Part shown: piece after piece, positions 1 through 64,000 of the stretch | Layout: every line of letters starts with the position of its first letter | How positions within the stretch are numbered: position 1 is the stretch's first letter | Sequence record: NC_054916.1 | Source of the DNA: Escherichia phage vB_EcoM-G28 | Direction: 5' to 3' (one strand) | DNA: 64,000 nt | Made by a program: the position numbers and the translations under genes | The notes under the pieces: generated by a model | What the model was told of the DNA's origin: nothing | What the model saw: the letters and a program-made list of their open reading frames with translations, nothing else | Database searches by the model: none

Positions 1-764
1 AACTTAAAACTGGCATCACAGTTGAATTAGCACAAGATTTAGAAGCAAATGGATTCGATGCTCCTAATTTCTTGGAAGATTTGCTTGCAACTGAAATGGC
101 GGATGAAATCAATAAAGATATTCTACAGTCTTTGATTACAGTGTCAAAACGCTATAAAGTTACAGGAATTACTGATACTGGATTCATTGATTTGAGTTAT
201 GCATCTGCACCTGAAGCTGGTCGTTCATTATACCGAATGGTATGTGAAATGGTTTCACATATCCAAAAAGAATCAACTTATACAGCAACGTTCTGTGTTG
301 CTTCAGCTCGTGCTGCTGCGATTCTTGCTGCATCAGGTTGGTTAAAACATAAACCAGAAGATGATAAATATCTTTCACAAAATGCCTACGGGTTCTTAGC
401 TAATGGTTTACCGCTTTATTGCGATACTAACAGCCCATTAGATTATGTAATCGTTGGCGTGGTAGAAAATATTGGCGAAAAAGAAATTGTTGGATCAATT
501 TTCTATGCTCCGTATACAGAAGGTCTTGACTTAGATGACCCTGAACATGTAGGTGCATTTAAAGTTGTAGTTGATCCAGAAAGTTTGCAGCCATCTATCG
601 GTTTATTGGTTAGATATGCTTTATCTGCAAATCCTTACACTGTAGCAAAAGATGAAAAAGAAGCAAGAATAATTGATGGTGGAGACATGGATAAAATGGC
701 GGGTCGTTCAGATTTGTCTGTTTTATTAGGTGTTAAGCTACCAAAAATTATCGTTGATGAATAA
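1..764 (+). CDS. 24: Capsid protein of the gp23/gp24 family, C-terminal part (probably vertex protein gp24); ORF is open at the window start
   Basis: Reading frame continues without stop from position 3; position immediately upstream of rnlB as in T4; identity as 24 rather than 23 is by synteny only. Confidence 0.65.
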   Translation, partial: LKTGITVELAQDLEANGFDAPNFLEDLLATEMADEINKDILQSLITVSKRYKVTGITDTGFIDLSYASAPEAGRSLYRMVCEMVSHIQKESTYTATFCVASARAAAILAASGWLKHKPEDDKYLSQNAYGFLANGLPLYCDTNSPLDYVIVGVVENIGEKEIVGSIFYAPYTEGLDLDDPEHVGAFKVVVDPESLQPSIGLLVRYALSANPYTVAKDEKEARIIDGGDMDKMAGRSDLSVLLGVKLPKIIVDE

Positions 765-767
765 AAC

Positions 768-795
768 AAAGGGACCTTTCGGTCCCTTTTTATTT
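768..795. terminator. Hairpin AAAGGGACC-TTTC-GGTCCCTTT followed by T-run, between convergent genes 24 and rnlB
   Basis: Perfect 9-bp stem with tetraloop and flanking A/T runs on both strands. Confidence 0.7.
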
Positions 796-1798
796 AACTT
801 ACCAATTCAATCCAAGCCGGACGAAGTACATCTTGTACCATTTTAACTAATTCCTTTTTAACCAAAGAAGGATTATCTGCTTGAGTTAGAGTAATACCTT
901 CACGAGAAGTTTCTTCCAAAATATCTTGAACAGTTAGTCCCATCACCTTTCCAAAATCTTTTGGACCAATTTCGCCAATTTTAGAAATAACGTTATTTAC
1001 TCGGTTCAGTGTAACGTAACAAGCTAAAATTCCCACCAATTTGTTATCAGCTTCTGACAGTTCAACTTTAGCTTTAATAGGCTTATCAGACTTTTTCTTT
1101 TCACTAAATTTAGAATTCTTGCATTTAATCGCTACGCGATTGCCATTAGGCATCCAAGAAGGATAACAAGGTTTCAATACATAACCTTCAGCGGTAAATA
1201 CTTCGCCTTTTGCTTCGGCATTCCAAACGCATTTATTTGCATCAACTAATCCAGCATGGTCTACTGTAAAATTATAATCTTGGACGACAGAATCTAAATC
1301 ATTTGGCAATTTAATAAGCTCTTCAAATTTACCGCGACCTAAAAGTGGAGCCATTTTAAATTTAAATGTATTACAGAATGATTCCATCATATAATCATCG
1401 ACATAAGTCACATCACCACTTTCGGTAGTAACAATAATGTCAAATACATAAAAATCTTTATCGCCATAATCGACATTCTTCTGAATGCCAGGTCCAGCAA
1501 ATTCGCCAAAGACTTGATAAGATACAACTGCTGAAGTTTCCATAATATCTTGTACTGCTTTAATGGAATCAGCGTAATTCTTTAGAATAATTTCATACCC
1601 AAAGAAATCTTCAGCAGGAAGAATAGGACCAGTACGTTTAGCACAAGTTGCTTTATCGCGCTCAATAATCAACGAAAAATTTGTACCATGAATCTTTTCA
1701 CGAGCTACCCATTCGCCGCCAGTCAATCCTAAACTATAAAGTTTTTCAATGAATTTAGAATTGTAATGATTTTCAAGACTGCTATACTTTTTAAACAT
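794..1798 (-). CDS. rnlB: RNA ligase 2 (Rnl2)
   Basis: 334 aa; sequence recognised as T4 Rnl2 incl. nucleotidyltransferase motif I KIHGTNFS; synteny. Confidence 0.92.
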
Positions 1799-1807
1799 AA
1801 TTAATCC

Positions 1808-2086
1808 TCAAAATGTAATTTCTAACCAATCACCATCACGCTGGTCACTATTGACTTTAAAGCTAAATCCTTCTTTTCTCAGCCAATCACCAATTTCTTC
1901 AGTAATCAATTTATCGCGAGCAGTGCAATAATAACTAAAATATGTTTTACCTTGTTCAGCTGCTTTATTAGCAAGTTCCGAAAAATCTTTAATAAAACAC
2001 TCTAGTTTAAACTGTTTACTTTTAAGTGCTTTTTCACGTAATTGATTAGCAAAAGATTCATTTTCATAAAGATCATACTGTTCCAT
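1808..2086 (-). CDS. Hypothetical protein (24.2 position)
   Basis: 92 aa ORF, compact arrangement, synteny with T4 24.2. Confidence 0.55.
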   Translation of the reverse strand: MEQYDLYENESFANQLREKALKSKQFKLECFIKDFSELANKAAEQGKTYFSYYCTARDKLITEEIGDWLRKEGFSFKVNSDQRDGDWLEITF

Positions 2087-2288
2087 TTTTCACCTTTTTA
2101 TTAATATGTCTTTTTCTATAGACAACTTTTTCTCGAGTCTCAAATTTATTTTTAGCAGTCATAGCTCGAGCCCATAATACAGCCACTTCTTTTGCCTGTA
2201 AGTTCAATTCACGAGCAATTTCAATGAATGACTTTCCAGACTCATGAAGAGTAAACACCACAACCTCAGTTCTCATAATCAATCTCAT
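2073..2288 (-). CDS. Hypothetical protein (24.3 position)
   Basis: 71 aa ORF overlapping upstream gene end, synteny. Confidence 0.5.
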   Translation of the reverse strand: MRLIMRTEVVVFTLHESGKSFIEIARELNLQAKEVAVLWARAMTAKNKFETREKVVYRKRHINKKVKNGTV

Positions 2289-2344
2289 GTTATCGAGTTG
2301 GTGCCATTATATACATCATTTTCTGATTGTGTTTTGTGTGCTTT

Positions 2345-2371
2345 CAAAATGAAGAAAGGGGCCGAAGCCCC
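2345..2371 (-). terminator. GGGGCCGAAGCCCC hairpin plus U-run downstream of hoc
   Basis: Hairpin 2358-2371 with 4-nt loop; T-rich tract follows on minus strand. Confidence 0.55.
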
Positions 2372-2376
2372 TAAGA

Positions 2377-3795
2377 TTATGGATAGGTATAGATGATACC
2401 AGTTTCTAAAGCAGTTTTATGAATGATGTATCCATTACGCGATTCTTGAACATCAACTTCCGGATAGTCTTTCATCATCTTCTGAAGGGTGTAACGATGC
2501 AGGTAATATTTACTATCTGGATCGTCAGTTTTCCAATCTTTACCTTCTTCAGTCATTTTTTGGATTTCATCCATAACCCACCAACCGCACCAGATGTAAG
2601 CTGAAGTACGGTGTGGAAGAGGATGAACATAAGGCAATTCACCTTCTGGTTCCGGAGCAACTTTATCAGTCACTTGAACTTGACCTGTTGTTTTAACTGT
2701 TTTGCTATCATAATCAGTTGCTGCAACGACAGCAGTAACTTCAATAGTTTGACTTCCAACAGATGAGGTATCGACAGTATATACGTTAGTTGACCCTTCT
2801 ACAGGAGAAGAATCTTTCTTCCACGAGTAAGTAATTTGTGCTTCTTCTGGAGCATCCGTAACATTAGCAGTAAATGTAGCCGAAGCATCTTGCTGAACGT
2901 TAATAGAAGGAGGAGTCAATGTAACCTGTGGATTCATTGTCTTCTTATTAACTGTCAATGATACTTCATTAGAAGTAACTTCCTTTTCATTGTAATTTTC
3001 TGCTGTTACTTGGGCTACGCATTTAATTCTTTTTACTCCACTTGTAGTTGGAGTATAGCTAAATGTAGAGCTAGTTTCTCCACCAACTTGTGAATCATCT
3101 ACATACCACTGATACGTAGCAGATGCTCCATCAGGTTGAGAAGCTAAGGCAGCAGTAAATTGAACTGGGGTTCCAATTACTCCAGCTGAAGGACTAGCAG
3201 GAGTTACTGCCAATGTAGTTGTCTGTGTCTTTTTATTAACAGTCAGTGATACTTCATTAGAAGTAACGGTTTTTTCATCATAATTTGTCGCGGTTACTTG
3301 AGCTACACACTTGATTTTTTTAACTCCGCTTGCGGCAGGAGTGTAATTGAATGTAGCAGAAGTCGCTTCGTCTACAGGAGAACTGTCAACGTACCATTGA
3401 TACGTAGCAGATGCACCTGATGGCTGCGAAGCTAAAGCAGCGGTAAATTTAACAGCTGTTCCAATTACTCCTGCTGGAGGACTATTGGGAGTTACGGCTA
3501 AGGTAGTCGTCTGAGTTTTGTTTTTGACTGTGATAGTTGTAGTAGCTTCTGCTGTTTCAGCATCAGTATCTGGAACTGTGTTTGTTGCAACTACTTTAAT
3601 AGTCTTTTGACCGGCAGGTCCTTTTAGTACATAACTAAAAGTTGCTTCAGCTCCATCCTGTGGAACATCGTCTACAGTCCAAGCATAGGTAATAGTTCCA
3701 CCTCCAGTTTCACCACTGGGTGTAGCAGTAAACTGCTGAGTCTGATCTATAACTCCAGTAGGTGTTTTAGGAGTTATATCAACTGTAAAAGCCAT
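2377..3795 (-). CDS. hoc: Highly immunogenic outer capsid protein Hoc, 472 aa with four Ig-like domains
   Basis: Repeated ~96-aa Ig-like modules, conserved C-terminal capsid-binding region (WCGWWVMDEIQK...), synteny. Confidence 0.9.
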   Translation of the reverse strand: MAFTVDITPKTPTGVIDQTQQFTATPSGETGGGTITYAWTVDDVPQDGAEATFSYVLKGPAGQKTIKVVATNTVPDTDAETAEATTTITVKNKTQTTTLAVTPNSPPAGVIGTAVKFTAALASQPSGASATYQWYVDSSPVDEATSATFNYTPAASGVKKIKCVAQVTATNYDEKTVTSNEVSLTVNKKTQTTTLAVTPASPSAGVIGTPVQFTAALASQPDGASATYQWYVDDSQVGGETSSTFSYTPTTSGVKRIKCVAQVTAENYNEKEVTSNEVSLTVNKKTMNPQVTLTPPSINVQQDASATFTANVTDAPEEAQITYSWKKDSSPVEGSTNVYTVDTSSVGSQTIEVTAVVAATDYDSKTVKTTGQVQVTDKVAPEPEGELPYVHPLPHRTSAYIWCGWWVMDEIQKMTEEGKDWKTDDPDSKYYLHRYTLQKMMKDYPEVDVQESRNGYIIHKTALETGIIYTYP

Positions 3796-3804
3796 AAGTT
3801 ATCC

Positions 3805-4485
3805 TTATTTTAATGTTACGAAAGAAGAATTGCGTGTTTCACGAATTAAAACTGATCCGTCGCGATTAATGTAATAAATTAAGCTAAACAAAGTTTGGTG
3901 TGCTGACGCGTGTTCAAAACTAGTTGGATGAGATTTCCAATCAGGAGTTTCAGCGATCCATTGATAAATCCACCAAGGAACCGTACAGAATCCTGGATTT
4001 TTCCCCAATAATTGAAGATTCGGACTAAAGTTTTCCGGAAGAGTAAATACAGACGGCTTTTCAGATTCAATAATCTCAGCTACAGCTTGTTCAAACTTTT
4101 CTTCAACAAAAGGAGTGTCTTCAATCAAAACATCGGTATTTTCAGGAATTTTATCCGTTTCGACTACTTCAATTTTAATATCAGATTTAACCGGAGAATC
4201 AATCAGAAGTGCTGCTTCTGGATTAACTTCTTCATCGTCATATTTTAATCCCTCTGCAGCATCAGCAGCATTGATTAAGTCTTTAATAGATAACCCATCA
4301 GTCTCTGGCATAGGTTCACTAGCGAGCTTCTGGAGGGCTTCTTCAATATCAACAACGATATTATCAAAAGATTTATTCTTTTTGACCTTTATACCAAACT
4401 GTTCAGCGTATTCAGCTAATTTAGCTTTAGCTTCTTTATTATCATCAAGAGCCTTCAACTCTGCAATATAATCTTTATCTATCAT
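3805..4485 (-). CDS. inh: Inhibitor of prohead protease (Inh)
   Basis: 226 aa acidic protein at the T4 inh position between hoc and segE. Confidence 0.7.
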   Translation of the reverse strand: MIDKDYIAELKALDDNKEAKAKLAEYAEQFGIKVKKNKSFDNIVVDIEEALQKLASEPMPETDGLSIKDLINAADAAEGLKYDDEEVNPEAALLIDSPVKSDIKIEVVETDKIPENTDVLIEDTPFVEEKFEQAVAEIIESEKPSVFTLPENFSPNLQLLGKNPGFCTVPWWIYQWIAETPDWKSHPTSFEHASAHQTLFSLIYYINRDGSVLIRETRNSSFVTLK

Positions 4486-4498
4486 AATATTTCCTCAG

Positions 4499-4506
4499 TA
4501 TAAATA
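4499..4506 (+). promoter_or_regulatory. T4 late promoter element TATAAATA upstream of segE
   Basis: Exact TATAAATA about 29 nt upstream of the segE ATG. Confidence 0.45.
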
Positions 4507-4534
4507 TAGATATATTTATTACTCGGAAAATAGT

Positions 4535-5152
4535 ATGTACCACTTTGTATATGAAACAACAAATCTAATAAATGGTAAAAAGTATATAGGAAAACACTCT
4601 ACTGATGACTTGAATGATGGTTACCTTGGTTCCGGTAAGGCAATTCAGCAGGCTATAAAGAAATATGGTGAAAACAATTTTTCTAGAACAATACTAAAAG
4701 AGTTTAAAACTTCCGAAGAAGCGTACATGTATGAAGAAGAAATTATAACTCCTGAAATAATAAAAAGCAAAAATTATTATAATATGAAACCTGGTGGAAT
4801 TGGTGGAATTGTTATGACTACAGAGGTTATAGCAAAGATGAAAGAATCTTCCGCTAAGAGATTTGAAAACTCACCGGGCACGGTATTAGGTACAACTTGT
4901 TACACTAATGGAACTAAAAATATTTTTATTAAACCTGGAGAACTTGTTCCAGAAGGATTTGTAAAAGGGATGGTTCATCCTAATAGAAAGTCCAGAAAAG
5001 GATGTAAAGTCAAACCGACTACCACAGGAACTTTTTGGGTCAATAATGGTGCAATAAATAAATTAATACAACCAGACGGTATTATTCCCGACGGATTTAT
5101 TAAAGGTCGTCTCATGAAAAGAGATTCTAAAGGCAAATTTAGTAAGGCATAA
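4535..5152 (+). CDS. segE: GIY-YIG homing endonuclease SegE
   Basis: 205 aa; N-terminal GIY-YIG-type motif HFVYETTNLINGKKYIGK; position between inh and uvsW. Confidence 0.8.
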   Translation: MYHFVYETTNLINGKKYIGKHSTDDLNDGYLGSGKAIQQAIKKYGENNFSRTILKEFKTSEEAYMYEEEIITPEIIKSKNYYNMKPGGIGGIVMTTEVIAKMKESSAKRFENSPGTVLGTTCYTNGTKNIFIKPGELVPEGFVKGMVHPNRKSRKGCKVKPTTTGTFWVNNGAINKLIQPDGIIPDGFIKGRLMKRDSKGKFSKA

Positions 5153-5154
5153 TT

Positions 5155-6663
5155 ATGGATATTAAAGTACATTTTCACGACTTCAGTCATGTACGCATCG
5201 ATTGTGAAGAGAGCACGTTCCACGAATTAAGAGATTTCTTTTCGTTTGAGGCCGATGGATATAGATTTAACCCTCGCTTCAGATATGGCAACTGGGATGG
5301 ACGAATCCGTCTTTTAGATTATAATCGTCTTCTTCCATTCGGCTTAGTCGGGCAAATTAAAAAGTTCTGTGATAACTTTGGCTATAAAGCCTGGATTGAC
5401 CCACAAATTAACGAAAAAGAAGAATTATCAAGAAAAGATTTTGATGAATGGCTTTCTAAATTAGAAATCTATTCAGGAAATAAAAGAATTGAACCACACT
5501 GGTATCAAAAAGATGCAGTGTTCGAAGGATTAGTTAATCGTCGTAGAATTCTTAATCTTCCAACATCTGCAGGTAAATCTTTAATTCAGGCTCTGCTTGC
5601 GCGATATTATTTGGAAAATTATGAAGGTAAAATTCTTATCATTGTTCCAACAACTGCTCTGACAACTCAGATGGCTGATGACTTTGTTGATTATCGTTTA
5701 TTCAGTCACGCAATGATAAAGAAAATTGGTGGCGGAGCATCAAAAGATGATAAATATAAAAATGATGCACCAGTCGTTGTTGGTACATGGCAAACTGTAG
5801 TAAAACAACCAAAAGAATGGTTCTCACAGTTTGGAATGATGATGAATGATGAATGCCATCTTGCTACAGGAAAAAGTATTTCATCTATCATATCAGGTTT
5901 AAATAACTGCATGTTCAAATTTGGTCTATCTGGTTCATTACGTGACGGCAAAGCCAATATCATGCAGTATGTTGGAATGTTTGGCGAAATATTTAAGCCA
6001 GTAACGACTTCTAAGTTAATGGAAGATGGGCAAGTAACTGAGCTAAAAATTAATAGTATTTTTCTTCGTTATCCTGATGAGTTCACTACTAAATTAAAGG
6101 GAAAAACTTACCAAGAAGAAATAAAAATTATTACTGGGCTCAGTAAAAGAAATAAATGGATAGCTAAATTAGCTATTAAGCTTGCGCAAAAAGATGAAAA
6201 CGCTTTTGTCATGTTTAAACATGTATCACATGGTAAAGCTATTTTCGATTTAATTAAAAATGAATACGATAAAGTTTATTACGTATCAGGGGAAGTTGAT
6301 ACCGAAACCCGCAATATAATGAAAACCTTAGCTGAAAATGGCAAAGGAATAATTATAGTAGCTAGTTATGGTGTATTTTCTACTGGTATTTCAGTTAAAA
6401 ATCTGCATCACGTTGTTTTAGCGCACGGTGTTAAATCAAAAATCATTGTATTACAAACAATCGGTCGTGTATTACGTAAGCATGGTTCTAAGACAATAGC
6501 AACAGTCTGGGATCTTATAGATGACGCGGGCGTAGTTTCTAAATCAAAAACATCTTCTAAAAAATACTCGCATTTAAACTATCTTTTAAAACATGGACTT
6601 GATCGTATTCAGCGTTATGCTGATGAAAAGTTTAATTATGTGATGAAAGAGGTTAAACTTTGA
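5155..6663 (+). CDS. uvsW: UvsW DNA/RNA helicase
   Basis: 502 aa; SF2 helicase motifs (PTSAGKS Walker A, DECH box); synteny. Confidence 0.92.
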   Translation: MDIKVHFHDFSHVRIDCEESTFHELRDFFSFEADGYRFNPRFRYGNWDGRIRLLDYNRLLPFGLVGQIKKFCDNFGYKAWIDPQINEKEELSRKDFDEWLSKLEIYSGNKRIEPHWYQKDAVFEGLVNRRRILNLPTSAGKSLIQALLARYYLENYEGKILIIVPTTALTTQMADDFVDYRLFSHAMIKKIGGGASKDDKYKNDAPVVVGTWQTVVKQPKEWFSQFGMMMNDECHLATGKSISSIISGLNNCMFKFGLSGSLRDGKANIMQYVGMFGEIFKPVTTSKLMEDGQVTELKINSIFLRYPDEFTTKLKGKTYQEEIKIITGLSKRNKWIAKLAIKLAQKDENAFVMFKHVSHGKAIFDLIKNEYDKVYYVSGEVDTETRNIMKTLAENGKGIIIVASYGVFSTGISVKNLHHVVLAHGVKSKIIVLQTIGRVLRKHGSKTIATVWDLIDDAGVVSKSKTSSKKYSHLNYLLKHGLDRIQRYADEKFNYVMKEVKL

Positions 6664-7352
6664 ATTATAAATTAATATATGATAATTTAATTAATAGAGC
6701 CCAGAATCGGGCTCGCCTTAATGGATACACTGAAACACATCATATAATTCCTAGATGTATGGGTGGTACAAATGATAAGTGTAATTTAGTAGAACTAACG
6801 GCTGAAGAACATTTTATAGCCCATAAACTTTTAGCTAAAATTCATCCAAACCATTACGGTATAATTAAAGCTGTTATATGTATGGGGATGAATTCAAATA
6901 CTCATGAAAGACACGTCAATAAATCTTACGCATGGGAACGTCGTAAAATGGCAGAACTTCAATCCGGCGAAGGTAATCCATTTTACGGAAAACACCATAC
7001 GGAAGAACATAAACAATATATGTCAAAACTCATGAAAAGTCGTCCAATTACATGGGGAAATAAAATTAGTAAAACTAAAAGAATGAACCCAACGAAATGG
7101 ACTGAAGAAGCTAAAAGATTACATTCAATCAATCAATCGGGTAAAAATAACGGCATGTATGGAAGGAAACATTCCGCTAAATCTATTCAGAAAATTAAAG
7201 ATAACATGCCAGATAATTCAGGAGCTAATAACCCAGCTGCTAAACCTATAGAAGTAAATGGTGTTAAGTATAAATGTATGAAAGATGCTTCTAAAGCTAC
7301 TGGATTATCAATGTACAAACTAAGAATACTTAGAAAAACAGTTAATTTATAA
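6660..7352 (+). CDS. Free-standing HNH homing endonuclease (mob-like), apparent TTG start overlapping the uvsW stop
   Basis: HNH motif HHIIPRCMGG...NLVELTAEEHFIAH; repeated NUMOD-like GxxHxxExK segments; N-terminus paralogous to the nrdA-nrdB HNH ORF. Confidence 0.75.
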   Translation: MNYKLIYDNLINRAQNRARLNGYTETHHIIPRCMGGTNDKCNLVELTAEEHFIAHKLLAKIHPNHYGIIKAVICMGMNSNTHERHVNKSYAWERRKMAELQSGEGNPFYGKHHTEEHKQYMSKLMKSRPITWGNKISKTKRMNPTKWTEEAKRLHSINQSGKNNGMYGRKHSAKSIQKIKDNMPDNSGANNPAAKPIEVNGVKYKCMKDASKATGLSMYKLRILRKTVNL

Positions 7353-7377
7353 GGGCTTCGGCCCTTTGGAGAAAAAG

Positions 7378-7611
7378 ATGTTACTAGAATTTAAACAATT
7401 TCTTTATGAAGCTTCTATTGATGAATTTATGGGTAAAATTGCCTCTTGTCAAACATTAGAAGGTTTAGAAGAACTTGAAGCTTATTATAAGAAAAGAGTC
7501 AAAGAAACTGAATTAAAAGACACTGATGACATCTCTGTGAGAGATGCTTTGGCAGGAAAAAGAGCTGAATTAGAAGATTCAGACGATGATGAAGTAGAAG
7601 AAAGCTTTTAA
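7378..7611 (+). CDS. UvsW.1-like small acidic protein (76 aa from ATG at 7378)
   Basis: ORF with GGAG Shine-Dalgarno 7 nt upstream; position downstream of uvsW. Confidence 0.6.
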   Translation: MLLEFKQFLYEASIDEFMGKIASCQTLEGLEELEAYYKKRVKETELKDTDDISVRDALAGKRAELEDSDDDEVEESF

Positions 7612-7666
7612 ATTAAAAAAGGCCCAACCGAAAAGGAAGGGCCAAAACTATAGACTAAAGGTCACA

Positions 7667-7834
7667 CTATAGCAAAAGTTGTGTTTCATTTAATTGTTCT
7701 TCCGAACTTTCTGAAACTGGTAGTTCTTTAATGTAATTATAGCAAGGCCCAGGATGTACAGGACCTTTGTCTGTTTCAACAACCAATGCAGAATCGATTG
7801 GAGTTTTACAGACAACACAAATCTTATCTGACAT
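7667..7834 (-). CDS. Small protein with CxxC...C motif (uvsY.-2 position), 55 aa
   Basis: Hand-translated ORF below the 60-aa cutoff of the ORF track; preceded by late promoter element. Confidence 0.45.
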   Translation of the reverse strand: MSDKICVVCKTPIDSALVVETDKGPVHPGPCYNYIKELPVSESSEEQLNETQLLL

Positions 7835-7859
7835 GATTGTCTCCTCTGAATTATATATC

Positions 7860-7867
7860 TATTTATA
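7860..7867 (-). promoter_or_regulatory. Late promoter element TATAAATA (minus strand)
   Basis: Reverse complement of TATTTATA about 25 nt upstream of the 55-aa ORF. Confidence 0.4.
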
Positions 7868-8087
7868 CAACTCTCATATGCATATCAATGCCCATATCTT
7901 TAGAATAAAAATATTCATCAAGATATCCAGCAAATTTTCCTTTAATATAAAGGACATCTTCACCACATGGATGGTCGGCCAGGATACGAATATCCTGACG
8001 CTTAAGATTATACTTTTTCATTAAGAATTGAATTTCCGTTTCAAATTCTTCTTCATAATTAAAAGCATCATCAATGTTATATCTCAT
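7863..8087 (-). CDS. Hypothetical protein (uvsY.-1 position)
   Basis: 74 aa ORF directly downstream of uvsY. Confidence 0.55.
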   Translation of the reverse strand: MRYNIDDAFNYEEEFETEIQFLMKKYNLKRQDIRILADHPCGEDVLYIKGKFAGYLDEYFYSKDMGIDMHMRVV

Positions 8088-8500
8088 TATTTTCCAGCCT
8101 CAAATGCCCGCATGTCTTGAATATGCTTAATAGCAAATCCACGTGATTTAATAGCATCAAGAGCTCCGCTACAGAAATCCAATAAAATCCCCCAATACTG
8201 TAACGATGTATCAACCTTTAAAACATCCTTATCAGCTGATAGAACTGTCTTCATTTCTGATTTCTCGTAACGATCCATACTAAATTCATCACCATCTCCT
8301 CGTCCCGAGTAGTAGTCTAATTTAGCTTTAAGAGCAACTTTTTTCTGTGCTTCAATTCTAAGCATTTCCTTTTTAATACTTGAATGCTTATTAAGCCATT
8401 TACTATATAACATCACATTATTAGCTGCTTCATACTGTAATTTAGTCGAATCTATAAACACATCTTTCTTCAATTCTTCTTGAAGATCTTCTAATCTCAT
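8087..8500 (-). CDS. uvsY: Recombination mediator UvsY
   Basis: 137 aa; sequence recognised as T4 UvsY (MRLEDLQEELKKDVF...). Confidence 0.92.
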   Translation of the reverse strand: MRLEDLQEELKKDVFIDSTKLQYEAANNVMLYSKWLNKHSSIKKEMLRIEAQKKVALKAKLDYYSGRGDGDEFSMDRYEKSEMKTVLSADKDVLKVDTSLQYWGILLDFCSGALDAIKSRGFAIKHIQDMRAFEAGK

Positions 8501-8540
8501 ATTGTTCTCTATTCAATTGTTATTGGATGGACTTAGATTC

Positions 8541-8567
8541 ATTATACCACGTTTATACGTGAAGCAT
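8541..8567 (-). promoter_or_regulatory. Middle (MotA-dependent) promoter: MotA box TGCTTCA and -10 TATAAT upstream of uvsY
   Basis: Minus strand reads aTGCTTCA - 12 nt - gTATAAT. Confidence 0.5.
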
Positions 8568-8965
8568 TATACTCTGTTACTGGAAGCCAGTTGTAGTTTT
8601 ATCTGCTCAATATCATCAGGATTATCGATGACCGAAAAGCGTATTTCTACTATCAGAGTATAATCATCATAAACTGGTATTACATTAACTGCTAATTTAT
8701 CAATACGTGGCTCATAGTTTCTTACTGCGCTTTCGATGTTACGCTCAACAGTATCAGCAGTAAGAGGAGTCATATTCTCAAAAAGTTGATCAGATAAATC
8801 GCATCCAAATTCTGGGTCAAACGGTCTCGACCCTTTTCTGGTTGTGATAATTCCCAAAAGGCTATTTTTAATTGACCTTAATCCAAGAGATCTAGAAACA
8901 TCTTTGTCCCAATCCATTTTCATTTCTGGGTCAATGTCAGAATAAAGCTTATTAATATTTGCCAT
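8567..8965 (-). CDS. 25: Baseplate wedge protein gp25
   Basis: 132 aa, synteny and sequence. Confidence 0.88.
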   Translation of the reverse strand: MANINKLYSDIDPEMKMDWDKDVSRSLGLRSIKNSLLGIITTRKGSRPFDPEFGCDLSDQLFENMTPLTADTVERNIESAVRNYEPRIDKLAVNVIPVYDDYTLIVEIRFSVIDNPDDIEQIKLQLASSNRV

Positions 8966-9591
8966 TACAATAGCTCAAAGAATTCTTTGAGTCCTCTTAT
9001 TACATGAGCGTGAGATTTTCCACACTCTGGACACTTAATTGGAACAGCCAAATAAACAGTAGGCTTTAAAAGCATATCTTTTATAGCTACAATATCTGAC
9101 TCTGTGATGATAGAATATAAATCTTCCAGTTCTTTTTCATTTAAGTCTTCAATTGGAATGCTTTCCCCGTTAGCATGAATCGTTTCTATGCATGATACTA
9201 TCATGTGGGCTATATTTTTATCATCAAAAATTTTAGGGTAATGGAACTTAATTTTAATGTCACCCAGTGTATACCAGAGGTCTTCTGGTGCATCTATTTG
9301 TGTATGTAATAGATTTATATGGGTTGGTATTTCAGTTCCGCAGGTGCACTTCCAGGAGTTTTCGTGATTAACTTCGCCAAGAGAATGTGCCCATAAATGA
9401 ATCAACAATAGTTCTGATTCTTGACGATTTAAATCTTTTGCATTTGTGCAGTCTTTGATTAGCTTTTTAACAATTACTTCTACGGAACCATTATTTTTGG
9501 CAGTAATAAGTTCTAGATATTCTTTAAGAGTAAATGCACGACAGTTGATTATTTTAGAACCAACTCTCACGTCAAATTTGTATTCATACAT
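8965..9591 (-). CDS. 26: Baseplate hub protein gp26
   Basis: 208 aa, synteny. Confidence 0.8.
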
Positions 9592-9612
9592 ATTTAGCTC
9601 CTTTATTTATCA

Positions 9613-9624
9613 TATTTATAAATA
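9613..9624. promoter_or_regulatory. Divergent late promoters for genes 26 and 51
   Basis: TATAAATA at 9617-9624 on plus strand and overlapping on minus strand (9613-9620). Confidence 0.6.
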
Positions 9625-9641
9625 GAATAAAAGGAGCATCT

Positions 9642-10391
9642 ATGGCAAACATTATTCGTTGTAAATTACCAGATGGTGTTCATCGTTTTAAACCATTTAC
9701 GGTAGAAGATTATCGAGATTTTTTGTTAGTTCGAAACGATATAGAACATCGGTCACCACAAGAACAAAAAGAAATAATTGCTGATTTAATTGCCGATTAT
9801 TTTGGAGACTATCCGAAGACTTGGCAACCATTTATATTTTTGCAGGTATTTGTAGGGTCAATAGGTAAAACTAAAGTACCGGTCACATTTGTATGTCCAA
9901 AATGTAAAAAAGAAAAGACGGTTCCATTTGAAATATATCAAAAAGAATTAAAGGAACCTGTTTTTGATGTAGCTAATGTTAAAATTAAATTAAAGTTTCC
10001 TTCTGAGTTTTATGAAAATAAAGCAAAGATGATTACTGAAAATATTCATTCTGTTCAAGTAGATGAAACATGGTATGATTGGAAGGAAATTAGTGAATCA
10101 AGTCAAATAGAACTTGTTGATGCCATCGAGATAGAAACATTAGAAAAAATTCTCGATGCATTGAATCCTATTAATTTAACGCTACATATGTCCTGCTGTG
10201 ATAAGTATGTAAAAAAATACACTGATATAGTAGATGTGTTTAAGCTATTAGTTAACCCAGATGAGATATTTACTTTTTATCAAATTAATCACACACTCGT
10301 AAAAAGTAATTATAGTTTAAATTCAATAATGAAAATGATTCCTGCCGAGCGCGGATTCGTATTAAAACTGATTGAGAAGGATAAACAATAA
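9642..10391 (+). CDS. 51: Baseplate hub assembly catalyst gp51
   Basis: 249 aa, synteny. Confidence 0.8.
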
Positions 10392-11566
10392 TGAGTATGT
10401 TGCAACGCCCAGGATATCCAAATCTCAGCGTTAAATTATTTGATAGCTACGACGCTTGGAGTAATAATAGATTTGTTGAATTAGCTGCTACTATTACCAC
10501 ATTAACTATGCGGGATTCTCTTTATGGCCGAAATGAAGGAATGCTGCAGTTTTATGATTCTAAAAACATCCATACAAAAATGGATGGAAATGAAATAATT
10601 CAGATTTCTGTAGCTAATGCAAACGATATTAATAATGTTAAAACAAGAATTTATGGATGTAAGCATTTTTCCGTGTCAGTAGATTCAAAAGGTGATAACA
10701 TCATTGCTATTGAATTGGGAACTATTCATTCTATAGAAAATCTTAAATTTGGCAGACCGTTTTTTCCTGATGCAGGTGAATCTATAAAGGAAATGCTTGG
10801 CGTCATTTATCAAGACCGTACGCTATTGACTCCAGCAATAAATGCTATAAATGCTTATGTTCCTGATATTCCGTGGACTAGTACATTTGAAAACTATTTG
10901 TCATATGTCAGAGAAGTTGCTCTAGCTGTAGGAAGTGACAAATTTGTATTTGTGTGGCAAGACATCATGGGAGTTAACATGATGGACTATGATATGATGA
11001 TAAATCAAGAACCATATCCAATGATTGTCGGTGAGCCATCTTTAATAGGTCAATTCATCCAAGAATTAAAATATCCATTAGCGTATGATTTCGTTTGGTT
11101 GACTAAATCGAATCCCCACAAACGTGACCCAATGAAAAACGCTACTATCTACGCTCATTCATTTTTAGATTCTTCATTGCCAATGATTACTACAGGAAAA
11201 GGCGAAAACTCTATTGTAGTGTCAAGGTCAGGTGCTTATTCTGAAATGACTTATAGGAATGGATATGAAGAAGCTATTCGTCTTCAAACTATGGCACAAT
11301 ACGATGGCTATGCTAAATGTTCTACTGTCGGTAATTTTAACTTGACTCCTGGCGTTAAAATTATTTTTAATGATAGTAAAAACCAATTTAAAACAGAATT
11401 TTACGTTGATGAAGTTATTCATGAATTATCCAATAATAATTCAGTAACTCATCTATATATGTTCACTAATGCAACGAAACTGGAAACAATAGACCCAGTT
11501 AAGGTTAAAAATGAATTTAAATCTGATACTACCACTGAAGAAAGTAGTTCTTCCAATAAGCAATAA
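10391..11566 (+). CDS. 27: Baseplate hub protein gp27
   Basis: 391 aa, synteny and sequence. Confidence 0.88.
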
Positions 11567-12044
11567 AGAAGTTTCTATTCCTAAAATGGGTCTTAAACAT
11601 TATAACATTTTGAAAGATGTTAAAGGTCCTGATGAAAATTTAAAACTTCTTATTGATTCTATTTGTCCGAATTTATCACCGGCAGAAGTTGATTTCGTTT
11701 CTATTCATTTATTGGAATTTAATGGAAAGATTAAATCTCGCAAAGAAATAGATGGCTATACTTATGACATTAATGATGTTTACGTGTGTCAAAGATTAGA
11801 ATTTCAATACCAAGGAAATACATTTTATTTTAGACCTCCTGGAAAATTTGAACAATTTTTAACTGTGAGCGATATGTTATCTAAATGCTTGCTTAAGGTC
11901 AATGATGAAGTTAAAGAAATTAATTTTCTTGAGATGCCAGCATTCGTTTTAAAATGGGCAAATGATATTTTTACAACTTTAGCAATTCCTGGCCCTAATG
12001 GTCCAATAACTGGAATTGGCAATATTATTGGATTATTTGAATGA
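11511..12044 (+). CDS. 28: Baseplate hub protein gp28
   Basis: 177 aa, overlaps 3' end of gene 27, synteny. Confidence 0.75.
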
Positions 12045-13813
12045 AAAAGCCACAAGAAATGCAAACGATGCGTAGAAAAGTTATTTCAGATAATAAACCA
12101 ACACAGGAAGCGGCTAAATCCGCTTCTAACACTTTATCTGGACTTAACGATATATCTACGAAATTGGATGATGCTCAAGCTGCTTCTGAATTAATTGCTC
12201 AAACTGTCGAAGAAAAATCGAATGAAATAATTGGAGCAATTGACAACGTAGAAAACGCAGTGAGTGATACTACTGCCGGTTCTGAGTTAATTGCTGAAAC
12301 TGTCGAAATTGGCAACAATATTAATAAAGAAATTGGTGAATCGCTCGGGAGCAAATTAGATAAATTAACAAGTTTACTAGAGCAAAAAATTCAGACAGCC
12401 GGAATTCAACAGACGGGAACTAGTTTAGCCACGGTTGAAAGCGCTATTCCTGTTAAAGTTGTTGAGGATGATACAGCTGAATCTGTGGGTCCTTTATTAC
12501 CGGCTCCTGAAGCAGTTAATAATGATCCTGATGCTGATTTTTTCCCTACCCCTCAGCCAGTTGAGCCCAAACAAGAATCGCCAGAAGAAAAACAGAAAAA
12601 AGACGCATTTAACTTAAAATTATCTCAAGCTTTAGATAAATTAACAAAGACTGTTGATTTCGGATTTAAGAAATCTATTTCAATTACTGATAAAATATCA
12701 AGCATGCTATTTAAGTATACCGTCAGTGCTGCTATTGAAGCTGCTAAAATGACAGCAATGATATTGGCTGTTGTTGTCGGAATAGACCTGTTGATGGTTC
12801 ATTTCAAATATTGGTCAGATAAATTTTCACAAGCTTGGGATTTGTTTAGTACAGACTTTACTAAATTCTCTAGCGAAACCGGAACATGGGGTCCTTTATT
12901 ACAAAGCATCTTTAGTTCTATCGATGAAATTAAAAAATTCTGGGAAGCGGGAGACTGGGGTGGTTTGACTGTAGCTATTGTAGAAGGGCTTGGAAAGGTT
13001 CTTTTTAATTTAGGAGAGCTTATTCAATTAGGTATGGCTAAATTATCTGCTGCAATTCTTCGAGTCATTCCTGGCATGAAGGATACCGCTGATGAAGTAG
13101 AAGGAAGAGCACTAGAAAATTTCCAAAATACTACAAATGCTTCTCTTAACAAAGAAGACCAAGAAAAAGTTGCAAACTATCAATATAAAAGAATGAATGG
13201 AGAACTTGGTCCGATAGCAAAAGGACTAGACAAAATTGCGAACTGGAAAACTCGTGCATCTAACTGGATTCGTGGTGTTGATAATAAAGAAGCACTAACG
13301 ACTGTTGAAGAGAGGGCAGAGGAAGAAGAAAAATTAAAGCAACTTTCTCCGGAGGAAGCTAAAATTGCTTTAATGAAAGCTAATGAAGCTCGTGCTGCTA
13401 TGAATCGTTTTGATCAATATGCCGATTCAGCTGATATGAGTAAAGACTCAACAGTTAAATCAGTTGAAGCTGCCTATGAAGACCTTAAAAAACGGATGGA
13501 TGACCCGGATTTAAATAATTCACCGGCAGTTAAAAAAGAGCTTGCTGCTAGATTTTCTAAAATTGATGCTACTTATCAAGAGCTCAAGAAAAATCAGCCT
13601 AATGCCAAACCTGAAACTTCTGCTAAATCGCCAGAAGCAAAACAAGTCCAGGTAATAGAAAAGAACAAAGCACAGCAAGCTCCTGTTCAACAAGCATCTC
13701 CTTCGATCAATAATACTAATAATGTTATTAAGAAAAATACTGTCGTTCATAATATGACACCTGTCACGAGCACGACTGCTCCTGGTGTATTCGATGCGAC
13801 TGGAGTTAATTAA
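12041..13813 (+). CDS. 29: Baseplate hub / tail length determinator gp29
   Basis: 590 aa, synteny. Confidence 0.82.
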   Translation: MKKPQEMQTMRRKVISDNKPTQEAAKSASNTLSGLNDISTKLDDAQAASELIAQTVEEKSNEIIGAIDNVENAVSDTTAGSELIAETVEIGNNINKEIGESLGSKLDKLTSLLEQKIQTAGIQQTGTSLATVESAIPVKVVEDDTAESVGPLLPAPEAVNNDPDADFFPTPQPVEPKQESPEEKQKKDAFNLKLSQALDKLTKTVDFGFKKSISITDKISSMLFKYTVSAAIEAAKMTAMILAVVVGIDLLMVHFKYWSDKFSQAWDLFSTDFTKFSSETGTWGPLLQSIFSSIDEIKKFWEAGDWGGLTVAIVEGLGKVLFNLGELIQLGMAKLSAAILRVIPGMKDTADEVEGRALENFQNTTNASLNKEDQEKVANYQYKRMNGELGPIAKGLDKIANWKTRASNWIRGVDNKEALTTVEERAEEEEKLKQLSPEEAKIALMKANEARAAMNRFDQYADSADMSKDSTVKSVEAAYEDLKKRMDDPDLNNSPAVKKELAARFSKIDATYQELKKNQPNAKPETSAKSPEAKQVQVIEKNKAQQAPVQQASPSINNTNNVIKKNTVVHNMTPVTSTTAPGVFDATGVN

Positions 13814-13821
13814 GGAATAAT

Positions 13822-14916
13822 ATGGCAATTGTTAAAGAAATAACTGCTGATTTAATTAAAAAGTCCGGTGAGAAAATTTCAGCCGGACAGAGTACTAAAT
13901 CAGAAGTAGGAACTAAAACATACACAGCCCAGTTTCCAACTGGGCGTGCTAGTGGTAATGACACTACAGGGGACTTCCAGGTAACAGATCTATATAAGAA
14001 TGGATTATTATTTACTGCATACAATATGTCATCTAGGGATTCTGGAAGTCTTAGATCGATGAGATCTAACTACTCTTCTTCATCTTCGAGTATTTTACGT
14101 ACAGCTAGAAACACTATTAGTAGTACAGTATCAAAACTATCAAATGGATTAATATCAAATAATAATTCAGGAACAATAAGTAAATCTCCTATCGCAAACA
14201 TTCTTTTACCGAGATCTAAATCTGATGTTGATACATCATCACATAGATTTAATGATGTTCAAGAAAGCCTCATCAGTAGAGGCGGAGGTACTGCTACTGG
14301 TGTGCTAAGTAATATTGCTTCAACTGCAGTATTTGGGGCGTTGGAAAGTATAACACAAGGTATAATGGCTGATAATAATGAACAGATTTATACGACAGCC
14401 AGAAGTATGTATGGTGGTGCTGAAAATAGAACTAAAGTGTTTACATGGGATTTGACTCCACGTTCAACAGAAGATTTAATGGCTATTATTAATATCTATC
14501 AATATTTTAACTATTTTTCTTATGGTGAAACGGGTAAATCTCAATATGCTGCTGAAATAAAGGGGTATTTAGATGATTGGTATCGTTCTACGTTAATTGA
14601 ACCTTTATCTCCGGAAGACGCAGCTAAAAATAAAACACTATTTGAGAAAATGACATCGAGTTTAACCAACGTTCTAGTAGTTTCAAACCCGACAGTTTGG
14701 ATGGTGAAAAACTTTGGTGCAACATCTAAGTTTGATGGAAAAACGGAAATATTTGGTCCATGCCAAATCCAGAGCATCAGATTTGATAAAACACCTAATG
14801 GTAACTTTAACGGATTAGCTATTGCTCCAAACCTCCCTAGTACATTTACTCTCGAGATTACTATGAGAGAAATTATCACGTTAAACCGTGCTTCTTTATA
14901 TGCGGGGACTTTTTAA
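13822..14916 (+). CDS. 48: Baseplate-tail tube junction protein gp48
   Basis: 364 aa, synteny. Confidence 0.8.
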   Translation: MAIVKEITADLIKKSGEKISAGQSTKSEVGTKTYTAQFPTGRASGNDTTGDFQVTDLYKNGLLFTAYNMSSRDSGSLRSMRSNYSSSSSSILRTARNTISSTVSKLSNGLISNNNSGTISKSPIANILLPRSKSDVDTSSHRFNDVQESLISRGGGTATGVLSNIASTAVFGALESITQGIMADNNEQIYTTARSMYGGAENRTKVFTWDLTPRSTEDLMAIINIYQYFNYFSYGETGKSQYAAEIKGYLDDWYRSTLIEPLSPEDAAKNKTLFEKMTSSLTNVLVVSNPTVWMVKNFGATSKFDGKTEIFGPCQIQSIRFDKTPNGNFNGLAIAPNLPSTFTLEITMREIITLNRASLYAGTF

Positions 14917-15881
14917 TGTATTCTTTAGAGGAATTTAATAATCAAGCAATAAACGCAGATTTCCAACGTAATAATATGTTTAGCTGCGTTTTTGCAACAA
15001 CTCCATCAACTAAAAGCTCTTCGTTGATAAGTTCAATTAGCAACTTTTCTTATAATAACTTGGGCCTAAATTCAGATTGGTTAGGATTAACTCAAGGTGA
15101 TATTAATCAGGGAATTACCACGCTAATTACAGCTGGCACACAAAAACTGATAAGAAAATCAGGGGTTAGTAAATATCTTATTGGTGCCATGAGTCAACGT
15201 ACAGTTCAAAGTTTATTGGGCTCATTTACAGTTGGTACATATTTAATTGACTTCTTTAACATGGCATATAACTCATCTGGATTGATGATATATTCAGTAA
15301 AAATGCCAGAGAATAGATTATCCTATGAAACTGACTGGAACTATAATTCTCCTAATATTCGTATAACTGGGAGAGAATTAGACCCTTTGGTTATTTCATT
15401 TAGAATGGATTCAGAAGCATGTAACTATCGTGCAATGCAAGACTGGGTTAACTCTGTTCAAGACCCAGTAACTGGATTGCGTGCTTTGCCACAAGATGTC
15501 GAGGCAGATATTCAGGTTAATCTTCATTCTCGTAATGGACTGCCTCATACTGCGGTGATGTTCACCGGATGCATTCCAATATCAGTGAGCGCTCCTGAGT
15601 TATCATATGATGGAGATAACCAAATAACTACATTTGATGTTACTTTTGCGTACAGAGTGATGCAGGCTGGAGCAGTTGATAGGCAAGCTGCGCTTGAATG
15701 GCTTGAATCTGCTGCTATAAATGGTATTCAAAGCGTTCTTGGAAATAGTGGAGGTGTTACTGGACTATCTAATTCGCTTTCACGATTTAGTAGATTAGGA
15801 GGAACTGCAGGAAGCATTTCAAACATTAATACTATGACAGGGATTGTCAATTCACAGAGTAAAATATTAGGAGCAATATAA
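14916..15881 (+). CDS. 54: Baseplate-tail tube initiator gp54
   Basis: 321 aa, synteny. Confidence 0.8.
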   Translation: MYSLEEFNNQAINADFQRNNMFSCVFATTPSTKSSSLISSISNFSYNNLGLNSDWLGLTQGDINQGITTLITAGTQKLIRKSGVSKYLIGAMSQRTVQSLLGSFTVGTYLIDFFNMAYNSSGLMIYSVKMPENRLSYETDWNYNSPNIRITGRELDPLVISFRMDSEACNYRAMQDWVNSVQDPVTGLRALPQDVEADIQVNLHSRNGLPHTAVMFTGCIPISVSAPELSYDGDNQITTFDVTFAYRVMQAGAVDRQAALEWLESAAINGIQSVLGNSGGVTGLSNSLSRFSRLGGTAGSISNINTMTGIVNSQSKILGAI

Positions 15882-15885
15882 CAAT

Positions 15886-15915
15886 GGGGACCGAAAGGTC
15901 CCCATATTTTTATTT
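15886..15915 (+). terminator. GGGGACC-GAAA-GGTCCCC hairpin with T-run after gene 54
   Basis: 7-bp stem, GAAA loop, followed by ATATTTTTATTT. Confidence 0.65.
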
Positions 15916-16200
15916 ACGGAATGAAATAAAAGCAGCAACTGAAGCAACTAAACTGTCTTCAATATAAACTTCAATTTTTACCGGAGCTTCTGACTCAAAT
16001 TTACCTGTTACTACACCTTGGAAAATGCTTTCAGTCTGTTCTGGCTTTGAAAAATTTTCAGAAGGAAAAATTCCGAACTTTTTATCTGTTCCAAAAATTT
16101 TGATAAATTCATCGTAAACCGCTTCATTAAAAGCGTTATCAGCAGGAATAACGCCTTCAACTACGAGTTCTTGACCTAAAAAGCGCAAAGAAGATTTCAT
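15910..16200 (-). CDS. Hypothetical protein (alt.-3 position)
   Basis: 96 aa ORF downstream of early promoter. Confidence 0.6.
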   Translation of the reverse strand: MKSSLRFLGQELVVEGVIPADNAFNEAVYDEFIKIFGTDKKFGIFPSENFSKPEQTESIFQGVVTGKFESEAPVKIEVYIEDSLVASVAAFISFRK

Positions 16201-16231
16201 TTTGTGTTCCTCATGTTATGTCAGTAAGATT

Positions 16232-16261
16232 ATTATAACACAACACGAGGGACTTGTAAAC
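16232..16261 (-). promoter_or_regulatory. Early sigma70-type promoter (-35 GTTTACA, 17-nt spacer, extended -10 TGTTATAAT)
   Basis: Read on minus strand; part of a 54-bp sequence repeated identically at 31723 and 32074. Confidence 0.55.
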
Positions 16262-18318
16262 TATATTTTGAACTTTTTAGACATTTCGTTGATGTTAACC
16301 AAAGAAGCCAAGATTTGAGAAACTTCGTTTTCCTCTTCTTTTGATTCTTCTACAAGGAATTGATTAAATCCAGCCATTGGACGAACTTCACCAGTTTCCA
16401 TTAGATGGTCGCCATCATATACCGATTCTTCTAACTGTTCAGAAGGAGGAACGATTGTGCCTTCGATTAGATACTTGTTATAAGCAGTTTCTTTCATCAT
16501 GTACGTACTCACTTTATTAATCTTCAGCAAAATTCCACGCGGTAGAATAACTTCAGCTTCTGATGGAAATCCTGATAAATGACCTGGAACGATAACTTTG
16601 ATTCGCTCAGCTCCTTTAATTACCATACCCGCGCTAGTTTCAGCATCTTCATTGGCATACGTAGAATGACTGCCCATATGCATCAAATCTTCAGCATCAA
16701 CTGAACCTTCTCCTTCACCAGAAAATACTGTGCCGGAATCATCTAGAGCCATATAGTTTTTACCATACTCACCGAAGATATTTGGTTTAAGCGATGTGGA
16801 TACGAAGTTCTTGAAGTAGAACATTTTATTTTCAATATTATGACGTAAAGTTTTAAAGGTAACTTCTTGTCCACGGTAAAGTGTAGTTCCTGGAGGAAGA
16901 ACTGATCCTTTGGCAAAGGCAGAATCCATTGTCTCGATGTGTTTAATAGCTCGTTCCATATATTCTTCACGGGTAGAATCCGGTTTACCTAAAAGGAACG
17001 AGTTCATTTCAACATATGAATCTGCACAATAATCTTCAATTACATCAGACTCAGCTTGAGTTAATCCTTTTGGAGTTACTTCAGTACTTGCATATTCATA
17101 CGCTTGAGAAGCAGACTCATTAATCAATTTATAAATGCCATTCATGACAAATTGAACAATAGCTACCTTTTCATCTGGTGTAGCTTTAGAACCTTTAACT
17201 AAATCATTGACGATTTTCTTAATAACATCAAAGCTATTAGAAATATTAATGTCAGCAAGATCACTTAAAATTTTATCAGTTTTATAATCAAAAAATTCTT
17301 TATTCTTTAAATATTCTTGAGAACCTTGATATGATATATCGCTCTGTAACTTGATAGATGGATCACGTAAACGCGCATGAGCCAATGCAATATGATTTCG
17401 GAAGCTTTCTAATTCATAATCGCTAGATTTAAAACGGGAAGCACTTCTCATACCACCGATAGCTCCTTTGCTGAAGTTTGAACCAACCTGAATAACGCCA
17501 GAGTTCATTGGTCCTTCTGCTTTATATACCGGAACTTTAGATTCAAACTCTTGATATTTCTTAGCAGCGAAGCTATCACCCTGAAGTGAAGCATCGACAG
17601 TAGAATATTGAGCTTGTGCTGCTAATCGACGACTAATTTTAGTTTTCTGAATAACAGCTTGATCCGTACGCTTATCATTTTCTAAAGCAATAGAAGCAGC
17701 AACAGCAACAGCTTTAGGAACAGCATTGCCTGTTTTAACATCTACATAAACATCACCAACCTTTGATTCAACTTTTGTGAATAACTCAGTTGAAATAGGA
17801 GGTACACCTGGAATGTCTTCTAAATTGGCATTTTTACGGTAAACCATAATATATGCATATTTCTTATCATAGTCCCAGATTTCCTTTAAAAGAACATATC
17901 GACCTGCTCCTTTAGTACGTACTAAACGGTCGGCAATAACTTGCATTTGACGAGCTGCACCGTTTGTTTTACTCTTTAGTACGCGGAATAAGCATGCGTC
18001 AATTTTGTACTGTTTCATTGTCTGAAGAGCAGTATCAAAAACCGCATTAATAACACCAATTGGATTTCCACCCAAGTTTTTAAGTTTAACGAGCGATAGT
18101 TTCTCATTAACACCTATCATTACGATATGCATCATTTTATCGCCTGGCTTAACGTTTTTATTTGTATCACCGCCAGAGGTGTATGTACAAAATCTAAATC
18201 CAGGAAGCACGCTTTCTTCACCGGCTTGAATAGCAAAAATTTGAGGTATTTTATGCTTAGGATTTAAGTTAACAACCGGCGCCGAAGCGCCGTCAAATAA
18301 TTCTGTAATAAGTTCCAT
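16261..18318 (-). CDS. Alt-family ADP-ribosyltransferase paralogue (685 aa)
   Basis: R-S-E ART motifs (LYRG, VSTSL, EAEVILPRG); N-terminus MELITELFD shared with adjacent paralogue. Confidence 0.8.
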   Translation of the reverse strand: MELITELFDGASAPVVNLNPKHKIPQIFAIQAGEESVLPGFRFCTYTSGGDTNKNVKPGDKMMHIVMIGVNEKLSLVKLKNLGGNPIGVINAVFDTALQTMKQYKIDACLFRVLKSKTNGAARQMQVIADRLVRTKGAGRYVLLKEIWDYDKKYAYIMVYRKNANLEDIPGVPPISTELFTKVESKVGDVYVDVKTGNAVPKAVAVAASIALENDKRTDQAVIQKTKISRRLAAQAQYSTVDASLQGDSFAAKKYQEFESKVPVYKAEGPMNSGVIQVGSNFSKGAIGGMRSASRFKSSDYELESFRNHIALAHARLRDPSIKLQSDISYQGSQEYLKNKEFFDYKTDKILSDLADINISNSFDVIKKIVNDLVKGSKATPDEKVAIVQFVMNGIYKLINESASQAYEYASTEVTPKGLTQAESDVIEDYCADSYVEMNSFLLGKPDSTREEYMERAIKHIETMDSAFAKGSVLPPGTTLYRGQEVTFKTLRHNIENKMFYFKNFVSTSLKPNIFGEYGKNYMALDDSGTVFSGEGEGSVDAEDLMHMGSHSTYANEDAETSAGMVIKGAERIKVIVPGHLSGFPSEAEVILPRGILLKINKVSTYMMKETAYNKYLIEGTIVPPSEQLEESVYDGDHLMETGEVRPMAGFNQFLVEESKEEENEVSQILASLVNINEMSKKFKI

Positions 18319-18321
18319 GAT

Positions 18322-20418
18322 TTATCCTTGAACGAACTTGTAAGGCATGTTTGTAATATCTATGCAAGACGCAATAATTCCAAGAGATGATTCTACTTTC
18401 TGTTTAACATTTGATGAAACAAATGATGCAAAGTCAACTCTGTCTTCTATTTCAATATCACCTGTCATTGCAATTACTTCACCAGTTTCCATTAGACGGT
18501 CACCGTCATAAATTACTGATTCGGTGAGTTCTTCCGTAGTCATAACTTCAGCTTGAATGAGTTTTGTATTATTAGATGTTGTTCCGTCATTATTAGAAGC
18601 ATCAGTTATTTTATTAACTTTGACCATCAATCCGCGTGGTAGAATAACTTCAGCTTCTGTTGCTATTCCGAGACTTCCTGGATATACAACATTAACTTTA
18701 TGAGCTCCATCAATTGCCCATCCTATTTGAACTTTAACGTATTCAGGATTTTCTTTATACGCTCTTATTTCGTTTGGATTAATAGTTATTCCTTCTTCAT
18801 TTTTATCAACTGTTAATTCATTACGAGCTTCTGGTTCTAAAAGACCAATGCCAGCATGTGTAATTCCAAAACGCCCAAAAATGATAGGAGTTAAAGAAGT
18901 AGATACAAAATTTCTGAAATAGAACACTTTATTTTTAACTAGCGCTTCGTATATAGGAGCAGTCATACTTTGAGCACGATAAACTGTAATGCTTTCTGGT
19001 ATACGGTCACCGTTTTCAAAAGCTGAATCTAAGTTATTTATAGCAGATTCAATTTCTTTTTCACTCATTACATCATATCGTTCTGGATTGTAGCGTCCTA
19101 AAAGAAGATTATTGATGTCAGTATATCCTGAACCGCAATACTCTCTAATGCCGCGCTTTTGTGATGGAGTATATTTAGAACCATCACGGGCAATAGTAAT
19201 ATCAATCATTGGACCTGCACCAATTCCAGAAAAACTATAAATCATTCGTTTGATGAATTTAGTTTTTGCTGCGTTCCAGGAATTTTTAGTTATTTCTTCC
19301 CAGACTTCATCTGGCTGCCCTTTACGAGTTTTATTATGTTTATCAAGCCAAGTATCTTTATATTCTTCAAAGAATTTATTAATAGCTGCTGCATACTTCT
19401 CTAAACATTTTATTGAAGTAGTTGGTTCATTTTTGATCGCGTTAAAAATTACGTCTTTAATTTTTTCAGAAACTTCATTAACCTCACTTTTTGAAAAGAA
19501 TTTATAATCATAGTGAAGTTCATCTGCAGTTCCTTCGGCAATAATTTTTGCTGCTTTAGTTTTAGAAGCTAATGAATTAATTCCAAGCTTCATTTCTTCT
19601 GCTTCGGGAATTAAAGGAGCGGTAGCAGGTTTATTGAAATTAGCTGCGGTAGATTCATACTTCTGGAATAATTCGCTTTCAAATCTAGAAGATTCCAATG
19701 ACTGACTTTGCGCAATTGCTCTACGGGAAATTTTAACTTTAACGATTACAGCTTGGTCAGAACGTTTATCATTTTCTTGCGCAATAGATGCAGCAATTGC
19801 CTCATTTTTAGTTACTTGAGCTCCAGTATCTTTATTGATATAAACATCGCCGACTTTCGATTCAACTTTAGTAAAGAGCTCGGTACTAATTTCCGGAACT
19901 CCTGGAATGTCTTCTAGTGATACATTTTTGCGATGTATAAGAATATATGCATACTTTTTATCATAATCCCAGAGTTCCTTAAGAAGGACGTATCTGCCAC
20001 CTGAACGACTACGGATAAGTCTATCAGCAATAACTTGAATTTGTTGAGCTTGACCAGCAGTTTTAGACTTAAGAATACGGAGCATACAGGCATCAATTTT
20101 ATACTGACGCATCGTCTGCATTGCAACAGTAAAAACTGAATTGATATAATTAATTGGGCTTGGACCAAGACCTTTTAATTTGGCAATTGAACCTTTAGCA
20201 GTTAATGTAAAAGGAACAATATGCATCATTTTATCGCCCATTTTTAAATCGCGATTAGTATCACCTCCAGATGTATAGGTACATAAACGAAAGCCCGGTT
20301 GTTCAATTGCATCATCAACGTGAACTGAAAAAATTTGTGGTATTTTCTTCTTTGGATTTAAGTTTGTAATCGGAAGAGTAGTATCTTCGTCAAATAATTC
20401 TGTAATGAGTTCCATCAT
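18322..20418 (-). CDS. alt: Alt ADP-ribosyltransferase (698 aa), copy adjacent to the ligase side
   Basis: R-S-E motifs (VYRAQ, VSTSL, EAEVILPRG); late promoter upstream; synteny next to gene 30 region. Confidence 0.8.
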   Translation of the reverse strand: MMELITELFDEDTTLPITNLNPKKKIPQIFSVHVDDAIEQPGFRLCTYTSGGDTNRDLKMGDKMMHIVPFTLTAKGSIAKLKGLGPSPINYINSVFTVAMQTMRQYKIDACMLRILKSKTAGQAQQIQVIADRLIRSRSGGRYVLLKELWDYDKKYAYILIHRKNVSLEDIPGVPEISTELFTKVESKVGDVYINKDTGAQVTKNEAIAASIAQENDKRSDQAVIVKVKISRRAIAQSQSLESSRFESELFQKYESTAANFNKPATAPLIPEAEEMKLGINSLASKTKAAKIIAEGTADELHYDYKFFSKSEVNEVSEKIKDVIFNAIKNEPTTSIKCLEKYAAAINKFFEEYKDTWLDKHNKTRKGQPDEVWEEITKNSWNAAKTKFIKRMIYSFSGIGAGPMIDITIARDGSKYTPSQKRGIREYCGSGYTDINNLLLGRYNPERYDVMSEKEIESAINNLDSAFENGDRIPESITVYRAQSMTAPIYEALVKNKVFYFRNFVSTSLTPIIFGRFGITHAGIGLLEPEARNELTVDKNEEGITINPNEIRAYKENPEYVKVQIGWAIDGAHKVNVVYPGSLGIATEAEVILPRGLMVKVNKITDASNNDGTTSNNTKLIQAEVMTTEELTESVIYDGDRLMETGEVIAMTGDIEIEDRVDFASFVSSNVKQKVESSLGIIASCIDITNMPYKFVQG

Positions 20419-20438
20419 ATCCTCTCTAGTGTTTATTC

Positions 20439-20446
20439 TATTTATA
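20439..20446 (-). promoter_or_regulatory. Late promoter TATAAATA upstream of alt
   Basis: Minus-strand TATAAATA about 20 nt upstream of the alt ATG; a GGCC-rich hairpin lies just upstream. Confidence 0.5.
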
Positions 20447-20467
20447 AAATTAAAGGCCCGAAGGCCT

Positions 20468-20656
20468 TTAATAATCTATTGGTAAGAGAGTACGATATAT
20501 TTCAAACTTTGGACCTTTTTCATAAGCATCAAAAGTTTCTGTGAATTTATTATAAGCATATGCATCTATAAATTCAATCATGATTTGTGATACAGAAGTA
20601 GAAACATCTCCACCTTCTTTTTGAGCCACGACAATTGTTTCTAAGTAAGCTTTCAT
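20468..20656 (-). CDS. Hypothetical protein (alt.1 position)
   Basis: 62 aa ORF overlapping the ligase stop. Confidence 0.5.
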   Translation of the reverse strand: MKAYLETIVVAQKEGGDVSTSVSQIMIEFIDAYAYNKFTETFDAYEKGPKFEIYRTLLPIDY

Positions 20657-22116
20657 AAACCAGTTACCTCATGAAAATCACCAAATACATCTTCGAATGT
20701 ATTAGCTTTAGTTTTATCTTCGCGTAAACGAATCGCAATCGGAAGAAATAATTTAACGTAATCAGTGCGGCCATCAGATTTTAACCAACCGTTGCATTCG
20801 CACTCTAGAATTTTTCCAATATAATAATTTTGGTTTTCCATAATGCGAGTACGGTCAAGTTCATGCGATTTTACACCGGCTTTATCTTTTAAGCCTGAAC
20901 CAGCATTTACTTTAATTTTTCCACACTCTGACTCAAGAATAAATCCACCTGCTTTAGTAGGGTCTTTACGGTGAGGATAAATTCCTACAATTTTTAAATC
21001 AACATCAATTACTTCTTTAAATTTATAGAGATTTTTTGAACGAGCATTTTCCCATAATCCATCGATATTTTTGAGAATAATACCTTCAAGACCTTGGTCA
21101 ATATACTTTTTATAAATTACCTTAGCTTCATCTAGGTTATTTACTACCTGGTTTTCAATTAAAATTACTTTATCATATCCAGATGTCATTTGTTCTAGTT
21201 TAGAAAAACGTACATCATATTTCAAACGAAATGCAGGAAGACCGTATATTTCTACCAACGGTACATAATCCCAGACCTGAAACTTCATGCATTGAGCTTC
21301 TTTTTCAGAAATGGTTCCTTTTAAGGATTTATTGGCGATTCCATTAGAAGTAGTACGAGATTCCGCTACTTCGGCGAATTCTTTAGCTTTACTAATTTCA
21401 GGATAAGCATCAAAAAGAAAATCTAGTCCTTCTGGTTCCTTTTTAACTTGCTCATGGTATACCAATTCGCCATCAATTAACACACCTTCTGGATGAATCT
21501 GGCGGGCTTCAGCAGTCATTTTGATTAACTCTTCCTTAAGAAGATCTAATCCTAGATATTCATTACCAGCTCGCGATAAAAGACGAACATCATCTAATTC
21601 ATCGCCTCGGACTTCAGCAAAACACCGAGCTCCATCTGCTTTTAACTGCGCAAAAGCTGGAAACTTGATATTCTTACTAATGCCTTTTTCATCATAAGAA
21701 CTTGCCAGCATTTGAGGTTGTTCAGGAATTAAACCCGGCCAAACTTTGTTTGCAATAGATACTGAAGCACCACATTCAAGGTCTCGCATCATAACTCGAC
21801 GCAAAACTTCAACATCATCCTTTTTACCATCGGTGATATATCCAGTTAATTCCTCAATTGCTGCATTGCCAGTTAATTTCCGAGTAGCTAACGTGAATTC
21901 AATGAAGTCAAGCATATCGGTAATAGTCAGCATTCCAAAACTCTGGGTAGCAATACCAGGTTTAGGCCATTTCTTGATATAATACTGTAACCCACGAGAA
22001 TAAGTCAGACGATATACTCGTTTAAGCAATTCATTATCTTTATTCTTTTCAAGAATTGCTTGCTTCTGTTTAGTTGATCCAATAGATGCTATTTCATTCA
22101 GAATTTTAAGAATCAT
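20653..22116 (-). CDS. 30: ATP-dependent DNA ligase gp30
   Basis: 487 aa; adenylation motif LKADGAR; sequence recognised as T4 ligase. Confidence 0.95.
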   Translation of the reverse strand: MILKILNEIASIGSTKQKQAILEKNKDNELLKRVYRLTYSRGLQYYIKKWPKPGIATQSFGMLTITDMLDFIEFTLATRKLTGNAAIEELTGYITDGKKDDVEVLRRVMMRDLECGASVSIANKVWPGLIPEQPQMLASSYDEKGISKNIKFPAFAQLKADGARCFAEVRGDELDDVRLLSRAGNEYLGLDLLKEELIKMTAEARQIHPEGVLIDGELVYHEQVKKEPEGLDFLFDAYPEISKAKEFAEVAESRTTSNGIANKSLKGTISEKEAQCMKFQVWDYVPLVEIYGLPAFRLKYDVRFSKLEQMTSGYDKVILIENQVVNNLDEAKVIYKKYIDQGLEGIILKNIDGLWENARSKNLYKFKEVIDVDLKIVGIYPHRKDPTKAGGFILESECGKIKVNAGSGLKDKAGVKSHELDRTRIMENQNYYIGKILECECNGWLKSDGRTDYVKLFLPIAIRLREDKTKANTFEDVFGDFHEVTGL

Positions 22117-22382
22117 TGTTCATCCTTCAGAGTTTGATTTACATCTCTATTATAAATCAATTCATCATTAAGCTCAGGCAAAGACTTATGATATGTAGTT
22201 CTAACTTTATTTCCTTGCATCCAGTGCTTGACGTAAATGAAACCTTGCTCTACACATTTTTTAAAAATTCGTTCGTCTTTTTGAGCACGGAATTCTGGAT
22301 TGCATCTAAAAAATTGATTTACGTGTCCATAATCACGTGTAGTATTACCTTCATTTTCATAAATAGTATGAACAACAAACAT
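22113..22382 (-). CDS. Hypothetical protein (30.1 position)
   Basis: 89 aa ORF, translationally coupled. Confidence 0.5.
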   Translation of the reverse strand: MFVVHTIYENEGNTTRDYGHVNQFFRCNPEFRAQKDERIFKKCVEQGFIYVKHWMQGNKVRTTYHKSLPELNDELIYNRDVNQTLKDEQ

Positions 22383-23218
22383 TAGAATGCTCCTTGAAAA
22401 ATATTATCACCACAAGTAGGTCTATTATACAAATACTCTATGCCGCCGGGTTTAATATAGTTCCATGTCTGAAACGGATGTGTCTGATATGGATGATATG
22501 GATTATAAGGATTAAATCCAGGAGTTCTCCAGGTAGTGTTCCAAGGAAAAGAATCGTTTTTAACCATCTTCTCAATTACATCTTTTATAGCTTTTTCACT
22601 ATCAAAACTTTCTTTATTTTCCTTTGGCGAAAAAAGCTTATTTTCTACATCATTCCATGTATAAACTCGCTGAGCAGTTTTTGGAATATTGTCACGCTCT
22701 CCTCGAGCCATCCAATAAACAGGAACATTTAATATTTCACTCGCGTGATCGCAGTGGTGAGCGAGATCGTCAATATAACAAATTACGTTATATTTCTCTT
22801 TTGCCTTTTTGAACAACTCTTCTTTTGAAGAATCATGACCACACATCAATACTTCTGAGAAGGCACCAGGAAAAAGAGCATTCAAATTAAATTGACGATT
22901 CAGCAGAGCGTCAATAGAATCACCCAGTGCTGTAACAGCTACAAAATTATAATCTTCTTTTAATTTGTTAATTACACACAGGGCATCTTTATATGGAGAC
23001 AAATAGCGAATAAAATCTGAACGATTATACTTTTCGATTAATTTAACACCAAGTTCTTCATCGCAATTAAAGAGCTTACCAGGAGAAATAAATTTTTCGT
23101 CCTGAATCATTTTTAAAATATGTTCCAACGGAAGATTATATTTTTGGGCAAAATAAGGAAGGCCTGATTGCCAGCTTAAACATACTCCATCAATATCAGT
23201 TAAAATAGTAGGCTTCAT
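22382..23218 (-). CDS. HAD-superfamily-like hydrolase (30.2 position)
   Basis: 278 aa; N-terminal ILTDIDGV (DxDG motif I) and downstream YIDDL motif. Confidence 0.55.
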   Translation of the reverse strand: MKPTILTDIDGVCLSWQSGLPYFAQKYNLPLEHILKMIQDEKFISPGKLFNCDEELGVKLIEKYNRSDFIRYLSPYKDALCVINKLKEDYNFVAVTALGDSIDALLNRQFNLNALFPGAFSEVLMCGHDSSKEELFKKAKEKYNVICYIDDLAHHCDHASEILNVPVYWMARGERDNIPKTAQRVYTWNDVENKLFSPKENKESFDSEKAIKDVIEKMVKNDSFPWNTTWRTPGFNPYNPYHPYQTHPFQTWNYIKPGGIEYLYNRPTCGDNIFQGAF

Positions 23219-23679
23219 AGAGAGTCTCTTAATAGGTTTAACACATCAATAAATTCAGCTTCGGTTAGTATTGTATCATCTTTTGTTAGACCACTAGCCA
23301 TGCTGTGCTTCAAAACTTTTCCTTTCGAGGCTTGTAATGCATCGCGAAAGCCCTTGTTTTGAATCGCTGCTTCAAAATATGCATTTGTGTATAATTCTTT
23401 CCACGCTGGGGAGTATCTTGAAAATGGAACTCCAAGCCAGAAGAGGGTTCCGCGGTCCTGAGCTCTTGCATAAGACCTTCCAGCTTGTTGGGCGGCAAGC
23501 CCGGATAACCCAAATATACGACGTTGTTGTTCAACATTTTTCACCTTGCATCCTTGGAGGAATCCTTCAAGACCTCCAAATTGAATACCATCCATAACGA
23601 AAGGCCAATGGGCGAAATTACTTAATGCACATGATGGCCACCTAAAATTACTTCTAATCTCTAACTCAGACATTTTCAA
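23215..23679 (-). CDS. NADAR / YbiA-like (DUF1768) domain protein (30.3 position)
   Basis: 154 aa; LSNFAHWPFVMDGIQFGGLEGFLQ resembles the conserved YbiA core FSNFAAWP..DG. Confidence 0.6.
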   Translation of the reverse strand: MKMSELEIRSNFRWPSCALSNFAHWPFVMDGIQFGGLEGFLQGCKVKNVEQQRRIFGLSGLAAQQAGRSYARAQDRGTLFWLGVPFSRYSPAWKELYTNAYFEAAIQNKGFRDALQASKGKVLKHSMASGLTKDDTILTEAEFIDVLNLLRDSL

Positions 23680-23872
23680 TGCTTATAATTTCAACATCAG
23701 CCCAATGACCATAGTTTGGTAGACGAAATTCAACTGGCCAGTCACTGCCTTTTTCTAATATAATAGACTTAACTTGTGGTTCTTCGTGTTCATCAGTATA
23801 CGGATTTTTATCTGTTACTTTATATGTGACCTTAATGTACTGAATTCCAAAAATCTTATTAATTATATTCAT
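23666..23872 (-). CDS. Hypothetical protein
   Basis: 68 aa ORF in compact minus-strand operon. Confidence 0.45.
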   Translation of the reverse strand: MNIINKIFGIQYIKVTYKVTDKNPYTDEHEEPQVKSIILEKGSDWPVEFRLPNYGHWADVEIISIENV

Positions 23873-24066
23873 ACTAATTCCTTTAATCCGTAGATAGGAG
23901 ATAATTCATCGCCCATACGAAGGTCTTCATTCCCATCTACCCAAGAAACAATATAAGCCTCTTTTACTTGAACATCTCCCAATTTAAATGCGGGTAAAAC
24001 CTTAGAAATTAATCCAGGTATACCAACTCCCTTTAATTCAACGGTTTGGCCTAAAAAGAATTTCAT
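23869..24066 (-). CDS. Hypothetical protein
   Basis: 65 aa ORF, coupled to neighbours. Confidence 0.45.
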   Translation of the reverse strand: MKFFLGQTVELKGVGIPGLISKVLPAFKLGDVQVKEAYIVSWVDGNEDLRMGDELSPIYGLKELV

Positions 24067-24353
24067 TAGAACCTCATCTGAAAACCATGTGATTTAACAT
24101 TACCGCCATTAATATCAGAACTATTAATTTCACGTGCAATTGAGGGATCAATGTCAATTTCGCCATTAAGTTTAATGATAGACAAAGTATCACGCCCATT
24201 TACTGTGCGGAACTCTAAAGGACAAACCACATCAACGTAGTTTTTAATCGATTCACTGGTAGGTTGCAAATGGGCAGGAAGGTCTTTAGGCGCCTTTGAG
24301 AAAACTACTTCACAGAAGTTTTTACGAGTATCAAAATAAGTGGTCATAAACAT
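24066..24353 (-). CDS. Hypothetical protein
   Basis: 95 aa ORF. Confidence 0.5.
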   Translation of the reverse strand: MFMTTYFDTRKNFCEVVFSKAPKDLPAHLQPTSESIKNYVDVVCPLEFRTVNGRDTLSIIKLNGEIDIDPSIAREINSSDINGGNVKSHGFQMRF

Positions 24354-24393
24354 AATATTTTCCTCAGTAGGGGCCGAAGCCCCTCATTTTATT

Positions 24394-24771
24394 TTAAATA
24401 TCAAATTCGTTAAGAACTACATCAAAGATTGCTTCAAGATGATCAGGTTTAGCTCTGTTACTCAGAATATGACGAATCCAAGTTTTAACTAAGAGTTTAC
24501 GATTAGCACCATTCCAGCAAGGATGAGTCCCTAAATCGCGTTGACGGAAATCATCATCCAGAGCGATTTTAAAGTTGGAACCTTCCATCGTGATTGAAAC
24601 CGTGATACCGTTTTCAAATCGTATATAAACGTAATTAGGAGTCATATACTGTTCAATTTCGCATACTGATCCATTTTGATGTTTCCAAAGGCAAATAGTA
24701 TCAATAGAACCTGCAATACCATTAGAAACATATTTACGTTCAAAGTTGATGTAGTTCATTTTATTCTCCAA
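24394..24771 (-). CDS. Hypothetical protein (30.6 position)
   Basis: 125 aa ORF with upstream promoter-like element. Confidence 0.55.
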   Translation of the reverse strand: MENKMNYINFERKYVSNGIAGSIDTICLWKHQNGSVCEIEQYMTPNYVYIRFENGITVSITMEGSNFKIALDDDFRQRDLGTHPCWNGANRKLLVKTWIRHILSNRAKPDHLEAIFDVVLNEFDI

Positions 24772-24826
24772 GATGTTTAATTGCGGTACAGGTATATAAT
24801 ATCATATCCTGTACCAAAGTAAACAA

Positions 24827-25159
24827 TTATTTTACTACTTTCCAATGCTGCATGTCAAGTTTACCAACTTTTTTCATCTTCTCAATTAAGCGTTCGGCAC
24901 GTTGGCGAGCTGTAACATAATGCCATTCGCCTAATTCATTTTGTTCAATTTTTCCAACGATTACTGTATTCAATTCATAAATCCAACCAGTAAAGAAATT
25001 ATGAACTTGAATTGTAAAGGTGAAATCTGTTCCCATACCTTCTGTTGTTTCTACTTCAATAATATCACCTTCAACTGCCATTAAGAACCACATAGTTTCA
25101 TCATATTTACCATTGAAGCATTTAGTTTTAACTGCAGCGTTCAGATTAATCGTTTTCAT
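24827..25159 (-). CDS. Hypothetical protein (30.7 position)
   Basis: 110 aa ORF with upstream early promoter. Confidence 0.55.
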   Translation of the reverse strand: MKTINLNAAVKTKCFNGKYDETMWFLMAVEGDIIEVETTEGMGTDFTFTIQVHNFFTGWIYELNTVIVGKIEQNELGEWHYVTARQRAERLIEKMKKVGKLDMQHWKVVK

Positions 25160-25182
25160 TTTATTCTCCTTTGTTTGTGTAA

Positions 25183-25215
25183 GATAATACTATCACAAAG
25201 GAACCATACTGTAAA
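25183..25215 (-). promoter_or_regulatory. Early sigma70-type promoter (-35 GTTTACA, -10 TAGTATTAT)
   Basis: Minus strand GTTTACA - 17 nt - TATTAT upstream of the 110-aa ORF. Confidence 0.5.
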
Positions 25216-25235
25216 CAACTTTGTGCAATCTTTGG

Positions 25236-25264
25236 AAAATAAAAAAGGACTCCCGAAGGAGTCC
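25236..25264 (-). terminator. GGACTCC-TTCG-GGAGTCC hairpin followed by U-run
   Basis: Hairpin 25247-25264; minus-strand T-run corresponds to plus AAAATAAAAAA. Confidence 0.65.
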
Positions 25265-25269
25265 TCAAC

Positions 25270-25446
25270 TTATGCTTTCTGCTTACCAAAACGAGAAGCA
25301 TCATCTCGAAGAACCGCACGTGCTCGGCGCATGATCTTCTCAACAGTTTGATTGATACGAGAGTTCGACCCACGCTTGTAGCCAGCGCGTTTAGAATCAC
25401 CAACTTTCTTTTCAACTGCTTTCTTTGCTTTAACTTGTTTTGCCAT
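25270..25446 (-). CDS. Small basic protein (58 aa from MAKQVKAKK)
   Basis: ORF-track ORF 25270-25488 trimmed to internal ATG with AGAG SD. Confidence 0.45.
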   Translation of the reverse strand: MAKQVKAKKAVEKKVGDSKRAGYKRGSNSRINQTVEKIMRRARAVLRDDASRFGKQKA

Positions 25447-25459
25447 TATAAATTCTCTT

Positions 25460-25666
25460 TTAAATGAAAATGCAGGACTTATTGGCATTGCCTGCGCAAG
25501 CCCTCAAGGGGAACATAGGTTTTGAATATTTACCGACAGGATAACCATAAACCTCGTCATCATACCACCAAGACTTACACAGATAACACTTTTCTGACGC
25601 ATGATAGTAACATTCAAGAGGTACACCATAAAACTGCCGGGGTCTTAAAACTATAATGATTCGCAA
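25460..25666 (-). CDS. Hypothetical Cys-rich small protein
   Basis: 68 aa ORF; no clear SD, so uncertain. Confidence 0.3.
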   Translation of the reverse strand: MRIIIVLRPRQFYGVPLECYYHASEKCYLCKSWWYDDEVYGYPVGKYSKPMFPLRACAGNANKSCIFI

Positions 25667-25734
25667 ATCAATAATCAGACAGTTCGATGGCTCCTCGATT
25701 TTAGCTCACACTAAGGCAGTGAATCTCCAATAAA

Positions 25735-25983
25735 TTACTTCAATGTTACCACAAAGTGACGAACTGCTTTTCGTGCAGCAGAAGCCAGAGGCTTAGCATA
25801 TTTAAGTTCATCTTTTTCCTGAAGCTCAGCAGCTAATGCAGTTTGAGCAGGATTCAGATGTTTGAAATAACGCAGGATTTCAAGAGCTTCGGCTTCAACA
25901 TCAATAGATGCGCCATAGTTTTCGTGACCATTATTCCATGCGTTTCGTTGCAGTTCAAGAGCGTGTTGTAATTGTTTAATCAT
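25735..25983 (-). CDS. rIII: Lysis inhibition accessory protein rIII
   Basis: 82 aa; synteny next to gene 31. Confidence 0.8.
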   Translation of the reverse strand: MIKQLQHALELQRNAWNNGHENYGASIDVEAEALEILRYFKHLNPAQTALAAELQEKDELKYAKPLASAARKAVRHFVVTLK

Positions 25984-26122
25984 TTAAAAATTCTCGTTAG
26001 AGATTAAAACTCGGTAGTCACGTTCTTCTGAATTTCATCTTCTTTCGACAGATCTCTCAGTTGTAGACTACCACGTAGAATTGTTCGGTTAACTTATTAT
26101 TCCGACACCCAATTCATATTAT

Positions 26123-26130
26123 TATTTATA
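26123..26130 (-). promoter_or_regulatory. Late promoter element TATAAATA (minus strand) upstream of rIII
   Basis: Exact octamer immediately after the gene 31 stop. Confidence 0.4.
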
Positions 26131-26466
26131 TCACTTATAAAGACATGGAATAGCTTTATAATGACATGTTACGAATTTTTGTTTAATTTCTTTTGGCTGC
26201 TTAAGACCCAGAGCTACAAAAGGATGCGGAACGTTTCGAATTTGACCAACTGGCAGAGAAGTCAAATCACCAACTTCGCAGAAACCTTCAGGAACATCAG
26301 GACCAACAGAGTGAACTACACACAGTTCAGGAACTTCACCTTGAACACGTTTACCGATAATAAGTCCTGATTCTGTAACTTCTTCATCACCGGCTTGCGC
26401 AGGTTCAGAAACTAAAATAACATATTCACCGACAGCACGAATTGGTAGCTGTTGTACTTCAGACAT
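26131..26466 (-). CDS. 31: Co-chaperonin gp31 (GroES analogue)
   Basis: 111 aa; sequence recognised as T4 gp31 ([19 protein letters not shown]...). Confidence 0.92.
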
Positions 26467-26496
26467 CGTTTTTCCTTTTTATTAACAGATGAATTA

Positions 26497-26521
26497 ATAA
26501 TAACAAATAATTCTTAAAGCA
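26497..26521 (-). promoter_or_regulatory. Middle promoter: MotA box TGCTTTA and -10 TATTAT upstream of gene 31
   Basis: Minus strand TGCTTTA - 12 nt - TATTAT. Confidence 0.45.
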
Positions 26522-26522
26522 T

Positions 26523-26831
26523 TTATTTACCAATAAATTGAAGCAAATGCTCAACTTTCATACCATTAACGGAAATCAACTTATCAATAGAAAAACCTCG
26601 CCATGCACCAAGCTCAACATCAAATACTGGAATCATATCAGTAGATTCTTTCCGAGTAGATTCAGTCAATTTACCGGTTTGCATGGTTGGCATAAAGTCT
26701 GCATCACGAGTACCTTTCATAGTACGAATAGTACCATCAGACTTTTCAAAAACTACGTTTGAAATACCCATGGACAATTTAGTTTTCAAAATTTCACGAA
26801 TTGCTACTTTCTGTTCAGTCGTCAGTTTCAT
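26523..26831 (-). CDS. Hypothetical protein (31.1 position)
   Basis: 102 aa ORF. Confidence 0.55.
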   Translation of the reverse strand: MKLTTEQKVAIREILKTKLSMGISNVVFEKSDGTIRTMKGTRDADFMPTMQTGKLTESTRKESTDMIPVFDVELGAWRGFSIDKLISVNGMKVEHLLQFIGK

Positions 26832-27068
26832 TTATTTACCTATCACAGTTTTAATATGAGTTGTTCCACGTTCTTTAAGGGTGGAAAGTAATTTTTGGCA
26901 TTTTTCTAAATCAGATTTCCAACTATATGGTCTATCAATACTAGTCCAATCAGTTTTATAATACTGTTTCCATTTAGAGAAAAAATATTTCTTAAACTCT
27001 ACAGCAAATGAGATGTTCTCGTTAGAATAAGAACTAATTGCTGTGAGCTTTACCAAACGAAATTTCAT
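26832..27068 (-). CDS. Hypothetical protein (31.2 position)
   Basis: 78 aa ORF. Confidence 0.5.
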   Translation of the reverse strand: MKFRLVKLTAISSYSNENISFAVEFKKYFFSKWKQYYKTDWTSIDRPYSWKSDLEKCQKLLSTLKERGTTHIKTVIGK

Positions 27069-27649
27069 TATTCACCACAGAATTCGTTGATATTTTCCCA
27101 GTTTAACTTATTCAAGTTTTTCTTAGGAACATTAAACACTTCAATACCTGCATTTCGCAGAATATCATCCCAGCCAGGTTTATTTTTATCATATGTTTCG
27201 CAGTAAACCAGCTTTTTAATACCAGATTGAGCTATCGCTTTTGCGCAATCTGGACATGGAGAAAGTGTTACATACATAGTAGCACCTTCAATAGAAGAAC
27301 CATTTCGCGCAGCAAACAAAATTGCATTTAGTTCAGCATGAATTTCATTTTTAGATGACCATTCCGAGTGAGCACTACGATGTTCTTTCGCCAAGACAAA
27401 ACGATCAATTGAACCAAATGATACGCATTCAGGCTTATGACCTTGAATGATAGTATGTTTAGGCTTATTCAACAACCAACCTTGCTCAGCAGCATAATCA
27501 CAACAGTTCACACCCCCTGCGGGTGAACCATTATACCCAGTAGAAATAATACGTCCATTCTTTTCAATTACTGCTCCTACCTTCCAGGAGCAACATTTTG
27601 ATTCCTGTGATACTAAATATGCAATTTGAAGTACTGTACTCGCTTTCAT
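27068..27649 (-). CDS. cd: dCMP deaminase
   Basis: 193 aa; zinc-binding motifs HAELNAI and PCPDC. Confidence 0.92.
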   Translation of the reverse strand: MKASTVLQIAYLVSQESKCCSWKVGAVIEKNGRIISTGYNGSPAGGVNCCDYAAEQGWLLNKPKHTIIQGHKPECVSFGSIDRFVLAKEHRSAHSEWSSKNEIHAELNAILFAARNGSSIEGATMYVTLSPCPDCAKAIAQSGIKKLVYCETYDKNKPGWDDILRNAGIEVFNVPKKNLNKLNWENINEFCGE

Positions 27650-27984
27650 TTCATAATCACCAGATAAGCAGATTTAGCAGTTTCAACACGATAAATTTCG
27701 TGACGAAGTTTAGTTATACTTTTAATAACAGAACTAATTATATTCTGCCCATCTTTAAAGCGGTTTTTCTTATCAATAAAAACTGCGCCAGTCATCTTTT
27801 TGTGAAGCTCAACTGGATACTTCGTCACAATAATAGCATCATACACAGAAGGATGAATACTATTCACCAGAGTATCATTCATTAAAGTTATTCTAATGAA
27901 CTGTGCTGTTTCAGAATCAAGCGCTCTATGATCGCCAGTATCATTTTCAAGACAATTATCAATTATATCAGTTAAATTCATCAT
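27646..27984 (-). CDS. Hypothetical protein (cd.1 position)
   Basis: 112 aa ORF, translationally coupled. Confidence 0.5.
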   Translation of the reverse strand: MMNLTDIIDNCLENDTGDHRALDSETAQFIRITLMNDTLVNSIHPSVYDAIIVTKYPVELHKKMTGAVFIDKKNRFKDGQNIISSVIKSITKLRHEIYRVETAKSAYLVIMK

Positions 27985-28217
27985 AGTACGCCATACACCC
28001 TTTGTGCTTCAACTAATCCATCAAAATCCAGTTTAAGATGCGATATTTGATCGCCATCACCTGGATTCACAATTACTAATACTGAACGAGGAGTTTCGGT
28101 AATAACACGAACCGATGTTTCAGGAAATCGTTCAGAAACCTTATTTACTAATTCCTGTGCAAATAGTTTAACTTTTTCTTGGAATTCTTTAACAGTAATC
28201 GGTTTTTCACTTAGCAT
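27981..28217 (-). CDS. Hypothetical protein
   Basis: 78 aa ORF. Confidence 0.5.
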   Translation of the reverse strand: MLSEKPITVKEFQEKVKLFAQELVNKVSERFPETSVRVITETPRSVLVIVNPGDGDQISHLKLDFDGLVEAQRVYGVL

Positions 28218-28738
28218 GTTGATCCCAGCTCCTTACTTTCAACGTTTTTAACTAATTTGACAGAAACTAATTCAGCATCTTGAGTAATCATTACCGGACC
28301 TTCTTCATACTCTTCAAGATATTCTAGAGCTTTCTTTTTAGCTTCTTCCTTCGTATCAGTTTGAGCATAGATATAAAACATACAACCAGTAATACCTACT
28401 ACTTTCCACTTAATTTCTTTATCAGCTTTAATTTCAAATTTACTGACAGAATCATCTTTTTGAACTTCTTCGAAAAAAGAATATTCTAACATATAAGCAA
28501 TTGAAAATAACGGGCTATCTTTATAGGATTCGCCCATTACATCAATAGCTTTATACCAGCAGTCATCAATTTCGCGTTTAATGCTAATAACATTCTTTGC
28601 AGGGTCAATTTTTACTTTAAATGAATTTTCATCAATAAACTGAGCGATTCGTTTATTAGCCCTGCAAGTTTCATTAAAAATATCTTTATACCCAGTTTTA
28701 AAGCGATAAACCTTATCTTCTTCAAACCATTCGCTCAT
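28211..28738 (-). CDS. Hypothetical protein
   Basis: 175 aa ORF with upstream promoter-like element (GTTTAC, ATTATA). Confidence 0.55.
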   Translation of the reverse strand: MSEWFEEDKVYRFKTGYKDIFNETCRANKRIAQFIDENSFKVKIDPAKNVISIKREIDDCWYKAIDVMGESYKDSPLFSIAYMLEYSFFEEVQKDDSVSKFEIKADKEIKWKVVGITGCMFYIYAQTDTKEEAKKKALEYLEEYEEGPVMITQDAELVSVKLVKNVESKELGSTC

Positions 28739-28800
28739 TTCAATTTCCTCATTTGTTTTGGTAGAGCTATAATATCACAACTCTACCGTAAAGTAAACCA

Positions 28801-29076
28801 TTAAATCGCTTTGAATTCCGCAGTTTGAGATTCAAAGCGAATGTCGCCTTTGATAACTAGCTCAGCATCAAGACCAAATACGACAATGATATGCGCGGAA
28901 CCTGGATACAACGTGATGGCAACAGAATCCACCTGGTCTGGAAGCAAAGTGTTCAATACATGAGTCACTTGAGCATGAATTCGAAGCTCGGCTGCGTTAT
29001 CAAGTTTTTCAAACATATTATTAGCGATAATTTGACTAAACACTACTTCTACGATTTTAGAGTAAGTCGGAAACAT
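28801..29076 (-). CDS. Hypothetical protein
   Basis: 91 aa ORF. Confidence 0.5.
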   Translation of the reverse strand: MFPTYSKIVEVVFSQIIANNMFEKLDNAAELRIHAQVTHVLNTLLPDQVDSVAITLYPGSAHIIVVFGLDAELVIKGDIRFESQTAEFKAI

Positions 29077-29140
29077 ATTTACCTCACATAATTTTCTTCA
29101 AGCCAATTAATAATATCCCAAGTTTTATGATGCAAAGCCA

Positions 29141-30344
<1,204 letters not shown>

Positions 30345-30348
<4 letters not shown>

Positions 30349-30575
30349 TTATTTTTCTCAACCAATGATTGAATATAATCATGCAGGTCTTTAGATGCTT
30401 TACCCCACTTATTTTGGTATTCATTTTTAAGATTAGCCCGAGATTGAGCTAATAAAACATCATTAGTTGGAGGTAAAGATTCTAATCGTTGAATCTGGCG
30501 TCCATAAATCATTGCAGCCATCTCAGATTCATAAATCAATCCTTTGAGATGTTCAAATTGATGCCATGAAATCAT
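30345..30575 (-). CDS. Hypothetical protein
   Basis: 76 aa ORF. Confidence 0.5.
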
Positions 30576-30871
30576 TTACATTTATCCTCTTTTAGCTCTT
30601 GACGATAATAACATATCATAGTTTTTTGGTCATGCACATATCGTTTTACATCATTAAGCCAAATACGAAATTCCTGGGAGTCTTCAAATGGCATACCGAC
30701 CCAAGCTTTACCATCAATAACTTTAACTTGCCAAGATAGTTTAGCTTCATCATATGACTTTATTTGCACAGGCCAATTAGGATGAACTGTTTCTTTCTTT
30801 ACTTCTAGAGGCTTTGTCGAACAACCAACTAGAAGACCAATAGATAATATTACTGCTGATAGTTTAATCAT
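30572..30871 (-). CDS. pseT.2: Outer-membrane lipoprotein, o-spanin candidate (Rz1 equivalent)
   Basis: Signal peptide with lipobox LLVGC; 99 aa; adjacent to a TM plus coiled-coil protein. Confidence 0.6.
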   Translation of the reverse strand: MIKLSAVILSIGLLVGCSTKPLEVKKETVHPNWPVQIKSYDEAKLSWQVKVIDGKAWVGMPFEDSQEFRIWLNDVKRYVHDQKTMICYYRQELKEDKCK

Positions 30872-31221
30872 TTAGAAAGGTCCTGGATGTCTTCTGCGAA
30901 CTTGTTGAAGGAGTTGTTGATTTGTTTTTCAACCAATCCTGGCTTATGAGCCACCACATCCGCCTTCTTTGCATCTTTGCGCAGTTTTTCATTTTCACGC
31001 TCAATAGCAGCAATTGCCTCACGATTTTTATTATTCATCGCATCAATATAATTATACTGAATTCGCAAATTATTTAATGCTAAAGCGTTTTCATTGGCTG
31101 TTTTTGTAATTTCTGCAACAGACGTTTCTAATCTTTCTACCTTATTTTTTAAAATAATAGATGTTCCGCCAAATGCTATTACAAGTAATAGCAATCCAGC
31201 TGTAAAATTACTTACATGCAT
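30868..31221 (-). CDS. pseT.3: Inner-membrane i-spanin candidate (Rz equivalent)
   Basis: N-terminal TM helix (LLLLVIAFGGTSIIL) followed by charged coiled-coil-like region; 117 aa. Confidence 0.55.
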   Translation of the reverse strand: MHVSNFTAGLLLLVIAFGGTSIILKNKVERLETSVAEITKTANENALALNNLRIQYNYIDAMNNKNREAIAAIERENEKLRKDAKKADVVAHKPGLVEKQINNSFNKFAEDIQDLSK

Positions 31222-31718
31222 AAAGTTTTAATAACCTCTATAATATCGTCTTGAGAAAGACCGTTAATTAAAATATGATGTTCAGCTGGAGATTTAGAAA
31301 TTTTAAAGCATGCCTCAACATCTTCTGCCATATCCGATGCACTACGATTTGGATTACTAATTCCAAGACGATGTTTTCCCGTCAAAGGATTAACGATGAT
31401 GTAGCATTTACAGCTATTAATGTGAACATTAGGTTGAGTCTGATTAATGAACACATCACAATCATATTTCGCAAGCTGATTTTCTAAAAAGACTTTCATC
31501 TCCTCAACCGCATCAGGAAGCATATCACGGGCTTGCTCAAGACGACGATTTCGATATTCTTTGATGGTCGTTTTCCGCTTAACTTGCTTAGCTAAATCTT
31601 TCTTAAGATCGGTGATATATCCAACTCGACGATTTCCTTTGAATACAGAAATCCCATCTGTAGTATCACCGTATGCTTCAACGACCATCTCAGTAGTAAT
31701 AAGCTGCAAATCCATCAT
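31212..31718 (-). CDS. alc: Alc (allows late transcription on cytosine DNA / host transcription terminator)
   Basis: 168 aa; synteny between pseT region and rnlA. Confidence 0.8.
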   Translation of the reverse strand: MMDLQLITTEMVVEAYGDTTDGISVFKGNRRVGYITDLKKDLAKQVKRKTTIKEYRNRRLEQARDMLPDAVEEMKVFLENQLAKYDCDVFINQTQPNVHINSCKCYIIVNPLTGKHRLGISNPNRSASDMAEDVEACFKISKSPAEHHILINGLSQDDIIEVIKTLCM

Positions 31719-31746
31719 AAAGTCCTCATGTTATGTCAGTAAGATT

Positions 31747-31776
31747 ATTATAACACAACACGAGGGACTTGTAAAC
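31747..31776 (-). promoter_or_regulatory. Early promoter upstream of alc (-35 GTTTACA, -10 TGTTATAAT)
   Basis: 54-bp sequence identical to the promoter at 16208-16261. Confidence 0.55.
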
Positions 31777-31779
31777 AGC

Positions 31780-33718
<1,939 letters not shown>

Positions 33719-33740
33719 AATAAAATGGGCCTTGCGGCCC
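33719..33740 (-). terminator. GGGCC-GCAA-GGCCC hairpin plus U-run between nrdB and denA
   Basis: Hairpin 33727-33740 followed on minus strand by AUUUUAUU directly before the denA ATG. Confidence 0.55.
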
Positions 33741-33747
33741 ACACTCC

Positions 33748-34926
33748 TTAAAAATATTTTTTAAAACTCATCATAACTTTATCATCAACATCATTATCAA
33801 TCTGTGCAACAAGGTAAGATGACAGTTCTACTTCTTGTGGCGCGGATTGAACATTATCAGAATTAAGATATTCACGAATCCAAGGATATGGATGTTTAAC
33901 CGGAGCATCGGTAATTGGGCATGGAAGACCGCACTGTTTCATACGAGATACAGTTAAGTAATCAATAAAGCTCCACATGCTATTTGTATTTAATCCAGGA
34001 ACATCGCCATCTTTAAATAAATGAACTGCCCAATCTTTTTCTTGGCGGTTAACTTCCATGAAAATATCAACTGCTTCTTGTTCACACTCTTGAGCAATTT
34101 TAACCCATTCATCGCCATCAGTACCGGATTGAAGTTGACGAATAATATATTGGGTGCCTTTAAGGTGAAGCTGCTCATCACGTGCAATGAACTTCATAAT
34201 CTTGGCATTACCTTCCATGATTTCCATGTTCTTATGGAAGTTAAAGGTACATGCAAAAGATACATAAAAACGAATAGCTTCTAAGGCATTAATAACGTGC
34301 AAACAGAGGTAAAGAGATTTCATTAGTGCTCGTTTAGCTTCGGCTTCTTGTTTAATAGCTCGATTTAAACGAAAAACAGCATCAGGAGATTCTTTAGCTA
34401 GTTCTGTAAATTCTTTAGCGTTTTCCCATTCACGGGTTTTAGTCAGAACATCATCATAATAACGTCCAATTGATTCAGCACGTTTCATGATAGCTTCATC
34501 TAATACAATCTCATCAAATACCTTTGACGGATCAGTATAAAGATTTCGCATGATATGTGTATATGAACGACTATGAATAGTTTCACTAAAAGTCCATGTA
34601 GCAACCCATGTATCAAGACTTGGGTCTGAAATTAATGACATAAGTACAGCAGATGGCGCACGACCCTGAATGCTATCTAGAAGTGATTGATACTTCAGAT
34701 TATTAGTAAAAATATCTTGCTGATATTGAGGAAGCTTGTTAAATTGTGCAGCATCCATCATTAAGTTTACTTCTTCAGGACGCCAGAAAAATGACAACTG
34801 CTTTTCGGTTAAATCTTCAAAAACTTTATGACGTTGAATATCATAACGCGCAATACCAAGACCTGAACCGAAGAACATAGGTTCTTTTAAAACATCAACT
34901 GGATTTGTATTAAAAACTGTAGACAT
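33748..34926 (-). CDS. nrdB: Ribonucleotide reductase small subunit, uninterrupted
   Basis: 392 aa from MSTVFNT; AGAGGA SD; diiron-centre motifs; no intron. Confidence 0.92.
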   Translation of the reverse strand: MSTVFNTNPVDVLKEPMFFGSGLGIARYDIQRHKVFEDLTEKQLSFFWRPEEVNLMMDAAQFNKLPQYQQDIFTNNLKYQSLLDSIQGRAPSAVLMSLISDPSLDTWVATWTFSETIHSRSYTHIMRNLYTDPSKVFDEIVLDEAIMKRAESIGRYYDDVLTKTREWENAKEFTELAKESPDAVFRLNRAIKQEAEAKRALMKSLYLCLHVINALEAIRFYVSFACTFNFHKNMEIMEGNAKIMKFIARDEQLHLKGTQYIIRQLQSGTDGDEWVKIAQECEQEAVDIFMEVNRQEKDWAVHLFKDGDVPGLNTNSMWSFIDYLTVSRMKQCGLPCPITDAPVKHPYPWIREYLNSDNVQSAPQEVELSSYLVAQIDNDVDDKVMMSFKKYF

Positions 34927-35657
34927 TAATTTTTCCTCTTTAAAATTCTGCCGCGTTTCCAACCTGGCGGTATAATATCATCTTTACCTATAAGCGTGCA
35001 TTCACTTCCATTATTAATCCATTTCTTACCGCGGATTCCTTTATAATCTCTTGGTTGTATTTTGTCAAACTTTGCATCAAGTTGATATGCCCAACGAAAT
35101 CCATAGGCATATTGAAATTTACCCTCAGCACAATATTTGATATTTGACCCGTTTCCATTAACTGATCTGGACGCTGCCGCAATAGAGTGAAAGGTTTCTA
35201 TGAAATCCCCATCTAATGAGAATTTATGTATTTCGATAGATGGGCATGCATACCTATTCACGTTTGATACATGTTGTTTAGTTTCGTTTTTATGATGCTT
35301 GCCTAACATTCCTCTAGGATGAGGATTATTTTTCCAATATTTCTTAAAGAAATCAGAATTAGCTTTAGCAAATAATTTTCTGTGCAAGCTATACAATCTG
35401 TTATTAATTCTATTACCAGCTTTATCTGTTGCCATTAACGTTAACGCAGAGGCAAGACCAAAATGGCCTTCATTTATCTTGCATAGTAATAGATGCGCTA
35501 TAAAATGTTCTCTAGCTGTTAATTCAACTAAATTTTCTTTATCATCAGAACCTCCCATGCATTTAGGGACTATATGATGTGTCTCTTTATATTCGGATAA
35601 AGGTTCCCGAGCCTGAGCTCGGGAAATTAGATCATTATAGATTTTTTGATAATTCAT
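34926..35657 (-). CDS. mobE: Free-standing HNH homing endonuclease between nrdA and nrdB (mobE-like)
   Basis: 243 aa; HNH motif HHIVPKCMGG...NLVELTAREHFIAH; stop overlaps nrdB start (TAATG). Confidence 0.75.
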   Translation of the reverse strand: MNYQKIYNDLISRAQAREPLSEYKETHHIVPKCMGGSDDKENLVELTAREHFIAHLLLCKINEGHFGLASALTLMATDKAGNRINNRLYSLHRKLFAKANSDFFKKYWKNNPHPRGMLGKHHKNETKQHVSNVNRYACPSIEIHKFSLDGDFIETFHSIAAASRSVNGNGSNIKYCAEGKFQYAYGFRWAYQLDAKFDKIQPRDYKGIRGKKWINNGSECTLIGKDDIIPPGWKRGRILKRKN

Positions 35658-37921
35658 TACAATTTACACGCTGCACAATCGTCGGCTTTAGGAGTTTCTA
35701 TTTCATAATCATCAGTACCAGAACCATCACGGGTATTATGATAATAGAAATTTTTAATGCCATAATACCATCCGTATAGCATGTCATCAATCATTACAGA
35801 CATTGGAACCTTTCCTTTTGGAAAAATCTGCGGGTCATAATATGTATTCGCTGAAGCTGATTGACATACCCATTTCAGCATAATAGCTACCTGCGTAAGA
35901 TAAGGTTTATTACCTTTCTTAGCTAATTTCCATGTATAATCATAGAGGTCTATGTTATGCTCAATATTGGGCACGACTTGATTAAAGGAGCCCTCTTTTG
36001 ATTCTTTAACACTTACCGGTCCACGTGGAGGCTCGATACCGTTTGTACTGTTAGAAACTTGGGAAGATGACTCACATGGCATAAGTGCTGATAATGTGCT
36101 ATTACGGATGCCAAAGAGCTTAAGGTCTTCCCGCAGCGACGACCAGTCACAAACGTATTTTGGAGCTGCGATTTGGTCAATCTTTTTATTGTACCAGTCG
36201 ATAGGTAATTCGCCTCGAGACCAACGAGTGTCTGAATAATATTCGCAAGGTCCTTTTTCTTTGGCGAGCTTAATGGATGCTTTAATGAGTCCATACTGTA
36301 ATCTCTCAAATAGTTCATGTGTTAAATCGTTAGCATCTTCATAAGAAGCAAAGTTACTTGCCAGCCAAGCTGCATAGTTGGTAACACCTACACCGAGGTT
36401 ACGACGCTTTTTAGCTTTTTCTGCTTCAGGAACTGGATATCCTTGGTAATCCAAAAGATTATCAAGAGCACGAACTTGAACTTCTGCCAATTCATTAATT
36501 TTATCTTGGTCTTGCCAATCGAAGTTATCCAACACAAATGCAGATAACGTGCACAATCCAATTTCAGCATCAGGACTATTCACATCATTTGTTGGAATAG
36601 CAATTTCACAACACAGGTTACTCTGACGAATCGGTGCCTTTTCACGAATAAATGGAGTATAGTTATTCGTATTATCAATGAACTGTACATAAATCCTTGC
36701 TGTTCCTGATCGTTCAGTCATGAGCAATTCAAATAGTTCACGGGCTTTAATACGCTTTTTGCGAATATTAGGGTCTTTTTCTGCTGCTTCGTATAATTCG
36801 CGGAAACGGTCTTGGTCTTTAAAATAAGAATAATAAAGCTCGCCACCCATTTCATGCGGACTGAACAAAGTAATGTAGTCGTTCTTTCCAAAACGTTCCA
36901 TCATCAAATCATTCAGCTGGACGCCATAATCCATATGACGGATACGGTTTTCTTCTACACCTTTGTTATTTTTCAAAACGAGAAGATTTTCAACTTCCAA
37001 ATGCCAAATGGGATAATAAGCAGTAGCAGCGCCGCCACGAATTCCGCCCTGTGAACATGATTTAACAGCAGTCTGAAAATGTTTCCAAAAAGGAATAACA
37101 CCAGTATGGCGTACTTCACCCATGCCAATCTTAGAACCTTCGGCACGAATCATACCAACGTTAATACCAATTCCAGCGCGTTTAGAGATATATTCAACGA
37201 TTGAAGCGGAAGCCTTATTGATAGACTTCAGCGAATCACCTGCCTCAATAACAACACATGAACTAAACTGTCGAGTCGGAGTACGGCAACCAGCCATAAT
37301 AGGAGTTGGCAATGAAATCTGTCGAGTAGATACTGCTTCATAAAAACGGATAACATGTTTTAATCTATCAACAGGTTCATCTTGATGTAATGCCATTCCA
37401 ATAGTCATAAATGCAAACTGTGGAGTTTCATAAATTTGACCAGTGGTTTTATCTTTAACTAGATATTTTTCTTTTAATTGCATCGCCCCGGAATAAGTAA
37501 ATTCCATATCCCGCTCGTGCTTAATTTTTGATTCTAAAAATGTAATTTCTTCTGCTGAATATTTTGACAATAATTCAGGGTCATATTTACCTTCATTTAC
37601 ACAGTAAGAAATATGGTCAATAAATGAACGTGGTTCATACTGCCCATAAACATGCTTACGAAGAGCAAACATTAAACAGCGTGCAGCTACATATTGATAA
37701 TCAGGCTCTTCAACCGAAATAGAATTCGCAGCGGCCTTAATGACAATAGTCTGAATATCATCAGTTGTCATTCCATCACGGAGATATGATTTAATATTTT
37801 CATATAATTCATAAGGATTTACAGATGTTCCTTCAGCTGCCCAAGATAAAACTTTAATAATTTTTTGTGGATCAAAGCTCTGAGAAACGCCACTACTTTT
37901 GATAACATTAATTAATTGCAT
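35657..37921 (-). CDS. nrdA: Ribonucleotide reductase large subunit
   Basis: 754 aa; ATP-cone N-terminus, active-site NLCCEI motif. Confidence 0.95.
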   Translation of the reverse strand: MQLINVIKSSGVSQSFDPQKIIKVLSWAAEGTSVNPYELYENIKSYLRDGMTTDDIQTIVIKAAANSISVEEPDYQYVAARCLMFALRKHVYGQYEPRSFIDHISYCVNEGKYDPELLSKYSAEEITFLESKIKHERDMEFTYSGAMQLKEKYLVKDKTTGQIYETPQFAFMTIGMALHQDEPVDRLKHVIRFYEAVSTRQISLPTPIMAGCRTPTRQFSSCVVIEAGDSLKSINKASASIVEYISKRAGIGINVGMIRAEGSKIGMGEVRHTGVIPFWKHFQTAVKSCSQGGIRGGAATAYYPIWHLEVENLLVLKNNKGVEENRIRHMDYGVQLNDLMMERFGKNDYITLFSPHEMGGELYYSYFKDQDRFRELYEAAEKDPNIRKKRIKARELFELLMTERSGTARIYVQFIDNTNNYTPFIREKAPIRQSNLCCEIAIPTNDVNSPDAEIGLCTLSAFVLDNFDWQDQDKINELAEVQVRALDNLLDYQGYPVPEAEKAKKRRNLGVGVTNYAAWLASNFASYEDANDLTHELFERLQYGLIKASIKLAKEKGPCEYYSDTRWSRGELPIDWYNKKIDQIAAPKYVCDWSSLREDLKLFGIRNSTLSALMPCESSSQVSNSTNGIEPPRGPVSVKESKEGSFNQVVPNIEHNIDLYDYTWKLAKKGNKPYLTQVAIMLKWVCQSASANTYYDPQIFPKGKVPMSVMIDDMLYGWYYGIKNFYYHNTRDGSGTDDYEIETPKADDCAACKL

Positions 37922-38238
37922 AAGTCCTCAACTTGAAAATCGTCTTTAAACAATCGGTTAACTATATGAGCTATTATATCACCATGACACGGCTTTGGTT
38001 TACATGTGCATCCTAGCCTCATTCCACGTAAAGGCTCTAAATGTGCTTTAGTTATTTCTCCGGATTTAATTCGACGTATAAAATCTTTTTTGAATAATTC
38101 AATGGCAGCCTCCCGGCTGCCAGCATCTTTACCGACGTAATTTCCCCAAAATGTACCGCGGTGAATATTAACATCAAAGTCGGATTTATATTTATTCACT
38201 ACCCGGCATAGACGGCCCGCGCGGTGATAATTCAGCAT
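37912..38238 (-). CDS. Hypothetical protein (nrdA.1 position)
   Basis: 108 aa ORF. Confidence 0.55.
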
Positions 38239-38467
38239 ATTGTTTTTCCGTCAAAACAGTAATATCGTAGTAACAGTCAGAAGAAGTTTTAACTGTGGAA
38301 ATTTTATTATCAAAATACTCACGGGTCATTTTATGAGTATAATATTTTTTACCATAAATGATAATAGGCTGATTTGGTCCTGGAACTTCTAACTCGCTTG
38401 GGTTAGGAAGTGTAAAAAGAACGGCACCAGAAGTATCTTTAAATCGTAAAATCATATATCCTCGCAA
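38192..38467 (-). CDS. Hypothetical protein (nrdA.2 position)
   Basis: 91 aa ORF. Confidence 0.5.
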
Positions 38468-38478
38468 TTAAATTAAAA

Positions 38479-38790
38479 TTATACCGCCATTTTTCCTTTC
38501 AAGACACCGTGGGATTGATAATCTTTGAGAACGAAATCTTTAGGTCTAAGTTTAAGAACATATTTTAATTGTTCTTTAGTAGAAAGATATCGGAATTTAT
38601 AAGGTAGACCACTTATTACCAGCTCACAAAGCTCTTTAGGTTCACGCCTCAAAATTTCTTTACATTGTTCTACGTGATTCATATAGATATGAGTATTACC
38701 ACCAGAAAATATCAAATCTCCTGGAATAAGATTACACATCTTAGCTACAATATGAACTAACGTAGCATATGATGCAATATTAAACGGTAG
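38479..38790 (-). CDS. td: Thymidylate synthase, exon 2 (103 codons)
   Basis: Continues TS sequence after splice junction ...FLG|LPFNIASYAT; exon 1 plus exon 2 give 286 aa. Confidence 0.9.
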   Translation of the reverse strand, partial: LPFNIASYATLVHIVAKMCNLIPGDLIFSGGNTHIYMNHVEQCKEILRREPKELCELVISGLPYKFRYLSTKEQLKYVLKLRPKDFVLKDYQSHGVLKGKMAV

Positions 38791-39235
38791 CATTATGTTC
38801 AGATAAGGTCGTTAATCTTACCCCGGAATTATATCCAGCTGCATGTCACCATGCAGATCAGACTATATCTCCAACTTGTTAAAGCAAGTTGTCTATCGTT
38901 TCGAGTCACTTGACCCTACTCCCCAAAGGGATAGTCGTTAGGCATTTATGTAGAACCAATTCCATTTATCAGATTTTACACGATAAGTAACTAATCCAGA
39001 CGAAATTTTAAAATGCCTTTTCCATCTCTTTTCAAAATCTTTAGCACTTCCTACATATACTTTATTGTTTAAAGTATTTTTAATCTGATAAATTCCGCTT
39101 TTCATAAATACCTCTTTAAATATAGAAGTATTATTAAAGGGCAGTCCTACAATTTAGCACGGGATTGTCTACTAGAGAGGTTCCCCGTTTAGATAGATTA
39201 CAAGTATAAGTCACCTTATACTCAGGCCTCAATTA
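38791..39235 (-). ncRNA. Group I self-splicing intron in td (445 nt), with internally deleted homing-endonuclease ORF
   Basis: Begins UAAUUGAGGCCUGAGUAUAAGGUG and ends ...GAACAUAAUG as in the T4 td intron; interrupts an otherwise continuous TS reading frame. Confidence 0.85.
38938..39105 (-). pseudogene. I-TevI remnant: 55-codon ORF fusing the GIY-YIG N-terminus to the C-terminal tail
   Basis: MKSGIYQIKNTLNNKVYVGSAKDFEKRWKRHFK joined directly to ISSGLVTYRVKSDKWNWFYINA; too short for a functional GIY-YIG enzyme. Confidence 0.75.
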
Positions 39236-40607
<1,372 letters not shown>

Positions 40608-40619
40608 ATATTATTTTCC

Positions 40620-40862
40620 TTAAACAGACTTTTTCACAATTTTCCAATCAGCTTTAAACTGCTCGACGTCAGAATGGTAAATCCAGAATCCTGCGCTTTC
40701 TCCATCCTCATAAAGAGGGCATCTATCACATTCATCTTCCCATCCCATATCACGCAAAAGATGTTCAGCTTTTTCAACAAGTTCAGAATCTTTACCGATG
40801 ATATTAAAATACCATTTACCTCTAACTTCCGAATCTTTGATGCTCTGGCGTTGTAATCTCAT
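40620..40862 (-). CDS. Hypothetical protein (frd.2 position)
   Basis: 80 aa ORF with early promoter upstream. Confidence 0.55.
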   Translation of the reverse strand: MRLQRQSIKDSEVRGKWYFNIIGKDSELVEKAEHLLRDMGWEDECDRCPLYEDGESAGFWIYHSDVEQFKADWKIVKKSV

Positions 40863-40887
40863 TTTATTCTCCTTAGTTGATAGGGTA

Positions 40888-40918
40888 ATAGTATCACACT
40901 ACTACCCTTCTGTAAACT
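40888..40918 (-). promoter_or_regulatory. Early promoter (-35 TTTACA, extended -10 TGaTACTAT)
   Basis: Minus-strand match with 17-nt spacer. Confidence 0.5.
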
Positions 40919-41282
40919 ACTTTTTGAAAGTTTTTCGCAAAAGTTCAATGATTTCATCTACATTGTTTTCGTCTACAATGCAGTGAATTTTTGTTACACC
41001 AGAAACCAGGTCTTTGACTTCATCTTCTTCAGAAGTCGGTTCTTTATATTCTCGGAAACAATGAAATTCATCTTCGCAAACATTGAAGTAAAAATGCTTT
41101 CCATTTGCGCATTCAATGTGTTTTATTACTCTAAATCCATCAACAAAGAAAGCTTCTTTAACTTCAAACCATCCGCCATTTTCTTGAATAATTTTAACTA
41201 TTGATGAATTAGAACGTGGGCGATAATTAATAAATGTATCAATAAGTCTTGGAACAAGCTCATACTTTTTACCGGTATACAT
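40917..41282 (-). CDS. Hypothetical protein (frd.3 position)
   Basis: 121 aa ORF. Confidence 0.55.
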   Translation of the reverse strand: MYTGKKYELVPRLIDTFINYRPRSNSSIVKIIQENGGWFEVKEAFFVDGFRVIKHIECANGKHFYFNVCEDEFHCFREYKEPTSEEDEVKDLVSGVTKIHCIVDENNVDEIIELLRKTFKK

Positions 41283-41326
41283 TACGTTTTCCTCATTTTA
41301 ATAGGGGCTTGATAGCCCCTTGATAA

Positions 41327-41554
41327 TTACTGTTCAATAAATCCTGTGTAAAATTCTACATCTTCAGCATCCATACCGTCGCAGTATTCATTAACCATAA
41401 ACTGTTTAAGACGATCTAAAGGACCTTCAATAACAACTGAAACATTACAATTAGGATCATTTAGTGCGCTTATGATACTAAGTTCAGGATAACGATTACG
41501 AATAATCTCTTCAATATATTCAAAATCAACAACATCAATATCAATTTTAGCCAT
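41327..41554 (-). CDS. Hypothetical protein (75 aa from MAKIDIDVV)
   Basis: ORF-track start at 41617 lies upstream of the promoter; internal ATG with AAAGAGGAAA SD is the likely start. Confidence 0.5.
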
Positions 41555-41597
41555 ATTATTTTCCTCTTTAATCATCAGCAGTATTGCCGATAGTTGT

Positions 41598-41627
41598 ATA
41601 GTACCATGGAAGGACAAGGATGTAAAC
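41598..41627 (-). promoter_or_regulatory. Early promoter (-35 GTTTACA, -10 TGgTACTAT)
   Basis: 17-nt spacer; A/T-rich upstream region. Confidence 0.55.
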
Positions 41628-41640
41628 AGTTTTGTGAAAA

Positions 41641-41679
41641 AAATTTTTGAAATAAAAAAAGGGGACCTCTAGGGTCCCC
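41641..41679 (-). terminator. Gene 32 terminator hairpin GGGGACC...GGTCCCC plus U-run
   Basis: Hairpin 41661-41679 followed on minus strand by TTTTTTTATTTC. Confidence 0.7.
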
Positions 41680-41701
41680 AATTAATTAGTAATATAATCT
41701 A

Positions 41702-42610
41702 TTAAAGGTCATTCAAAAGGTCATCCAGGTCCGTGTCATCAGCACTAGATGAACTGCCAGAGCTTGAGCTCATAAAATCATCTTCAGTTTTTGTATTGAA
41801 GTCATCAACATTGAATGCATCCAAATCATCAGCAACCTTATCAGCTTTCTTAGCGGCAGTTGCTGCGGCACCGCCCATCACAGCAGTTCCCATAACTTGA
41901 CTGAATTTAGTGCTCAGTTCTTCAAACGATTTGAATTTATCTTTAGAAGTCATTTCAGAAAGGTCAACCATTTGTTCGAACAGTTCTTTCTGGAAAGATT
42001 CATCGTCAATGTTTGGAATCGCAGATTGATTCAGGAATTTAGATTCGTCGTAGTTACTAAATCCAGAAACTTGTTTAACTTTCAGTACAAAATTAGCACC
42101 TTCCCACGGACAAGTTACATCAACCGGAGTTTCACCCATTTCAACATCAACTGCAATCATTGCATTGATTTTATCCCAGATTTTCTTACCGAAACGGTAT
42201 TTAAATACTTTACCTTCGTTTTCTGGAGCAGCTGGGTCTTTTACTACAAGAATGTTAGCCCAGTAAGAAGTTTTACGTTTAACAAGACTGTACTCTTTAT
42301 TGTCAGTGTTGTACAGATCATTTTTACTGATGTATTGACATACTGGGCAAGAATCGTAATCACCGTGGGTAGATGAACATGTTTCAATATACCATTTACC
42401 ATTTTTCTTGAAACCGTGATTTACAAGAATTGCGAATGGTGCTTGTTCATCATTTTTAGACGGAAGAAAACGAATTACTGCTTGACCGTTACCCGCATTA
42501 TCGAGTTTCAGTTTCCACTCGCCTTTATCTTCAGAAGAAAAACCACCTTTATTTCCAGCCAGTTTAGCCATTTGTGCAGCGAGTTCAGCAGTAGATTTAC
42601 GTTTAAACAT
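41702..42610 (-). CDS. 32: Single-stranded DNA-binding protein gp32
   Basis: 302 aa; sequence recognised as T4 gp32 incl. zinc ligands and acidic C-terminus. Confidence 0.95.
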
Positions 42611-42680
42611 TTTTATTTCCTTTTTAATTTAATTAACAGTTGGTGCTATGACGATGTATGACCTCATAGCTGGTCAGTGA
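42611..42680 (-). promoter_or_regulatory. Gene 32 translational operator (A/U-rich UUAAA repeats before the start codon)
   Basis: Minus strand reads UUAAUUAAAUUAAAAAGGAAAUAAAAAUG, the autoregulatory leader of T4 gene 32. Confidence 0.6.
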
Positions 42681-42693
42681 GATAATTATAATC

Positions 42694-42701
42694 TATTTAT
42701 A
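42694..42701 (-). promoter_or_regulatory. Late promoter element TATAAATA upstream of gene 32
   Basis: Exact octamer on minus strand about 80 nt upstream of the ATG. Confidence 0.45.
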
Positions 42702-42709
42702 ATAAGCAA

Positions 42710-43363
42710 TTAATACTTGCATGATTTCACAGTTTCAATAAAAACACTTTTAGCTTTCTGTGAATCAATATTTAAAATTTTTCTATAAGCCTTTAACTTT
42801 ATAGAATAATTATTCCAGACTAAATTATCAGTCTGTTCATCATGTTTATCAATTATATTTAAAAACGAATCAAGCAAGATAAACGTCTCAAACGAAATTA
42901 TATTCGATTGAAGTAGTTTAAAAATATAACTTGATTGAACTTTTGGATTATACTCAAAGATTTCTTTAAAAGCAGAAACTTCAACTTTCTTACTAAAATA
43001 ATAAATGTTGCGAATATCTTCTTCAAACTTAAATTTAATTTGCTTTAAGCGTCCGATATATTCACGATAAAACACAAGTGCATCAGCGTCAGAGATGTCA
43101 CCAATCCAAGCATCCTGGTTAGCAACAAGATTGCTTATAAAGATTAAAGCAAGTTCCTTTAATTTATATTTTTCTGATAACTTCTGGAAAAAATACTTAT
43201 CCCTTCGCTTTTGATAAGCGGCATCAGACACCCGCATGCACCAATTATACTTAATTACATCATACTTTCCATTCATATGTTGTTTTATCATTAAGTATAA
43301 TTTATAAACTGATTTACCATCAATATATCTTTCACCACCAGCAGGCATGCGGAGTTTAATCAT
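42710..43363 (-). CDS. 59: Helicase loader gp59
   Basis: 217 aa; synteny. Confidence 0.85.
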   Translation of the reverse strand: MIKLRMPAGGERYIDGKSVYKLYLMIKQHMNGKYDVIKYNWCMRVSDAAYQKRRDKYFFQKLSEKYKLKELALIFISNLVANQDAWIGDISDADALVFYREYIGRLKQIKFKFEEDIRNIYYFSKKVEVSAFKEIFEYNPKVQSSYIFKLLQSNIISFETFILLDSFLNIIDKHDEQTDNLVWNNYSIKLKAYRKILNIDSQKAKSVFIETVKSCKY

Positions 43364-43698
43364 AGTAGAAAATCTAATGTATTAGTTTTTTCACAACGAA
43401 CAATAGAAGGACGTAAAAGATTTTCGTCAATAGCTTCTGACTGAATTTTTTCAATTATACCCGAAGGAATAAATTTAGCAAATTGAGTTTCAGGAATAGA
43501 ATTTTCTTCTAAGAATGCTGTTGTAGCTTCAAGATAACTCATTCCAAACTCTTCTACCATTTTTTCAATAATAAATCCATTTTCTTGGCGGTCAAGAAGT
43601 TTTGCTATTTCATCCTTTTCTTTCTTGATTGAAAGTTCTTTTTCTGAAAGACCGGTCTCATCGACCGGACGAATATCATTTAGAGAAAACTGTGTCAT
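43360..43698 (-). CDS. 33: Late transcription co-activator gp33
   Basis: 112 aa from MTQFSLND; synteny. Confidence 0.7.
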   Translation of the reverse strand: MTQFSLNDIRPVDETGLSEKELSIKKEKDEIAKLLDRQENGFIIEKMVEEFGMSYLEATTAFLEENSIPETQFAKFIPSGIIEKIQSEAIDENLLRPSIVRCEKTNTLDFLL

Positions 43699-43945
43699 AA
43701 AGTTCAACTACCTCTTCGGTTTCAGCTTCAAACACATCACGGTTATCTTTATGATACAAAGCTAATAGACGATTAAACATCTTACCATCAACGCCAAGTT
43801 CATCTTTGGCACGAATTCGAATATCTTTAATCAATTCATTATAACCAGAAATTTTCAGTTTATGATCAGATGCTTCTTTAATAAATTTAGCCAAGTCTTC
43901 GCCATGGATAGCTTCATCAAATTCAACCATTTCTTTTTTAGCCAT
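43676..43945 (-). CDS. dsbA: dsDNA-binding protein DsbA (late transcription enhancer)
   Basis: 89 aa; synteny between rnh and 33. Confidence 0.7.
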   Translation of the reverse strand: MAKKEMVEFDEAIHGEDLAKFIKEASDHKLKISGYNELIKDIRIRAKDELGVDGKMFNRLLALYHKDNRDVFEAETEEVVELYDTVFSK

Positions 43946-43953
43946 TATTCACC

Positions 43954-44871
43954 TCAAAATTCATTAATGCTATTAGTTAATTTAGAAAGACCCGCTTTTA
44001 CAAAATATGAATAAATTTTGCCACGCGGTGGTAATTTATATGAATTATAGTAATTCACAATGTTTGAAGCAATATTATCAGGAATATAATCAAAGTCAAT
44101 TAGAACTAAATTTTCTTTATATCGATTATATTCAGATTCAGTGAGAAGCACCTTAGCTTGCTCACGGTCATTAGCAATAGCTTCAACAATAGAAGTTTTC
44201 ATTGAAGGAGTTCGTTCACCTTCAACTCTGGTAAACCAAAAGTCAGATCGCACTTTAACTGAAGCGACGTTATCTTTTTTGTCGCCTTTAAGGATTTTAG
44301 TCATACAGTCAATTTCAGCAGAACCGCTTTTAATTTTAACCCATTTCTTGTGCATCGGTGACCATTGCTTAACATTTGGGTATTTGTGAAGTTGAGTAAA
44401 GTCACCATCCGACGAAATGATTAAAATCTTATGTCCTTCTAAAGAGAACTTTTTAACAAGAACAGCAATGTGGTCATCTGCTTCATACTTATCAATATCC
44501 ATAACAATGTATGGCATATAAGCTTTCAATTCATCTATAACTTTATGGCTGGATTCAAAATAACCTTCCCAGTCCCAAGTAGATTCTTCTCGTGCTTTTC
44601 CACGGTTTTTCTTATAGTAATAAGCGAAATCACGGCGCCAATATCCCGATTTTGCGTTATCGATACACAGTACAATTTTAGTGTATCCAAGAGTTTTTGC
44701 TTTTTTGACATTAAACTTAATTGAGTTCAATATCAAATGACGAACCATTGATAAATTAATTTTTTCTTTATCTGGGAAGTTTACTAGAGCAGTCGAAAGT
44801 GCAATTTGACTAAAGTCAATTAAGCAGATTCCTTCTTTGTAATCTTCATCCAGCATCATTTCTAAATCCAT
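43954..44871 (-). CDS. rnh: RNase H (5'-3' exonuclease, FEN family)
   Basis: 305 aa from MDLEMM; sequence recognised. Confidence 0.9.
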   Translation of the reverse strand: MDLEMMLDEDYKEGICLIDFSQIALSTALVNFPDKEKINLSMVRHLILNSIKFNVKKAKTLGYTKIVLCIDNAKSGYWRRDFAYYYKKNRGKAREESTWDWEGYFESSHKVIDELKAYMPYIVMDIDKYEADDHIAVLVKKFSLEGHKILIISSDGDFTQLHKYPNVKQWSPMHKKWVKIKSGSAEIDCMTKILKGDKKDNVASVKVRSDFWFTRVEGERTPSMKTSIVEAIANDREQAKVLLTESEYNRYKENLVLIDFDYIPDNIASNIVNYYNSYKLPPRGKIYSYFVKAGLSKLTNSINEF

Positions 44872-44933
44872 ATGAACCTCGTTCAATTAGTGAGATTTCT
44901 ATTATATACTATCCAAATCTTAAAGTAAACAAG

Positions 44934-44941
44934 TATAAATA
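44934..44941 (+). promoter_or_regulatory. Late promoter TATAAATA for gene 34
   Basis: Exact octamer about 35 nt upstream of the ATG. Confidence 0.65.
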
Positions 44942-44975
44942 CTTATTATTGAAAACACAATAGGAGCCCGGGAGA

Positions 44976-47900
44976 ATGGCCGAGATTAAAAGAAAGTTCA
45001 GAGCAGAAGATGGTCTGGACGCAGGTGGCGATAAAATAATCAACGTAGCTTTAGCTGATCGTGCCGTAGGAACTGACGGTGTTAACGTTGATTACCTAAT
45101 TCAAGAAAACACAGTTCAACAATACGATCCAACTCGTGGATATTTAAAAGATTTTGTAATCATTTATGATAACCGCTTTTGGGCTGCTATAAATGATATT
45201 CCAAAACCAGCAGGAGCTTTTAATAGTGTACGCTGGAGAGCATTACGTACTGATGCTAATTGGACAACTGTTTCATCAGGACCTTATCAATTAAAGTCAG
45301 GCGAATCAATTTCAGTTGATACTGCAGCTGGTAATGACATTACATTTACTTTACCATCTTCTCCAATTGATGGAGATACTATCGTTCTTCAAGATATTGG
45401 TGGAAAACCTGGTGTTAACCAAGTTTTAATTACAGCTCCGGTGCAAAGCATTGTAAATTTTAGAGGTCAGCAAGTACGATCAGTACTAATGACTCATCCA
45501 AAATCACAGATAGTTTTAATTTTTAGTAATCGTCTGTGGCAAATGTATGTTGCTGATTATAGTAGAGAAGCTGTAGTCGTAACACCGGCAAGTCTTTATC
45601 AGGCGCAATCTAACGATTTTATCGTGCGCAGATTTACTTCTGCTTCAGCAATTAATATTAAACTTCCAAGATTTGCTAATCATGGCGATATTATTAATTT
45701 CGTTGATTTAGATAAACTGAATCCACTTTATCATACAATTGTTACTACATACGATGAAACTACTTCAATACAAGAAGATGGAACTCATTCTATTGAAGGT
45801 CGTACATCGATTGATGGTTTCTTAATGTATGATGATAATGAAAAATTGTGGAGATTGTTTGACGGGGATAGTAAAGCACGTTTACGTATTATAACAACTA
45901 ATTCTAGTATTCGTCCAAATGAAGAAGTTATGGTATTTGGAGCAAATAACGGAACAACCCAAACAATTGAACTTCAGCTTCCAACCGATATTTCCATTGG
46001 TGATACTGTTAAAATTTCCATGAATTATATGAGAAAAGGACAAACAGTTAAAATCAAAGCTGCCGGTGAAGATAAAATTGCTTCTTCAGTTCAATTGCTG
46101 CAATTCCCAAAACGTTCAGAGTATCCGCCTGAAACTAAATGGGTGACTGTTCAAGAATTAGTTTTTAACGGCGAAACTAATTATGTTCCAGTTTTACAGC
46201 TTGCTTACATAGAAGATTCTGATGGAAAATACTGGGTTGTGCAACAAAACGTTCCAACAGTTGAAAGAGTTGATTCTTTAAATGATTCTACTAGAGCAAG
46301 ATTAGGCGTAATAGCTTTAGCTACACAAGCTCAAGCAAATGCTGATTTAGAAAATTCTCCGCAAAAAGAATTAGCAATTACACCAGAAACATTAGCTAAC
46401 CGTACTGCTACAGAAACTCGTAGAGGTATCGCAAGAATAGCAACTACTGCCCAAGTGAACCAGGATACTACATTCTCTTTTGCTGATGATATTATCATCA
46501 CTCCTAAAAAGCTGAATGAAAGAACTGCTACAGAAACTCGTAGAGGTGTTGCTGAAATTGCGACGCAGCAAGAAACTAACGCAGGTACTGATGATACTAC
46601 AATCATCACTCCTAAAAAGCTTCAAGCTCGACAAGGTTCTGAATCATTATCTGGTATTGTAACCTTTGTATCTACTGCAGGAGCTACTCCAGCTTCTAGC
46701 CGTGAATTAAATGGTACAAACGTTTATAATAAAAACACTAATAATTTAGTTGTTTCGCCTAAAGCTTTGGATCAGTATAAAGCTACTCCAACCCAACAAG
46801 GTGCAGTAATTTTAGCAGTTGAAAGTGAAGTAATTGCTGGACAGAGTCAAGAAGGATGGGCAAATGCGGTTGTAACGCCAGAAACGTTACATAAAAAGAC
46901 ATCAACTGATGCAAGAATTGGTTTAATTGAAATTGCTACGCAAAGTGAAGTTAATACAGGAACTGATTATACTCGCGCAGTCACTCCTAAAACTTTAAAT
47001 GACCGTAAAGCAACTGAAAGTTTAAGTGGTATAGCTGAAATTGCTACGCAAGTTGAATTCGACGCAGGCGTCGACGATACTCGTATCTCTACACCATTAA
47101 AAATTAAAACCAGATTTAATAGTACTGATCGTACTTCTGTTGTTGCTCTATCTGGATTAGTTGAATCAGGAACTCTCTGGGACCATTATACCCTTAATAT
47201 TCTTGAAGCAAATGAGACACAACGTGGTACACTTCGTGTAGCTACACAAGTTGAAGCTGCTGCAGGAACATTAGATAATGTTTTAATAACTCCTAAAAAG
47301 CTTTTAGGTACTAAATCTACTGAAGCACAGGAAGGCGTTATTAAAGTTGCAACTCAGTCTGAAACTGTAGCTGGAACGTCAGCAAATACTGCTGTATCTC
47401 CAAAAAATTTAAAATGGATTGTGCAGAGTGAACCTACTTGGGCAGCTACTACCCTGGTAAGAGGTTTTGTTAAAACTTCATCTGGTTCAATTACATTCGT
47501 TGGTAATGATACAGTTGGTTCAACACAGTCATTAGAATTATACGAGAAAAATAGCTATGCAGTATCACCATATGAATTAAACCGTGTATTAGCAAATTAT
47601 TTGCCGTTAAAAGCAAAAGCCGTAGATAGTAATTTACTGGATGGTCTAGATTCATCTCAGTTCATTCGTAGGGATATTGCACAAACGGTTAATGGTTCAC
47701 TAACCTTAACACAACAAACGAATCTGAGTGCCCCTCTTGTATCATCTAGTACTGCTACGTTTGGTGGATCAGTTTCAGCAAATAGTACACTAACCATTTC
47801 TAATACTGATGGAATAGCAACTCGTCTGATTTTTGAGAAAGGACCTCAAACTGGAACGAACCCGGCTCAAACGATGACAGTCAGCGTGTGGGGGAATCAA

Positions 47901-48848
47901 TTTAGTGGGGAATCAAACACAACACGTTCTACCGTATTTGAAGTTAGTGATGAAACATCTTATCACTTTTATTCTCAACGCGATAAAGATGGTAATATAG
48001 CATTTAGCATTAATGGTACTGTAATGCCAATAAATGTGAATGCTTTAGGTTCTTTGAACGCGAACGGCGTTGCAACATTTGGTAGTTCAGTTACTGCTAA
48101 TGGCGAATTTATCAGTAAATCGTCGAATGCTTTTAGAGCAATAAACGGTGATTATGGATTCTTTATTCGTAATGATGCTGCTAACACCTATTTTATGCTT
48201 ACTGCATCTGGTGATCAGACTGGTGGATTTAATGGATTACGTCCATTATCAATTAATAATCAATCTGGTCAGGTTACAATTGGTGAAAGCTTAATCATTG
48301 CCAAAGGTGCTACTATAACTTCAGGTGGTTTAACTGTCAACTCGAGAATTCGTTCTCAAGGTACTAAAACTGCTGACCTATACACCCGTGCACCAACATC
48401 TGATACTGTAGGATTCTGGTCAATTGACATTAATGATTCAGCTACTTATAACCAGTTCCCGGGTTATTTTAAAATGGTTGAAAAAACTAATGAAGTGACT
48501 GGACTTCCATACTTAGAACGTGGCGAAGAAGTTAAATCTCCTGGTACGCTGACTCAGTTTGGTAACACACTCGATTCGCTTTACCAAGATTGGATTACTT
48601 ATCCAACGACCCCAGAAGCGCGCACCACTCGCTGGACGCGTACATGGCAGAAAACCAAAAACTCTTGGTCAAGTTTTGTTCAGGTATTTGATGGGGGTAA
48701 CCCTCCTCAGCCATCTGATATCGGTGCTTTACCATCTGATAATGCTATAATGGGGAATCTTACTATTCGTGATTTCTTACGAATTGGTAATGTTCGCATT
48801 ATTCCTGACCCAGTGAATAAAACGGTTAAATTTGAATGGGTTGAATAA
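44976..48848 (+). CDS. 34: Long tail fibre proximal subunit gp34
   Basis: 1290 aa with internal TPKKL-type repeats; synteny. Confidence 0.92.
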   Translation: MAEIKRKFRAEDGLDAGGDKIINVALADRAVGTDGVNVDYLIQENTVQQYDPTRGYLKDFVIIYDNRFWAAINDIPKPAGAFNSVRWRALRTDANWTTVSSGPYQLKSGESISVDTAAGNDITFTLPSSPIDGDTIVLQDIGGKPGVNQVLITAPVQSIVNFRGQQVRSVLMTHPKSQIVLIFSNRLWQMYVADYSREAVVVTPASLYQAQSNDFIVRRFTSASAINIKLPRFANHGDIINFVDLDKLNPLYHTIVTTYDETTSIQEDGTHSIEGRTSIDGFLMYDDNEKLWRLFDGDSKARLRIITTNSSIRPNEEVMVFGANNGTTQTIELQLPTDISIGDTVKISMNYMRKGQTVKIKAAGEDKIASSVQLLQFPKRSEYPPETKWVTVQELVFNGETNYVPVLQLAYIEDSDGKYWVVQQNVPTVERVDSLNDSTRARLGVIALATQAQANADLENSPQKELAITPETLANRTATETRRGIARIATTAQVNQDTTFSFADDIIITPKKLNERTATETRRGVAEIATQQETNAGTDDTTIITPKKLQARQGSESLSGIVTFVSTAGATPASSRELNGTNVYNKNTNNLVVSPKALDQYKATPTQQGAVILAVESEVIAGQSQEGWANAVVTPETLHKKTSTDARIGLIEIATQSEVNTGTDYTRAVTPKTLNDRKATESLSGIAEIATQVEFDAGVDDTRISTPLKIKTRFNSTDRTSVVALSGLVESGTLWDHYTLNILEANETQRGTLRVATQVEAAAGTLDNVLITPKKLLGTKSTEAQEGVIKVATQSETVAGTSANTAVSPKNLKWIVQSEPTWAATTLVRGFVKTSSGSITFVGNDTVGSTQSLELYEKNSYAVSPYELNRVLANYLPLKAKAVDSNLLDGLDSSQFIRRDIAQTVNGSLTLTQQTNLSAPLVSSSTATFGGSVSANSTLTISNTDGIATRLIFEKGPQTGTNPAQTMTVSVWGNQFSGESNTTRSTVFEVSDETSYHFYSQRDKDGNIAFSINGTVMPINVNALGSLNANGVATFGSSVTANGEFISKSSNAFRAINGDYGFFIRNDAANTYFMLTASGDQTGGFNGLRPLSINNQSGQVTIGESLIIAKGATITSGGLTVNSRIRSQGTKTADLYTRAPTSDTVGFWSIDINDSATYNQFPGYFKMVEKTNEVTGLPYLERGEEVKSPGTLTQFGNTLDSLYQDWITYPTTPEARTTRWTRTWQKTKNSWSSFVQVFDGGNPPQPSDIGALPSDNAIMGNLTIRDFLRIGNVRIIPDPVNKTVKFEWVE

Positions 48849-48856
48849 GAGGTATT

Positions 48857-49972
48857 ATGGAAAAATTTATGGCAGAGTTTGGACAAGGATATGTCCAAAC
48901 GCCATTTTTATCGGAAAGTAATTCAGTAAGATATAAAATAAGTATAGCGGGTTCTTGCCCTCTTTCTGCAGCAGGACCATATGTTAAATTTCAGGATAAT
49001 CCTATCGGAAGCCAAACATTTAACGCAGGTCTTCATTTAAGAGTTTTTGACCCTTCTACAGGAGCATTAGTTGATAGTAAGTCATATGCTTTTTCGACTT
49101 CAAACGATACTACATCAGCTGCTTTTGTCAGTTTCATGAATTCTTTTTCAAACAACAGACTTGTTGCTATATTAACCAGTGGAAAGGTTAATTTTCCTCC
49201 TGAAGTAGTATCTTGGCTAAGAACCGCAGGAACGTCTGCTTTTCCATCTGATTCTATATTGTCAAGATTTGACGTATCATATGCCGCTTTTTACACTTCT
49301 TCTAAAAGAGCTATTGCATTAGAACATGTTAAACTAAGTAATAGAAAAAGTACAGACGATTATCAAACTATTTTAGATGTTGTATTTGACAGTTTAGAAG
49401 ACGTTGGAGCTACAGGATTTCCTAAAAGAACATATGAAAGTGTTGAGCAATTTATGTCAGCGGTTGGTGGAACTAATAACGAAATTGCACGTTTACCAAC
49501 TTCATCCGCGATAAGTAAACTCTCTGATTATAATTTAATTCCTGGCGATGTTCTTTATCTTAAAGCACAGTTATATGCTGATGCCGATTTACTTGCTCTT
49601 GGAACTACAAATATATCTATCCGTTTTTATGATGAATCGAATGGATATATTTCTTCAACACATGCTGAGTTTACTGGACAAGCTGGGTCATGGGAATTAA
49701 AGGAAGATTATGTAGTTATTCCAGAAACCGCAGCGGGATTTACAATATATGCACAAAGAACTGCTCAAGCTGGTCAAGGTGGCATGAGAAATTTAAGCTT
49801 TTCTGAAGTATCAAGAAATGGCGGAATTTCAAAACCTGCTGAATTTGGCGTCAATGGCATTCGAGTTAATTATGTCTGTGAATCTGCTTCACCTCCAGAT
49901 ATAATGGTACTTCCTACGCAAGCATCGTCTAAAACTGGTAAAGTGTTTGGACAAGAATTTAGAGAAGTTTAA
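48857..49972 (+). CDS. 35: Long tail fibre hinge protein gp35
   Basis: 371 aa; synteny. Confidence 0.8.
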   Translation: MEKFMAEFGQGYVQTPFLSESNSVRYKISIAGSCPLSAAGPYVKFQDNPIGSQTFNAGLHLRVFDPSTGALVDSKSYAFSTSNDTTSAAFVSFMNSFSNNRLVAILTSGKVNFPPEVVSWLRTAGTSAFPSDSILSRFDVSYAAFYTSSKRAIALEHVKLSNRKSTDDYQTILDVVFDSLEDVGATGFPKRTYESVEQFMSAVGGTNNEIARLPTSSAISKLSDYNLIPGDVLYLKAQLYADADLLALGTTNISIRFYDESNGYISSTHAEFTGQAGSWELKEDYVVIPETAAGFTIYAQRTAQAGQGGMRNLSFSEVSRNGGISKPAEFGVNGIRVNYVCESASPPDIMVLPTQASSKTGKVFGQEFREV

Positions 49973-49977
49973 ATTGA

Positions 49978-50001
49978 GGGAGCCTTCGGGTTCCCTTTTT
50001 C
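49978..50001 (+). terminator. GGGAGCC-TTCG-GGTTCCC hairpin plus T-run after gene 35
   Basis: 7-bp stem with one G-U pair, UUCG loop, TTTTTC. Confidence 0.65.
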
Positions 50002-50003
50002 TT

Positions 50004-50011
50004 TATAAATA
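50004..50011 (+). promoter_or_regulatory. Late promoter TATAAATA for genes 36-38
   Basis: Exact octamer about 24 nt upstream of the gene 36 ATG. Confidence 0.65.
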
Positions 50012-50034
50012 CTATTAAAATAAAGGGGCATACA

Positions 50035-50691
50035 ATGGCTGATTTAAAAGTAGGTTCAACAACTGGAGGCTCTGTCATTTGGCATCAAGGAAATTTTCCA
50101 TTGAATCCAGCCGGTGACGATGTACTCTATAAATCATTTAAAATATATTCAGAATACAATAAACCACAAGCTGCTGATAACGATTTCGTTTCTAAAGCTA
50201 ATGGTGGTACTTATTTAAATAGAGTAATTTTTAATAATGGAATAACGATTCCATTAGCAAGTAATTCTGGAAATGGTATATATCCTGGTAATGATGATGG
50301 AGCAACATTTGATACTACAAATATGGATATTGTTTCGTGGTATGGTATTGGTTTTAAATCATCACAAGGAACAGCAGGTAGAACTGTAGTAATTAACACG
50401 CGAAATGGAGATATTAGCTCAAAGGGTGTAATTGAAGCATCACAAATACGCGCAACTTCATTATCTCCAGTAAATAATTATGACCTTACAAGGAAAGATT
50501 ATGTTGATGGAGCAATAAATATTGTTACAGCAAACGCAAACTCTAGAGTATTACGCTCTGGAGATACTATGACAGGAAATTTAACTGCGCCAAACCTTTT
50601 TTCACAGAATCCTGCATCTCAACCTTCGCATGTTCCACGATTTGATCAAATTGTTATTAAGGATTCTGTTCAAGATTTCGGCTATTATTAA
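50035..50691 (+). CDS. 36: Long tail fibre distal connector gp36
   Basis: 218 aa; synteny. Confidence 0.8.
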   Translation: MADLKVGSTTGGSVIWHQGNFPLNPAGDDVLYKSFKIYSEYNKPQAADNDFVSKANGGTYLNRVIFNNGITIPLASNSGNGIYPGNDDGATFDTTNMDIVSWYGIGFKSSQGTAGRTVVINTRNGDISSKGVIEASQIRATSLSPVNNYDLTRKDYVDGAINIVTANANSRVLRSGDTMTGNLTAPNLFSQNPASQPSHVPRFDQIVIKDSVQDFGYY

Positions 50692-50699
50692 GAGGACTT

Positions 50700-53600
50700 A
50701 TGGCTACTTTAAAACAAATACAATTTAAAAGAAGCAAAACTGCAGGAGCACGTCCTGCCGCTTCAGTATTAGCCGAAGGTGAATTGGCTATAAACTTAAA
50801 AGACCGCGTACTTTTTACTAAAGACGACCAAGGAAATATTATTGATCTGGGTTTTGCTAAAGGCGGTAGCATTGACGGGAATGTTATTCATACAGGAAAC
50901 TATAATCAAACTGGTGATTATACTTTAAATGGCACTTTCACTCAGACAGGTAATTTTAATTTAACTGGTATTGCTCGAGTAACTCGCGATATTATTGCCG
51001 CCGGGCAGATTATGACCGAAGGCGGAGAACTTATTACAAAAAGTTCAGGTACAGCACATGTTCGTTTTCATGATTCAGCTGATCGTGAACGTGGAATCAT
51101 TTATGCCCCGGCTAATGATGGATTAACTACGCAAGTAGTTAATATCCGCGTTCAAGACTACGCCGCTGGTGATGAAAGCACCTATGCATTTTCAGGCAGT
51201 GGCCTATTTACTTCACCTGAAGTATCAGCATGGAAATCTATGTCAACTCCTCAGATTTTGACAAATAGAGTTATTACTAATAATAAATCTACGAGCGATT
51301 ATGACATTTATTCTATGGCAGACAACGTTCCATTGTCTGAAAGCACTACTGCTATTAATCATCTCCGTGTTATGCGCAATGCTGTAGGCGCTGGTGTATT
51401 CCATGAAGTTAAAGATAATGATGGAATAACTTGGTATACTGGAGATGGCTTAGACACTTATCTTTGGTCGTTTACCTGGTCCGGTGGATTGAAAGCAGGC
51501 CATTCTATTTCTGTTGGTACTCCTGGTGGCAATAAAGGATACTCTGAATTAGGGACTGCTTCAATTTCTCTTGGCGATAATGATACCGGGCTAAAATGGC
51601 ATCAGGATGGATATTATTTCAGCGTCAATAATGGAACGAAAACATTTTTATTTAGCCCTAGCGAAACAACTAGCCTAAGAAAATTTGTAGCTGGATATTC
51701 TACTAATGGAACAGATTTAACTACTCCTCCGACTGAAAACTATGCATTAGCCACTGTTGTTACTTACCATGATAATAACGCGTATGGTGACGGTCAAACT
51801 CTTTTAGGTTATTATCAGGGCGGTAATTATCACCACTATTTCCGCGGTAAGGGTACTACAAACATTAATACTCATGGCGGTTTGTTAGTTACTCCAGGCA
51901 ATATTGACGTTATTGGTGGTTCGGTTAATATTGATGGTCGTAATAATGCTTCTACGCTGTTGTTTAGAGGTAACACAACTGGTGCTAGTTCAGTTGATAA
52001 TATGACAATTTCTGTATGGGGTAATACCTTTACTAATCCTAGTGTAGGTAATCGTAAAAACGTTATGGAAATTTCTGACGCAACTAGTTGGATGAGCTAT
52101 ATTCAAAGACTTACTACCGGTGAAGTAGAAATGAACGTCAATGGTTCATTTGAATCATCTGGTGTTACTGCTGGAAATAGAGGAGTTCACACAACAGGCG
52201 AAATTTCATCTGGAGCAGTGAATGCGCTTCGCATTTGGAACGCAGATTATGGAGCCATTTTTAGACGTTCAGAAGGCAGTCTTCATATTATTCCAACTGC
52301 TTACGGTGAAGGTAAACATGGTGATATCGGTCCACTTCGCCCGTTTAGTATGGCTTTAGATACCGGTAAAGTTACTATTCCAGATTTACAATCAAGTTAC
52401 AATACGTTTGCTGCTAACGGTTATATTAAATTTGTTGGTCATGGAGCGGGTGCCGGCGGTTATGACATTCAATATGCTCAAGCGGCTCCTATTTTCCAGG
52501 AAATTGATGATGATGCTATAAGCAAATATTATCCTATTGTTAAACAGAAGTTTTTAAACGGTAAATGCGTTTGGTCTTTAGGTACTGAAATTAATTCGGG
52601 TACATTTGTTTTACACCATATCAAAGAAGATGGATCACAAGGCCATACATCTCGTTTTAATCAAGACGGCACAGTTAATTTCCCTGATAATGTTCAGGTT
52701 GGTGGTGGTGAAGCTACTATTGCTCGCAATGGTAACATCTGGTCTGATATCTGGAAAACGTTTACTTCTGCCGGTGATACTACAAATATTCGCGATGCTA
52801 TTGCGACTCGTGTTTCGAAAGAAGGCGACACGATGACTGGCAAATTAATCGTTAAAAGAGACTCCGACGCTATTAACTTAGCTGCGCCTTCAGCGACTGA
52901 TGCAAGTTACCTTCTTTCTACTGGCGGTGGAGAAAATCAATGGTATATTGGTAAAGGCGGCGCTGATAATACCGTATCATTTTACAACTATAAAACCAAT
53001 GGGGCTGTGCAAATTAACTCTATTGGTGAAATCGCGCTGATTCCACAAGGTGCTGCAACATTTAACTTTAACCGCGATCGTCTCCATATAAATGGGACTC
53101 AATGGACTGCACATCAAGCTGGTGACTGGGTTAACCAATGGCATCAAGAAGCTCCTATATTTGTGGATTTTGGTAGTGTCGGCAATGACTGCTATTATCC
53201 TATTATTAAAGGAAAATCTGTTATTACGAATGAAGGATACGTATCTGGTGTTGATTTCGGTATGCGCCGTATCACTAACCAATGGGCTCAGGCTATTATC
53301 CGTGTTGGTAACCAGGAAAATGCTAGCGATCCGCAAGCTATCTTCGAATTCCACCATAATGGAAACATGTACGTTCCTGACATGGTTAAAGCTGGAGTAA
53401 GATTATCAGCTGGTGGAGGTGACCCTGCATGGACAGGCGCATGTGTTGTTATTGGTGATAATGACACTGGGTTAGTTCATGGCGGTGATGGACGAATTAA
53501 CATGGTTGCAAATGGAGTGCATATTGCTTCATGGTCGTCCGCTTACCATCTCCATGAAGGTCTTTGGGATACTACTGGTGCTTTGTGGACTGAACACGGA

Positions 53601-54014
53601 AGAGCTATTATTTCTTTTGGTCATTTAATCCAACAAAGCGATGCCTATTCCACATTTGTCCGCGATGTTTATGTCCGTTCTGATATTCGTGTTAAAAAAG
53701 ACCTTGTTAAATTTGAAAATGCTTCTGAGAAGCTTTCTAAAATTAACGGTTACACTTATATGCAGAAGCGAGGCCTAGATGAAGAAGGCAATCAGAAATG
53801 GGAACCTAACGCCGGTTTGATAGCTCAAGAAGTTCAAGCTATTTTGCCTGAATTAGTTGAAGGTGACCCTGATGGCGAAGCTTTACTTCGTTTGAACTAT
53901 AACGGTGTAATTGGTTTAAATACGGCTGCAATCAATGAGCATACTGCAGAAATTGCGGAACTTAAATCAGAAATTGAAGAACTTAAAGCATTAGTTAAAT
54001 CATTGTTAAAATAA
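50700..54014 (+). CDS. 37: Long tail fibre distal subunit gp37 (1104 aa) with C-terminal intramolecular-chaperone-type domain
   Basis: Synteny; C-terminal ~110 aa resembles self-cleaving chaperone domains of T2-type fibres. Confidence 0.88.
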
Positions 54015-54033
54015 TAAGAGGGACTTCGGCCCC

Positions 54034-54822
54034 TTGGAGGTTTATATGGCAGTAACAGGACCGTGGGTAGGATCGTCTGCAGTAGTTAATACAGGACAAA
54101 ATTGGATGAGTGGCGCGGCCCAACGATTAAGAATGGGTGCTCCATTTTGGATGAGTAATATGATAGGTCGATCTGTTGAAGTAATTCATACGCTTGGAGC
54201 AGACCATAACTTCAATGGCCAATGGTTCCGAGATAGATGTTTTGAGGCAGGTAGTGCACCTATAGTGTTTAATATTACTGGAGATTTAGTATCATATTCT
54301 AAAGATGTTCCTTTATTCTTTATGTATGGAGATACACCGAATGAATATGTTCAATTGAATATACATGGTGTAACGATGTATGGCCGTGGCGGTAATGGCG
54401 GTAGCAATAGTCCTGGCTCAGCTGGGGGTCATTGTATTCAAAATGATATTGGTGGGAGACTAAGAATTAATAATGGCGGAGCTATTGCTGGCGGCGGTGG
54501 CGGCGGCGGCGGCGGATATTATTCTCCTTTTTCACAAATGAGATTGACCTTTGGCGGTGGTGGCGGTCGTCCGTTTGGCGCGCCGGGCGGATCTATTGAT
54601 ATGCAATCAGGAGCAACTGCTGGTACTATTTCTGCACCAGGCTCAGGGTCTGTGAACGGTATCTATAGCGGCGGGTCTGGTGGTGAAGTTGGCTCCGCAG
54701 GAGGTAGATGTAATATTCGTGGTCAAGGATCTGAATACGATGGCGGAGCTGCTGGTTATGCCGTCATAGGGTCTACGCCGACGTGGCAAAACGTTGGAGC
54801 AATATATGGTCCAAGAGTATAA
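54034..54822 (+). CDS. 38: Receptor-recognising adhesin gp38, T2/T6 type
   Basis: 262 aa with glycine-rich motifs ([39 protein letters not shown]) separating variable segments. Confidence 0.85.
54490..54516 (+). repeat. (GGC)n trinucleotide tract encoding Gly9 inside gp38
   Basis: ggc ggc ggt ggc ggc ggc ggc ggc gga, in frame. Confidence 0.85.
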
Positions 54823-54852
54823 TTTGAATAAATATCCTTAAAAGGAGGGTCT

Positions 54853-55509
54853 ATGGCAGCACCTAGAATATCATTTTCGCCCTCTGATATTCTGTTGGGT
54901 GTTCTAGATCGCTTGTTCAAAGATAACGCTACCGGGAAGGTTCTTGCTTCCCGAGTAGCTGTCGTAATTCTTTTATTTATGATGGCGATTGTTTGGTATA
55001 GGGGAGATAGTTTCTTTGAGTACTATAAGCAATCAAAGTATGAAACATACAGTGAAATTATTGAAAAGGAAAGAAATGCACGCTTTGAATCTGTCGCCCT
55101 GGAACAACTCCAGATAGTTCATATATCATCTGAGGCAGACTTTAGTGCGGTGTATTCTTTCCGCCCTAAAAACTTAAACTATTTTGTTGATATTATAGCA
55201 TATGAAGGAAAATTACCTTCAACAATAAGCGAAAAATCACTCGGAGGATATCCTGTTGATAAAACTATGGATGAATATACAGTTCATTTAAATGGACGTC
55301 ATTATTATTCCGACTCAAAATTTGCTTTTTTGCCAACTAAAAAGCCTACTCCCGAAATAAATTACATGTACAGTTGTCCATATTTTAATTTGGATAATAT
55401 CTATGCTGGAACAATAACCATGTACTGGTATAGAAATGATCATATAAGTAATGACCGCCTTGAATCAATATGTGCTCAGGCGGCCAGAATATTAGGAAGG
55501 GCTAAATAA
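54853..55509 (+). CDS. t: Holin T
   Basis: 218 aa; single TM segment; sequence recognised as T4 holin. Confidence 0.92.
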   Translation: MAAPRISFSPSDILLGVLDRLFKDNATGKVLASRVAVVILLFMMAIVWYRGDSFFEYYKQSKYETYSEIIEKERNARFESVALEQLQIVHISSEADFSAVYSFRPKNLNYFVDIIAYEGKLPSTISEKSLGGYPVDKTMDEYTVHLNGRHYYSDSKFAFLPTKKPTPEINYMYSCPYFNLDNIYAGTITMYWYRNDHISNDRLESICAQAARILGRAK

Positions 55510-55782
55510 TTATTTGTTCGTATACATCTCTAGATATCGATATACACCCTCAAAACCCTCGTTGAATTCGTCGATGAGGGTTTTCTTATCTTCTTGGGTT
55601 AATTCAGAAACAATTTTACGGAATGAATTCTGATTTAACTTTCTACCTTCATGCGTTACTCCAATCTCATTCAGAAATGCAATAAAATTAGCACGATTCT
55701 CAACAATATCTTCTCTGGAAAATTTAATCAAAATAGACGCAACAGTAATAATTTCACGAACTGTATCAATGTTTTTATTCAT
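55510..55782 (-). CDS. asiA: Anti-sigma70 factor AsiA
   Basis: 90 aa; sequence recognised (MNKNIDTVREIITVASILIKFSRED...). Confidence 0.92.
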   Translation of the reverse strand: MNKNIDTVREIITVASILIKFSREDIVENRANFIAFLNEIGVTHEGRKLNQNSFRKIVSELTQEDKKTLIDEFNEGFEGVYRYLEMYTNK

Positions 55783-55794
55783 TAACTATACCAC

Positions 55795-55947
55795 TCAATT
55801 AGTTGACTTTATTATAATATCATCAGACACTTGATTTGTAAACTGGTCTGTGTTATTTTCTTCAAAAATTTTTTCTACGAATTCCTTGAACGACTCACGT
55901 TCCTGAGCTACATTATGCTCGATTACCATTTCAAGATTATGACTCAT
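55795..55947 (-). CDS. Small acidic ORF (about 50 aa) coupled to the arn stop
   Basis: Hand-translated; ATG overlaps the arn TGA (ATGA); not in ORF track. Confidence 0.3.
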   Translation of the reverse strand: MSHNLEMVIEHNVAQERESFKEFVEKIFEENNTDQFTNQVSDDIIIKSTN

Positions 55948-56222
55948 TCGAAATAATCTTCAATTTCGTAATCATGGACATAAATCATTATAGTTTTTAA
56001 TACATCATCAATACTTTTTCCTGGAGCTGGAATTACGTAAAAATAACCCGCCTTTGAGTTATCTTTATAAGTTCCAACCAAGAAATCATTATTCTCAAGA
56101 TGTAGTTCTTCAACTAATTCATTAACAATTGAGTTGTATAAATTTGGTAGAAACTTATATAGCTTTTCTAGAATATCAATTTTGATTGTATATTGAACCA
56201 CAGATTGAGAATCAATAATCAT
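55944..56222 (-). CDS. arn: Anti-restriction nuclease Arn (McrBC inhibitor)
   Basis: 92 aa acidic protein at the T4 arn position. Confidence 0.75.
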   Translation of the reverse strand: MIIDSQSVVQYTIKIDILEKLYKFLPNLYNSIVNELVEELHLENNDFLVGTYKDNSKAGYFYVIPAPGKSIDDVLKTIMIYVHDYEIEDYFE

Positions 56223-56305
56223 AGACCTTCCCCTTATGTTTCTGTTTGCGATTAGATTCTTTAAACGCTTTCTTCTTATCTTTATGGACAGAAGCTTTAT
56301 TAAAA

Positions 56306-56524
56306 TTATGTTTTGCGACTAAATTGTTCATAGTGCTGAATTACCTCTCTTAAACATTTGCATGTGAATGAAAACTTTTTAGCTACACCACATTCAAATA
56401 TATGTTCTCTTAAATCACGTGTATCAGTATATCCCATCTCAACGATAAAATGCCGTATTAGATTTTTATCTTTATCGTTGAGAGAATTAAAATAATCGGA
56501 TTTTGAATTAATTTCCCTGGCCAA
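56306..56524 (-). CDS. Hypothetical protein
   Basis: 72 aa ORF. Confidence 0.45.
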   Translation of the reverse strand: MAREINSKSDYFNSLNDKDKNLIRHFIVEMGYTDTRDLREHIFECGVAKKFSFTCKCLREVIQHYEQFSRKT

Positions 56525-56804
56525 ATTGAATCACCTTCAGTTGACGTTTTAGTTCTTTTATCATTTCTTCGTTCATCGCAATATAAAGATCGCGTAAAGC
56601 AGGTTTTAACATTCCATTTATTGGGGAACTAAATGGACATACATAATCTTTTCCTACGAGCTTTTTAGTGAATTCCATATCGCAGAACTTAAATCCTGGT
56701 TCATTGGTATAAATTCCCCAATTAGTTGACATCATTTTATTGGCATATTCCAATGCCTGGATTTGATTAGTAATTCCATCAATTTGAAACTTTTTAATAT
56801 TCAT
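56508..56804 (-). CDS. Hypothetical protein
   Basis: 98 aa ORF. Confidence 0.5.
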   Translation of the reverse strand: MNIKKFQIDGITNQIQALEYANKMMSTNWGIYTNEPGFKFCDMEFTKKLVGKDYVCPFSSPINGMLKPALRDLYIAMNEEMIKELKRQLKVIQFGQGN

Positions 56805-57265
56805 TAGTAAAGGTCCTCAGAGTAAAGTTCTTTTTCACTACCACCGCGTTCAATACGTACTTGTCCAGCGTAAGTTGCAATAATCATTGCTTCTTCACGT
56901 GTCCAATAATTACTATATTGGTCAATAAACCCTTGGTCATCATCACAAACTTGCTGAGTAACTAATTGAGGTTTAACTACATCTAAAACTGCTGCCATAT
57001 CTTTAGAATAATGACGAGCACCTGGAATAACAAGAGTTCGTCCATCTTTTAATTTAAAACGGTTGGCTGCGCAAACAATCCGTCGTTGATACTTTTGGTT
57101 TTCATCCCAGTATGCAGACTGCCAACAAATTTCAGGAACTTCTTTCAGAATATCTTCTTCTGTGCATTTATAACCATGTGCTTTAAATTTTTCAACAAGA
57201 CTTTCTGGAGTTTCACGAGATAAAGGAACATTCAGCATTTTTAAACGATTAATAAATGGATTCAT
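56804..57265 (-). CDS. Hypothetical protein
   Basis: 153 aa ORF. Confidence 0.55.
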
Positions 57266-57591
57266 TTAAACCATCCTTTAATACGTTGCCACAAAGTTTT
57301 CTGTTGAGCTTTGTTAACACCAATTGAGCGAATAACTGGTTGAGATTCCTGGAATTCTTTATAATCAGCAAGGTAAATTTCGTAAGCTGAATCCGTAAAG
57401 GAACTTATAGCTGCCATGAAATTATTGCGAATGCCTACTGGAGCATCTTTACTTTCACGAATAATCATGTATTTACCAGTCTTAATCTTTACAATAGTTC
57501 CAAGATAAGCTCCATGATACCAGATGTCCCATCCTTCTTGAGTAGGTTCTGCACAACGACGAAGTTCATTAACAATTTCTAACTTGTTCAT
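57262..57591 (-). CDS. Hypothetical protein
   Basis: 109 aa ORF. Confidence 0.5.
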
Positions 57592-57601
57592 TATTTATTC
57601 C

Positions 57602-58237
57602 TCACAGTTCAGATGCTACGGTGATTACAGCTTCAATGTTTTCTGCTGAGCGTTTAATGTCAAGATACACATTACCGTTTTTAGCGATTTTACATGACAT
57701 TCCGATATCAGTAAATTTCTGAATATGATGTTCCATCATTTTGTATCCAAAAATTCGCATATTTCCATTGTTGTTAATTTCAAAATTACGAATTCCGTGA
57801 GTGCGTTTTTCTAAAATAGCGAGATAGTTACTACGATAAGTTTCAACCTTTTTAAGAACAAATCCATTTTCATCTAAAAGTTTTAACATAAAGTCTTTAT
57901 CTTCTTCCATATCAGAAGTAATTTCGCGAGCTTTACGAGTTGCTCGTTTTTTCAGCAGTTCAGGAGCGTTTTCCTGTGCGTATAAAGTTGCTGCATTTGA
58001 AATAATATCCTGGGCTTCACCAGTAATGATTAATCCATCACCAGATTTCTCTACCAGGCCTTTTTTAATCAATACCCCAATATTACTATTAACTACTGCA
58101 TTACCTAAATCTGGATGCACCTCACGAACTTCTGCAGCTGTAATGAAATCTTTCTTAGCAATGGTAATTAAAATCGCAGCAGTTTTTTCATTCAGAACAT
58201 CGTTAGAAGCTTTGATGATGTGAGTTACTTTAGACAT
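57602..58237 (-). CDS. motA: Middle transcription activator MotA
   Basis: 211 aa; sequence recognised. Confidence 0.92.
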   Translation of the reverse strand: MSKVTHIIKASNDVLNEKTAAILITIAKKDFITAAEVREVHPDLGNAVVNSNIGVLIKKGLVEKSGDGLIITGEAQDIISNAATLYAQENAPELLKKRATRKAREITSDMEEDKDFMLKLLDENGFVLKKVETYRSNYLAILEKRTHGIRNFEINNNGNMRIFGYKMMEHHIQKFTDIGMSCKIAKNGNVYLDIKRSAENIEAVITVASEL

Positions 58238-58277
58238 TTTCTAATCTCCGTAATTCTGTATCAGTAGTTGATAGTTG

Positions 58278-58308
58278 TATAGTACCACAGTATGCTTTGG
58301 TTGTAAAC
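58278..58308 (-). promoter_or_regulatory. Early promoter for motA (-35 GTTTACA, -10 TGgTACTAT)
   Basis: 17-nt spacer, A/T-rich UP-like region upstream. Confidence 0.6.
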
Positions 58309-58320
58309 CGTTTTGTGAAA

Positions 58321-58359
58321 AATTTTTTGAAATAAAAAAGGGAGAGCCGAGGCTCTCCC
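58321..58359 (-). terminator. GGGAGAGCC-GA-GGCTCTCCC hairpin with U-run
   Basis: 9-bp stem followed on minus strand by TTTTTTATTTC. Confidence 0.7.
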
Positions 58360-58364
58360 TAAAA

Positions 58365-58514
58365 TTACTGCATGACTGTGATAACTGTCATGATAACACG
58401 TTGAATGCCGAACGCAAGAAGACCTCCTGCTACGGCTGGAACAACACCTATCCCCGCTAGTAAAATGCCGCCAGATACTAATGCCGCGCTTGTAATACCA
58501 ATGAATGGACTCAT
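58365..58514 (-). CDS. Small hydrophobic protein (49 aa) coupled to gene 52
   Basis: Hand-translated MSPFIGITSAALVSGGILLAGIGVVPAVAGGLLAFGIQRVIMTVITVMQ; ATG overlaps the gene 52 stop. Confidence 0.5.
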   Translation of the reverse strand: MSPFIGITSAALVSGGILLAGIGVVPAVAGGLLAFGIQRVIMTVITVMQ

Positions 58515-59839
58515 TTGATTTCCTCTAAATCTTTAGTGTATTCTGTAACTACATCAGTAGTTTTCCAATATTCGTTTTCTTCTTTCTTAGCTTTAGCTTC
58601 TTCAGCAAGTTTCTTTGCTTCATCAGAAGTCATATGAAAAATATTCATTCCGACTAGTTTATCAACATAAGAAGAATACATCTCAATTTTAGAAAGTTCT
58701 TCGGTCAGTTCTTTACGAGTTTTACCCTGTACAACGATTTCACCTGAAATTACTTTCTTAATGAAATGCGCCTTGGCAAAGGCTAAACGAAATGCTGATT
58801 CAGTTTCTTTGATTTTGTTATTAATTCGTTTTTGGACATAAGTTTTACGAACTTCAACGAAGTCTTTGATTAAATCAACTACGTTGTCATAAACTTGCAG
58901 CTTTCCTTTCTCGTTGATGACTGTAATATTCTGAGAACGACGCTCAATCAACCCGAAGTCTTTCATGATTTTTGCATGGCGTTCTTCTTCGTTATCGCTC
59001 AAAGAGTATTCTTTGCGGAATTTAACTTTAAAGCCAAAGCCATGCTCACCACAAGCATCATCCCATGTAATGAAGCCTTTATCTTCAAGCGGGTCTAAGA
59101 TTTTACTTACATAAGTTTCACGATCATACTTATACGGAATCTCAGTGATATGCATTTGAGTTCGTGAAGTAAACTTATATGTTCCACGAATTTCATACTG
59201 CCCATCAATTTCAACGACTTCACCACGAAATTCTGGGAATTCTACCTTCGGTTTAGTTACTTTCTTTCCTTGAAGAGCTTGCAGTACAGCTTTCTTGACA
59301 GAAGAAACACTATGAGGAAGAATGTAAGTTGCATAACCAGTTGCAATACCGGAAACGCCATTAAGAAGAACAGTAGGAATAATAGGCAAATAGAAAGCAG
59401 GCGGAATGTGTTCTTTATCTTGATGTACCGGAGCATATTCAGTATCTTTATATACGTTATAGAAATTTTTACTTACACGAGCAAAAATATAACGACTTGC
59501 TGCTGCCTTTTGGACAGTACGAGAACCGAAGTTTCCTTGACCATCTAACAAAGGAAAGTTATTATTCCAAGTATTAGCCATCAAAGCGCCTGCGTCTTGT
59601 GCAGAGTTTTCGCCATGATGATATCCAAGGTCCGCTACACCACCTGCAATAGAAGCGAGTTTGTGAAACTTATCTTTATTTCCTCGTGCCAAATCAAGAG
59701 CTCGAGCAATAACAAATCGTTGAACTGGCTTAAATCCATCAATCATATTTGGGATAGCACGATTTTCAACCGTGTACATAGCATAAGCCAATGCTTCATT
59801 ATCAATGATACTTTTTAAATCGCGATTATTCAGTTGCAT
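58511..59839 (-). CDS. 52: DNA topoisomerase II medium subunit gp52
   Basis: 442 aa; synteny and sequence. Confidence 0.9.
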   Translation of the reverse strand: MQLNNRDLKSIIDNEALAYAMYTVENRAIPNMIDGFKPVQRFVIARALDLARGNKDKFHKLASIAGGVADLGYHHGENSAQDAGALMANTWNNNFPLLDGQGNFGSRTVQKAAASRYIFARVSKNFYNVYKDTEYAPVHQDKEHIPPAFYLPIIPTVLLNGVSGIATGYATYILPHSVSSVKKAVLQALQGKKVTKPKVEFPEFRGEVVEIDGQYEIRGTYKFTSRTQMHITEIPYKYDRETYVSKILDPLEDKGFITWDDACGEHGFGFKVKFRKEYSLSDNEEERHAKIMKDFGLIERRSQNITVINEKGKLQVYDNVVDLIKDFVEVRKTYVQKRINNKIKETESAFRLAFAKAHFIKKVISGEIVVQGKTRKELTEELSKIEMYSSYVDKLVGMNIFHMTSDEAKKLAEEAKAKKEENEYWKTTDVVTEYTKDLEEIK

Positions 59840-59843
59840 AAAT

Positions 59844-59984
59844 TTACCATACTAGTGAATGTAGTGCCATAATAACATCAGAAATGAAAAGCACGACTTG
59901 AATTAATCCGAACATTACTCCATAATATAGTGCTACCAATAAAGCAGCAAGGGCTACCGAGTAGCCCAAGATTTTCTTAATCAT
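59844..59984 (-). CDS. Small hydrophobic protein (46 aa)
   Basis: Hand-translated membrane-like ORF upstream of gene 52. Confidence 0.4.
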   Translation of the reverse strand: MIKKILGYSVALAALLVALYYGVMFGLIQVVLFISDVIMALHSLVW

Positions 59985-60132
59985 TAGATAACAACGCAAA
60001 TGTTAAATATGCACACATACCCTGAGCTAAAGCTTGCGAAAATACACTGCTAGCATCTATACAGATAGTTAAAACACATGCTACTATCCAACAAATAAAT
60101 GAAATAACTCCTAATAATTTTGCAATATTCAC
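59977..60132 (-). CDS. ac: Candidate Ac (acridine sensitivity) membrane protein, 51 aa, GTG start
   Basis: 51-codon hydrophobic ORF between stp and gene 52 with GAGGAAAA SD; GTG start is an inference. Confidence 0.4.
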   Translation of the reverse strand: MNIAKLLGVISFICWIVACVLTICIDASSVFSQALAQGMCAYLTFALLSND

Positions 60133-60139
60133 ATTTTCC

Positions 60140-60220
60140 TCACTGGCGTCCGAAGACGCCTTTAGTTTTAAGATTGTTACGATAGAACTGCATCACATGT
60201 TCGTTATGGAAATTACTCAT
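60140..60220 (-). CDS. stp: Stp peptide (26 aa)
   Basis: Hand-translated [26 protein letters not shown]; ATG overlaps the ndd stop (TAATG). Confidence 0.8.
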
Positions 60221-60675
60221 TAATATGCCTGCAAAACAAATTTAAAGTTATCAGCCAACATACGGTTCATTTCTTCAAGTGTTTGATACTCAGAATGATG
60301 ATTACGAGTAAACGCTAAAGCTAACTGACCCTTTCCAAATCCCGTCGTCAGAGGTTTAATCTTAGAAGAAGGTAGATAAAATACTGTGTATGGAACATTG
60401 TTATTTGCAATAGTACGCGCAAGCTGAGACCGACGCTGACGAATATGACTTAGAACTGCACTGAATCCTTGCTTAGAACGCTGATTACCTACATAAAACC
60501 GCGCAGATACACACGGACTATCAAATGGACCACCAAATTTGCTCACTAAAAAGTAAAATCCAGGGTTAGACAAAATGTCTTTATGCGGAGTTCCAAAAAC
60601 CCATTCACCGCCCTTGATTGTACCAATAACAGTTGCGCCTGCATTATTCAAATCAGTAACAGTCATATATTTCAT
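60220..60675 (-). CDS. ndd: Nucleoid disruption protein Ndd
   Basis: 151 aa; synteny. Confidence 0.8.
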
Positions 60676-60734
60676 GTTAATTTCCTCTAATTATTTTCTA
60701 CTCCAAGGCCGCATGAATACATACGGCCGATAAA

Positions 60735-60950
60735 TTAATCGTCGCAGTCGACACTTAATTCCCAGAATTCTTCTACAGTATAAGTTTCAGTATCATTTTC
60801 AATACAGAAACGTTCATTACTGTTATTTGCTAAAGTAGCATTAACTGTCATTTTCTCGCTGGTGCTCTTAAGAGGCGAAATACGAATTAACTGATCACCA
60901 CTATCTAAGCAAAAAATTTCGCCAACTTTTACATCTTTAAAAATTTTCAT
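60735..60950 (-). CDS. Hypothetical protein (ndd.1 position)
   Basis: 71 aa ORF. Confidence 0.5.
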   Translation of the reverse strand: MKIFKDVKVGEIFCLDSGDQLIRISPLKSTSEKMTVNATLANNSNERFCIENDTETYTVEEFWELSVDCDD

Positions 60951-61065
60951 AATTCACCTCAAGGAGTATAAAATCCAAATGCGGTTGTTGACCATCCCAT
61001 CCAATATGGAAAATTTGCACCAATGTAAAACATAAGAATATAAAACCAAATGCTTAGTAAATTCA

Positions 61066-61284
61066 TTATTTTACACCATTCCAAATTGTTTCAACCACAG
61101 ATTTTAAGCCATTTTGATGAATGTCCATTCCGACAACTGCCATCAAATAGATTCCAACCACAACTGAACCTAAGGCGAAAATCAGCATGAAAATGAATAA
61201 AGCTGGAAAAATATTATCGAAAAACCATTCCATAAATGTAAAAGCACTGCGTTTACGCTTCATATTTTCCTCACATAAATCCAA
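61066..61284 (-). CDS. Small membrane protein
   Basis: 72 aa ORF with hydrophobic core. Confidence 0.45.
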   Translation of the reverse strand: MDLCEENMKRKRSAFTFMEWFFDNIFPALFIFMLIFALGSVVVGIYLMAVVGMDIHQNGLKSVVETIWNGVK

Positions 61285-61384
61285 AGTAAGCGTTTAATAC
61301 ATCAATCATTAAAACGATTGGGAATATACTTAAAACTACTAGTATTATAACTACATTCCATATAGCTTTAACAATCTTTTTCAT
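61271..61384 (-). CDS. Small membrane protein (37 aa from MKKIVKAIW)
   Basis: Trimmed to ATG downstream of the early promoter; GGAGGAACAG SD. Confidence 0.45.
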   Translation of the reverse strand: MKKIVKAIWNVVIILVVLSIFPIVLMIDVLNAYFGFM

Positions 61385-61410
61385 TTTCTGTTCCTCCGTA
61401 GTTGATAGGG

Positions 61411-61442
61411 TAATAATACCACAGAGGAACAGTCTTGTAAAC
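61411..61442 (-). promoter_or_regulatory. Early promoter (-35 TTTACA, -10 TGgTATTAT)
   Basis: Minus-strand match with 17-nt spacer. Confidence 0.5.
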
Positions 61443-61627
61443 AACTTTTTTAAAAATATTCGTAATAAATGTGAATGCCAATCACTACTGCCGAAACTTG
61501 CGCAACCCACCATGCACAAGCAATAAGTACAGAATTCAAAATTTTCATAATAACCTCATCACAAAAGTAAATGTTAAACAAATTAATGGAATACTAATTA
61601 ACCAAATAAAACACCACCACAATGAAC

Positions 61628-61900
61628 TCATAGTTCAATCTCAGCGATTTTCATTTCATTACTATTAATAGCCGCTTTAAGACTATCTGAAAGAATTACA
61701 TCCCAGTGGTCATTCATATGACCATTAACTAAGCGTGTAATTTCTTCGGAAGTTGAAAAATAAGGCGTATCAGATTCCCAGTGCGATAGTCCCAAGCGAG
61801 TATAAATCATGCCTTCATCATCGCTAGAATATTCAACTGACACAAACTCATCAGTTATTTTATGTTTAGCGTAATAAAATTTAAATTTCATTTTACTCAA
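61628..61900 (-). CDS. Hypothetical protein
   Basis: 90 aa ORF. Confidence 0.5.
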   Translation of the reverse strand: MSKMKFKFYYAKHKITDEFVSVEYSSDDEGMIYTRLGLSHWESDTPYFSTSEEITRLVNGHMNDHWDVILSDSLKAAINSNEMKIAEIEL

Positions 61901-62103
61901 TAATCCGCTAAAAGATCGACGATTGCATCACGAAGACACTTATTCGCAATACGTTTAAGAGCAATTTCAGTTTCTGGAGCATTTTGAATAATCATTGAAT
62001 TCAATTCAGCCTCAGCAAACTGAAGTTCTTTGACTAATTCAGCTTTATATTTTCCTTGCCCTTTCTTAGCTTTTGCTCGTTTTAATTCAGCCGTAGTAAA
62101 CAT
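61897..62103 (-). CDS. Hypothetical protein (68 aa from MFTTAELKR)
   Basis: Start moved to ATG downstream of the promoter at 62138-62167. Confidence 0.5.
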   Translation of the reverse strand: MFTTAELKRAKAKKGQGKYKAELVKELQFAEAELNSMIIQNAPETEIALKRIANKCLRDAIVDLLADY

Positions 62104-62137
62104 TTTATTCTCCAAATCCGTATCAGTTGATAGTTGT

Positions 62138-62167
62138 ATAGTACCACAGTCCTTGTGGTTTGTAAAC
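62138..62167 (-). promoter_or_regulatory. Early promoter (-35 GTTTACA, -10 TGgTACTAT)
   Basis: Near-identical to the motA and 41598 promoters. Confidence 0.55.
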
Positions 62168-62183
62168 CGTTTTGTGAAAATTT

Positions 62184-62741
62184 TTAAATGGAAAGATACC
62201 ATCCGTTGTAGTTGCTTTTTCTTACAACTTTACGAAGGTCTTCTCTATCACCGATGAACTTCGGAGTGTACTGGATGACACCTGGATGAATTTCTTTAGT
62301 GTTGAATATAATTATACAGTCAGCGACTTGGTGATTCAGAATGGGCCCTAGATTTATTCCAGAACCGTATGGATACTCTCCGCTGCATCCGGTTGTTACC
62401 GAAATCCAACGTGAGTCAGTTTGATGTGTTTTGACTTCTACACGAAGCCCGCAGTATTTTGGATGCGCCAGTACATCCCATGCATATGTATACGGGTCAT
62501 TAACATCCTCTTGTCCTTTGTTAACATATCCGCTTAGCCAATCTGCTACAAAAAACTCTGCGTACACCGCAATACGGCATCTTTCGATAACTTCTGCTTT
62601 ATCCTGATTAGGATTTTGTTTTAAAGAGTATCTTGCTGTATCAGCAATTTTGACCTTCATTTCACTAGTCAAGTCATTGTTCGATAGGGTAAATGTCGGA
62701 ATCTGAAATAGTCTTTGTAAACCCGGATTCGTTTTCTGCAT
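62184..62741 (-). CDS. denB: Endonuclease IV
   Basis: 185 aa; synteny next to rIIB. Confidence 0.8.
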   Translation of the reverse strand: MQKTNPGLQRLFQIPTFTLSNNDLTSEMKVKIADTARYSLKQNPNQDKAEVIERCRIAVYAEFFVADWLSGYVNKGQEDVNDPYTYAWDVLAHPKYCGLRVEVKTHQTDSRWISVTTGCSGEYPYGSGINLGPILNHQVADCIIIFNTKEIHPGVIQYTPKFIGDREDLRKVVRKSNYNGWYLSI

Positions 62742-62827
62742 TAAACTTTCCTTTTACGTCGGAATCACTGATGTTAATATAATAAATCATAGTTTCCCTT
62801 AAAACAAAAGGGCCGAAGCCCTTTACT

Positions 62828-63022
62828 TTATTTGAATTGTGCAATTCTTTTCTCTAAACAATCTGCGTAAGATTTCATTGAGATAAATTGTGAAAGCAAC
62901 AGTTCTTGCTCAACTTCATTAATCGTTAGAAACTTTGTGCTTTCTAAAAATTTGCTCAGTGCATTAATTTTGAGCATTAATTGATCGTATTCTTCTTTTA
63001 CTCGTGCTTGATAACCTAACAT
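62828..63022 (-). CDS. Hypothetical protein (denB.1 position)
   Basis: 64 aa ORF flanked by GGGCCGAAGCCC hairpins. Confidence 0.5.
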   Translation of the reverse strand: MLGYQARVKEEYDQLMLKINALSKFLESTKFLTINEVEQELLLSQFISMKSYADCLEKRIAQFK

Positions 63023-63050
63023 AATTTTCCTTAGTTAAGGGCCGAAGCCC

Positions 63051-63989
63051 TTATTTAAATTGTTCAGTAACGTCTTCAACTACTTCGTATTGGCAGGTAC
63101 GCATTTTAGCATCGTTGTAATCAATCGGAATTGATACTACATCGCGCGGATGTACTTTAACTTTTACAACTCGGCTGGTTGAACCACCGAAGTGACGAAT
63201 ATAAGATTTAGAACACACATGCAGACCACGAGAACAAGTTTGTGTATCATCGTCATTCACACGAATACGCGGCATTTTAACTACTTTACCAGGACTGTTA
63301 TCAAAGGTATTTGAGTGACAGTCAAAGTAATTATTGCGAACTACTTTCCAAGCATAGAAGTAACCATCTTCTGTAATTTCAATATCGTTTGCTACCAAGA
63401 AATCAAAAAGTCGAGATACCGCTTTCTGGCTTGGGTTTTCCAGCAGATTTTCCAAGAACGGAAAATAAAATTCAAAGTTTTCGCCTTTTTCCATCGAATC
63501 AAGAATACGATCAACCAAACCAGACCGCAATTCAATATTTTGATAGAATAAGCTTCCACCTTCAATTCGAACATCGCCGGAAATATATTTTTCAACAGCG
63601 CGACGAACATTAATTTTTTGTGCCGCTTCTTCCAGCTTATCCGCTACAAGCAGATTGAGAATTTCCTGGAAGTTTGAATGAGTATTAGGTGTTGCATTAT
63701 AAGTTACACCATCGACAGTAATCGAAATGAATTTTTTAGATGCATTCCAAATAATGTCAGATTTAGTAACTGGAGCAATAACTGCATCGCTATTAACTTT
63801 AACTGTAATATCACCGCTAATAGTAACTTTAGAGCGTTTAGCTTCTTCAGCATTTTTCAAAACACGACGGATTGTATCAACCGATACACCTTGCCAATCA
63901 GCCAATTCCTGCTGAGTATAATTACCGCTTGAATACAGTTTAACAATTTCAGCTTGTTCGTTTTTGGTCAGGCATTTAATATTGTACAT
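63051..63989 (-). CDS. rIIB: rIIB (rapid lysis / rex exclusion membrane-associated protein)
   Basis: 312 aa; sequence recognised as T4 rIIB. Confidence 0.92.
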   Translation of the reverse strand: MYNIKCLTKNEQAEIVKLYSSGNYTQQELADWQGVSVDTIRRVLKNAEEAKRSKVTISGDITVKVNSDAVIAPVTKSDIIWNASKKFISITVDGVTYNATPNTHSNFQEILNLLVADKLEEAAQKINVRRAVEKYISGDVRIEGGSLFYQNIELRSGLVDRILDSMEKGENFEFYFPFLENLLENPSQKAVSRLFDFLVANDIEITEDGYFYAWKVVRNNYFDCHSNTFDNSPGKVVKMPRIRVNDDDTQTCSRGLHVCSKSYIRHFGGSTSRVVKVKVHPRDVVSIPIDYNDAKMRTCQYEVVEDVTEQFK

Positions 63990-64000
63990 AATTTTCCTTA

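Follow-up and report, generated by a model that had tools for sequence, protein, structure and literature searches.

How many immunoglobulin-like (Ig-like) domains make up the Hoc fibre of a T4-like phage, and how might a fibre with one domain more than that of T4 have arisen? Each T4 head carries 155 Hoc molecules, one monomer at the centre of every gp23 hexamer, and the protein is dispensable for infectivity. We considered these questions for a gene in the window, by which we mean the whole analysed stretch of 64,000 nucleotides from record NC_054916.1 (Escherichia phage vB_EcoM-G28). Over its first 20 kb the best deposited match to the window is 96.7% identical. The gene and its surroundings are as follows.

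2377–3795, minus strand: hoc coding sequence, 472 codons plus the stop codon (2377–2379), ATG start, from the list of open reading frames (ORFs)
3805–4485, minus strand: inh (prohead protease inhibitor), directly upstream of hoc, from the ORF list
2073–2288, minus strand: 24.3-like gene (DUF2774; Pfam E = 3.9e-31), downstream of hoc
2357–2372, minus strand: putative terminator-like element (GC hairpin plus T run) immediately 3' of the hoc stop codon, from a consensus scan and a pattern match only
4535–5152, plus strand: segE-like homing-endonuclease gene of the GIY-YIG type (Pfam SegE_GIY-YIG, E = 3e-9), located where T4 has segE, with inh on one side and uvsW on the other
5155–6663: uvsW, in T4 order

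The hoc frame is open across its full length, from ATG to stop codon, and the ORF list bears out the length of 472 aa given in the preliminary description of this DNA. The genes rnlB (794–1798), 24.2, 24.3-like, hoc, inh, segE-like and uvsW follow the order and orientation of T4. The gap between inh and hoc is 9 nt, as in T4, and order and spacing are identical in T4, RB27 and PNJ-9. A comparison with the annotation of T4, RB27, PNJ-9, KpnM6E1 and ES19 places the gene where hoc belongs in the late structural region of Tevenvirinae, between inh and 24.3. The annotated hoc of phage ECO4 is 96.7% identical to it in nucleotides. Because this synteny matches T4 and the C-terminal domain of the product is 99% identical to that of T4 Hoc, we identify 2377–3795, from sequence comparison, as the hoc gene of a Tequatrovirus (T4-like phage). 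The 24.3-like gene, which occupies the T4 24.3 position, has 71 codons, compared with 56 in T4 and 67 in RB27. In the neighbourhood of hoc and inh the minus strand has no T4 late-promoter consensus TATAAATA, whose count across the window is no higher than chance; a sigma-70 scan near hoc returned fewer sites than in shuffles.

Alignment and modelling together place four Ig-like domains, D1, D2a, D2b and D3, on a conserved C-terminal anchor domain.

3520–3795, minus strand: Ig-like domain 1 (D1, aa 1–92), orthologue of T4 D1 at 87% protein identity; all-beta, pLDDT 84–94
3232–3519, minus strand: D2a (aa 93–188), Ig-like, PKD-type; the module that T4 lacks, "A-type" paralog
2944–3231, minus strand: D2b (aa 189–284), Ig-like, PKD-type; orthologue of T4 domain 2, "B-type" paralog
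2662–2943, minus strand: Ig-like domain 3 (D3, aa 285–378), orthologue of T4 D3 at 87% identity
2380–2661, minus strand: C-terminal capsid-binding domain (aa 379–472), alpha/beta; 99% identical to T4 Hoc aa 283–376

An AlphaFold2 model, built with 54 homologues, folds aa 1–378 into four all-beta domains (pLDDT 88–96; block values 84–96), with both D2a and D2b as complete beta sandwiches (pLDDT 92–96). The first Foldseek matches in the PDB are four-Ig arrays (Dscam Ig1–4, Sidekick Ig1–4 and ICAM-5 D1–D4), and the crystal structure of RB49 Hoc (3shs) is also recovered (E = 4.9e-10). The Pfam family PKD (PF00801; gathering threshold 23.5 bits) reaches 39.5 bits and covers two stretches, both within the repeat modules; the better lies at aa 197–267 in D2b, and BiPBP_C matches aa 120–165 in D2a. 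D1 and D3 reach no Pfam cutoff. D1 has no Pfam match of any kind, and D3 has weak sub-threshold matches to Ig_3 and I-set (aa 289–356) as well as weak sequence matches to antibody constant domains. The AlphaFold2 model, Foldseek and Pfam PKD agree on the four Ig-like domains proposed earlier, and the N-terminal part is the linear Ig-like string typical of the Hoc family. The calculated pI of D2a is about 8.0, compared with 4.1–4.8 for the other Ig domains; one contributor is a lysine in place of the glutamate that the first-position consensus has at module position 24.

For the C-terminal domain the model is poor (pLDDT below 50 at aa 381–407 and 444–472). Because AlphaFold confidence is low there, we take its fold from T4 Hoc, 99% identical, whose C-terminal domain has been solved on the capsid (PDB 5vf3, 8t1x, 8t9r). 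The family signature of this region is present, with an ESRNG loop at aa 451–455 and the motifs PYVHPLPHR and GWWVMDE; in T4 Hoc, the ESRNG loop and aromatic residues contact gp23 (PMC10385173). The identity of the binding domain suggests that the window Hoc, too, would bind as one monomer at the gp23 hexamer centre.

T4 Hoc (NC_000866; NP_049793) shares locus, neighbours and capsid-binding residues with the window protein and is 91% identical to it outside one 96-aa gap in T4. This single in-frame module of 96 aa (288 nt) is the sole length difference between the 472-aa protein and the 376-aa Hoc of T4. Whereas T4 has one D2, in the window protein a further D2, of A-type, is placed between D1 and a D2 resembling that of T4; PDB chains of T4 Hoc match the window protein at aa 1–103 and aa 189–472 (E = 2.2e-218). 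The alignment with NC_000866 and published work (PMC10385173) confirm that T4 Hoc has, as the preliminary description stated, 376 aa and three Ig-like domains, so that the alignment proposed as a check did not find the same four-domain architecture in the reference protein. The module is indeed extra with respect to T4; it is unusual only in that comparison, since the 1419-nt allele occurs in about one third of sequenced relatives.

The two central modules form a tandem repeat. Tandem Repeats Finder reports one array at 2938–3513 (period 288, 2.0 copies, 77% matches, score 684), and a separate repeat search pairs 2938–3225 with 3226–3513 at 76% identity. Set in codon register as D2a and D2b with the limits listed above, the copies share 81.3% of their residues and 75.3% of their nucleotides (217/288 bases). 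Shuffling one copy 20,000 times gave 75 matches on average and never more than 109, so chance similarity is excluded. The arrangement is that of a tandem domain duplication: the copies lie head to tail, the period is a multiple of 3, the similarity exceeds chance and both copies are intact. The preliminary description had therefore recognised two consecutive modules of about 96 aa correctly, at about 80% protein identity and related in DNA, and the motifs that it quoted, KTQTTTLAVTP (aa 93 and 189) and EVSLTVN (aa 181 and 277), recur in both. Its reading of domains 2 and 3 as a diverged tandem duplication also holds, with T4 domain 2 as the counterpart of the duplicated unit. The DNA intervals that it assigned, 2941–3240 and 3241–3530, capture the repeat itself but are off by 3–11 nt, and the corresponding module lengths of 300 and 290 nt should each be 288 nt. 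Between-domain identity is 38–40% for D1/D2, 37–41% for D2/D3 and 29% for D1/D3; since all four Ig domains are thus interrelated at 29–41%, D2a and D2b are the most recent layer in a protein built by serial duplication.

How old is this layer? Between D2a and D2b, dS is 1.33 and dN 0.134 (dN/dS 0.10). Silent differences affect 49% of the codons that specify the same amino acid, compared with 11–18% for the orthologous parts of hoc against T4, and the longest identical run, at the 3' border, is 21 nt. Silent divergence near saturation, the low dN/dS, the silent codon differences and the shortness of that run indicate that both copies are old and under purifying selection. By these distances D2a and D2b are long-diverged paralogs of the one domain 2 that T4 Hoc has. 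In protein, D2a is 79% and D2b 92% identical to T4 D2. In silent distance, D2a lies 0.18 from RB27's first module and equally far from the sole D2 of a 376-aa Hoc (P0069); D2b lies 0.19 from the second module of RB27 and likewise from T4 D2. Comparisons of A with B modules among the window, RB27, T4 and P0069 give dS values of 0.7–1.3, mostly at least 0.9.

The two-module gene is widespread. Megablast found hoc matches in 655 phage records, from which 60 were sampled evenly. Both modules are present in 22 of the 60; in 20 of these the gene is full length, at about 1419 nt, and in two the D1 is a different one. Carriers include RB27, Yersinia phage PST, the Shigella phages Sf21, Sf23 and SHFML-11, and ECO4. 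The 1131-nt form accounts for 32 (RB14, RB9 and RB59 among them), a form of about 850 nt for two, and matches to the C-terminal region only for four; the matched span in T2 hoc is 1117 nt. Scaling 22/60 to 655 gives an estimate of about 240 GenBank phage records with both modules. Because about one third of sequenced relatives share it, we regard the four-Ig allele as ordinary. The Hocs of ECO4, RB27, PST, Sf21/Sf23 and SHFML-11 are encoded by the same 1419-nt gene with the same D1-D2a-D2b-D3-C architecture, and these 472-aa proteins differ from that of the window only in an allelic patchwork (ECO4, 97% in protein; RB27 domains, 89–100% identical). In many records the 472-aa allele is annotated simply as Hoc.

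The best 120 cluster representatives at 90% identity in a protein collection, a biased sample, fall into length classes spaced 96 aa.

376–379 aa: 81 representatives, one strong D2-type module
468–472 aa: 30 representatives (29 at 472 aa, one at 468 aa), two strong D2-type modules
567–570 aa: nine representatives, three strong D2-type modules in eight; the 567-aa protein scores two

With the C-terminal domain alone as query, representatives at 50% identity form 136 clusters of 70 to 1473 aa. Judged by length, about 19 would have one N-terminal module, 45 two, 21 three, seven four, three five and 31 six or more, and ten are too short for any. This spread agrees with the strings of 1 to 10 Ig-like domains that Fokine et al. 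2023 reported for Hoc homologues (PMC10385173). Variable Ig-domain number in Hoc homologues is thus already published. In the papers covered, our literature search found no explicit description of a D2-duplicated Hoc of 472 aa or of the polymorphism for one, two or three modules, and this gap is the one modestly new angle.

Other named Hocs show how the family varies. The 568-aa Hocs of the Escherichia phages UGKSEcP1 and UGKSEcP2 (P0001 and P0002) belong to the same family and share the 96-aa D2-type module, borders included, but unlike the window protein they have three such modules, 74–80% identical to one another in P0001, and five Ig domains. In the UGKSEcP1 record the gene for this three-module protein lies at 301–2007 of the extracted locus (L007). 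The 283-aa Hoc of the Mosigvirus PNJ-9 (PMC11853027) is 86% identical to the window protein in D1, 86% in D2 (compared with D2a) and 95% in the C-terminal domain, and has an SLT motif in D2; it differs in having two Ig domains, with one D2 and no D3, and in that MUC2 binding was tested for the PNJ-9 protein itself. In Klebsiella phage KpnM6E1 (Jiaodavirus), a 468-aa Hoc encoded at the same locus after inh (L004, 301–1707) also has four Ig domains, and its C-terminal domain is 83% identical. Its duplicated pair, at positions 3 and 4, is D3-type (77% mutual identity, each 54% to the window D3), so this duplication was independent of the D2 event in Tequatrovirus. In the 471-aa Hoc of phage ES19, two D2-like modules share just 40% identity. 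The patterns in KpnM6E1 and ES19 lead us to think that growth by tandem module duplication is recurrent in the Hoc family. At greater distance, the three N-terminal Ig domains of RB49 Hoc (PDB 3shs) form the same kind of linear Ig string on a Hoc anchor at 15% identity, and the Hoc of Serratia phage Muldoon (1174 aa, 10 Ig domains; PMC10385173) keeps the Ig-string plan with distant sequence and a different domain number.

The order of modules is nearly fixed among alleles: A-type precedes B-type, and in the 568-aa forms a third type comes last. Within the 31 two-module Hocs, modules of the same protein are 56–85% identical (median 79%). Mean identity is 88% between first modules and 86% between second modules, compared with 79.5% between first and second, and among these 31 proteins we found no recent duplicates or concerted evolution. 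In 30 of the 31 the first position is A-type, with B- or C-type modules after it. Among 376-aa Hocs, whose D2 is single, this module is A-like in 48, B-like in 27 (T4 included) and ambiguous in seven. Modules were typed by mean identity to positional sets because mosaic modules leave only 5 of 96 positions that cleanly split A from B types; typing by diagnostic sites was dropped for the same reason. The D2 of PNJ-9 was considered as an outgroup for the A/B split and rejected: with dS of 0.47 to D2a and 0.61 to D2b it stands about midway and is probably mosaic, and so is of no use for rooting.

Mosaicism is also evident in the window gene. Its D1-D2a part is 95% (D1) and 91% (D2a) identical in nucleotides to the A-only P0069, and its D2b-D3 part resembles T4. 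In sliding comparisons with P0069 and T4, patches of 100% identity adjoin patches of 60–70%, and within D2b 48-nt windows are 100% identical to T4 over about 120 nt. Identity to T4 is 96–100% at about 3020–3140 (D2b) and about 2720–2940 (first part of D3), beside patches of 60–75%. Because stretches nearly identical to T4 directly adjoin such patches, we conclude that recombination within hoc has been mosaic below the level of the domain. No linkage of D1 or D3 alleles to architecture class was seen, identical D1 and D3 alleles occurring in all classes, and linkage therefore does not separate an ancient duplication with losses from unequal crossover between alleles.

Taken together, we favour the view, at a probability of roughly 85%, that this is a common long Tequatrovirus hoc allele with four Ig domains, that D2a and D2b are old constrained paralogs, and that the two-module array had a single old origin. 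The single origin is argued from the conserved module order in the biased sample of the best 120 representatives at 90% identity, with modules that are themselves mosaic. The array would have a single origin that long predates the divergence of today's Tequatrovirus hoc alleles, and would now circulate alongside one-module (376 aa) and three-module (568 aa) alleles. Homologous recombination would swap domain-sized and smaller patches between alleles, and modules are likely to be gained and lost by unequal exchange at the conserved borders KTQTTTLAVTP and VTSNEVSLTVNKK.

Two alternatives can be set aside as highly improbable. A recent duplication private to the lineage of the NC_054916.1 phage would account for the clean 288-nt insertion relative to the T4 reference. 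It is refuted by the dS of 1.33 between copies that share an identical run of at most 21 nt, by the fact that each copy is far closer to its positional counterpart in RB27 (dS 0.18–0.19) than to its neighbour, and by the estimated 240 or so GenBank phage records with both modules. Assembly of tandem repeats can go wrong, so that the repeat might also be an artefact, or one copy a decaying, non-functional remnant. This too is refuted: the frame is open throughout, dN/dS is 0.10, both modules are modelled as complete beta sandwiches (pLDDT 92–96) and many independent genomes share the arrangement. Read confusion between the copies is impossible, because they differ at 25% of bases.

A more serious rival, though one that we consider unlikely, is that the four-Ig allele came from unequal crossing-over, during mixed infection, between long-diverged A-type and B-type alleles with three Ig domains, with no tandem duplication in situ; A and B would then be old alleles, not old paralogs. 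In its favour, A and B each occur as the sole D2 of 376-aa Hocs at the silent distance of orthologues. The window gene has the form of a 5' part like the A-only P0069 joined to a 3' part like the B-only T4, which fits such an exchange as well as it fits a single old array, and the conserved borders offer a 21-nt identical run suitable for it. Counter to this, the order is almost invariant, with A first in 30 of 31, whereas random recurrence should also give B-A, A-A and B-B; D1 and D3 alleles have no class-level linkage to architecture; and the 568-aa forms would require a third diverged allele. The single old array is thus the reading that we retain. As a tentative and rather doubtful extension of it, hoc may be a cassette locus, in which an ancient ordered array of A, B and C became polymorphic for one, two or three copies, short alleles retained either A or B, and the variation was maintained by selection, diversifying or balancing, that acted on the length of the fibre, on its valency in glycan binding or on escape from antibodies. 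If so, the window allele would be one state of a 283/376/472/568-aa length series that tunes the sticking of capsids to mucus or bacterial surfaces.

What might the extra module do? The Hoc fibre, which the phage can do without, stands out from the centre of each hexamer; that of T4, with four domains, is about 180 Å long (PMC10385173). This corresponds to about 4.5 nm per domain and leads us to predict roughly 22 nm for the window Hoc. By analogy, the module would add one Ig unit, or about 4–5 nm, to the fibre, and might provide a second adhesive surface that includes a second copy of S-L-T. The effects on fibre length and adhesion suggested in the preliminary description are plausible on this analogy. 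Binding to mucin glycans (the BAM model) has been shown for the Hocs of T4, PNJ-6 and PNJ-9 (PMC11150434, PMC11853027). In the two-Ig Hoc of PNJ-9, S183-L184-T185 in D2 is required for binding of MUC2 fucose (PMC11853027); the window Hoc has SLT twice, at aa 183–185 and 279–281. In the three-Ig Hoc of PNJ-6, studied by the same group, MUC2 was bound by D1 and not D2 (PMC11150434). The relevance of SLT is uncertain, since its role comes from one study of a two-Ig Hoc and since D1, not D2, of PNJ-6 bound MUC2. Our literature search found no mucin-binding or other experiment on any 472-aa Hoc.

The window Hoc is real, correctly read, and a widespread, ordinary allele of low novelty. The gene by itself matters little, being one more copy of a Hoc allele already in hundreds of records. 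The three Ig domains of T4 should not be taken as a general rule for Tequatrovirus, about one third of sequenced relatives having four. Natural Hocs of 283, 376, 472 and 568 aa with near-identical capsid anchors are a ready-made series that could be used to test fibre length or domain valency against mucus adherence, bacterial-surface binding and immunogenicity. For display platforms based on T4 Hoc, a longer native spacer may be useful.

A further difference from T4 lies beside uvsW, where a 230-aa ORF (6660–7352, plus strand) stands between uvsW and a uvsW.1-like ORF (7366–7611). Pfam recognises two NUMOD3 motifs in it (E = 7.6e-14), and its N-terminus is HNH-like. T4 has no counterpart at this place, and its annotated uvsW, of 1764 nt, spans roughly uvsW plus uvsW.1 uninterrupted. 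The ORF is probably a free-standing homing endonuclease insertion.

Follow-up and report, generated by a model that had tools for sequence, protein, structure and literature searches.

Organization of the uvsW 3′ end

The window, by which we mean the whole 64,000-nucleotide stretch of Escherichia phage vB_EcoM-G28 DNA that was analysed (NC_054916.1), carries on its plus strand segE (4535..5152), uvsW (5155..6663), an HNH homing endonuclease ORF (6660..7352) and uvsW.1 (7378..7611), in this order. The uvsW helicase gene encodes 502 amino acids (UvsW_N, E 8e-44) and ends in a non-T4 tail, KEVKL*. The uvsW.1 gene encodes 77 amino acids (UvsW-1 domain, E 5e-29) and has its own GGAG Shine-Dalgarno sequence at 7368-7371. 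The segE gene, located 5′ of uvsW, encodes a GIY-YIG homing endonuclease (Pfam SegE_GIY-YIG, E 3e-9), occupies the same position as T4 segE and is missing from T2, RB68 and W143, among others; it is a second, independent mobile element.

The first-pass annotation had described the third of these genes as a 230-aa HNH ORF that starts with TTG over the stop codon of uvsW, and this was confirmed: the TTG (6660-6662) overlaps the TGA of uvsW (6661-6663) within the CTTTGA at 6658-6663. Judging from its homologues, which match at E 1e-96 and better, the ORF is a real gene and not a chance reading frame. An in-frame TAA (6654-6656) closes the frame just upstream of the TTG, which rules out a UvsW-HNH fusion made by a -1 frameshift. 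The next ATG is codon 34, past the catalytic HH, and the homologous start base is that of an ATG in Roth77 and Rgz1. Another ORF of 230 aa with a TTG start, at 72-764, was considered as a paralogue and rejected, since this frame is the 3′ portion of gene 24, shares 20% identity and has no motif.

The HNH catalytic motif (HH...N...EH...H) is encoded at 6738..6824, codons 27-55, with HHIIPRCMGG at residues 27-36 and NLVELTAEEHFIAH at residues 42-55. H27/H28, N42, H51 and H55 of an HNH (His-Me finger) motif are all present, and H28, N42, E50, H51 and H55 are invariant in family alignments of 44 and 54 sequences. In motifs of this kind a general-base histidine, a structural asparagine and a metal-ligand histidine are carried on a beta-beta-alpha element. 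The AlphaFold model (pLDDT 88-91) places strands at residues 25-28 and 43-46 and a helix at 48-61, a predicted topology that is as expected for a beta-beta-alpha metal finger. The Pfam HNH match is weak (E 0.012; 16.2 bits, under the 21.4-bit cut-off), and the family profile matches the HNH domains of EcoKMcrA (E 4.4e-4) and of a group II maturase (E 0.006). The repeated NUMOD-like segments noted earlier were recovered as Pfam NUMOD3 in two stretches (E 7.6e-14; 51.8 bits, cut-off 20.4), the better of them at residues 94-122 (6939..7025). The second NUMOD3-like segment lies, together with a C-terminal I-TevI-like DNA-binding domain, at residues about 157-218 (7128..7313). The Pfam I-TevI_DNA-bd match is again weak and under the cut-off (E 0.029), and the C-terminal domain matches the I-TevI DNA-binding domain 1i3j at E 0.006 by phmmer with the single sequence, at E 4.8e-6 with the family profile, and with a Foldseek probability of 0.96. 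Taken together, these matches suggest a protein with a nuclease domain of the HNH type at its N-terminus, two NUMOD3 motifs and, at its C-terminus, a DNA-binding domain like that of I-TevI, with a helix-turn-helix.

The closest paralogue in the window is the ORF between nrdA and nrdB, at the mobE position (34926..35657, minus strand; BLASTP, 46% identity over 134 aa, E 4e-34). The parallel drawn earlier between the first 60 or so residues of the two proteins held, with 41 of 60 identical and C-terminal parts that are unrelated. With this paralogue, the NUMOD3 motifs and a match to PHROG 655 'homing endonuclease' (E 3.9e-60), the view of the ORF as an additional free-standing HNH homing endonuclease is well founded. 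A 62-nt stretch of the element is 93.5% identical to T4 mobB DNA.

Alignment with empty sites delimited an insertion of 689 bp relative to T4-type genomes, at 6649..7337, with boundaries ambiguous by 3 nt (AAA). The first-pass annotation had placed the gene between uvsW and uvsW.1; the junction is the right one, but the insertion point lies inside the uvsW 3′ end, 15 nt short of the ancestral end of the gene, and not in the spacer. The element brings a replacement uvsW tail, GAG GTT AAA CTT TGA (EVKL*, 6649..6663), which keeps UvsW at full length and at the same time holds a GAGG and the TTG start; the same design is found in PSD2002 (MKEVQI*, GAGG, TTG). The resident tail, ACA GTT AAT TTA TAA (TVNL*, 7338..7352), is the same as the uvsW end of T4-type phages and is now read as the last four codons and the stop of the HNH ORF, which has no stop of its own. 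This exchange of tails is directly observed. As the HNH frame ends in the original uvsW tail, the insertion leaves intact both the hairpin downstream and the ribosome-binding site of uvsW.1.

That hairpin, GGGCTTCGGCCC (GGGC-UUCG-GCCC, a tetraloop hairpin at 7353..7364), stands directly after the HNH stop and ahead of the uvsW.1 ribosome-binding site, where it had been noted before, but it is resident DNA and not part of the element, since it is present at the sampled empty sites. It is intact at seven of the eight empty sites aligned; the exception, the reference T4 record, reads AAGCTTCGGCCC there because of a known sequencing error of that record. Hairpins of this type occur in six copies in the window (five exact, one with one mismatch), against 0.01 expected.

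Some records call the gene a 'group I intron endonuclease'. An intron-encoded enzyme was ruled out, as Rfam models of group I and II introns had no match in 6300-7700 with a threshold as loose as E 1, and uvsW has an ordinary stop codon at its end. An origin of the uvsW/uvsW.1 split in the activity of the endonuclease was ruled out as well, because the split is present at every empty site examined. Every T4-like phage examined, RB69, RB49, RB43, 44RR, Aeh1 and T4 among them, has the two as separate genes, and the split predates the element (PMC1524935).

Expression signals

The T4 late-promoter consensus TATAAATA occurs upstream of segE, at 4499..4506 on the plus strand. It is the only exact match on this strand from there to uvsW.1, and is therefore the likely source of a late segE-uvsW-HNH-uvsW.1 transcript. 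Near the HNH ORF no exact late-promoter consensus was found, and sigma-70-like matches there were not above those in shuffled sequences. The GAGG at 6649-6652 is a Shine-Dalgarno sequence 7 nt ahead of the TTG, and the 4-nt start/stop overlap is kept as ATGA or TTGA in five lineages. Because this overlap is conserved and no late-promoter match lies beside the gene, we infer, as seems reasonable, that the ORF is translationally coupled to uvsW.

Two hairpins may bear on its expression. The first, a weakly supported RNA hairpin predicted from AAAGUUUAAUU and GGUUAAACUUU (6627..6661, plus strand; -8.7 kcal/mol, z -2.95), has some of the Shine-Dalgarno bases and the initial TT of the TTG in its stem. 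As it lies inside the uvsW coding sequence, translation of uvsW would open it. The T4 empty site does not form it, RPN226 has lost it, and in other genera, Roth77 among them, it is weak, so that its role as a conserved occluding regulator is partly supported at most. The second, the GC-rich hairpin GAGCCC-agaauc-GGGCUC (6697..6714, plus strand), is located 37 nt past the start of the ORF. T4 mobE has an experimentally shown internal terminator at the matching position (PMC2790892). The hairpin in the HNH ORF need not terminate transcription, since no U-tract follows its stem. The internal hairpin, about 35 nt into the ORF, shows compensatory stem changes across six lineages.

Distribution of the element and its flanking haplotype

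Comparison of the uvsW-uvsW.1 junction among relatives, which the first-pass annotation had proposed, showed that the element is not universal. It is present in 47 of about 498 Tequatrovirus-type records (about one in ten), always at the uvsW 3′ site and independently of segE. T6 carries it, and T4 and T2 are without it; the first-pass view that T4 has no gene at this junction agrees with the reference and with resequenced T4. Among Jiaodavirus-type records, 13 of about 144 are occupied. At least four further T4-like lineages have a homologue at the uvsW/uvsW.1 junction, with 55-69% identity (Roth77 69%, PSD2002 59%, MT446411 57%, Rgz1 55%), each with the 4-nt start/stop overlap. In being a free-standing ORF between conserved genes, present or absent at the same locus in close relatives, the gene behaves like a Mob-type element. 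The gene is not new to databases: GenBank already labels it 'homing endonuclease', as do the annotations of T6, PST and many others. The element is of a common kind, if neatly constructed. A full-text literature search found no description of an HNH gene at the uvsW junction. The genome paper of UFV-AREG1 lists UvsW as CDS 184 and 186, and CDS 185 goes unmentioned.

The end of uvsW differs between carriers and non-carriers. A divergent block at 6521..6575 (plus strand) reads DAGVVSKSKTSSKKYSH, where most empty-site phages have CGVKPKSANTKKKYVH and T4 has AGVKPKSANTKKKYVH; it is the same in all eight sampled carriers, and is found also in two phages that lack the HNH gene, OES_C-2 and LH2. The 73 bp at the end of the shared uvsW sequence (6576..6648, plus strand), which we regard as a putative altered target half and co-conversion tract, hold eight fixed carrier/non-carrier differences, all of them synonymous and at third codon positions (6576, 6597, 6615, 6618, 6621, 6630, 6639 and 6642). 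In the 15 genomes sampled for this count (8 carriers, 7 non-carriers), no fixed differences were found in the 521 bp further left or in the 363 bp to the right. Import of this block from another genus was considered and is unsupported, as the block as a whole resembles Tequatrovirus, its silent changes being scattered. In its far-left haplotype, the window differs at 2 of 521 sites from ECO4, which lacks the HNH gene, and at 26 from the carrier W143. In a search with the joined flanks, all 47 carriers ranked above every non-carrier.

In Jiaodavirus, the final 160 bp of uvsW hold 30 fixed differences and the 395 bp upstream hold none, as counted in eight sampled genomes, and the upstream haplotypes are common to carriers and non-carriers. 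The Jiaodavirus genomes indicate an independent replication of the carrier-specific flank pattern. Three codons are altered in parallel in both genera (AAA to AAG, TAC to TAT, GTA to GTG or GTT), and the T4-type and Jiaodavirus empty sites share GATGAAAAATTTAAYTACGTAATGAAAAC. By this population evidence, the element appears linked to co-conversion of flanking markers and to differences in the target site. Alternatively, neither immunity nor co-conversion need be involved, if the flank haplotype is simply linked to an old polymorphism.

The same comparison bears on whether the gene is an old resident of T4-like phages that most lineages have deleted, so that the empty sites would be deletions. 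Long vertical residence could explain why one junction is occupied in at least five lineages with proteins 55-69% identical, and the duplicated uvsW tail provides short repeats that could mediate deletion. The empty sites, however, are clean and conserved within and between genera, down to the GATGAAAAATTTAAYTACGTAATGAAAAC that T4-type phages and Jiaodavirus have in common, carriers do not group by their local flanking background, and the family is that of known mobile Mob genes. We consider this history quite unlikely, although it is not exclusive of homing, as the usual life cycle of a homing endonuclease has both gain and loss.

A probable mobile HNH gene in the end of uvsW

Our preferred reading, to which we give a probability of roughly three in four, sees a 689-bp cassette inserted within the last five codons of uvsW, with a free-standing HNH homing endonuclease gene of the Mob type as its cargo. 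The gene is an uncharacterised member of a well-known family. Lacking a promoter of its own, it would share the transcript that the late promoter at 4499 gives for uvsW, and ribosomes finishing uvsW would translate it at low levels; the weak TTG start, the possible occluding hairpin and the conserved internal hairpin would all hold expression down. In a mixed infection, the protein would bind the uninterrupted uvsW 3′ end of an element-free phage, probably around GATGAAAAATTTAAYTACGTAATGAAAAC, and would nick or cut there, as MobE does in nrdB. Recombinational repair would then copy the cassette and about 70-160 bp of its left flank into the recipient. Carrier genomes would be protected, since their copy of the site is interrupted by the insertion and has silent substitutions in its left half. 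The nuclease activity and the target site are predicted from the motifs and the flanks.

Selection on the ORF bears on whether the gene still works. Among eight copies, 24 polymorphisms are synonymous and 6 non-synonymous (pN/pS about 0.06), a ratio which indicates that the ORF is under purifying selection. In BF15 a 4-bp deletion shifts the frame and truncates the ORF, so decay of the gene does occur. A dead or dying relic, which no longer homes and persists since precise loss is rare and the insertion harmless, would fit this truncated copy, the very low expression suggested by the TTG start, and the low frequency in both genera, about 9%; a defunct endonuclease has likewise persisted in T4, namely I-TevIII (PMC2790892). 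Against it stand the low pN/pS and the seven of eight sampled copies that are intact, with all catalytic residues. Moreover, the cassette sits on unrelated local backgrounds in the two genera, which requires recent movement or recombination. Overall, a relic is unlikely.

Strong purifying selection and a conserved position beside a recombination helicase could also mark a domesticated nuclease, one that benefits the phage by excluding or degrading co-infecting relatives or by aiding UvsW in recombination, and is not primarily selfish. Phage homing endonucleases can give benefits, and SegB reportedly aids T6 in immune evasion (PMC13096335). Yet 90% of close relatives do without the gene, its position is the only link to UvsW function, and marker exclusion itself follows from homing. 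This is the least probable account that we considered, and a homing element remains the reading that we prefer.

We put a more specific version of the homing reading at somewhat below even odds. It holds that the cassette is built for exchanging tails: the recoded tail supplies the ribosome-binding site and the start, the last codons and stop of the host gene are borrowed, and the structurally conserved hairpin about 35 nt into the ORF would be an attenuator. Each piece would be functional and selected, and would have been kept for long at one homing site across at least five T4-like genera. The parallel silent changes (AAA to AAG, TAC to TAT, GTA to GTN) would mark a recognition site of roughly 26 bp.

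The element leaves the general picture of phage homing endonucleases unchanged. It adds to T-even biology one uncharacterised homing endonuclease, in T6 but not in T4 or T2, and a local marker-exclusion hotspot at the uvsW 3′ end should arise in crosses of T6 with T4 or T2. It is a clean natural example of a free-standing gene inside the end of a conserved gene whose host gene is undamaged, it offers a predicted target sequence common to two genera, and it adds to the evidence that the whole family has the 5′ internal hairpin described for mobE.

The closest known system is T4 mobE, a promoterless gene that shares a transcript with nrdA and contains an internal terminator hairpin, and whose product nicks T2 nrdB (Wilson & Edgell 2009, PMC2790892). 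The two proteins have a homologous N-terminal HNH domain, as compared via the ORF at the mobE position in the window, and both genes are free-standing, without a promoter match of their own and sporadic in distribution. In both, the start overlaps the stop of the upstream conserved gene, which for mobE is nrdA (PMC2988022), and a GC-rich hairpin lies about 30-37 nt into the ORF. In contrast to mobE, the HNH gene is inserted at the uvsW 3′ end, so its target differs, its C-terminal region consists of two NUMOD3 motifs and an I-TevI-like helix-turn-helix, and it starts with TTG and not ATG. Additionally, it takes its last codons and its stop from the host gene, to which it gives a new tail in exchange, and its internal hairpin has no U-tract. 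The activity of its product is predicted.

T4 SegE, whose target lies in uvsW (Table 1, PMC2988022), is likewise a free-standing homing endonuclease on the same host gene, polymorphic among relatives and encoded in the window, but its catalytic family, GIY-YIG, is unrelated, and it lies at the opposite end of uvsW. With I-TevI of the T4 td intron, the HNH protein shares its C-terminal 60-80 residues, which align with the DNA-binding domain (1i3j/1t2t) and thereby imply an extended, modular mode of binding; I-TevI, however, has a GIY-YIG catalytic domain and is intron-encoded, whereas no intron is detectable at uvsW. Finally, the T4 cassette of mobA and the gene 60 bypass reportedly reshapes the end of its host gene and protects its carrier from cleavage. 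Both are Mob-type genes travelling with extra sequence that reshapes a host gene end, but that cassette splits the gene (39/60) and needs translational bypassing, whereas uvsW stays whole and the extra sequence is a 15-nt replacement tail.

Insertion of an HNH gene near the end of uvsW

The HNH ORF of the window (6660..7352, + strand, 230 codons) starts with a TTG (6660-6662) that overlaps the uvsW stop TGA (6661-6663), as the first-pass annotation had described. It is preceded by uvsW (5155 to 6663, +; 502 aa; UvsW_N, E 8e-44) and followed by uvsW.1 (7378 to 7611, +; UvsW-1 domain, E 5e-29). The earlier claim that it was inserted between these genes stood in part: a new gene does lie there, but the insertion itself occurred 15 nt before the ancestral uvsW end. 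This followed from the alignment of 8 phages carrying the element (carriers) with 8 empty sites of relatives lacking it. Apart from the reference T4 record, which deviates here through a sequencing error (see below), the empty sites read ...GTA ATG AAA ACA GTT AAT TTA TAA GGGCTTCGGCCC..., whereas in carriers ...GTG ATG AAA is followed by GAG GTT AAA CTT TGA ATT ... at the left junction, and CTT AGA AAA by ACA GTT AAT TTA TAA GGGCTTCGGCCC at the right one. The insertion is therefore 689 bp long (6649-7337, with an ambiguity of 3 nt). Its first 15 nt provide UvsW with a replacement tail, EVKL* instead of TVNL*, within which GAGG lies 7 nt upstream of the TTG, and the HNH frame terminates on the original uvsW tail and stop. 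The UUCG hairpin GGGCTTCGGCCC, found behind the ORF as had been noted (7353-7364, +), is resident DNA shared with the empty sites and, like the uvsW.1 ribosome-binding site, was not altered by the insertion. As a TAA in the HNH frame (6654-6656) immediately precedes the TTG, and the next ATG (codon 34) is downstream of the catalytic HH, the TTG is the sole canonical start that retains the HNH motif.

GGGCTTCGGCCC occurs six times in the window, once with a mismatch (2359, 7353, 24371, 54021, 62810 and 63039; 0.01 expected), and those checked lie just outside ORF ends. They resemble the stable C(UUCG)G tetraloop hairpins of T4 intercistronic regions, reportedly described by Tuerk et al. in 1988.

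Directly upstream of uvsW is segE, a GIY-YIG homing endonuclease gene (4535..5152, +); in this phage, uvsW thus has a homing endonuclease gene on each side, the two being unrelated. The segE gene is itself polymorphic, being absent from T2, RB68, W143, BF15, Killian and RPN226 and present in T4, T6, PST and EC121, and the presence of the HNH gene is independent of it. The HNH element as the creator of the uvsW/uvsW.1 split was ruled out, because the split is ancient (PMC1524935). In the reference T4 record NC_000866, position 4180-4195 of the extracted region reads AATTTAATAAGCTTCGGCCC, as compared to AATTTATAAGGGCTTCGGCCC in resequenced T4 and all relatives; this is a known sequencing error, which turns uvsW and uvsW.1 into a single ORF of 587 aa. 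Additionally, uvsW.1 of IME339 (1913-2203 of its extracted region) encodes 96 aa owing to the in-frame tandem duplication of 60 bp (TTGTCAAACATTAGAAGG...AAAGA). The hoc-position ORF of the window (2377-3795, -) encodes 472 aa versus 376 aa of T4 hoc (1131 nt), and may contain an extra domain repeat.

Distribution and predicted function of the HNH protein

Of about 498 phage records with the uvsW/uvsW.1 region, 47, including those of T6, PST, ACG-C40, HY03 and UFV-AREG1, contain DNA of the HNH gene (96-100% identity). T4 lacks the gene, as the first-pass annotation had supposed, and T2 lacks both it and segE. The carrier records label it 'homing endonuclease', 'mobD', 'mobile endonuclease E', 'group I intron endonuclease' or 'hypothetical'. 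An intron-encoded endonuclease was ruled out, since no intron model matched the uvsW/HNH region. Our literature search found no paper describing the gene. It belongs to a known family but is itself uncharacterised, and the 'homing endonuclease' label already exists for it in databases.

Residues 1-217 match PHROG 655 'homing endonuclease' (E 3.9e-60). Two NUMOD3 stretches exceeded the Pfam cut-off (E 7.6e-14), and Pfam HNH (E 0.012) and I-TevI_DNA-bd (E 0.029) were both under it. In a profile of 44 homologues, positions 23-58 matched the EcoKMcrA HNH domain (E 4.4e-4), and the C-terminal part matched the I-TevI DNA-binding domain (1i3j, E 4.8e-6), suggesting an I-TevI-like DNA-binding end. The motifs recognized at first reading map to residues 27-36 and 42-55, and H28, N42, E50, H51 and H55 do not vary across the family. 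Confident AlphaFold models (pLDDT 87.9 for the full length, 91.2 for residues 1-90) have a helix at 3-16, strands at 25-28 and 43-46, and a helix at 48-61, in the order expected of a beta-beta-alpha metal finger. Fold searches gave no significant match, with HNH domains and the I-TevI domain among the weak ones, and a search with the N-terminal domain by itself yielded nothing beyond helical noise; the putative HNH assignment is thus based on sequence profiles and motif conservation, and not on fold matching. Its sequence places the gene among the free-standing HNH homing endonucleases of T4 Mob type, and its predicted function is alike.

The parallel drawn earlier with the HNH ORF between nrdA and nrdB was borne out: across the first 134 residues, this paralogue (mobE-position ORF, 34926..35657, -) shares 46% identity (E 4e-34), and it is unrelated beyond them. 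It is 243 aa long here, with a start codon that overlaps the stop of nrdA (TAATGA). The 62 nt at 6729-6790, coding for the HNH core (THHIIPRCMGG...NLVEL), share 92-93.5% identity with T4 mobB DNA, far exceeding the rest of the gene; this hints at either gene conversion among Mob paralogues or a very strong constraint.

Flanks of occupied and empty sites

Comparison of the flanks supported the view that the element is mobile. Among Tequatrovirus phages, 8 carriers and 7 non-carriers showed 8 fixed differences, all of them third-codon synonymous and located <=73 bp left of the insertion. None was found in the 521 bp further left (49 polymorphic sites) or in the 363 bp to the right. The divergent 55-bp block A (6521-6575) was identical in all carriers sampled and in two empty-site phages. 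The latter, OES_C-2 and LH2, combine a carrier-type block A (0 differences/55 bp) with an empty-type block B (6576-6648), and look like simple recombinants with a crossover between the blocks. Outside these blocks, carriers are mutually dissimilar; the window haplotype differs at 2 positions from the HNH-less ECO4 and at 26 from the carrier W143. In a search with the joined flanks, 47/47 carriers ranked above every non-carrier.

This pattern is repeated independently in Jiaodavirus, in which the element is present in 13 of about 144 records: all 30 fixed differences fall within the final 160 bp of uvsW, none in the 395 bp upstream, and upstream haplotypes are common to carriers and non-carriers. 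Three codons differ between carriers and empty sites in both genera (AAA/AAG, TAC/TAT, and GTA/GTG or GTT). GATGAAAAATTTAAYTACGTAATGAAAAC, common to the empty alleles of both, is a candidate left portion of the predicted target.

Polymorphic sites in the HNH ORF (24 synonymous vs 6 non-synonymous; pN/pS about 0.06) point to purifying selection. The BF15 copy is frameshifted and decaying; a 4-bp deletion (ATCA) inside an ATCAATCAATC run, at about 2300-2310 of its extracted region (equivalent to window 7152-7155), cuts it to 195 codons.

Translation start, RNA hairpins and likeness to mobE

HNH homologues occupy the same junction in other genera, in Klebsiella/Salmonella Jiaodavirus (Roth77, Roth16, PSE-D1; 69% identity to the window protein), Escherichia phage PSD2002 (59%), MT446411 (57%) and Morganella phage Rgz1 (55%), every one overlapping the uvsW stop by 4 nt. 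The overlap is ATGA in Roth77 and Rgz1, and TTGA in the window, PSD2002 and MT446411; a strong purine-rich Shine-Dalgarno is present in the three TTG lineages, and none such in the two ATG lineages. At the Jiaodavirus empty site (Mineola), uvsW and uvsW.1 overlap at ATGA. When the site is occupied, the HNH ORF has an ATGA at either end, and its last codons, ...AAC CTA TGA, match the resident AAT CTA TGA. In PSD2002, the upstream uvsW tail is MKEVQI*, and the HNH ORF ends with ...MKQVDL*, again uvsW-tail-like.

On the + strand of 4400-7800, the late-promoter consensus is matched exactly only once, upstream of segE (4499-4506), and we found no convincing promoter next to the HNH ORF. Two near-consensus late-promoter octamers lie within this ORF, TATAAATT (6667-6674) just past the TTG and TATAAATG (7279-7286) 92 nt upstream of the uvsW.1 start. 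The latter could be an embedded uvsW.1 promoter favouring retention of the element, or chance in AT-rich DNA.

A hairpin predicted at 6627-6661 (-8.7 kcal/mol, z -2.95) would pair part of the Shine-Dalgarno and the first two start-codon bases. It does not form at empty sites, and, since RPN226 has lost it and it is weak in other cases, we give it little weight as a start-occluding structure. More persuasive is the GC-rich hairpin at 6697-6714, 37 nt inside the ORF. Hairpins of 6-9 bp occur at these same codons (about 11-19) in Roth77, PSD2002, MT446411, Rgz1 and the mobE-position gene, with stem sequences and encoded amino acids varying among lineages; the stems of PSD2002 and MT446411 are set apart by one double change (A-U to G-C) and two single changes compatible with wobble pairing. 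The tail-swap architecture, the putative homing site conserved across genera and this 5' hairpin, which is family-wide, are neat details that should interest specialists moderately.

Near 35604-35625, the mobE-position ORF has the hairpin UUCCCGAGC-ucag-GCUCGGGAA, which has been described in mobE as an internal terminator. The corresponding hairpin of T4 mobE is a weak intrinsic terminator (PMC2790892), whereas the U-tract of the hairpin at 6697-6714 is poor, so that this one need not act as a terminator. MobE was shown by experiment to be promoterless (PMC2790892), and the HNH start over the uvsW stop is the same arrangement as the mobE/nrdA overlap discussed previously (PMC2988022).

Follow-up and report, generated by a model that had tools for sequence, protein, structure and literature searches.

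Tandem Alt-family ADP-ribosyltransferase genes in a T-even phage and the remnant of the second gene in T4

The gpAlt protein of phage T4 (NP_049811) is a head-packaged NAD+--arginine ADP-ribosyltransferase whose reported substrates include many proteins other than RNA polymerase. About 40 copies are packaged, their N-terminal peptide is removed by gp21, and they are injected (PMC9958956, PMC2988021), after which Alt ADP-ribosylates Arg265 of the RNA polymerase alpha subunit together with other proteins (PMC2988021). How proteins localise to the scaffolding core "remains mysterious", in the words of a 2023 review (PMC9958956). ModA and ModB of T4 belong to the same R-S-E clade and have the host transcription and translation machinery as targets (PMC5512222, PMC2988021), but they are small early proteins which are not packaged, lack the Tevenvirinae_ADPRT N-domain and are encoded elsewhere in the genome. 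Duplications of alt have already been reported (Nolan et al. 2006; PMC1524935), and the T4 record itself derives alt.-1 and alt.-2 from a duplicated alt, describing them as "an old duplication of the first part of gene alt".

The window analysed here, a stretch of 64,000 nucleotides from Escherichia phage vB_EcoM-G28 (NC_054916.1), carries on its minus strand two adjoining intact Alt-type open reading frames of 698 and 685 aa, hereafter alt1 and alt2 (table 1), which begin MMELITELFDE and MELITELFDG, respectively. The pair is flanked by gene 30/alt.1 on one side and alt.-3/gene 54 on the other, in the order known from T4, and the baseplate genes are on the opposite strand. At the junction, which reads CAAGGA TAA atc ATG GAA, the two genes are separated by 3 nt, and the Shine-Dalgarno sequence of alt2 (AAGGA) sits within the final codons of alt1. 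The ATC spacer is also present in T4, one of the 10 phages compared, upstream of alt.-1. Further upstream, a GC-rich hairpin kept in every phage compared resembles a terminator, setting off the late alt unit from gene 30 and alt.1, which are early/middle genes; an automatic scan for terminators did not list it. Just after the hairpin and before GAGG-N5-ATG we find the octamer TATAAATA, at the same offset in 10 of 10 phages, whose T4 homologue is annotated "late promoter" in the alt record X15811. By itself the octamer shows no enrichment across the window (11 occurrences against 9.1 expected), so that the case for a late promoter is made by position, homology and conservation. Record X15811 also gives the ribosome-binding site, the start of the coding sequence and the removal of a 6-residue propeptide, MELITE. 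Because the GAGG lies 5 nt from the second ATG and only 2 nt from the first, and because the counterparts of Alt1 are annotated as 697 aa in other phage records, translation of Alt1 probably begins at the second of the two ATGs (position 20415). Together, alt1 and alt2 would constitute a two-gene late operon in this Tequatrovirus (T-even) phage. The initial annotation, which described two tandem Alt-family genes 3 nt apart behind a late promoter, is thus borne out by the reading frames, the junction sequence and the conserved, X15811-like promoter; both of its reading frames, of 685 and 698 aa, were recovered, the longer probably being a protein of 697 residues.

Table 1. Positions of the features of the alt1-alt2 locus in the window.
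Feature	Position	Strand	Remarks
alt1	18322..20415 (ORF to 20418)	-	Positional orthologue of T4 alt, 697 aa
alt2	16261..18318	-	Second Alt-family ADP-ribosyltransferase, 685 aa
Spacer ATC, alt1 stop to alt2 start	18319..18321	-	Identical in 10/10 compared phages
Hairpin AAAGGCC-TTCG-GGCCTTT, GC-rich	20452..20469	-	Overlaps alt.1 stop codon; read directly
T4-type late promoter core TATAAATA for alt1-alt2	20439..20446	-	Homology to T4 element
Ribosome-binding site and start region GAGAGGAT ATG ATG	20413..20426	-	Likely Alt1 start is second ATG, 20415-20413
Alt1 catalytic Arg R481 (VYRAQ)	18976..18978	-	698-aa numbering; aligned to CdtA and iota toxin Arg
Alt1 S-T-S, S506-T-S508 (FVSTSL)	18895..18903	-	Family alignment
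Alt1 E-A-E, E588-A-E590 (ExE, ARTT loop)	18649..18657	-	Aligned to CdtA EYE
Alt2 catalytic Arg R482 (LYRGQ)	16873..16875	-	Invariant in 18-sequence alignment
Alt2 S-T-S, S507-T508-S509	16792..16800	-	Family alignment
Alt2 E-A-E, E587 and E589 (ARTT loop)	16552..16560	-	Invariant in 18-sequence alignment
Left microhomology copy CTAAAGAGT, 9 nt	17971..17979	-	T4-lineage deletion starts here
Right microhomology copy CTAAAAAGT	16272..16280	-	1,699 nt between copies missing in T4

Both products match PF03496 (ADPrib_exo_Tox) in a Pfam search with a score cut-off of 23.4 bits (Alt1, E 1.3e-37, 129.5 bits; Alt2, E 3.9e-20, 72.5 bits), and both align end to end with phrog_802 (Alt1 residues 1-697, E 5e-271; Alt2 residues 1-684, E 2e-254). 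The direct Pfam search of Alt1 and Alt2 did not report the Tevenvirinae_ADPRT N-domain, PF26846; precomputed annotations assign it to every full-length homologue and to P0001, the cluster representative with 98% identity. On these matches (phrog_802, PF26846 and PF03496), Alt1 and Alt2 both belong to the Alt family of Tevenvirinae. They follow the same domain order: MELITE (within a common MELITE-LFD), an N-domain of ~230 residues, a helical centre, a C3/VIP2-type R-S-ExE domain and a conserved tail, whose motif YDGD-x-L/M-E-T/S-GE is invariant in the family alignment and present in Alt2. The Arg, S-T-S and E-x-E columns are invariant across 18 family members, and none of these residues is lost from either protein, in agreement with the earlier reading that both genes retain intact R-S-E motifs. 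In Alt2, R482 aligns with the catalytic YR of the C3-like toxin 4xsg, CPILE-a and Certhrax, and E-A-E with the QYE of C3cer and the EYE of CPILE-a. Among ADP-ribosyltransferases, arginine specificity is signalled by ExE, found for example in iota, CDTa and VIP2, and the motif predicts that Alt1 and Alt2 are arginine-specific mono-ADP-ribosyltransferases.

According to an AF2 model, Alt2 has an ART fold. The model (pLDDT 74) is of moderate confidence, being built on a shallow 18-sequence alignment and leaving the C-terminal ~55 residues unmodelled (pLDDT < 50); its top Foldseek matches are Vis, C3bot, CDTa, VIP2 and Certhrax (probability 1.00, E 3e-8 to 2e-5), among 94 PDB matches with E <= 0.001. 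The toxins of the R-S-E clade (C3, VIP2, iota, CDTa, Vis) thus have the catalytic fold in common with Alt2 (TM 0.55-0.68, target-normalised) and the same arrangement of Arg, S-T-S and ARTT-loop (Q/E)xE as both Alt proteins, whereas sequence identity is only 14-19%. What sets the Alt proteins apart from the bacterial toxins is the N-domain PF26846, which is specific to phages, together with a long linker of helices and the C-terminal tail; for delivery, the Alt family would use the phage head where the bacterial counterparts rely on a binary-toxin B component.

Alt1 and Alt2 are 41% identical (E 9e-162), with the shared N-terminus and divergent centre that had been noticed initially. Taken in blocks of 40 alignment columns, the first ~240 residues show 56-75% identity, the centre drops to 4-30% and most of the ART domain and tail reach 30-46%; both the central helical region and the STS-to-ExE loop are unrelated between the two. 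Alt1 is the positional orthologue of T4 Alt, under the same late promoter, yet its centre and catalytic module are of the T2/T6 type. Its identity is 98% to Alt1 of T2 and T6, against an overall 71.5% to T4 Alt (~100% over the initial 240 residues, 15-30% in the centre and 88-94% in the tail). The low central identity indicates that Alt1 carries a different allelic catalytic module from that of T4. Alt2 has the domain order, MELITE propeptide and R/STS/ExE residues of T4 Alt, and its first 240 residues are 54-75% identical to it; at 41-45% identity over the protein, it appears as a separate, older paralogue. The catalytic module of Alt1 occurs as two very different alleles, and Alt2 is constant beside either (Sf21 vs T6). 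Furthermore, natural single-gene chimeras, composed of an Alt1 N-terminus and an Alt2 body, occupy the alt slot.

The suggestion that the pair departs from the known T4-type arrangement did not survive comparison with reference genomes. The same intact pair is found at ~97% nucleotide identity in 355 phage records (those covering at least 80% of the locus), and genomes that carry it include T2, T6, RB18, RB27, phiD1, Sf21, slur07 and ZN18. In T2, T6, RB18, RB27, phiD1 and Sf21 the second Alt-like gene has the same position and length (685 aa), and in T2, T6, Sf21 and others its product is 97-98% identical in amino acids to that of the window's alt2, with no substantive difference; YP_009102398 (RB27 "alt.-2") and YP_009619003 (Sf21 gp189) are examples of such orthologues. 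When the source phage was compared with the phage collection, identity over 25 kb did not exceed ~96% for any match. RefSeq labels both genes "Alt-like RNA polymerase ADP-ribosyltransferase". Given these records, this annotation and the earlier report (PMC1524935), the tandem Alt pair is already known, and as a sequence feature it is nothing new: the intact alt1-alt2 pair is the majority state among T4-like coliphages, including T2 and T6.

The exception is T4, where most of the second copy has been deleted. Its alt.-1 and alt.-2 (NP_049810, NP_049809) show ~95% nucleotide identity to the window's alt2 over its initial ~350 nt and share its TAA-atc-ATG junction to alt. Phrog_23015 and phrog_15247, the families of alt.-1 and alt.-2, match Alt2 residues 1-56 and 62-117, respectively, both better than they match Alt1. 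Relative to the intact alt2 of the window, T4 has lost a single nucleotide from an A-run, a frameshift which splits the reading frame, and lacks 1,699 nt of alt2 between two 9-nt repeats, CTAAA(G/A)AGT. On this comparison, alt.-1 and alt.-2 are the remnant of Alt2, and we reject the old partial duplication given in the T4 record, the data being better fitted by recent truncation of a full-length second gene. The T4-type deletion junction occurs in ~91 records, against ~400 with intact Alt2, and since these ~91 do without it, Alt2 is not essential. T4 is thus atypical at this locus, most T-even phages, T2 and T6 among them, keeping a second, strongly conserved Alt which is apparently an uncharacterised enzyme. 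T2 or T6, rather than T4, would offer a cheap route to a new ADP-ribosylation enzyme and its targets.

What might the second enzyme do? The dN/dS of alt2 is 0.046 (28 pairs, 8 phages), indicating strong purifying selection and hence a working gene; in these 8 phages the length of alt2 never departs from 685 codons, and the ATC spacer precedes the gene in each. The Alt2-specific region is found at an amino-acid identity of at least 95% in ~400 records. In the searchable literature we found no experimental paper on the packaging, injection, enzymatic activity or targets of Alt2, and no virion proteomics for it. We propose, with a probability of roughly 0.7 for the account as a whole, that the alt1-alt2 operon is expressed late and that both products are head-delivered arginine-specific ADP-ribosyltransferases, Alt2 having different or overlapping targets. 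Like T4 Alt, Alt1 and Alt2 would be incorporated into the prohead core, trimmed after MELITE by the gp21 protease and injected together with the DNA, whereupon Alt2 would modify a set of host proteins different from, or overlapping, that of Alt1. It would be beneficial in nature and dispensable in the T4 lineage. On sequence grounds, the likeliest reading of Alt2 is that of a second mono-ADP-ribosyltransferase, arginine-specific and packaged in the head, with a target set of its own: since the centre and the STS-to-ExE loop are unrelated between Alt1 and Alt2, a broader or different target range can reasonably be inferred, bearing in mind that central divergence shows that the proteins differ, not that their substrates do. 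That these targets are Alt2's own, for instance a protein involved in defence or stress and not RNA polymerase, is a more tentative proposal, to which we give slightly less than even odds. If Alt2 does have its own targets, decades of work on T4 will have missed a standard component of the T-even host takeover, because the reference phage deleted the gene. With two exchangeable Alt1 modules, the locus would then represent a small recombining arsenal of head-delivered ADP-ribosyltransferases.

In an alternative scenario Alt2 might be a redundant back-up or dosage copy, packaged and injected but directed at the same main target, Arg265 of alpha, without widening the range. The two proteins do have family, catalytic residues, N-terminal domain and tail motifs in common, T4 has lost Alt2 and yet stays a fully competent phage, and Arg265 is already a shared target of Alt and ModA in T4 (PMC2988021). 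Nevertheless, such strong purifying selection with 95-99% amino-acid identity over ~400 genomes is not expected of a mere spare, the central part of Alt2 keeps no more than 4-30% identity to that of Alt1, and the constancy of Alt2 beside the divergent Alt1 alleles of Sf21 and T6 suggests a separate role. We thus regard redundancy as unlikely.

Alt2 might also be made late and left unpackaged, acting in the producing cell late in infection or being released at lysis. The shared N-terminus, put forward initially as the region used for packaging, does not guarantee it, given what the 2023 review says of localisation to the core (PMC9958956). Yet the exact MELITE propeptide, as removed from T4 Alt inside the prohead, is kept in Alt2, as are the Tevenvirinae_ADPRT N-domain and the tail motif, and the gene is probably co-transcribed with alt1 from the late promoter. 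The chimeras in the alt slot are likewise as expected if the N-termini are interchangeable, and we find this scenario improbable. Finally, the destruction of the gene in T4 and ~90 related records could suggest a decaying duplicate or a non-catalytic pseudo-enzyme, a very improbable reading that the sequence evidence effectively refutes already, with the full 685 codons in 9 of 9 closely examined genomes, the low dN/dS, the invariant R, S-T-S and E-x-E and an ART fold recovered with a probability of 1.00.

The two adjacent long ORFs of the Alt family noted initially, of 698 and 685 aa, are confirmed by the ORF listing and by the junction sequence. The stop codon of the upstream gene, alt1, lies 3 nt from the ATG of the downstream gene, alt2 (…CAAGGA TAA atc ATG…), and the Shine-Dalgarno sequence of alt2, AAGGA, falls inside the final alt1 codons. 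The start of alt1 is likely to be the second ATG, yielding a protein of 697 aa, since a GAGG is found 5 nt from this ATG and 2 nt from the first, 697 aa is the length annotated in other genomes, and the T4 alt record shows an RBS, a CDS starting from MELITE and a mature peptide minus 6 residues. A comparison of gene order shows that the pair is flanked by the same genes as alt in T4.

Features of the alt locus in the window and layout of the Alt2 protein
Feature	Position	Strand	Remarks
Genes 48 and 54		plus	beside the alt locus
Perfect 9-bp hairpin ATGGGGACC-GAAA-GGTCCCCAT	15884-15905		between convergent gene 54 (plus) and alt.-3 (minus)
alt.-3	15910-16200	minus	DUF5498
Near-consensus sigma-70 / T4-early-type promoter	16260-16232	minus	TTTACA-17-TATAAT, upstream TG; 11/12 matches
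alt2 ORF	16261..18318	minus	685 aa
CTAAA(G/A)AGT copies	17979-17971 and 16280-16272		end points of the T4 deletion
alt1 ORF	18322..20418	minus	698 aa as ORF
Second TATAAATA	19035-19042	minus	inside alt1, 724 nt (~720) upstream of alt2 start
TATAAATA	20439-20446	minus	between hairpin and alt1 start
GC-rich hairpin	20452-20469	minus	upstream of alt1; overlaps alt.1 stop codon; read directly
alt.1	20468-20656	minus	62 aa; Pfam Phage_blade PF24647, E 7.5e-29
DNA ligase (gene 30), then 30.1, 30.2	past alt.1		Pfam names
Alt2 disordered N-terminal peptide	residues 1-11		AlphaFold2 model
Alt2 alpha/beta N-domain	residues about 15-225		AlphaFold2 model
Alt2 long helical region	residues 230-470		AlphaFold2 model
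Alt2 ART core	residues 480-625		AlphaFold2 model
Alt2 unmodelled tail	residues 629-685		AlphaFold2 model

The initial annotation presented this tandem as a departure from the single alt gene of T4. Its novelty is not upheld, as the same intact pair is annotated in T2, T6 and other reference genomes. T2 and T6 carry exactly the same arrangement (697 aa and 685 aa), as do RB27, RB18, phiD1, Sf21, slur07 and ZN18. Both genes are named "Alt-like RNA polymerase ADP-ribosyltransferase" in RefSeq, and the second alt gene of RB27 is annotated "alt.-2". With a threshold of at least 90% nucleotide identity over at least 80% of the length, the 4.9-kb locus was matched in 355 phage records (best 97.7% identical), and the Alt2-specific segment (residues 240-640) was found in ~400 records at 95% amino-acid identity or more. 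For T2/T6-type phages, alt1 and alt2 in tandem are the normal state of the alt locus and are annotated as such. Full-length alt duplicates of other T4-like phages, together with alt.-1 and alt.-2 of T4, have been described as paralogous duplications (Nolan et al. 2006; PMC1524935). Additionally, a more distant relative with 74% identity to Alt2 is likewise found in tandem, its partner being an Alt1-like gene of 697 aa, and so the pairing is older than the T2/T4/T6 group.

The two short ORFs occupying the alt2 slot in T4, alt.-1 and alt.-2 (positions 4066-4451 of L001, the T4 locus), provide additional clues on the history of the locus. They share ~95% nucleotide identity with the 5' end of alt2, and the TAA-atc-ATG junction is identical in T4 and the window. 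Their PHROG families match Alt2 residues 1-56 and 62-117, respectively, better than they match Alt1. Two lesions separate the T4 sequence from an intact gene. A run of A residues (near window 18148-18152) is one base shorter in T4, so that the reading frame breaks up into alt.-1 and alt.-2. T4 also has a clean 1,699-nt deletion that ends in two copies of the 9-nt repeat CTAAA(G/A)AGT. Given the high identity to a full-length gene and the clean deletion between repeats, alt.-1 and alt.-2 are, to judge from the sequences, a recent truncation of a full-length second alt. The T4 RefSeq record describes them as "an old duplication of the first part of gene alt"; this annotation could be updated, "truncated second alt gene" being the better wording. 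A 161-nt probe for the T4 junction was contiguous in 91 records, comprising T4 isolates, RB55, RB59 and a set of T4-type phages, and thus the T4 state represents a derived, minority loss.

Both Alt proteins had been credited with intact R/S-T-S/ExE motifs, which is borne out by Pfam, by an alignment of 18 Alt-family proteins and by alignments to toxins. The Pfam family ADPrib_exo_Tox scores 129.5 bits in Alt1 and 72.5 bits in Alt2 (cut-off 23.4), the PHROG "Alt-like RNA polymerase ADP-ribosyltransferase" matches both end to end (E 5e-271 and 2e-254, respectively), and their database homologues carry PF26846 (Tevenvirinae_ADPRT) and PF03496. Among the aligned proteins, 42-92% identical to Alt2, the Arg of Y-R (Alt2 R482), the S-T-S serines (S507, S509) and the glutamates E587 and E589, followed by I-L-P-R-G, are invariant in 18 of 18. 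Alt1 by itself aligns with CdtA and iota toxin over the catalytic Arg and ExE. A phmmer search with Alt2 against PDB sequences gave no match at E <= 0.01, and therefore a profile and a predicted structure were needed to relate it to solved ARTs. In the profile of the 18-member family, the Arg and ExE align with the YR and QxE/ExE motifs found in C3cer (4xsg), CPILE-a and Certhrax. With the AlphaFold2 model of Alt2 (mean pLDDT 74) as query, the best-ranked PDB structures are Vis, C3bot, CDTa, VIP2 and Certhrax, with probability 1.00 and TM scores of 0.55-0.68 normalised to the toxin. ExE is the mark of arginine-specific ARTs, C3 having QxE instead. T4 Alt, which is known to be specific for residue Arg265 in the alpha subunit of RNA polymerase (PMC2988021), fits this pattern.

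In eight phages (28 pairs) alt2 shows a mean dS of 0.17 and a mean dN of 0.008 (ratio 0.046), always comprises 685 codons and always follows the ATC spacer; the whole Alt2 protein is under strong purifying selection. This selection, in combination with the invariant catalytic residues, rules out that alt2 is a decaying copy; on the same grounds a pseudogene or an inactive paralogue is rejected as very unlikely.

Alt1 and Alt2 are 41-43% identical overall. Computed per 40-column block, identity is 56-75% over the first 240 residues, 4-30% in the helical centre, 30-46% over most of the ART domain and tail, and 14% in the variable STS-ExE loop. The unmodelled Alt2 tail still has the family-invariant Y-D-G-D…E-x-G-E…F..F…K-F in the 18-sequence alignment. 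Alt1 is itself a mosaic as read from its alignment to T4 Alt, with ~100% identity over the first 240 residues, 15-30% in the most divergent blocks of the centre and catalytic module, and 88-94% in the tail. At least two Alt1 allelic modules are in circulation, T4-type and T2/T6-type. The window-type module occurs in about 310 records and an 80-90% variant in about 34, and T4-type phages are ~44-47% identical to the window across this segment. In Sf21 (L007) a T4-type Alt1 is paired with an intact Alt2.

Three metagenome-derived proteins of the 18-sequence alignment (P0004, P0006 and P0007) have an Alt1-type N-terminus switching to an Alt2 body, each at a different point. In the contig encoding P0006 (L010 4001-6055; Logan SRR24155011) the chimera is the sole alt gene between alt.1 and alt.-3, and its switch, near nt 540, is close to a 16-nt stretch identical in alt1 and alt2. 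This is what unequal crossing-over between tandem copies would give, and suggests that the single chimeric alt genes from assemblies are candidate products of such events, with an assembly artefact as the alternative reading.

About 40 copies of T4 Alt reside in the prohead core, and the gp21 protease removes a small N-terminal peptide from the protein. The initial annotation assigns capsid packaging to the shared N-terminus; this role is putative, and a 2023 head review calls the mechanisms of core localisation "mysterious" (PMC9958956). In the window, Alt1 and Alt2 have each retained the MELITE↓L propeptide together with the N-domain and tail, and thus, by homology with T4 Alt, both are likely to be packaged and injected. 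Neither Alt1 allele has a centre or substrate-side loop related to that of Alt2, and Alt2 remains 97-99% constant beside a T4-type Alt1 (Sf21) or a T2/T6-type Alt1 (T6, window). On these grounds we infer that Alt2 would have a separate target set, not simple redundancy, and a second Alt may reasonably be envisaged as widening the host-target range. In the searchable literature we found no functional, virion-proteomic or other experimental study of Alt2. The residual value of the locus lies in this conserved Alt paralogue, absent from T4 and seemingly never characterised.

The sequence 5' of alt1 presents, in order, a hairpin, TATAAATA, GAGAGGAT and ATG ATG. The hairpin is not listed by an automatic terminator scan of the window. 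The TATAAATA octamer is homologous to the annotated late promoter of T4 record X15811 and is kept at the same offset in 10 of the 10 phages compared. The case for a late promoter rests on this homology and position, since the octamer by itself shows no enrichment across the window (11 occurrences vs 9.1 expected). Directly ahead of alt2, the phages compared have no conserved promoter. The second TATAAATA, inside alt1, is unsupported as a promoter of alt2 itself: it is present in T2, T6, RB18, RB27, phiD1 and slur07 and missing in ZN18, Sf21 and T4, it falls in A-I-N-N codons, and the octamer is unenriched. Probably it is a coincidence of these codons, with no internal late promoter. As alt2 is devoid of a conserved promoter of its own and the internal octamer is not conserved, the simplest model is that a single late transcript would span alt1 and alt2, with alt2 binding ribosomes separately.

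The sigma-70-like promoter directly 3' of the alt2 stop and ahead of alt.-3 presumably drives the latter as an early gene; alt.-3 and the late alt unit would therefore be timed differently and expressed independently. The hairpin between gene 54 and alt.-3 scored terminator-like on both strands. Plus-strand ORFs of 54-85 aa within the region run antisense to alt1 and alt2, both strongly conserved, and are probably spurious. The alt.1 product belongs to a recently defined family, "Phage blade protein" (PF24647), and is mislabelled "siderophore-interacting protein" in some records. The source phage, a Tequatrovirus, lacks a near match in the phage collection: in a comparison over window positions 30001-55000 (25 kb), the top match was ~95-96% identical over 95-97% of the query.

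Follow-up and report, generated by a model that had tools for sequence, protein, structure and literature searches.

[quoted passage not shown] The purified T4 protein, AdfN(T4), strips ADP-ribose from DarT1-modified DNA, and is weakened by each of three changes, E36A, K43A and a C-terminal truncation (PMC11825919). Its specificity is narrow. In an independent in vitro study the T4 enzyme hydrolysed guanine-linked ADP-ribose (guanine-ADPr) and not thymine-ADPr (PMC11125620), and cytosine-ADPr is not removed by it either (PMC12945103). A transposon screen in T4 gave a concordant picture, insertions in 30.3/adfN having no effect on K-12 but disappearing completely on DarTG1 hosts (bioRxiv 10.1101/2025.11.20.689424). 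AdfN(T4) does not, on the other hand, rescue uninfected Escherichia coli from DarT1, and rescues non-T-even phages only in part (PMC11825919), which implies that its action in vivo needs an additional factor or context specific to T-even phages.

Related domains are found in cellular toxin-antitoxin systems and in housekeeping proteins. One position at the last strand tells the subfamilies apart: members of the YbiA family have Glu there, those of the BC4488/DarG1 family have Asp, and phage NADARs have His (PMC11125620); in the literature, the His of phage NADARs (H123) is the structural counterpart of E125 in the Phytophthora enzyme PnNADAR. The roles of a lysine, K95 in the NADAR of E. coli C7 and K50 in PnNADAR, have also been described (PMC11543638). 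In the published phylogeny, the group of AdfN(T4) is the closest to the NADARs associated with DarT1 (PMC11825919).

Here we analyse a gene of this kind in a 64,000-nucleotide stretch of Escherichia phage vB_EcoM-G28 (sequence record NC_054916.1), hereafter the window. An initial annotation, made from the sequence, had proposed a NADAR (YbiA-like) protein in the gene 30 accessory cluster and a counter-defence against DarT-like toxins. We estimate at about 93% the probability that the gene is adfN and codes for a 152-aa single-domain NADAR of the phage type, an enzyme that would remove guanine-ADPr and thereby oppose DarTG1. The function of this gene is already known, having been published through the T4 orthologue, so that the initial guess was correct and not new.

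Identity and genomic context

Over 24 kb, the window shares about 96.5% nucleotide identity with many Tequatrovirus genomes, T6 included, which are its nearest records. The gene lies between 30.4 and 30.2, within a same-strand run of small genes upstream of the DNA ligase gene (Table 1). The T4 reference record has the identical order, namely 30, 30.1, 30.2, 30.3 (with an internal 30.3'), 30.4, 30.5, 30.6 and 30.7, and the order 30.4-30.3-30.2 upstream of ligase gene 30 is also present in RB69 and RZ. The initial placement of the locus in the gene 30 accessory cluster is thus right when the order of ORFs is compared with the T4 annotation.

Over its full length the product is identical to T4 gp30.3 at 150 of 152 residues (99%), the two differences being Q22H and I125M. 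Proteins that are 100% identical occur in phages vB_EcoM_Shinka and SHFML-26, and the Shinka record already carries the label "NADAR domain containing protein". Most T4-like records in GenBank label 30.3 "hypothetical protein". Relatives are abundant: a tblastn search with the protein found matches in 1509 phage records, and a profile run against 1.84 billion cluster representatives returned 1671 clusters at E<=0.001. The product matches the Pfam family PF08010 (Phage_30_3) with E=7e-70 and 233 bits (cut-off 36), and is assigned in PHROGs to phrog_652, of unknown function; an NCBIfam search with the product returned no family. Given the PF08010 match, the identity with T4 and the 1509 phage records, the ORF is real, far beyond chance, and by its sequence the gene is the orthologue of adfN (T4 gene 30.3) in a T4/T6-like Tequatrovirus.

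The surroundings of the family vary among lineages. In some of them, relatives of adfN lie in clusters of tRNA genes or have NUDIX and Thg1 genes as neighbours. As a check for His-type NADARs located beside DarT1 in bacterial genomes, we looked at the one relative on very large contigs (P0042, 308-424 kb): it lies amid dense, small, unannotated ORFs of phage-like appearance, with no toxin neighbour.

Start codon and overlapping genes

The reading frame had been reported as a 154-aa ORF opening with TTG. The ORF exists, and contains within its product the string LSNFAHWPFVMDGIQFGGLEGFLQ quoted at the time, but translation probably does not begin at the TTG (23679). We place the start at the ATG at 23673 on the minus strand, 6 nt downstream, which gives a protein of 152 aa. 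Three observations underlie this choice: read from the ATG, the gene measures 459 nt and is exactly colinear with T4 gene 30.3 (NP_049816); the stop codon of 30.4 shares nucleotides with this ATG (ATGTCTGA); and the published catalytic positions E36 and K43 then land on a Glu and a Lys. The TTG was rejected as a start, since the listing picks the first possible start codon, whereas the T4 annotation and the published numbering both use the ATG. The stop-start overlap between 30.4 and adfN suggests translational coupling of the two genes.

The internal, out-of-frame ORF 30.3' annotated in T4 is present here as well. All seven of the nucleotide differences from T4 that fall within it change the amino acids of the 30.3' product and leave those of 30.3 as they are, and its ATG is lost in phage RZ. 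Judged by this substitution pattern and by the loss of the start in RZ, 30.3' evolves as a non-coding sequence, and we rejected it as a second constrained product.

The downstream neighbour, gp30.2, gave no match in a Pfam search. Ten lineages were checked for its linkage to 30.3: the two genes adjoin in five of them (T4, RB69, RZ, JC221 and an Acinetobacter phage) and not in the other five (KaAlpha, KVP40, Phi1, RSP15 and a metagenomic contig set, the last counted as one lineage with four loci). Because 30.2 is absent beside 30.3 in half of these lineages, the linkage is not obligatory, and an obligatory partnership of gp30.2 with AdfN was set aside.

Table 1. Coordinates of adfN, its functional elements and its neighbours in the window
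Feature	Coordinates	Strand	Basis or remark
ORF as listed, 154 aa, first codon TTG	23215..23679	-	ORF listing of the window
adfN / gene 30.3 CDS, 152 aa + stop	23215..23673	-	T4 colinearity, PF08010, AF2 model
Two extra codons TTG AAA of the 154-aa ORF, probably untranslated	23674..23679	-	
ATGTCTGA junction, adfN start overlapping 30.4 stop	23666..23673	-	Sequence and ORF ends
ATGA junction, adfN stop overlapping 30.2 start	23215..23218	-	Alignment reads ...CTCTATGAAGCC...
Glu36 codon GAA, putative catalytic glutamate	23566..23568	-	Invariant in 71 relatives; E in 246/252 domains
Lys43 codon AAG, putative phosphate-binding lysine	23545..23547	-	K in 245/252 aligned domains; aligned to YbiA K
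His123 codon CAC	23305..23307	-	Invariant in 71 relatives; H in 244/247 aligned domains
Predicted C-terminal helix, residues 138-151, needed for full activity	23221..23262	-	AF2 model; intact here; RB69 T insertion falls just upstream
30.3', internal out-of-frame ORF annotated in T4, 75 aa	23310..23537	-	Present here
Gene 30.2, 278 aa, downstream neighbour	22382..23218	-	N-terminal DIDGV resembles HAD motif I
DNA ligase gene 30, 487 aa	20653..22116		
Alt-type ADP-ribosyltransferase gene	16261-18318	-	PF03496, E=4e-20
Alt-type ADP-ribosyltransferase gene	18322-20418	-	PF03496, E=1e-37
Best sigma-70-like promoter match, TTGACA-18-TAAAAT, upstream of the 30.7-30.3 run	24829..24858	-	Consensus match only

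Sequence evidence for a NADAR domain

The assignment to the NADAR superfamily cannot be read off a direct database match. A search against the Pfam NADAR model (PF08719, DUF1768), which the initial annotation had put forward as a check, gave no match even at E<=10, the product falling in the separate family PF08010 instead. A single-sequence search of the PDB likewise returned no NADAR chain, its sole match, to an ATP pyrophosphatase at E=0.6, being a chance one. As no direct match to PF08719, to an NCBIfam family or to a NADAR chain of the PDB is available, membership is argued from profile, fold and residue evidence.

The family as a whole provides the link that the single sequence does not. 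Of 71 aligned members, 25 match PF08719 at E<=1, with a best value of 1.5e-7, all below the gathering score; examples score 21-27 bits, where the cut-off stands at 35.1. In multidomain relatives, the matches to PF08010 and PF08719 cover the same residues. Furthermore, the 71-member family profile finds E. coli YbiA (2b3w) with E=0.006, over YbiA residues 29-83, in an alignment that covers the motif SNFA..P....DG......E..FQ..K already noticed in the first reading. The resemblance to the YbiA core reported then is therefore real, but weak at the sequence level, where only the family profile aligns.

Together with the fold and the catalytic residues described below, the matches of the relatives to PF08719 and of the profile to YbiA bear out the proposed NADAR membership. 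They support placing the product, on sequence and model, in a phage-type subfamily (PF08010) of the NADAR superfamily with a His at the last-strand position. Since the profiles, the fold and the residues all point to a NADAR, we did not take the missing PF08719 match as a refutation.

Predicted fold and active site

An AlphaFold2 (AF2) model built on an alignment of 70 sequences reached a mean pLDDT of 93.4 and a pTM of 0.89, and DSSP assigns to it six helices of at least 7 residues together with short strands. When this model was compared with the PDB using Foldseek, the best match was YbiA (2b3w, E=1.3e-4, TM 0.68), followed by the Phytophthora NADAR in complex with ADP-ribose (PnNADAR, 8bau, probability 1.00) and by the DarG1-type NADAR of Geobacter lovleyi (8bat, probability 0.95); all remaining matches had probabilities of 0.04 or less. 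The comparison with YbiA that had been recommended for the predicted structure thus came out clearly, the top three PDB matches being the three solved NADARs. The modelled product has the YbiA/NADAR fold, a helical core with small flanking beta-hairpins.

The residues expected of an active enzyme are found at the corresponding places. In the family profile alignment, E36 aligns with the E of the YbiA segment SEHYFQAQK, and its counterparts are E43 of the Phytophthora NADAR and E88 of the E. coli C7 DarG1. The Glu-Lys spacing is of 7 residues in the product, as it is for E43/K50 in PnNADAR and for E88/K95 in C7 DarG1. In the model, H123 comes immediately after the last strand (residues 120-122). 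The conservation of these three positions is given in Table 1.

State of the allele and proposed mechanism

The RB69 record carries the T insertion that creates a TGA, and a DNA alignment shows the window to be free of this insertion and to read like T4. Both of the differences from T4 fall at sites that vary across the family, position 22 being P, A, S, K, E, H or Q and position 125 being I, M, V or L. Because the RB69-type insertion is absent and both differences lie at freely varying positions, we predict that the window carries a functional AdfN equivalent to that of T4.

The mechanism is transferred directly from the 99%-identical T4 protein, activity and phenotype both being those of the T4 literature. 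In a host with DarTG1, DarT1 would ADP-ribosylate guanines in the phage DNA and block its replication. AdfN would be made from the early or middle gene run upstream of DNA ligase and would hydrolyse the N-glycosidic bond between ADP-ribose and guanine, so that the DNA is restored and replication proceeds. The protein would in this way behave as an orphan antitoxin that mimics DarG1, and would be specific for guanine-ADPr, sparing thymine- and cytosine-ADPr. The timing of adfN expression is what we infer, since a promoter and terminator scan of positions 22000-27000 gave counts not above the shuffled expectation.

A counter-defence against DarT, as advanced in the initial annotation, has been demonstrated experimentally for the 99%-identical T4 protein (PMC11825919, PMC11125620, bioRxiv 10.1101/2025.11.20.689424). 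The target can be refined: given the specificity of the T4 enzyme, it is DarT1, which modifies guanine, and not DarT2, which modifies thymine.

The restriction of the full action of AdfN(T4) to T-even infections could conceivably reflect a partner or a substrate context provided by this region, either the coupled, HAD-motif gp30.2 or a His123-type site adapted to glucosyl-hydroxymethylcytosine DNA. Whichever it is, guanine-ADPr deposited by further toxins besides DarT1, on RNA as well, may also be a substrate of the enzyme. We regard this extension as unlikely, and advance it tentatively.

Alternative functions

The window itself contains another potential source of ADP-ribose adducts. Some 3-7 kb downstream of adfN, and in the same orientation, it carries two full-length genes for Alt-type ADP-ribosyltransferases (Table 1). 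The enzyme might accordingly, as the initial annotation also considered, serve to reverse or tune the phage's own ADP-ribosylation, by Alt, ModA and ModB, of the host RNA polymerase and other proteins. The Alt and Mod enzymes of T4 modify arginine side chains. A survey has noted that the NADAR genes of T4-like phages are expressed early along with ADP-ribosyltransferases (ARTs) (PMC9503650). However, every NADAR activity tested, that of the T4 enzyme included, concerns nucleobase-linked ADPr (PMC11125620, PMC12945103), and deletion mutants show a phenotype specifically on DarTG1 hosts, the gene being dispensable on K-12 (PMC11825919, bioRxiv 10.1101/2025.11.20.689424). We therefore hold such self-turnover to be very improbable.

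Slightly less probable again is a main role in degrading soluble immune signals or toxins derived from ADP-ribose, or by-products of RNA repair, in place of DNA adducts. This role was proposed from genomic context for phage NADAR and Macro domains generally (PMC9503650), and the relatives located in tRNA clusters or near NUDIX and Thg1 genes would fit it. The proposal is, however, older than the experiments, in which G-ADPr on DNA proved to be an in vitro substrate of the T4 protein, and DarTG1 the defence for which the phage specifically needs it (PMC11125620, PMC11825919, bioRxiv 10.1101/2025.11.20.689424).

Finally, a housekeeping role like that of YbiA, as an N-glycosidase of riboflavin-pathway intermediates, to which the top structural match and the aligned N-terminal motif might point, can be dismissed almost entirely, as the YbiA family is defined by a last-strand Glu where the product has His123, the AdfN(T4) group is nearest to DarT1-associated NADARs in the published phylogeny (PMC11825919), and a phage has no evident need for riboflavin-pathway activity.

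We thus retain the removal of guanine-ADPr from phage DNA, directed against DarTG1, as the most probable function of this gene. The finding brings no new biology of its own. Its value lies mainly in a correct annotation, which designates a characterised anti-defence gene and predicts growth on DarTG1 hosts: the intact allele, with E36, K43, H123 and a full C-terminal helix, leads us to predict that the phage is resistant to DarTG1, which is relevant to host range and to the choice of therapeutic phages. Two questions for the field, the T-even-specific requirement and the role of the His substitution, lie beyond sequence analysis.

Comparison with known systems

Other T-even proteins also protect against DarTG systems, namely AdfA (T4 gp61.2) and AdfM (T4 Tk.4) (PMC11825919, bioRxiv 10.1101/2025.11.20.689424). 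Both are unrelated to AdfN: AdfA is not a NADAR, and AdfM is a macrodomain directed against DarTG2 and its thymine-ADPr. AdfN(Bas32) and AdfN(Bas60), from T5-like and Vequintavirinae phages, are likewise orphan anti-DarTG1 NADARs specific for guanine-ADPr (PMC11825919). They differ in belonging to other NADAR clades, independently acquired, and in needing no further phage factor (PMC11825919).

E. coli YbiA (2b3w), the founding member of NADAR/DUF1768 (PF08719), is the best structural match and has the N-terminal motif in common with the product. Their sequence identity is only 18%, YbiA has a Glu in place of the product's last-strand His, and it differs from the phage protein in its housekeeping role, related to riboflavin, and in its place in a LexA-controlled operon (PMC11125620).

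DarG1 is the NADAR antitoxin associated with DarT1; it belongs to the BC4488 family and is represented by the proteins of E. coli C7 and of G. lovleyi (8bat). It has the fold and the Glu-Lys pair spaced by 7 residues in common with the product, and the removal of ADP-ribose from guanine in DNA is a reaction that it has in common with AdfN according to the T4 protein data. The differences concern the last strand, with an Asp in DarG1 and His123 in the product; the architecture, DarG1 bearing an N-terminal extension where the phage product is limited to the core domain; and the genetic setting. DarG1 is encoded beside DarT1, whereas the phage gene is an orphan: in the window, no DarT gene is adjacent to 30.3, whose neighbours are 30.4 and 30.2. 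Moreover, AdfN(T4) cannot replace DarG1 in uninfected cells (PMC11825919). Judged by its neighbours, by His123 and by its restriction to the core, the product would work like DarG1 and is not a member of the DarG1 subfamily.

The closest system is AdfN(T4). The window gene belongs to another Tequatrovirus genome and differs from it by Q22H and I125M, the activity data being those of the T4 and T2 alleles. In all the other respects compared, which are the length of 152 aa, the position between 30.4 and 30.2, the residues E36, K43 and H123 and the intact C-terminal helix, the gene is like that of T4.

Mosaic conservation of adfN relative to RB69

Conservation between the window and the related phage RB69 is strongly uneven around adfN, the orthologue of T4 gene 30.3 that encodes the phage-type NADAR protein gp30.3. 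When RB69 positions 7131-8889 were compared with window positions 22113-23872, gp30.3 was found to share 95% identity, whereas its neighbours are far more diverged (gp30.2, 67%; gp30.1, 58%; gp30.4, 48%). The pattern suggests that the adfN segment either was exchanged recently or is under much stronger constraint.

Disrupted alleles, internal ORF and domain architectures

Besides the frameshifted gene of RB69, further natural disruptions of adfN are present among database relatives of the window's gene at 23215-23673 (P0014, P0049, P0093, P0015 and P0016). They comprise deletions, in which the 3' portion of 30.3 is joined to 30.7, 30.8 or 30.4, and frameshifts, which change between the frames of 30.3 and 30.3', and every one of these alleles lacks either the E36/K43 pair (catalytic Glu and phosphate-binding Lys) or the C-terminus.

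As for 30.3' itself, all seven nucleotide differences between the window and T4 within this internal ORF are synonymous for the 30.3 frame and non-synonymous for the 30.3' frame, and its ATG is missing in the Gaprivervirus RZ. Although present in the window, the ORF evolves unlike a coding sequence.

Other architectures of the gp30.3-type domain were observed in seven metagenomic proteins (P0105, P0107, P0141, P0153, P0176, P0207 and P0233): tandem copies, and fusions to BspA-type leucine-rich repeats, prolipoprotein diacylglyceryl transferase (Lgt), an FtsW/RodA-like membrane domain or a GDSL lipase. Such arrangements look cellular rather than phage-like; alternatively, they could be gene-calling artefacts.

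Genomic context and comparison with T4

The stop codon of adfN partly overlaps the start codon of gp30.2 (ATGA). The gp30.2 N-terminus, MKPTILTDIDGV, is similar to HAD phosphatase motif I, and one GenBank record names the protein a putative phosphatase; a search of gp30.2 against Pfam returned no match at E<=1. Two intergenic hairpins in the region are terminator-like by consensus match only.

Features of the window in the context of adfN
Feature	Position	Strand	Description
Alt-type ADP-ribosyltransferase	16261-18318	-	685 aa; full-length; PF03496 match; tandem with next
Alt-type ADP-ribosyltransferase	18322-20418	-	698 aa; full-length; PF03496 match
gp30.2	22382-23218	-	278 aa; N-terminus MKPTILTDIDGV
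30.3'	23310-23537	-	75 aa; out of frame within 30.3; annotated in T4
Hairpin	24369-24384	+	between 30.7 and 30.6
Hairpin	25245-25266	-	GC-rich, then T-run; between 30.9-like and 30.8

For T4 gp30.3, the methods of PMC11125620 give a construct of residues 1-208, which disagrees with the 152 aa encoded by T4 gene 30.3. Identity between the two Alt-type paralogues of the window is 41%, and that of the upstream copy to T4 Alt is 70%; the annotations of several relatives also list two ADP-ribosyltransferases. T4, in contrast to the window with its two full-length genes, carries a single alt gene and the remnants alt.-1 and alt.-2.

Follow-up and report, generated by a model that had tools for sequence, protein, structure and literature searches.

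The window, by which we mean the whole 64,000-nucleotide stretch of Escherichia phage vB_EcoM-G28 (NC_054916.1) that was analysed, comes from a T4-like coliphage (Tequatrovirus). On its minus strand the genes run in the order td (split by an intron), nrdA.2, nrdA.1, nrdA, an HNH gene of 243 codons, nrdB, denA and rnlA. The window is approximately 96–97% identical to T6, RB3 and many field isolates, with a 4.7-kb query from denA to nrdA aligning colinearly to many phages at this identity. No record identical to the window was found among the database matches. At both junctions of the HNH gene, with nrdA on one side and nrdB on the other, the sequence TAATG overlaps a stop and a start codon by a single nucleotide. 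The features of the locus are collected in Table 1.

Table 1. Genes and sequence features of the nrd region, in window coordinates.
Feature	Position	Strand	Description and basis
nrdA	35657–37921	-	Class Ia ribonucleotide reductase large subunit; open reading frame, colinear RB3 and SF2-1 annotation, haplotype comparison
RB3-type mobE	34926–35657	-	Free-standing HNH homing endonuclease gene, 243 codons
HNH nuclease module	35478–35657	-	Approximately residues 1–60 of MobE; nearly identical to T4T MobE by BLASTP
mobE-internal hairpin	35604–35625	-	9-bp stem and 4-nt loop, followed by CCUUUAUC
NUMOD1 motif	35127–35219	-	Residues 147–177 of MobE, in the C-terminal, presumed DNA-binding part; Pfam, 25.9 bits against a cut-off of 22.8
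mobE 3' end	34934–34998	-	Contains the nrdB Shine-Dalgarno sequence AGAGGA at 34934–34939
nrdB	33748–34926	-	Class Ia ribonucleotide reductase small subunit, uninterrupted
T4 MobE nick region	34796–34813	-	nrdB nt 114–131; the nicks at nt 122–126 correspond to 34801–34805
Hypervariable nrdB segment	34327–34422	-	Approximately residues 170–205; opposite a gap in E. coli R2
Empty intron site and flanks	34211–34290	-	Insertion point between 34251 and 34250; alignment with the spliced T4 junction
Terminator-like hairpin	33725–33742	-	Directly after the nrdB stop, before denA
denA	33308–33718	-	Pfam GIY-YIG match and RB3 annotation

The nrdB frame runs from an ATG at 34926 to a stop codon at 33748–33750 and comprises 1179 nt (392 codons) with no internal stops. 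The list of open reading frames gives a TTG 12 codons upstream of this ATG; the annotations of RB3 and SF2-1 start at the ATG. The predicted protein aligned with E. coli R2 in one stretch (residues 3–388 against 3–373, E = 3e-127), and the equivalents of D84, E115, H118, Y122, E204, E238 and H241 are kept, conservation covering the di-iron ligands, the radical tyrosine and the W48 motif (FFWRPEE). The Pfam family Ribonuc_red_sm also matched in a single stretch, covering residues 33–335 at 128.5 bits against a cut-off of 33.6.

The original prediction described nrdB as a continuous 392-codon frame lacking an intron, recalling that the T4 gene is split by an intron carrying I-TevIII. The reference T4 record does carry both, and the absence of the intron from the window was borne out by the reading frame together with alignments to T4 and RB3. 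In these alignments nrdB differs by one clean gap after nt 676, of 598 nt relative to T4 and 1091 nt relative to RB3, which falls inside the Cys226 codon (T/GT). It is conceivable in principle that a cryptic intervening sequence still lies within nrdB and that the continuous frame is misleading. A default Rfam scan of the whole window returned zero matches at the gathering threshold; this null result proves nothing alone because the real intron in td was missed too. We therefore replaced it with a permissive scan of positions 33000–40000 (E <= 1) and with direct alignment to intron-containing alleles. The permissive scan recovered the td intron alone and found no group I intron in nrdB. The length of 1179 nt equals that of the annotated intron-less nrdB genes of T2 and SF2-1, and the sole length difference in the end-to-end alignment with E. 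coli R2 is the short E. coli gap opposite the hypervariable segment. A hidden intron was thus rejected as excluded by the alignments to T4, RB3 and E. coli R2, and its probability is negligible. The hypervariable segment, which lies 80–170 nt upstream of the intron site, is an observation in its own right: at least five mutually unrelated alleles of differing length occur there among phages that are 95–100% identical elsewhere in nrdB.

Alignment with the T4 exons, which the original prediction had envisaged as a means of locating the insertion site, showed that 79 of the 80 nt listed in Table 1 match the spliced T4 exon junction. The lone mismatch is at exon position -2, where the window has A instead of G, so that the codon before the site reads GCA rather than GCG. 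GCA is shared with T2; GCG occurs in all three of the intron-containing alleles examined and in one of 30 intron-less alleles. I-TevIII cuts 14 and 16 bp upstream of where the intron inserts (Robbins et al., 2007, PMC1865063). We infer that the exon G at -2 would be needed for pairing with the intron guide (exon GCGU to intron GCGC), and that this G would be brought in together with the intron because the stretch from the cut (-14/-16) to the insertion site is always co-converted. The target of the nrdB group I intron and I-TevIII of T4 and RB3 (Eddy and Gold, 1991; PMC1865063) is accordingly present in the window, but the intron and its open reading frame are absent. By these comparisons, the empty site is a nearly perfect I-TevIII homing site bearing the base typical of intron-less alleles, and it should be open to invasion from an RB3-like phage.

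The base at -2 makes it most likely that the site would either never have been invaded or have been restored by recombination with an intron-less phage. An intron could alternatively have been present formerly and been precisely lost, as the end of a homing cycle of invasion, endonuclease decay and loss. In keeping with such a history, the exon haplotype from 60 nt upstream to 40 nt downstream of the site is that of the intron-containing T4 and RB3 except for one base, T2 and T6 differing from it at several positions, and decayed introns do exist in the lineage, since T4 and a further comparison locus (L037, described below) have deletion versions of 592–598 nt. Precise excision would however leave G at -2, the base of all three intron-containing alleles, and the window has A, as in intron-less T2. 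Homing of the intron into a window-like haplotype, as the origin of RB3-like alleles, would moreover also be expected to produce the shared flanks. We consider precise loss unlikely. In a variant that competes with the simplest reading, namely that RB3-like alleles would have arisen by homing into an allele like that of the window, the intron would have been lost first, with a G-to-A change or patch repair from an intron-less phage as the next step. A site never invaded, or restored by recombination, is the history that we prefer.

Upstream of nrdB, the HNH gene is intact, as the original prediction had stated, with a full 243 codons and a stop codon that overlaps the nrdB start. It matched PHROG 655, annotated as "homing endonuclease" (E = 1e-57). 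It is the same gene as RB3 mobE (GenBank AY262130.2 and KM606994, where the note reads "nrdB.2"), with the same place, length and TAATG junctions; 723 of 732 nt (98.8%) are identical and the proteins differ by one amino acid. Colinear nrd blocks with RB3-type mobE also occur in SF2-1, P922, SP1, ph0021, KMB39, ESh29 and others. Nucleotide identity of the gene to the window is 95.6–99.5% in RB3 and these colinear phages, most of which have an intron-less nrdB. In RB3 and its close siblings, unlike in the window, nrdB holds the complete 1091-nt intron, within which I-TevIII is intact.

The description of this gene as "mobE-like" held for its N-terminal HNH module, which is shared with T4 MobE, and did not hold for its C-terminal domain, which is unrelated to that of T4 and is that of the RB3 allele. 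In a BLASTP comparison with T4T MobE, similarity beyond residue 60 was weak to about residue 105 and absent thereafter, and nucleotide homology with T4 mobE extends over the first ~165 nt only. Given this limited homology, we rejected orthology between the HNH gene and T4 mobE. The Pfam HNH profile scored 19.3 bits on the window MobE, below the cut-off of 21.4, and 24.6 bits on T4T MobE; the HNH region of T4 MobE is required for nicking (Wilson and Edgell, 2009, PMC2790892). T4 and the window agree in the placement of the gene between nrdA and nrdB, in the terminator hairpin, in the UAAUGA overlap with nrdA and in a linked variant of the nrdA 3' end, and the first ~60 residues of MobE are nearly identical. 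In contrast, the C-terminal ~140–180 residues of T4 MobE are unrelated, with NUMOD3 and a Cys-rich tail in place of NUMOD1, and T4 nrdB carries an intron that the window lacks. T6 resembles the window in combining mobE with an intron-less nrdB, but its mobE, 213 codons long and with NUMOD3 at the C-terminal end, represents a third allele. This allele, also carried by LZ7, has just the distal half of the T4 tail in common with T4 mobE. Pfam matched NUMOD3 in both T4T and T6 MobE, as opposed to NUMOD1 in the window. T2 has an intron-less nrdB and no mobE, nrdA and nrdB being separated by a 51-nt spacer; the same spacer is found in three other relatives that lack the gene (L006, L007 and L038). 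Judged from these alignments, the name "mobE" covers at least three alleles that have a common nuclease head and different DNA-binding tails. Sandegren et al. reportedly carried out, in 2005, the first survey of mobE in RB phages, which may already describe this allele difference.

In the reference T4 record (NC_000866; locus L003, 6717–7417), mobE (141 aa) and nrdB.1 are annotated separately, and NUMOD3-like repeats lie in three frames. Other T4 records are 99.6% identical to the T4 mobE segment, the match being 532 nt long instead of 534; in T4T (locus L040, 234–932) MobE is a single open reading frame of 232 codons. The mobE/nrdB.1 split in the reference is probably a legacy sequencing error. 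The notion that T4 mobE is a pseudogene was dropped, given that the other T4 records are 2 nt shorter and that T4T has one uninterrupted frame.

Putative expression signals like those of T4 mobE are present in the window. The hairpin inside mobE (fold energy -17.1 kcal/mol, z = -3.0) is identical in sequence and position to that of T4, where it was mapped as a weak intrinsic terminator (PMC2790892), and the combination of hairpin and TAATG overlaps is likewise that of T4 mobE (PMC2790892; PMC2988022). The nrdB middle promoter lies inside T4 mobE (PMC2790892). By analogy, the segment CACGCTTAT ... TATTAT at 34972–34998 is tentatively put forward as a weak candidate MotA-type middle promoter.

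These signals bear on whether the HNH gene might be an inactive or domesticated remnant, retained solely for the sake of nrdB expression. Wilson and Edgell argued that loss of T4 mobE by deletion is selected against on account of the nrdB promoter within it (PMC2790892), the ribosome-binding site of nrdB lies within the window mobE as well, and carriers of the RB3 allele lack a protective polymorphism where T4 MobE nicks (see below). Expression signals alone would, however, constrain just the last ~100 nt, and purifying selection extends over all 243 codons, with dN/dS of 0.07–0.10 against RB3, SF2-1 and a further comparison locus (L008). Length and sequence are conserved across genera, and the HNH residues are identical to those of the functional T4 MobE. 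We thus regard a mere remnant as improbable; RB3-type mobE looks both functional and old, to judge by its conservation. As a separate observation, an orthologue of RB3-type mobE in locus L023 (2775–3486) is interrupted after 146 codons, its C-terminal part matching as a second piece, and provides an example of this allele in decay in another genus. Another locus (L037; IMG/VR UViG_2974742932, 169650 bp; 1889–5270) has a 1.6-kb insert between nrdA and nrdB without similarity to the mobE N-terminus, together with an nrdB intron of 592 nt; this could correspond to the "hef" arrangement that has been reported in phage U5.

The original prediction also raised the question whether the mobE-like enzyme cleaves near the intron site. 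T4 MobE instead nicks T2 nrdB at nt 122–126 (PMC2790892), approximately 550 bp upstream of the empty site of the window. Wilson and Edgell proposed that polymorphisms at nrdB nt 114–131 protect mobE-carrying genomes (PMC2790892), and the nrdB genes of T4 and T6 are indeed diverged there. The nrdB of the window is identical to that of the sensitive, mobE-less T2 over nt 100–160, including AAG at codon 42, and RB3 differs from T2 by two bases in nt 114–131 and by five over nt 100–160. When four phages carrying the RB3 allele were set against four without mobE, no fixed difference between the two groups appeared in nrdB nt 7–480, and a search of the RB3-allele carriers for a protective polymorphism where T4 MobE nicks gave none. 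The only consistent differences of the carriers lie in the last ~30 nt of nrdA and in nrdB codon 2 (TCT vs. AGC). The NrdA C-terminus reads ADDCAACKL in the presence of mobE and AEDCSSCKL in its absence, and this variant tracks the presence of mobE whatever the mobE allele, which places the left boundary of the mobile cassette inside nrdA. The two forms make up the last ~8 codons of nrdA (35657–35690 in the window; T2 compared in locus L004).

With nrdB identical to that of T2 at the T4 nick site and an unrelated MobE tail, the target of the enzyme encoded in the window cannot be taken from T4. The target of RB3-type MobE probably differs from that of T4 MobE. From these comparisons we would suggest that the RB3-type enzyme either recognises a junction that is disrupted by its own insertion or tolerates self-cutting. 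Self-cutting was reportedly described for SegH and Hef by Sandegren et al. in 2005. More tentatively, and as a proposal that we hold to be possible rather than probable, RB3-type MobE may recognise a target other than nrdB nt 122–126, the likeliest candidate being the junction of nrdA end, spacer and nrdB start. If a distinct target were true, genomes like that of the window would still be attackable by T4-type MobE, and mobE alleles with different cutting sites would be rivals for a single locus.

The original prediction contrasted the window with T4. The RB3 intron sequence was present in ~129 phage records and a query of nrdB exon 1 was matched by ~646, rough counts that include duplicate RefSeq/GenBank entries and near-identical isolates; by this reckoning roughly four-fifths of the sequenced relatives would have no nrdB intron, making the intron-less gene the majority state and T4 the exception. 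Among the best 40 matches to the 4.7-kb block from denA to nrdA, 29 each aligned as one colinear piece, equal in length to the block in the window and with the same HNH gene and no intron. The C-terminal part of RB3-type mobE was found in 53 records, and this tail occurred together with the intron in only 12 records among the matches listed, namely RB3 and its near-identical siblings, vb_GEC_SH_GT, pSe_SNUABM_01 and G2540-3. Other genera (L018 and L020) likewise have full-length mobE orthologues, of 241–242 aa, with nrdA on one side and an intron-less nrdB on the other. The succession of nrdA, mobE and intron-less nrdB is thus ordinary, being common, already described and already explained in mechanism. 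Crosses of T4 and T2 yielded recombinants with mobE and without I-TevIII (Wilson and Edgell, 2009, PMC2790892), and such progeny were explained by co-conversion tracts ending between both elements (PMC2790892).

Taken together, the locus is very probably a standard Tequatrovirus nrdA-mobE-nrdB-denA block that combines the RB3 allele of mobE with an nrdB unoccupied by a group I intron. In the explanation that we propose, mobE would be a promoter-less cassette wedged between nrdA and nrdB. As in T4, it would be transcribed from the nrdA promoters, damped by the hairpin at its 5' end, and its translation would be coupled via the TAATG overlap; its 3' end would in turn provide the ribosome-binding site of nrdB. 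During mixed infection, phages without mobE would have their nrd region nicked or cut by the enzyme, and mobE would be copied into that region during repair; nicking, target and mobility of RB3-type MobE are here extrapolated from T4 MobE, whose C-terminal domain differs. The gene and the intron would behave as independent selfish elements ~0.7 kb apart, with co-conversion tracts often ending between them, so that genomes with mobE and without the intron would form readily. Among the records compared, the state with mobE and without the intron would be the commonest for the RB3-type allele.

A further selfish element of the window is the intron of td (38479–39784). Its core, at 38839–39022, scored 40.9 bits against Rfam Intron_gpI; default Rfam annotation misses the intron because this falls below the gathering score of 50. 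The original prediction of a decayed I-TevI in td was confirmed by a 570-nt deletion relative to T4 near 39016, by which most of I-TevI is lost, with an N-terminal remnant of 55 codons at 38938–39105. The window had been described as holding selfish elements at different stages of their life cycle, and this wording is fair for an intact mobE, a td intron with I-TevI mostly lost and an empty nrdB site. The arrangement is a textbook case of how free-standing endonuclease gene, intron and intron-encoded endonuclease assort separately in T-even phages. Its significance is small, and what is mildly new is limited to the way that mobE differs between alleles and to what this implies for target choice. 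The published T4 target and the idea of self-protection do not obviously apply to the RB3 allele, a caution that is useful both for annotation and for mobE as a model.

Downstream of denA, we also noted a perfect (100%) tandem duplication with a period of 351 bp at 31575–32276, the copies lying at 31575–31874 and 31926–32225. It extends from the 3' end of rnlA into the 5' end of alc. In the 12 matches listed, out of 495 that cover at least 80% of the query, the region measures 1050 bp rather than 1401 bp. The duplication appears private to this sequence and would either have arisen very recently or be an artefact of assembly. It yields extra partial open reading frames at 31780–31905 and 31878–32069.
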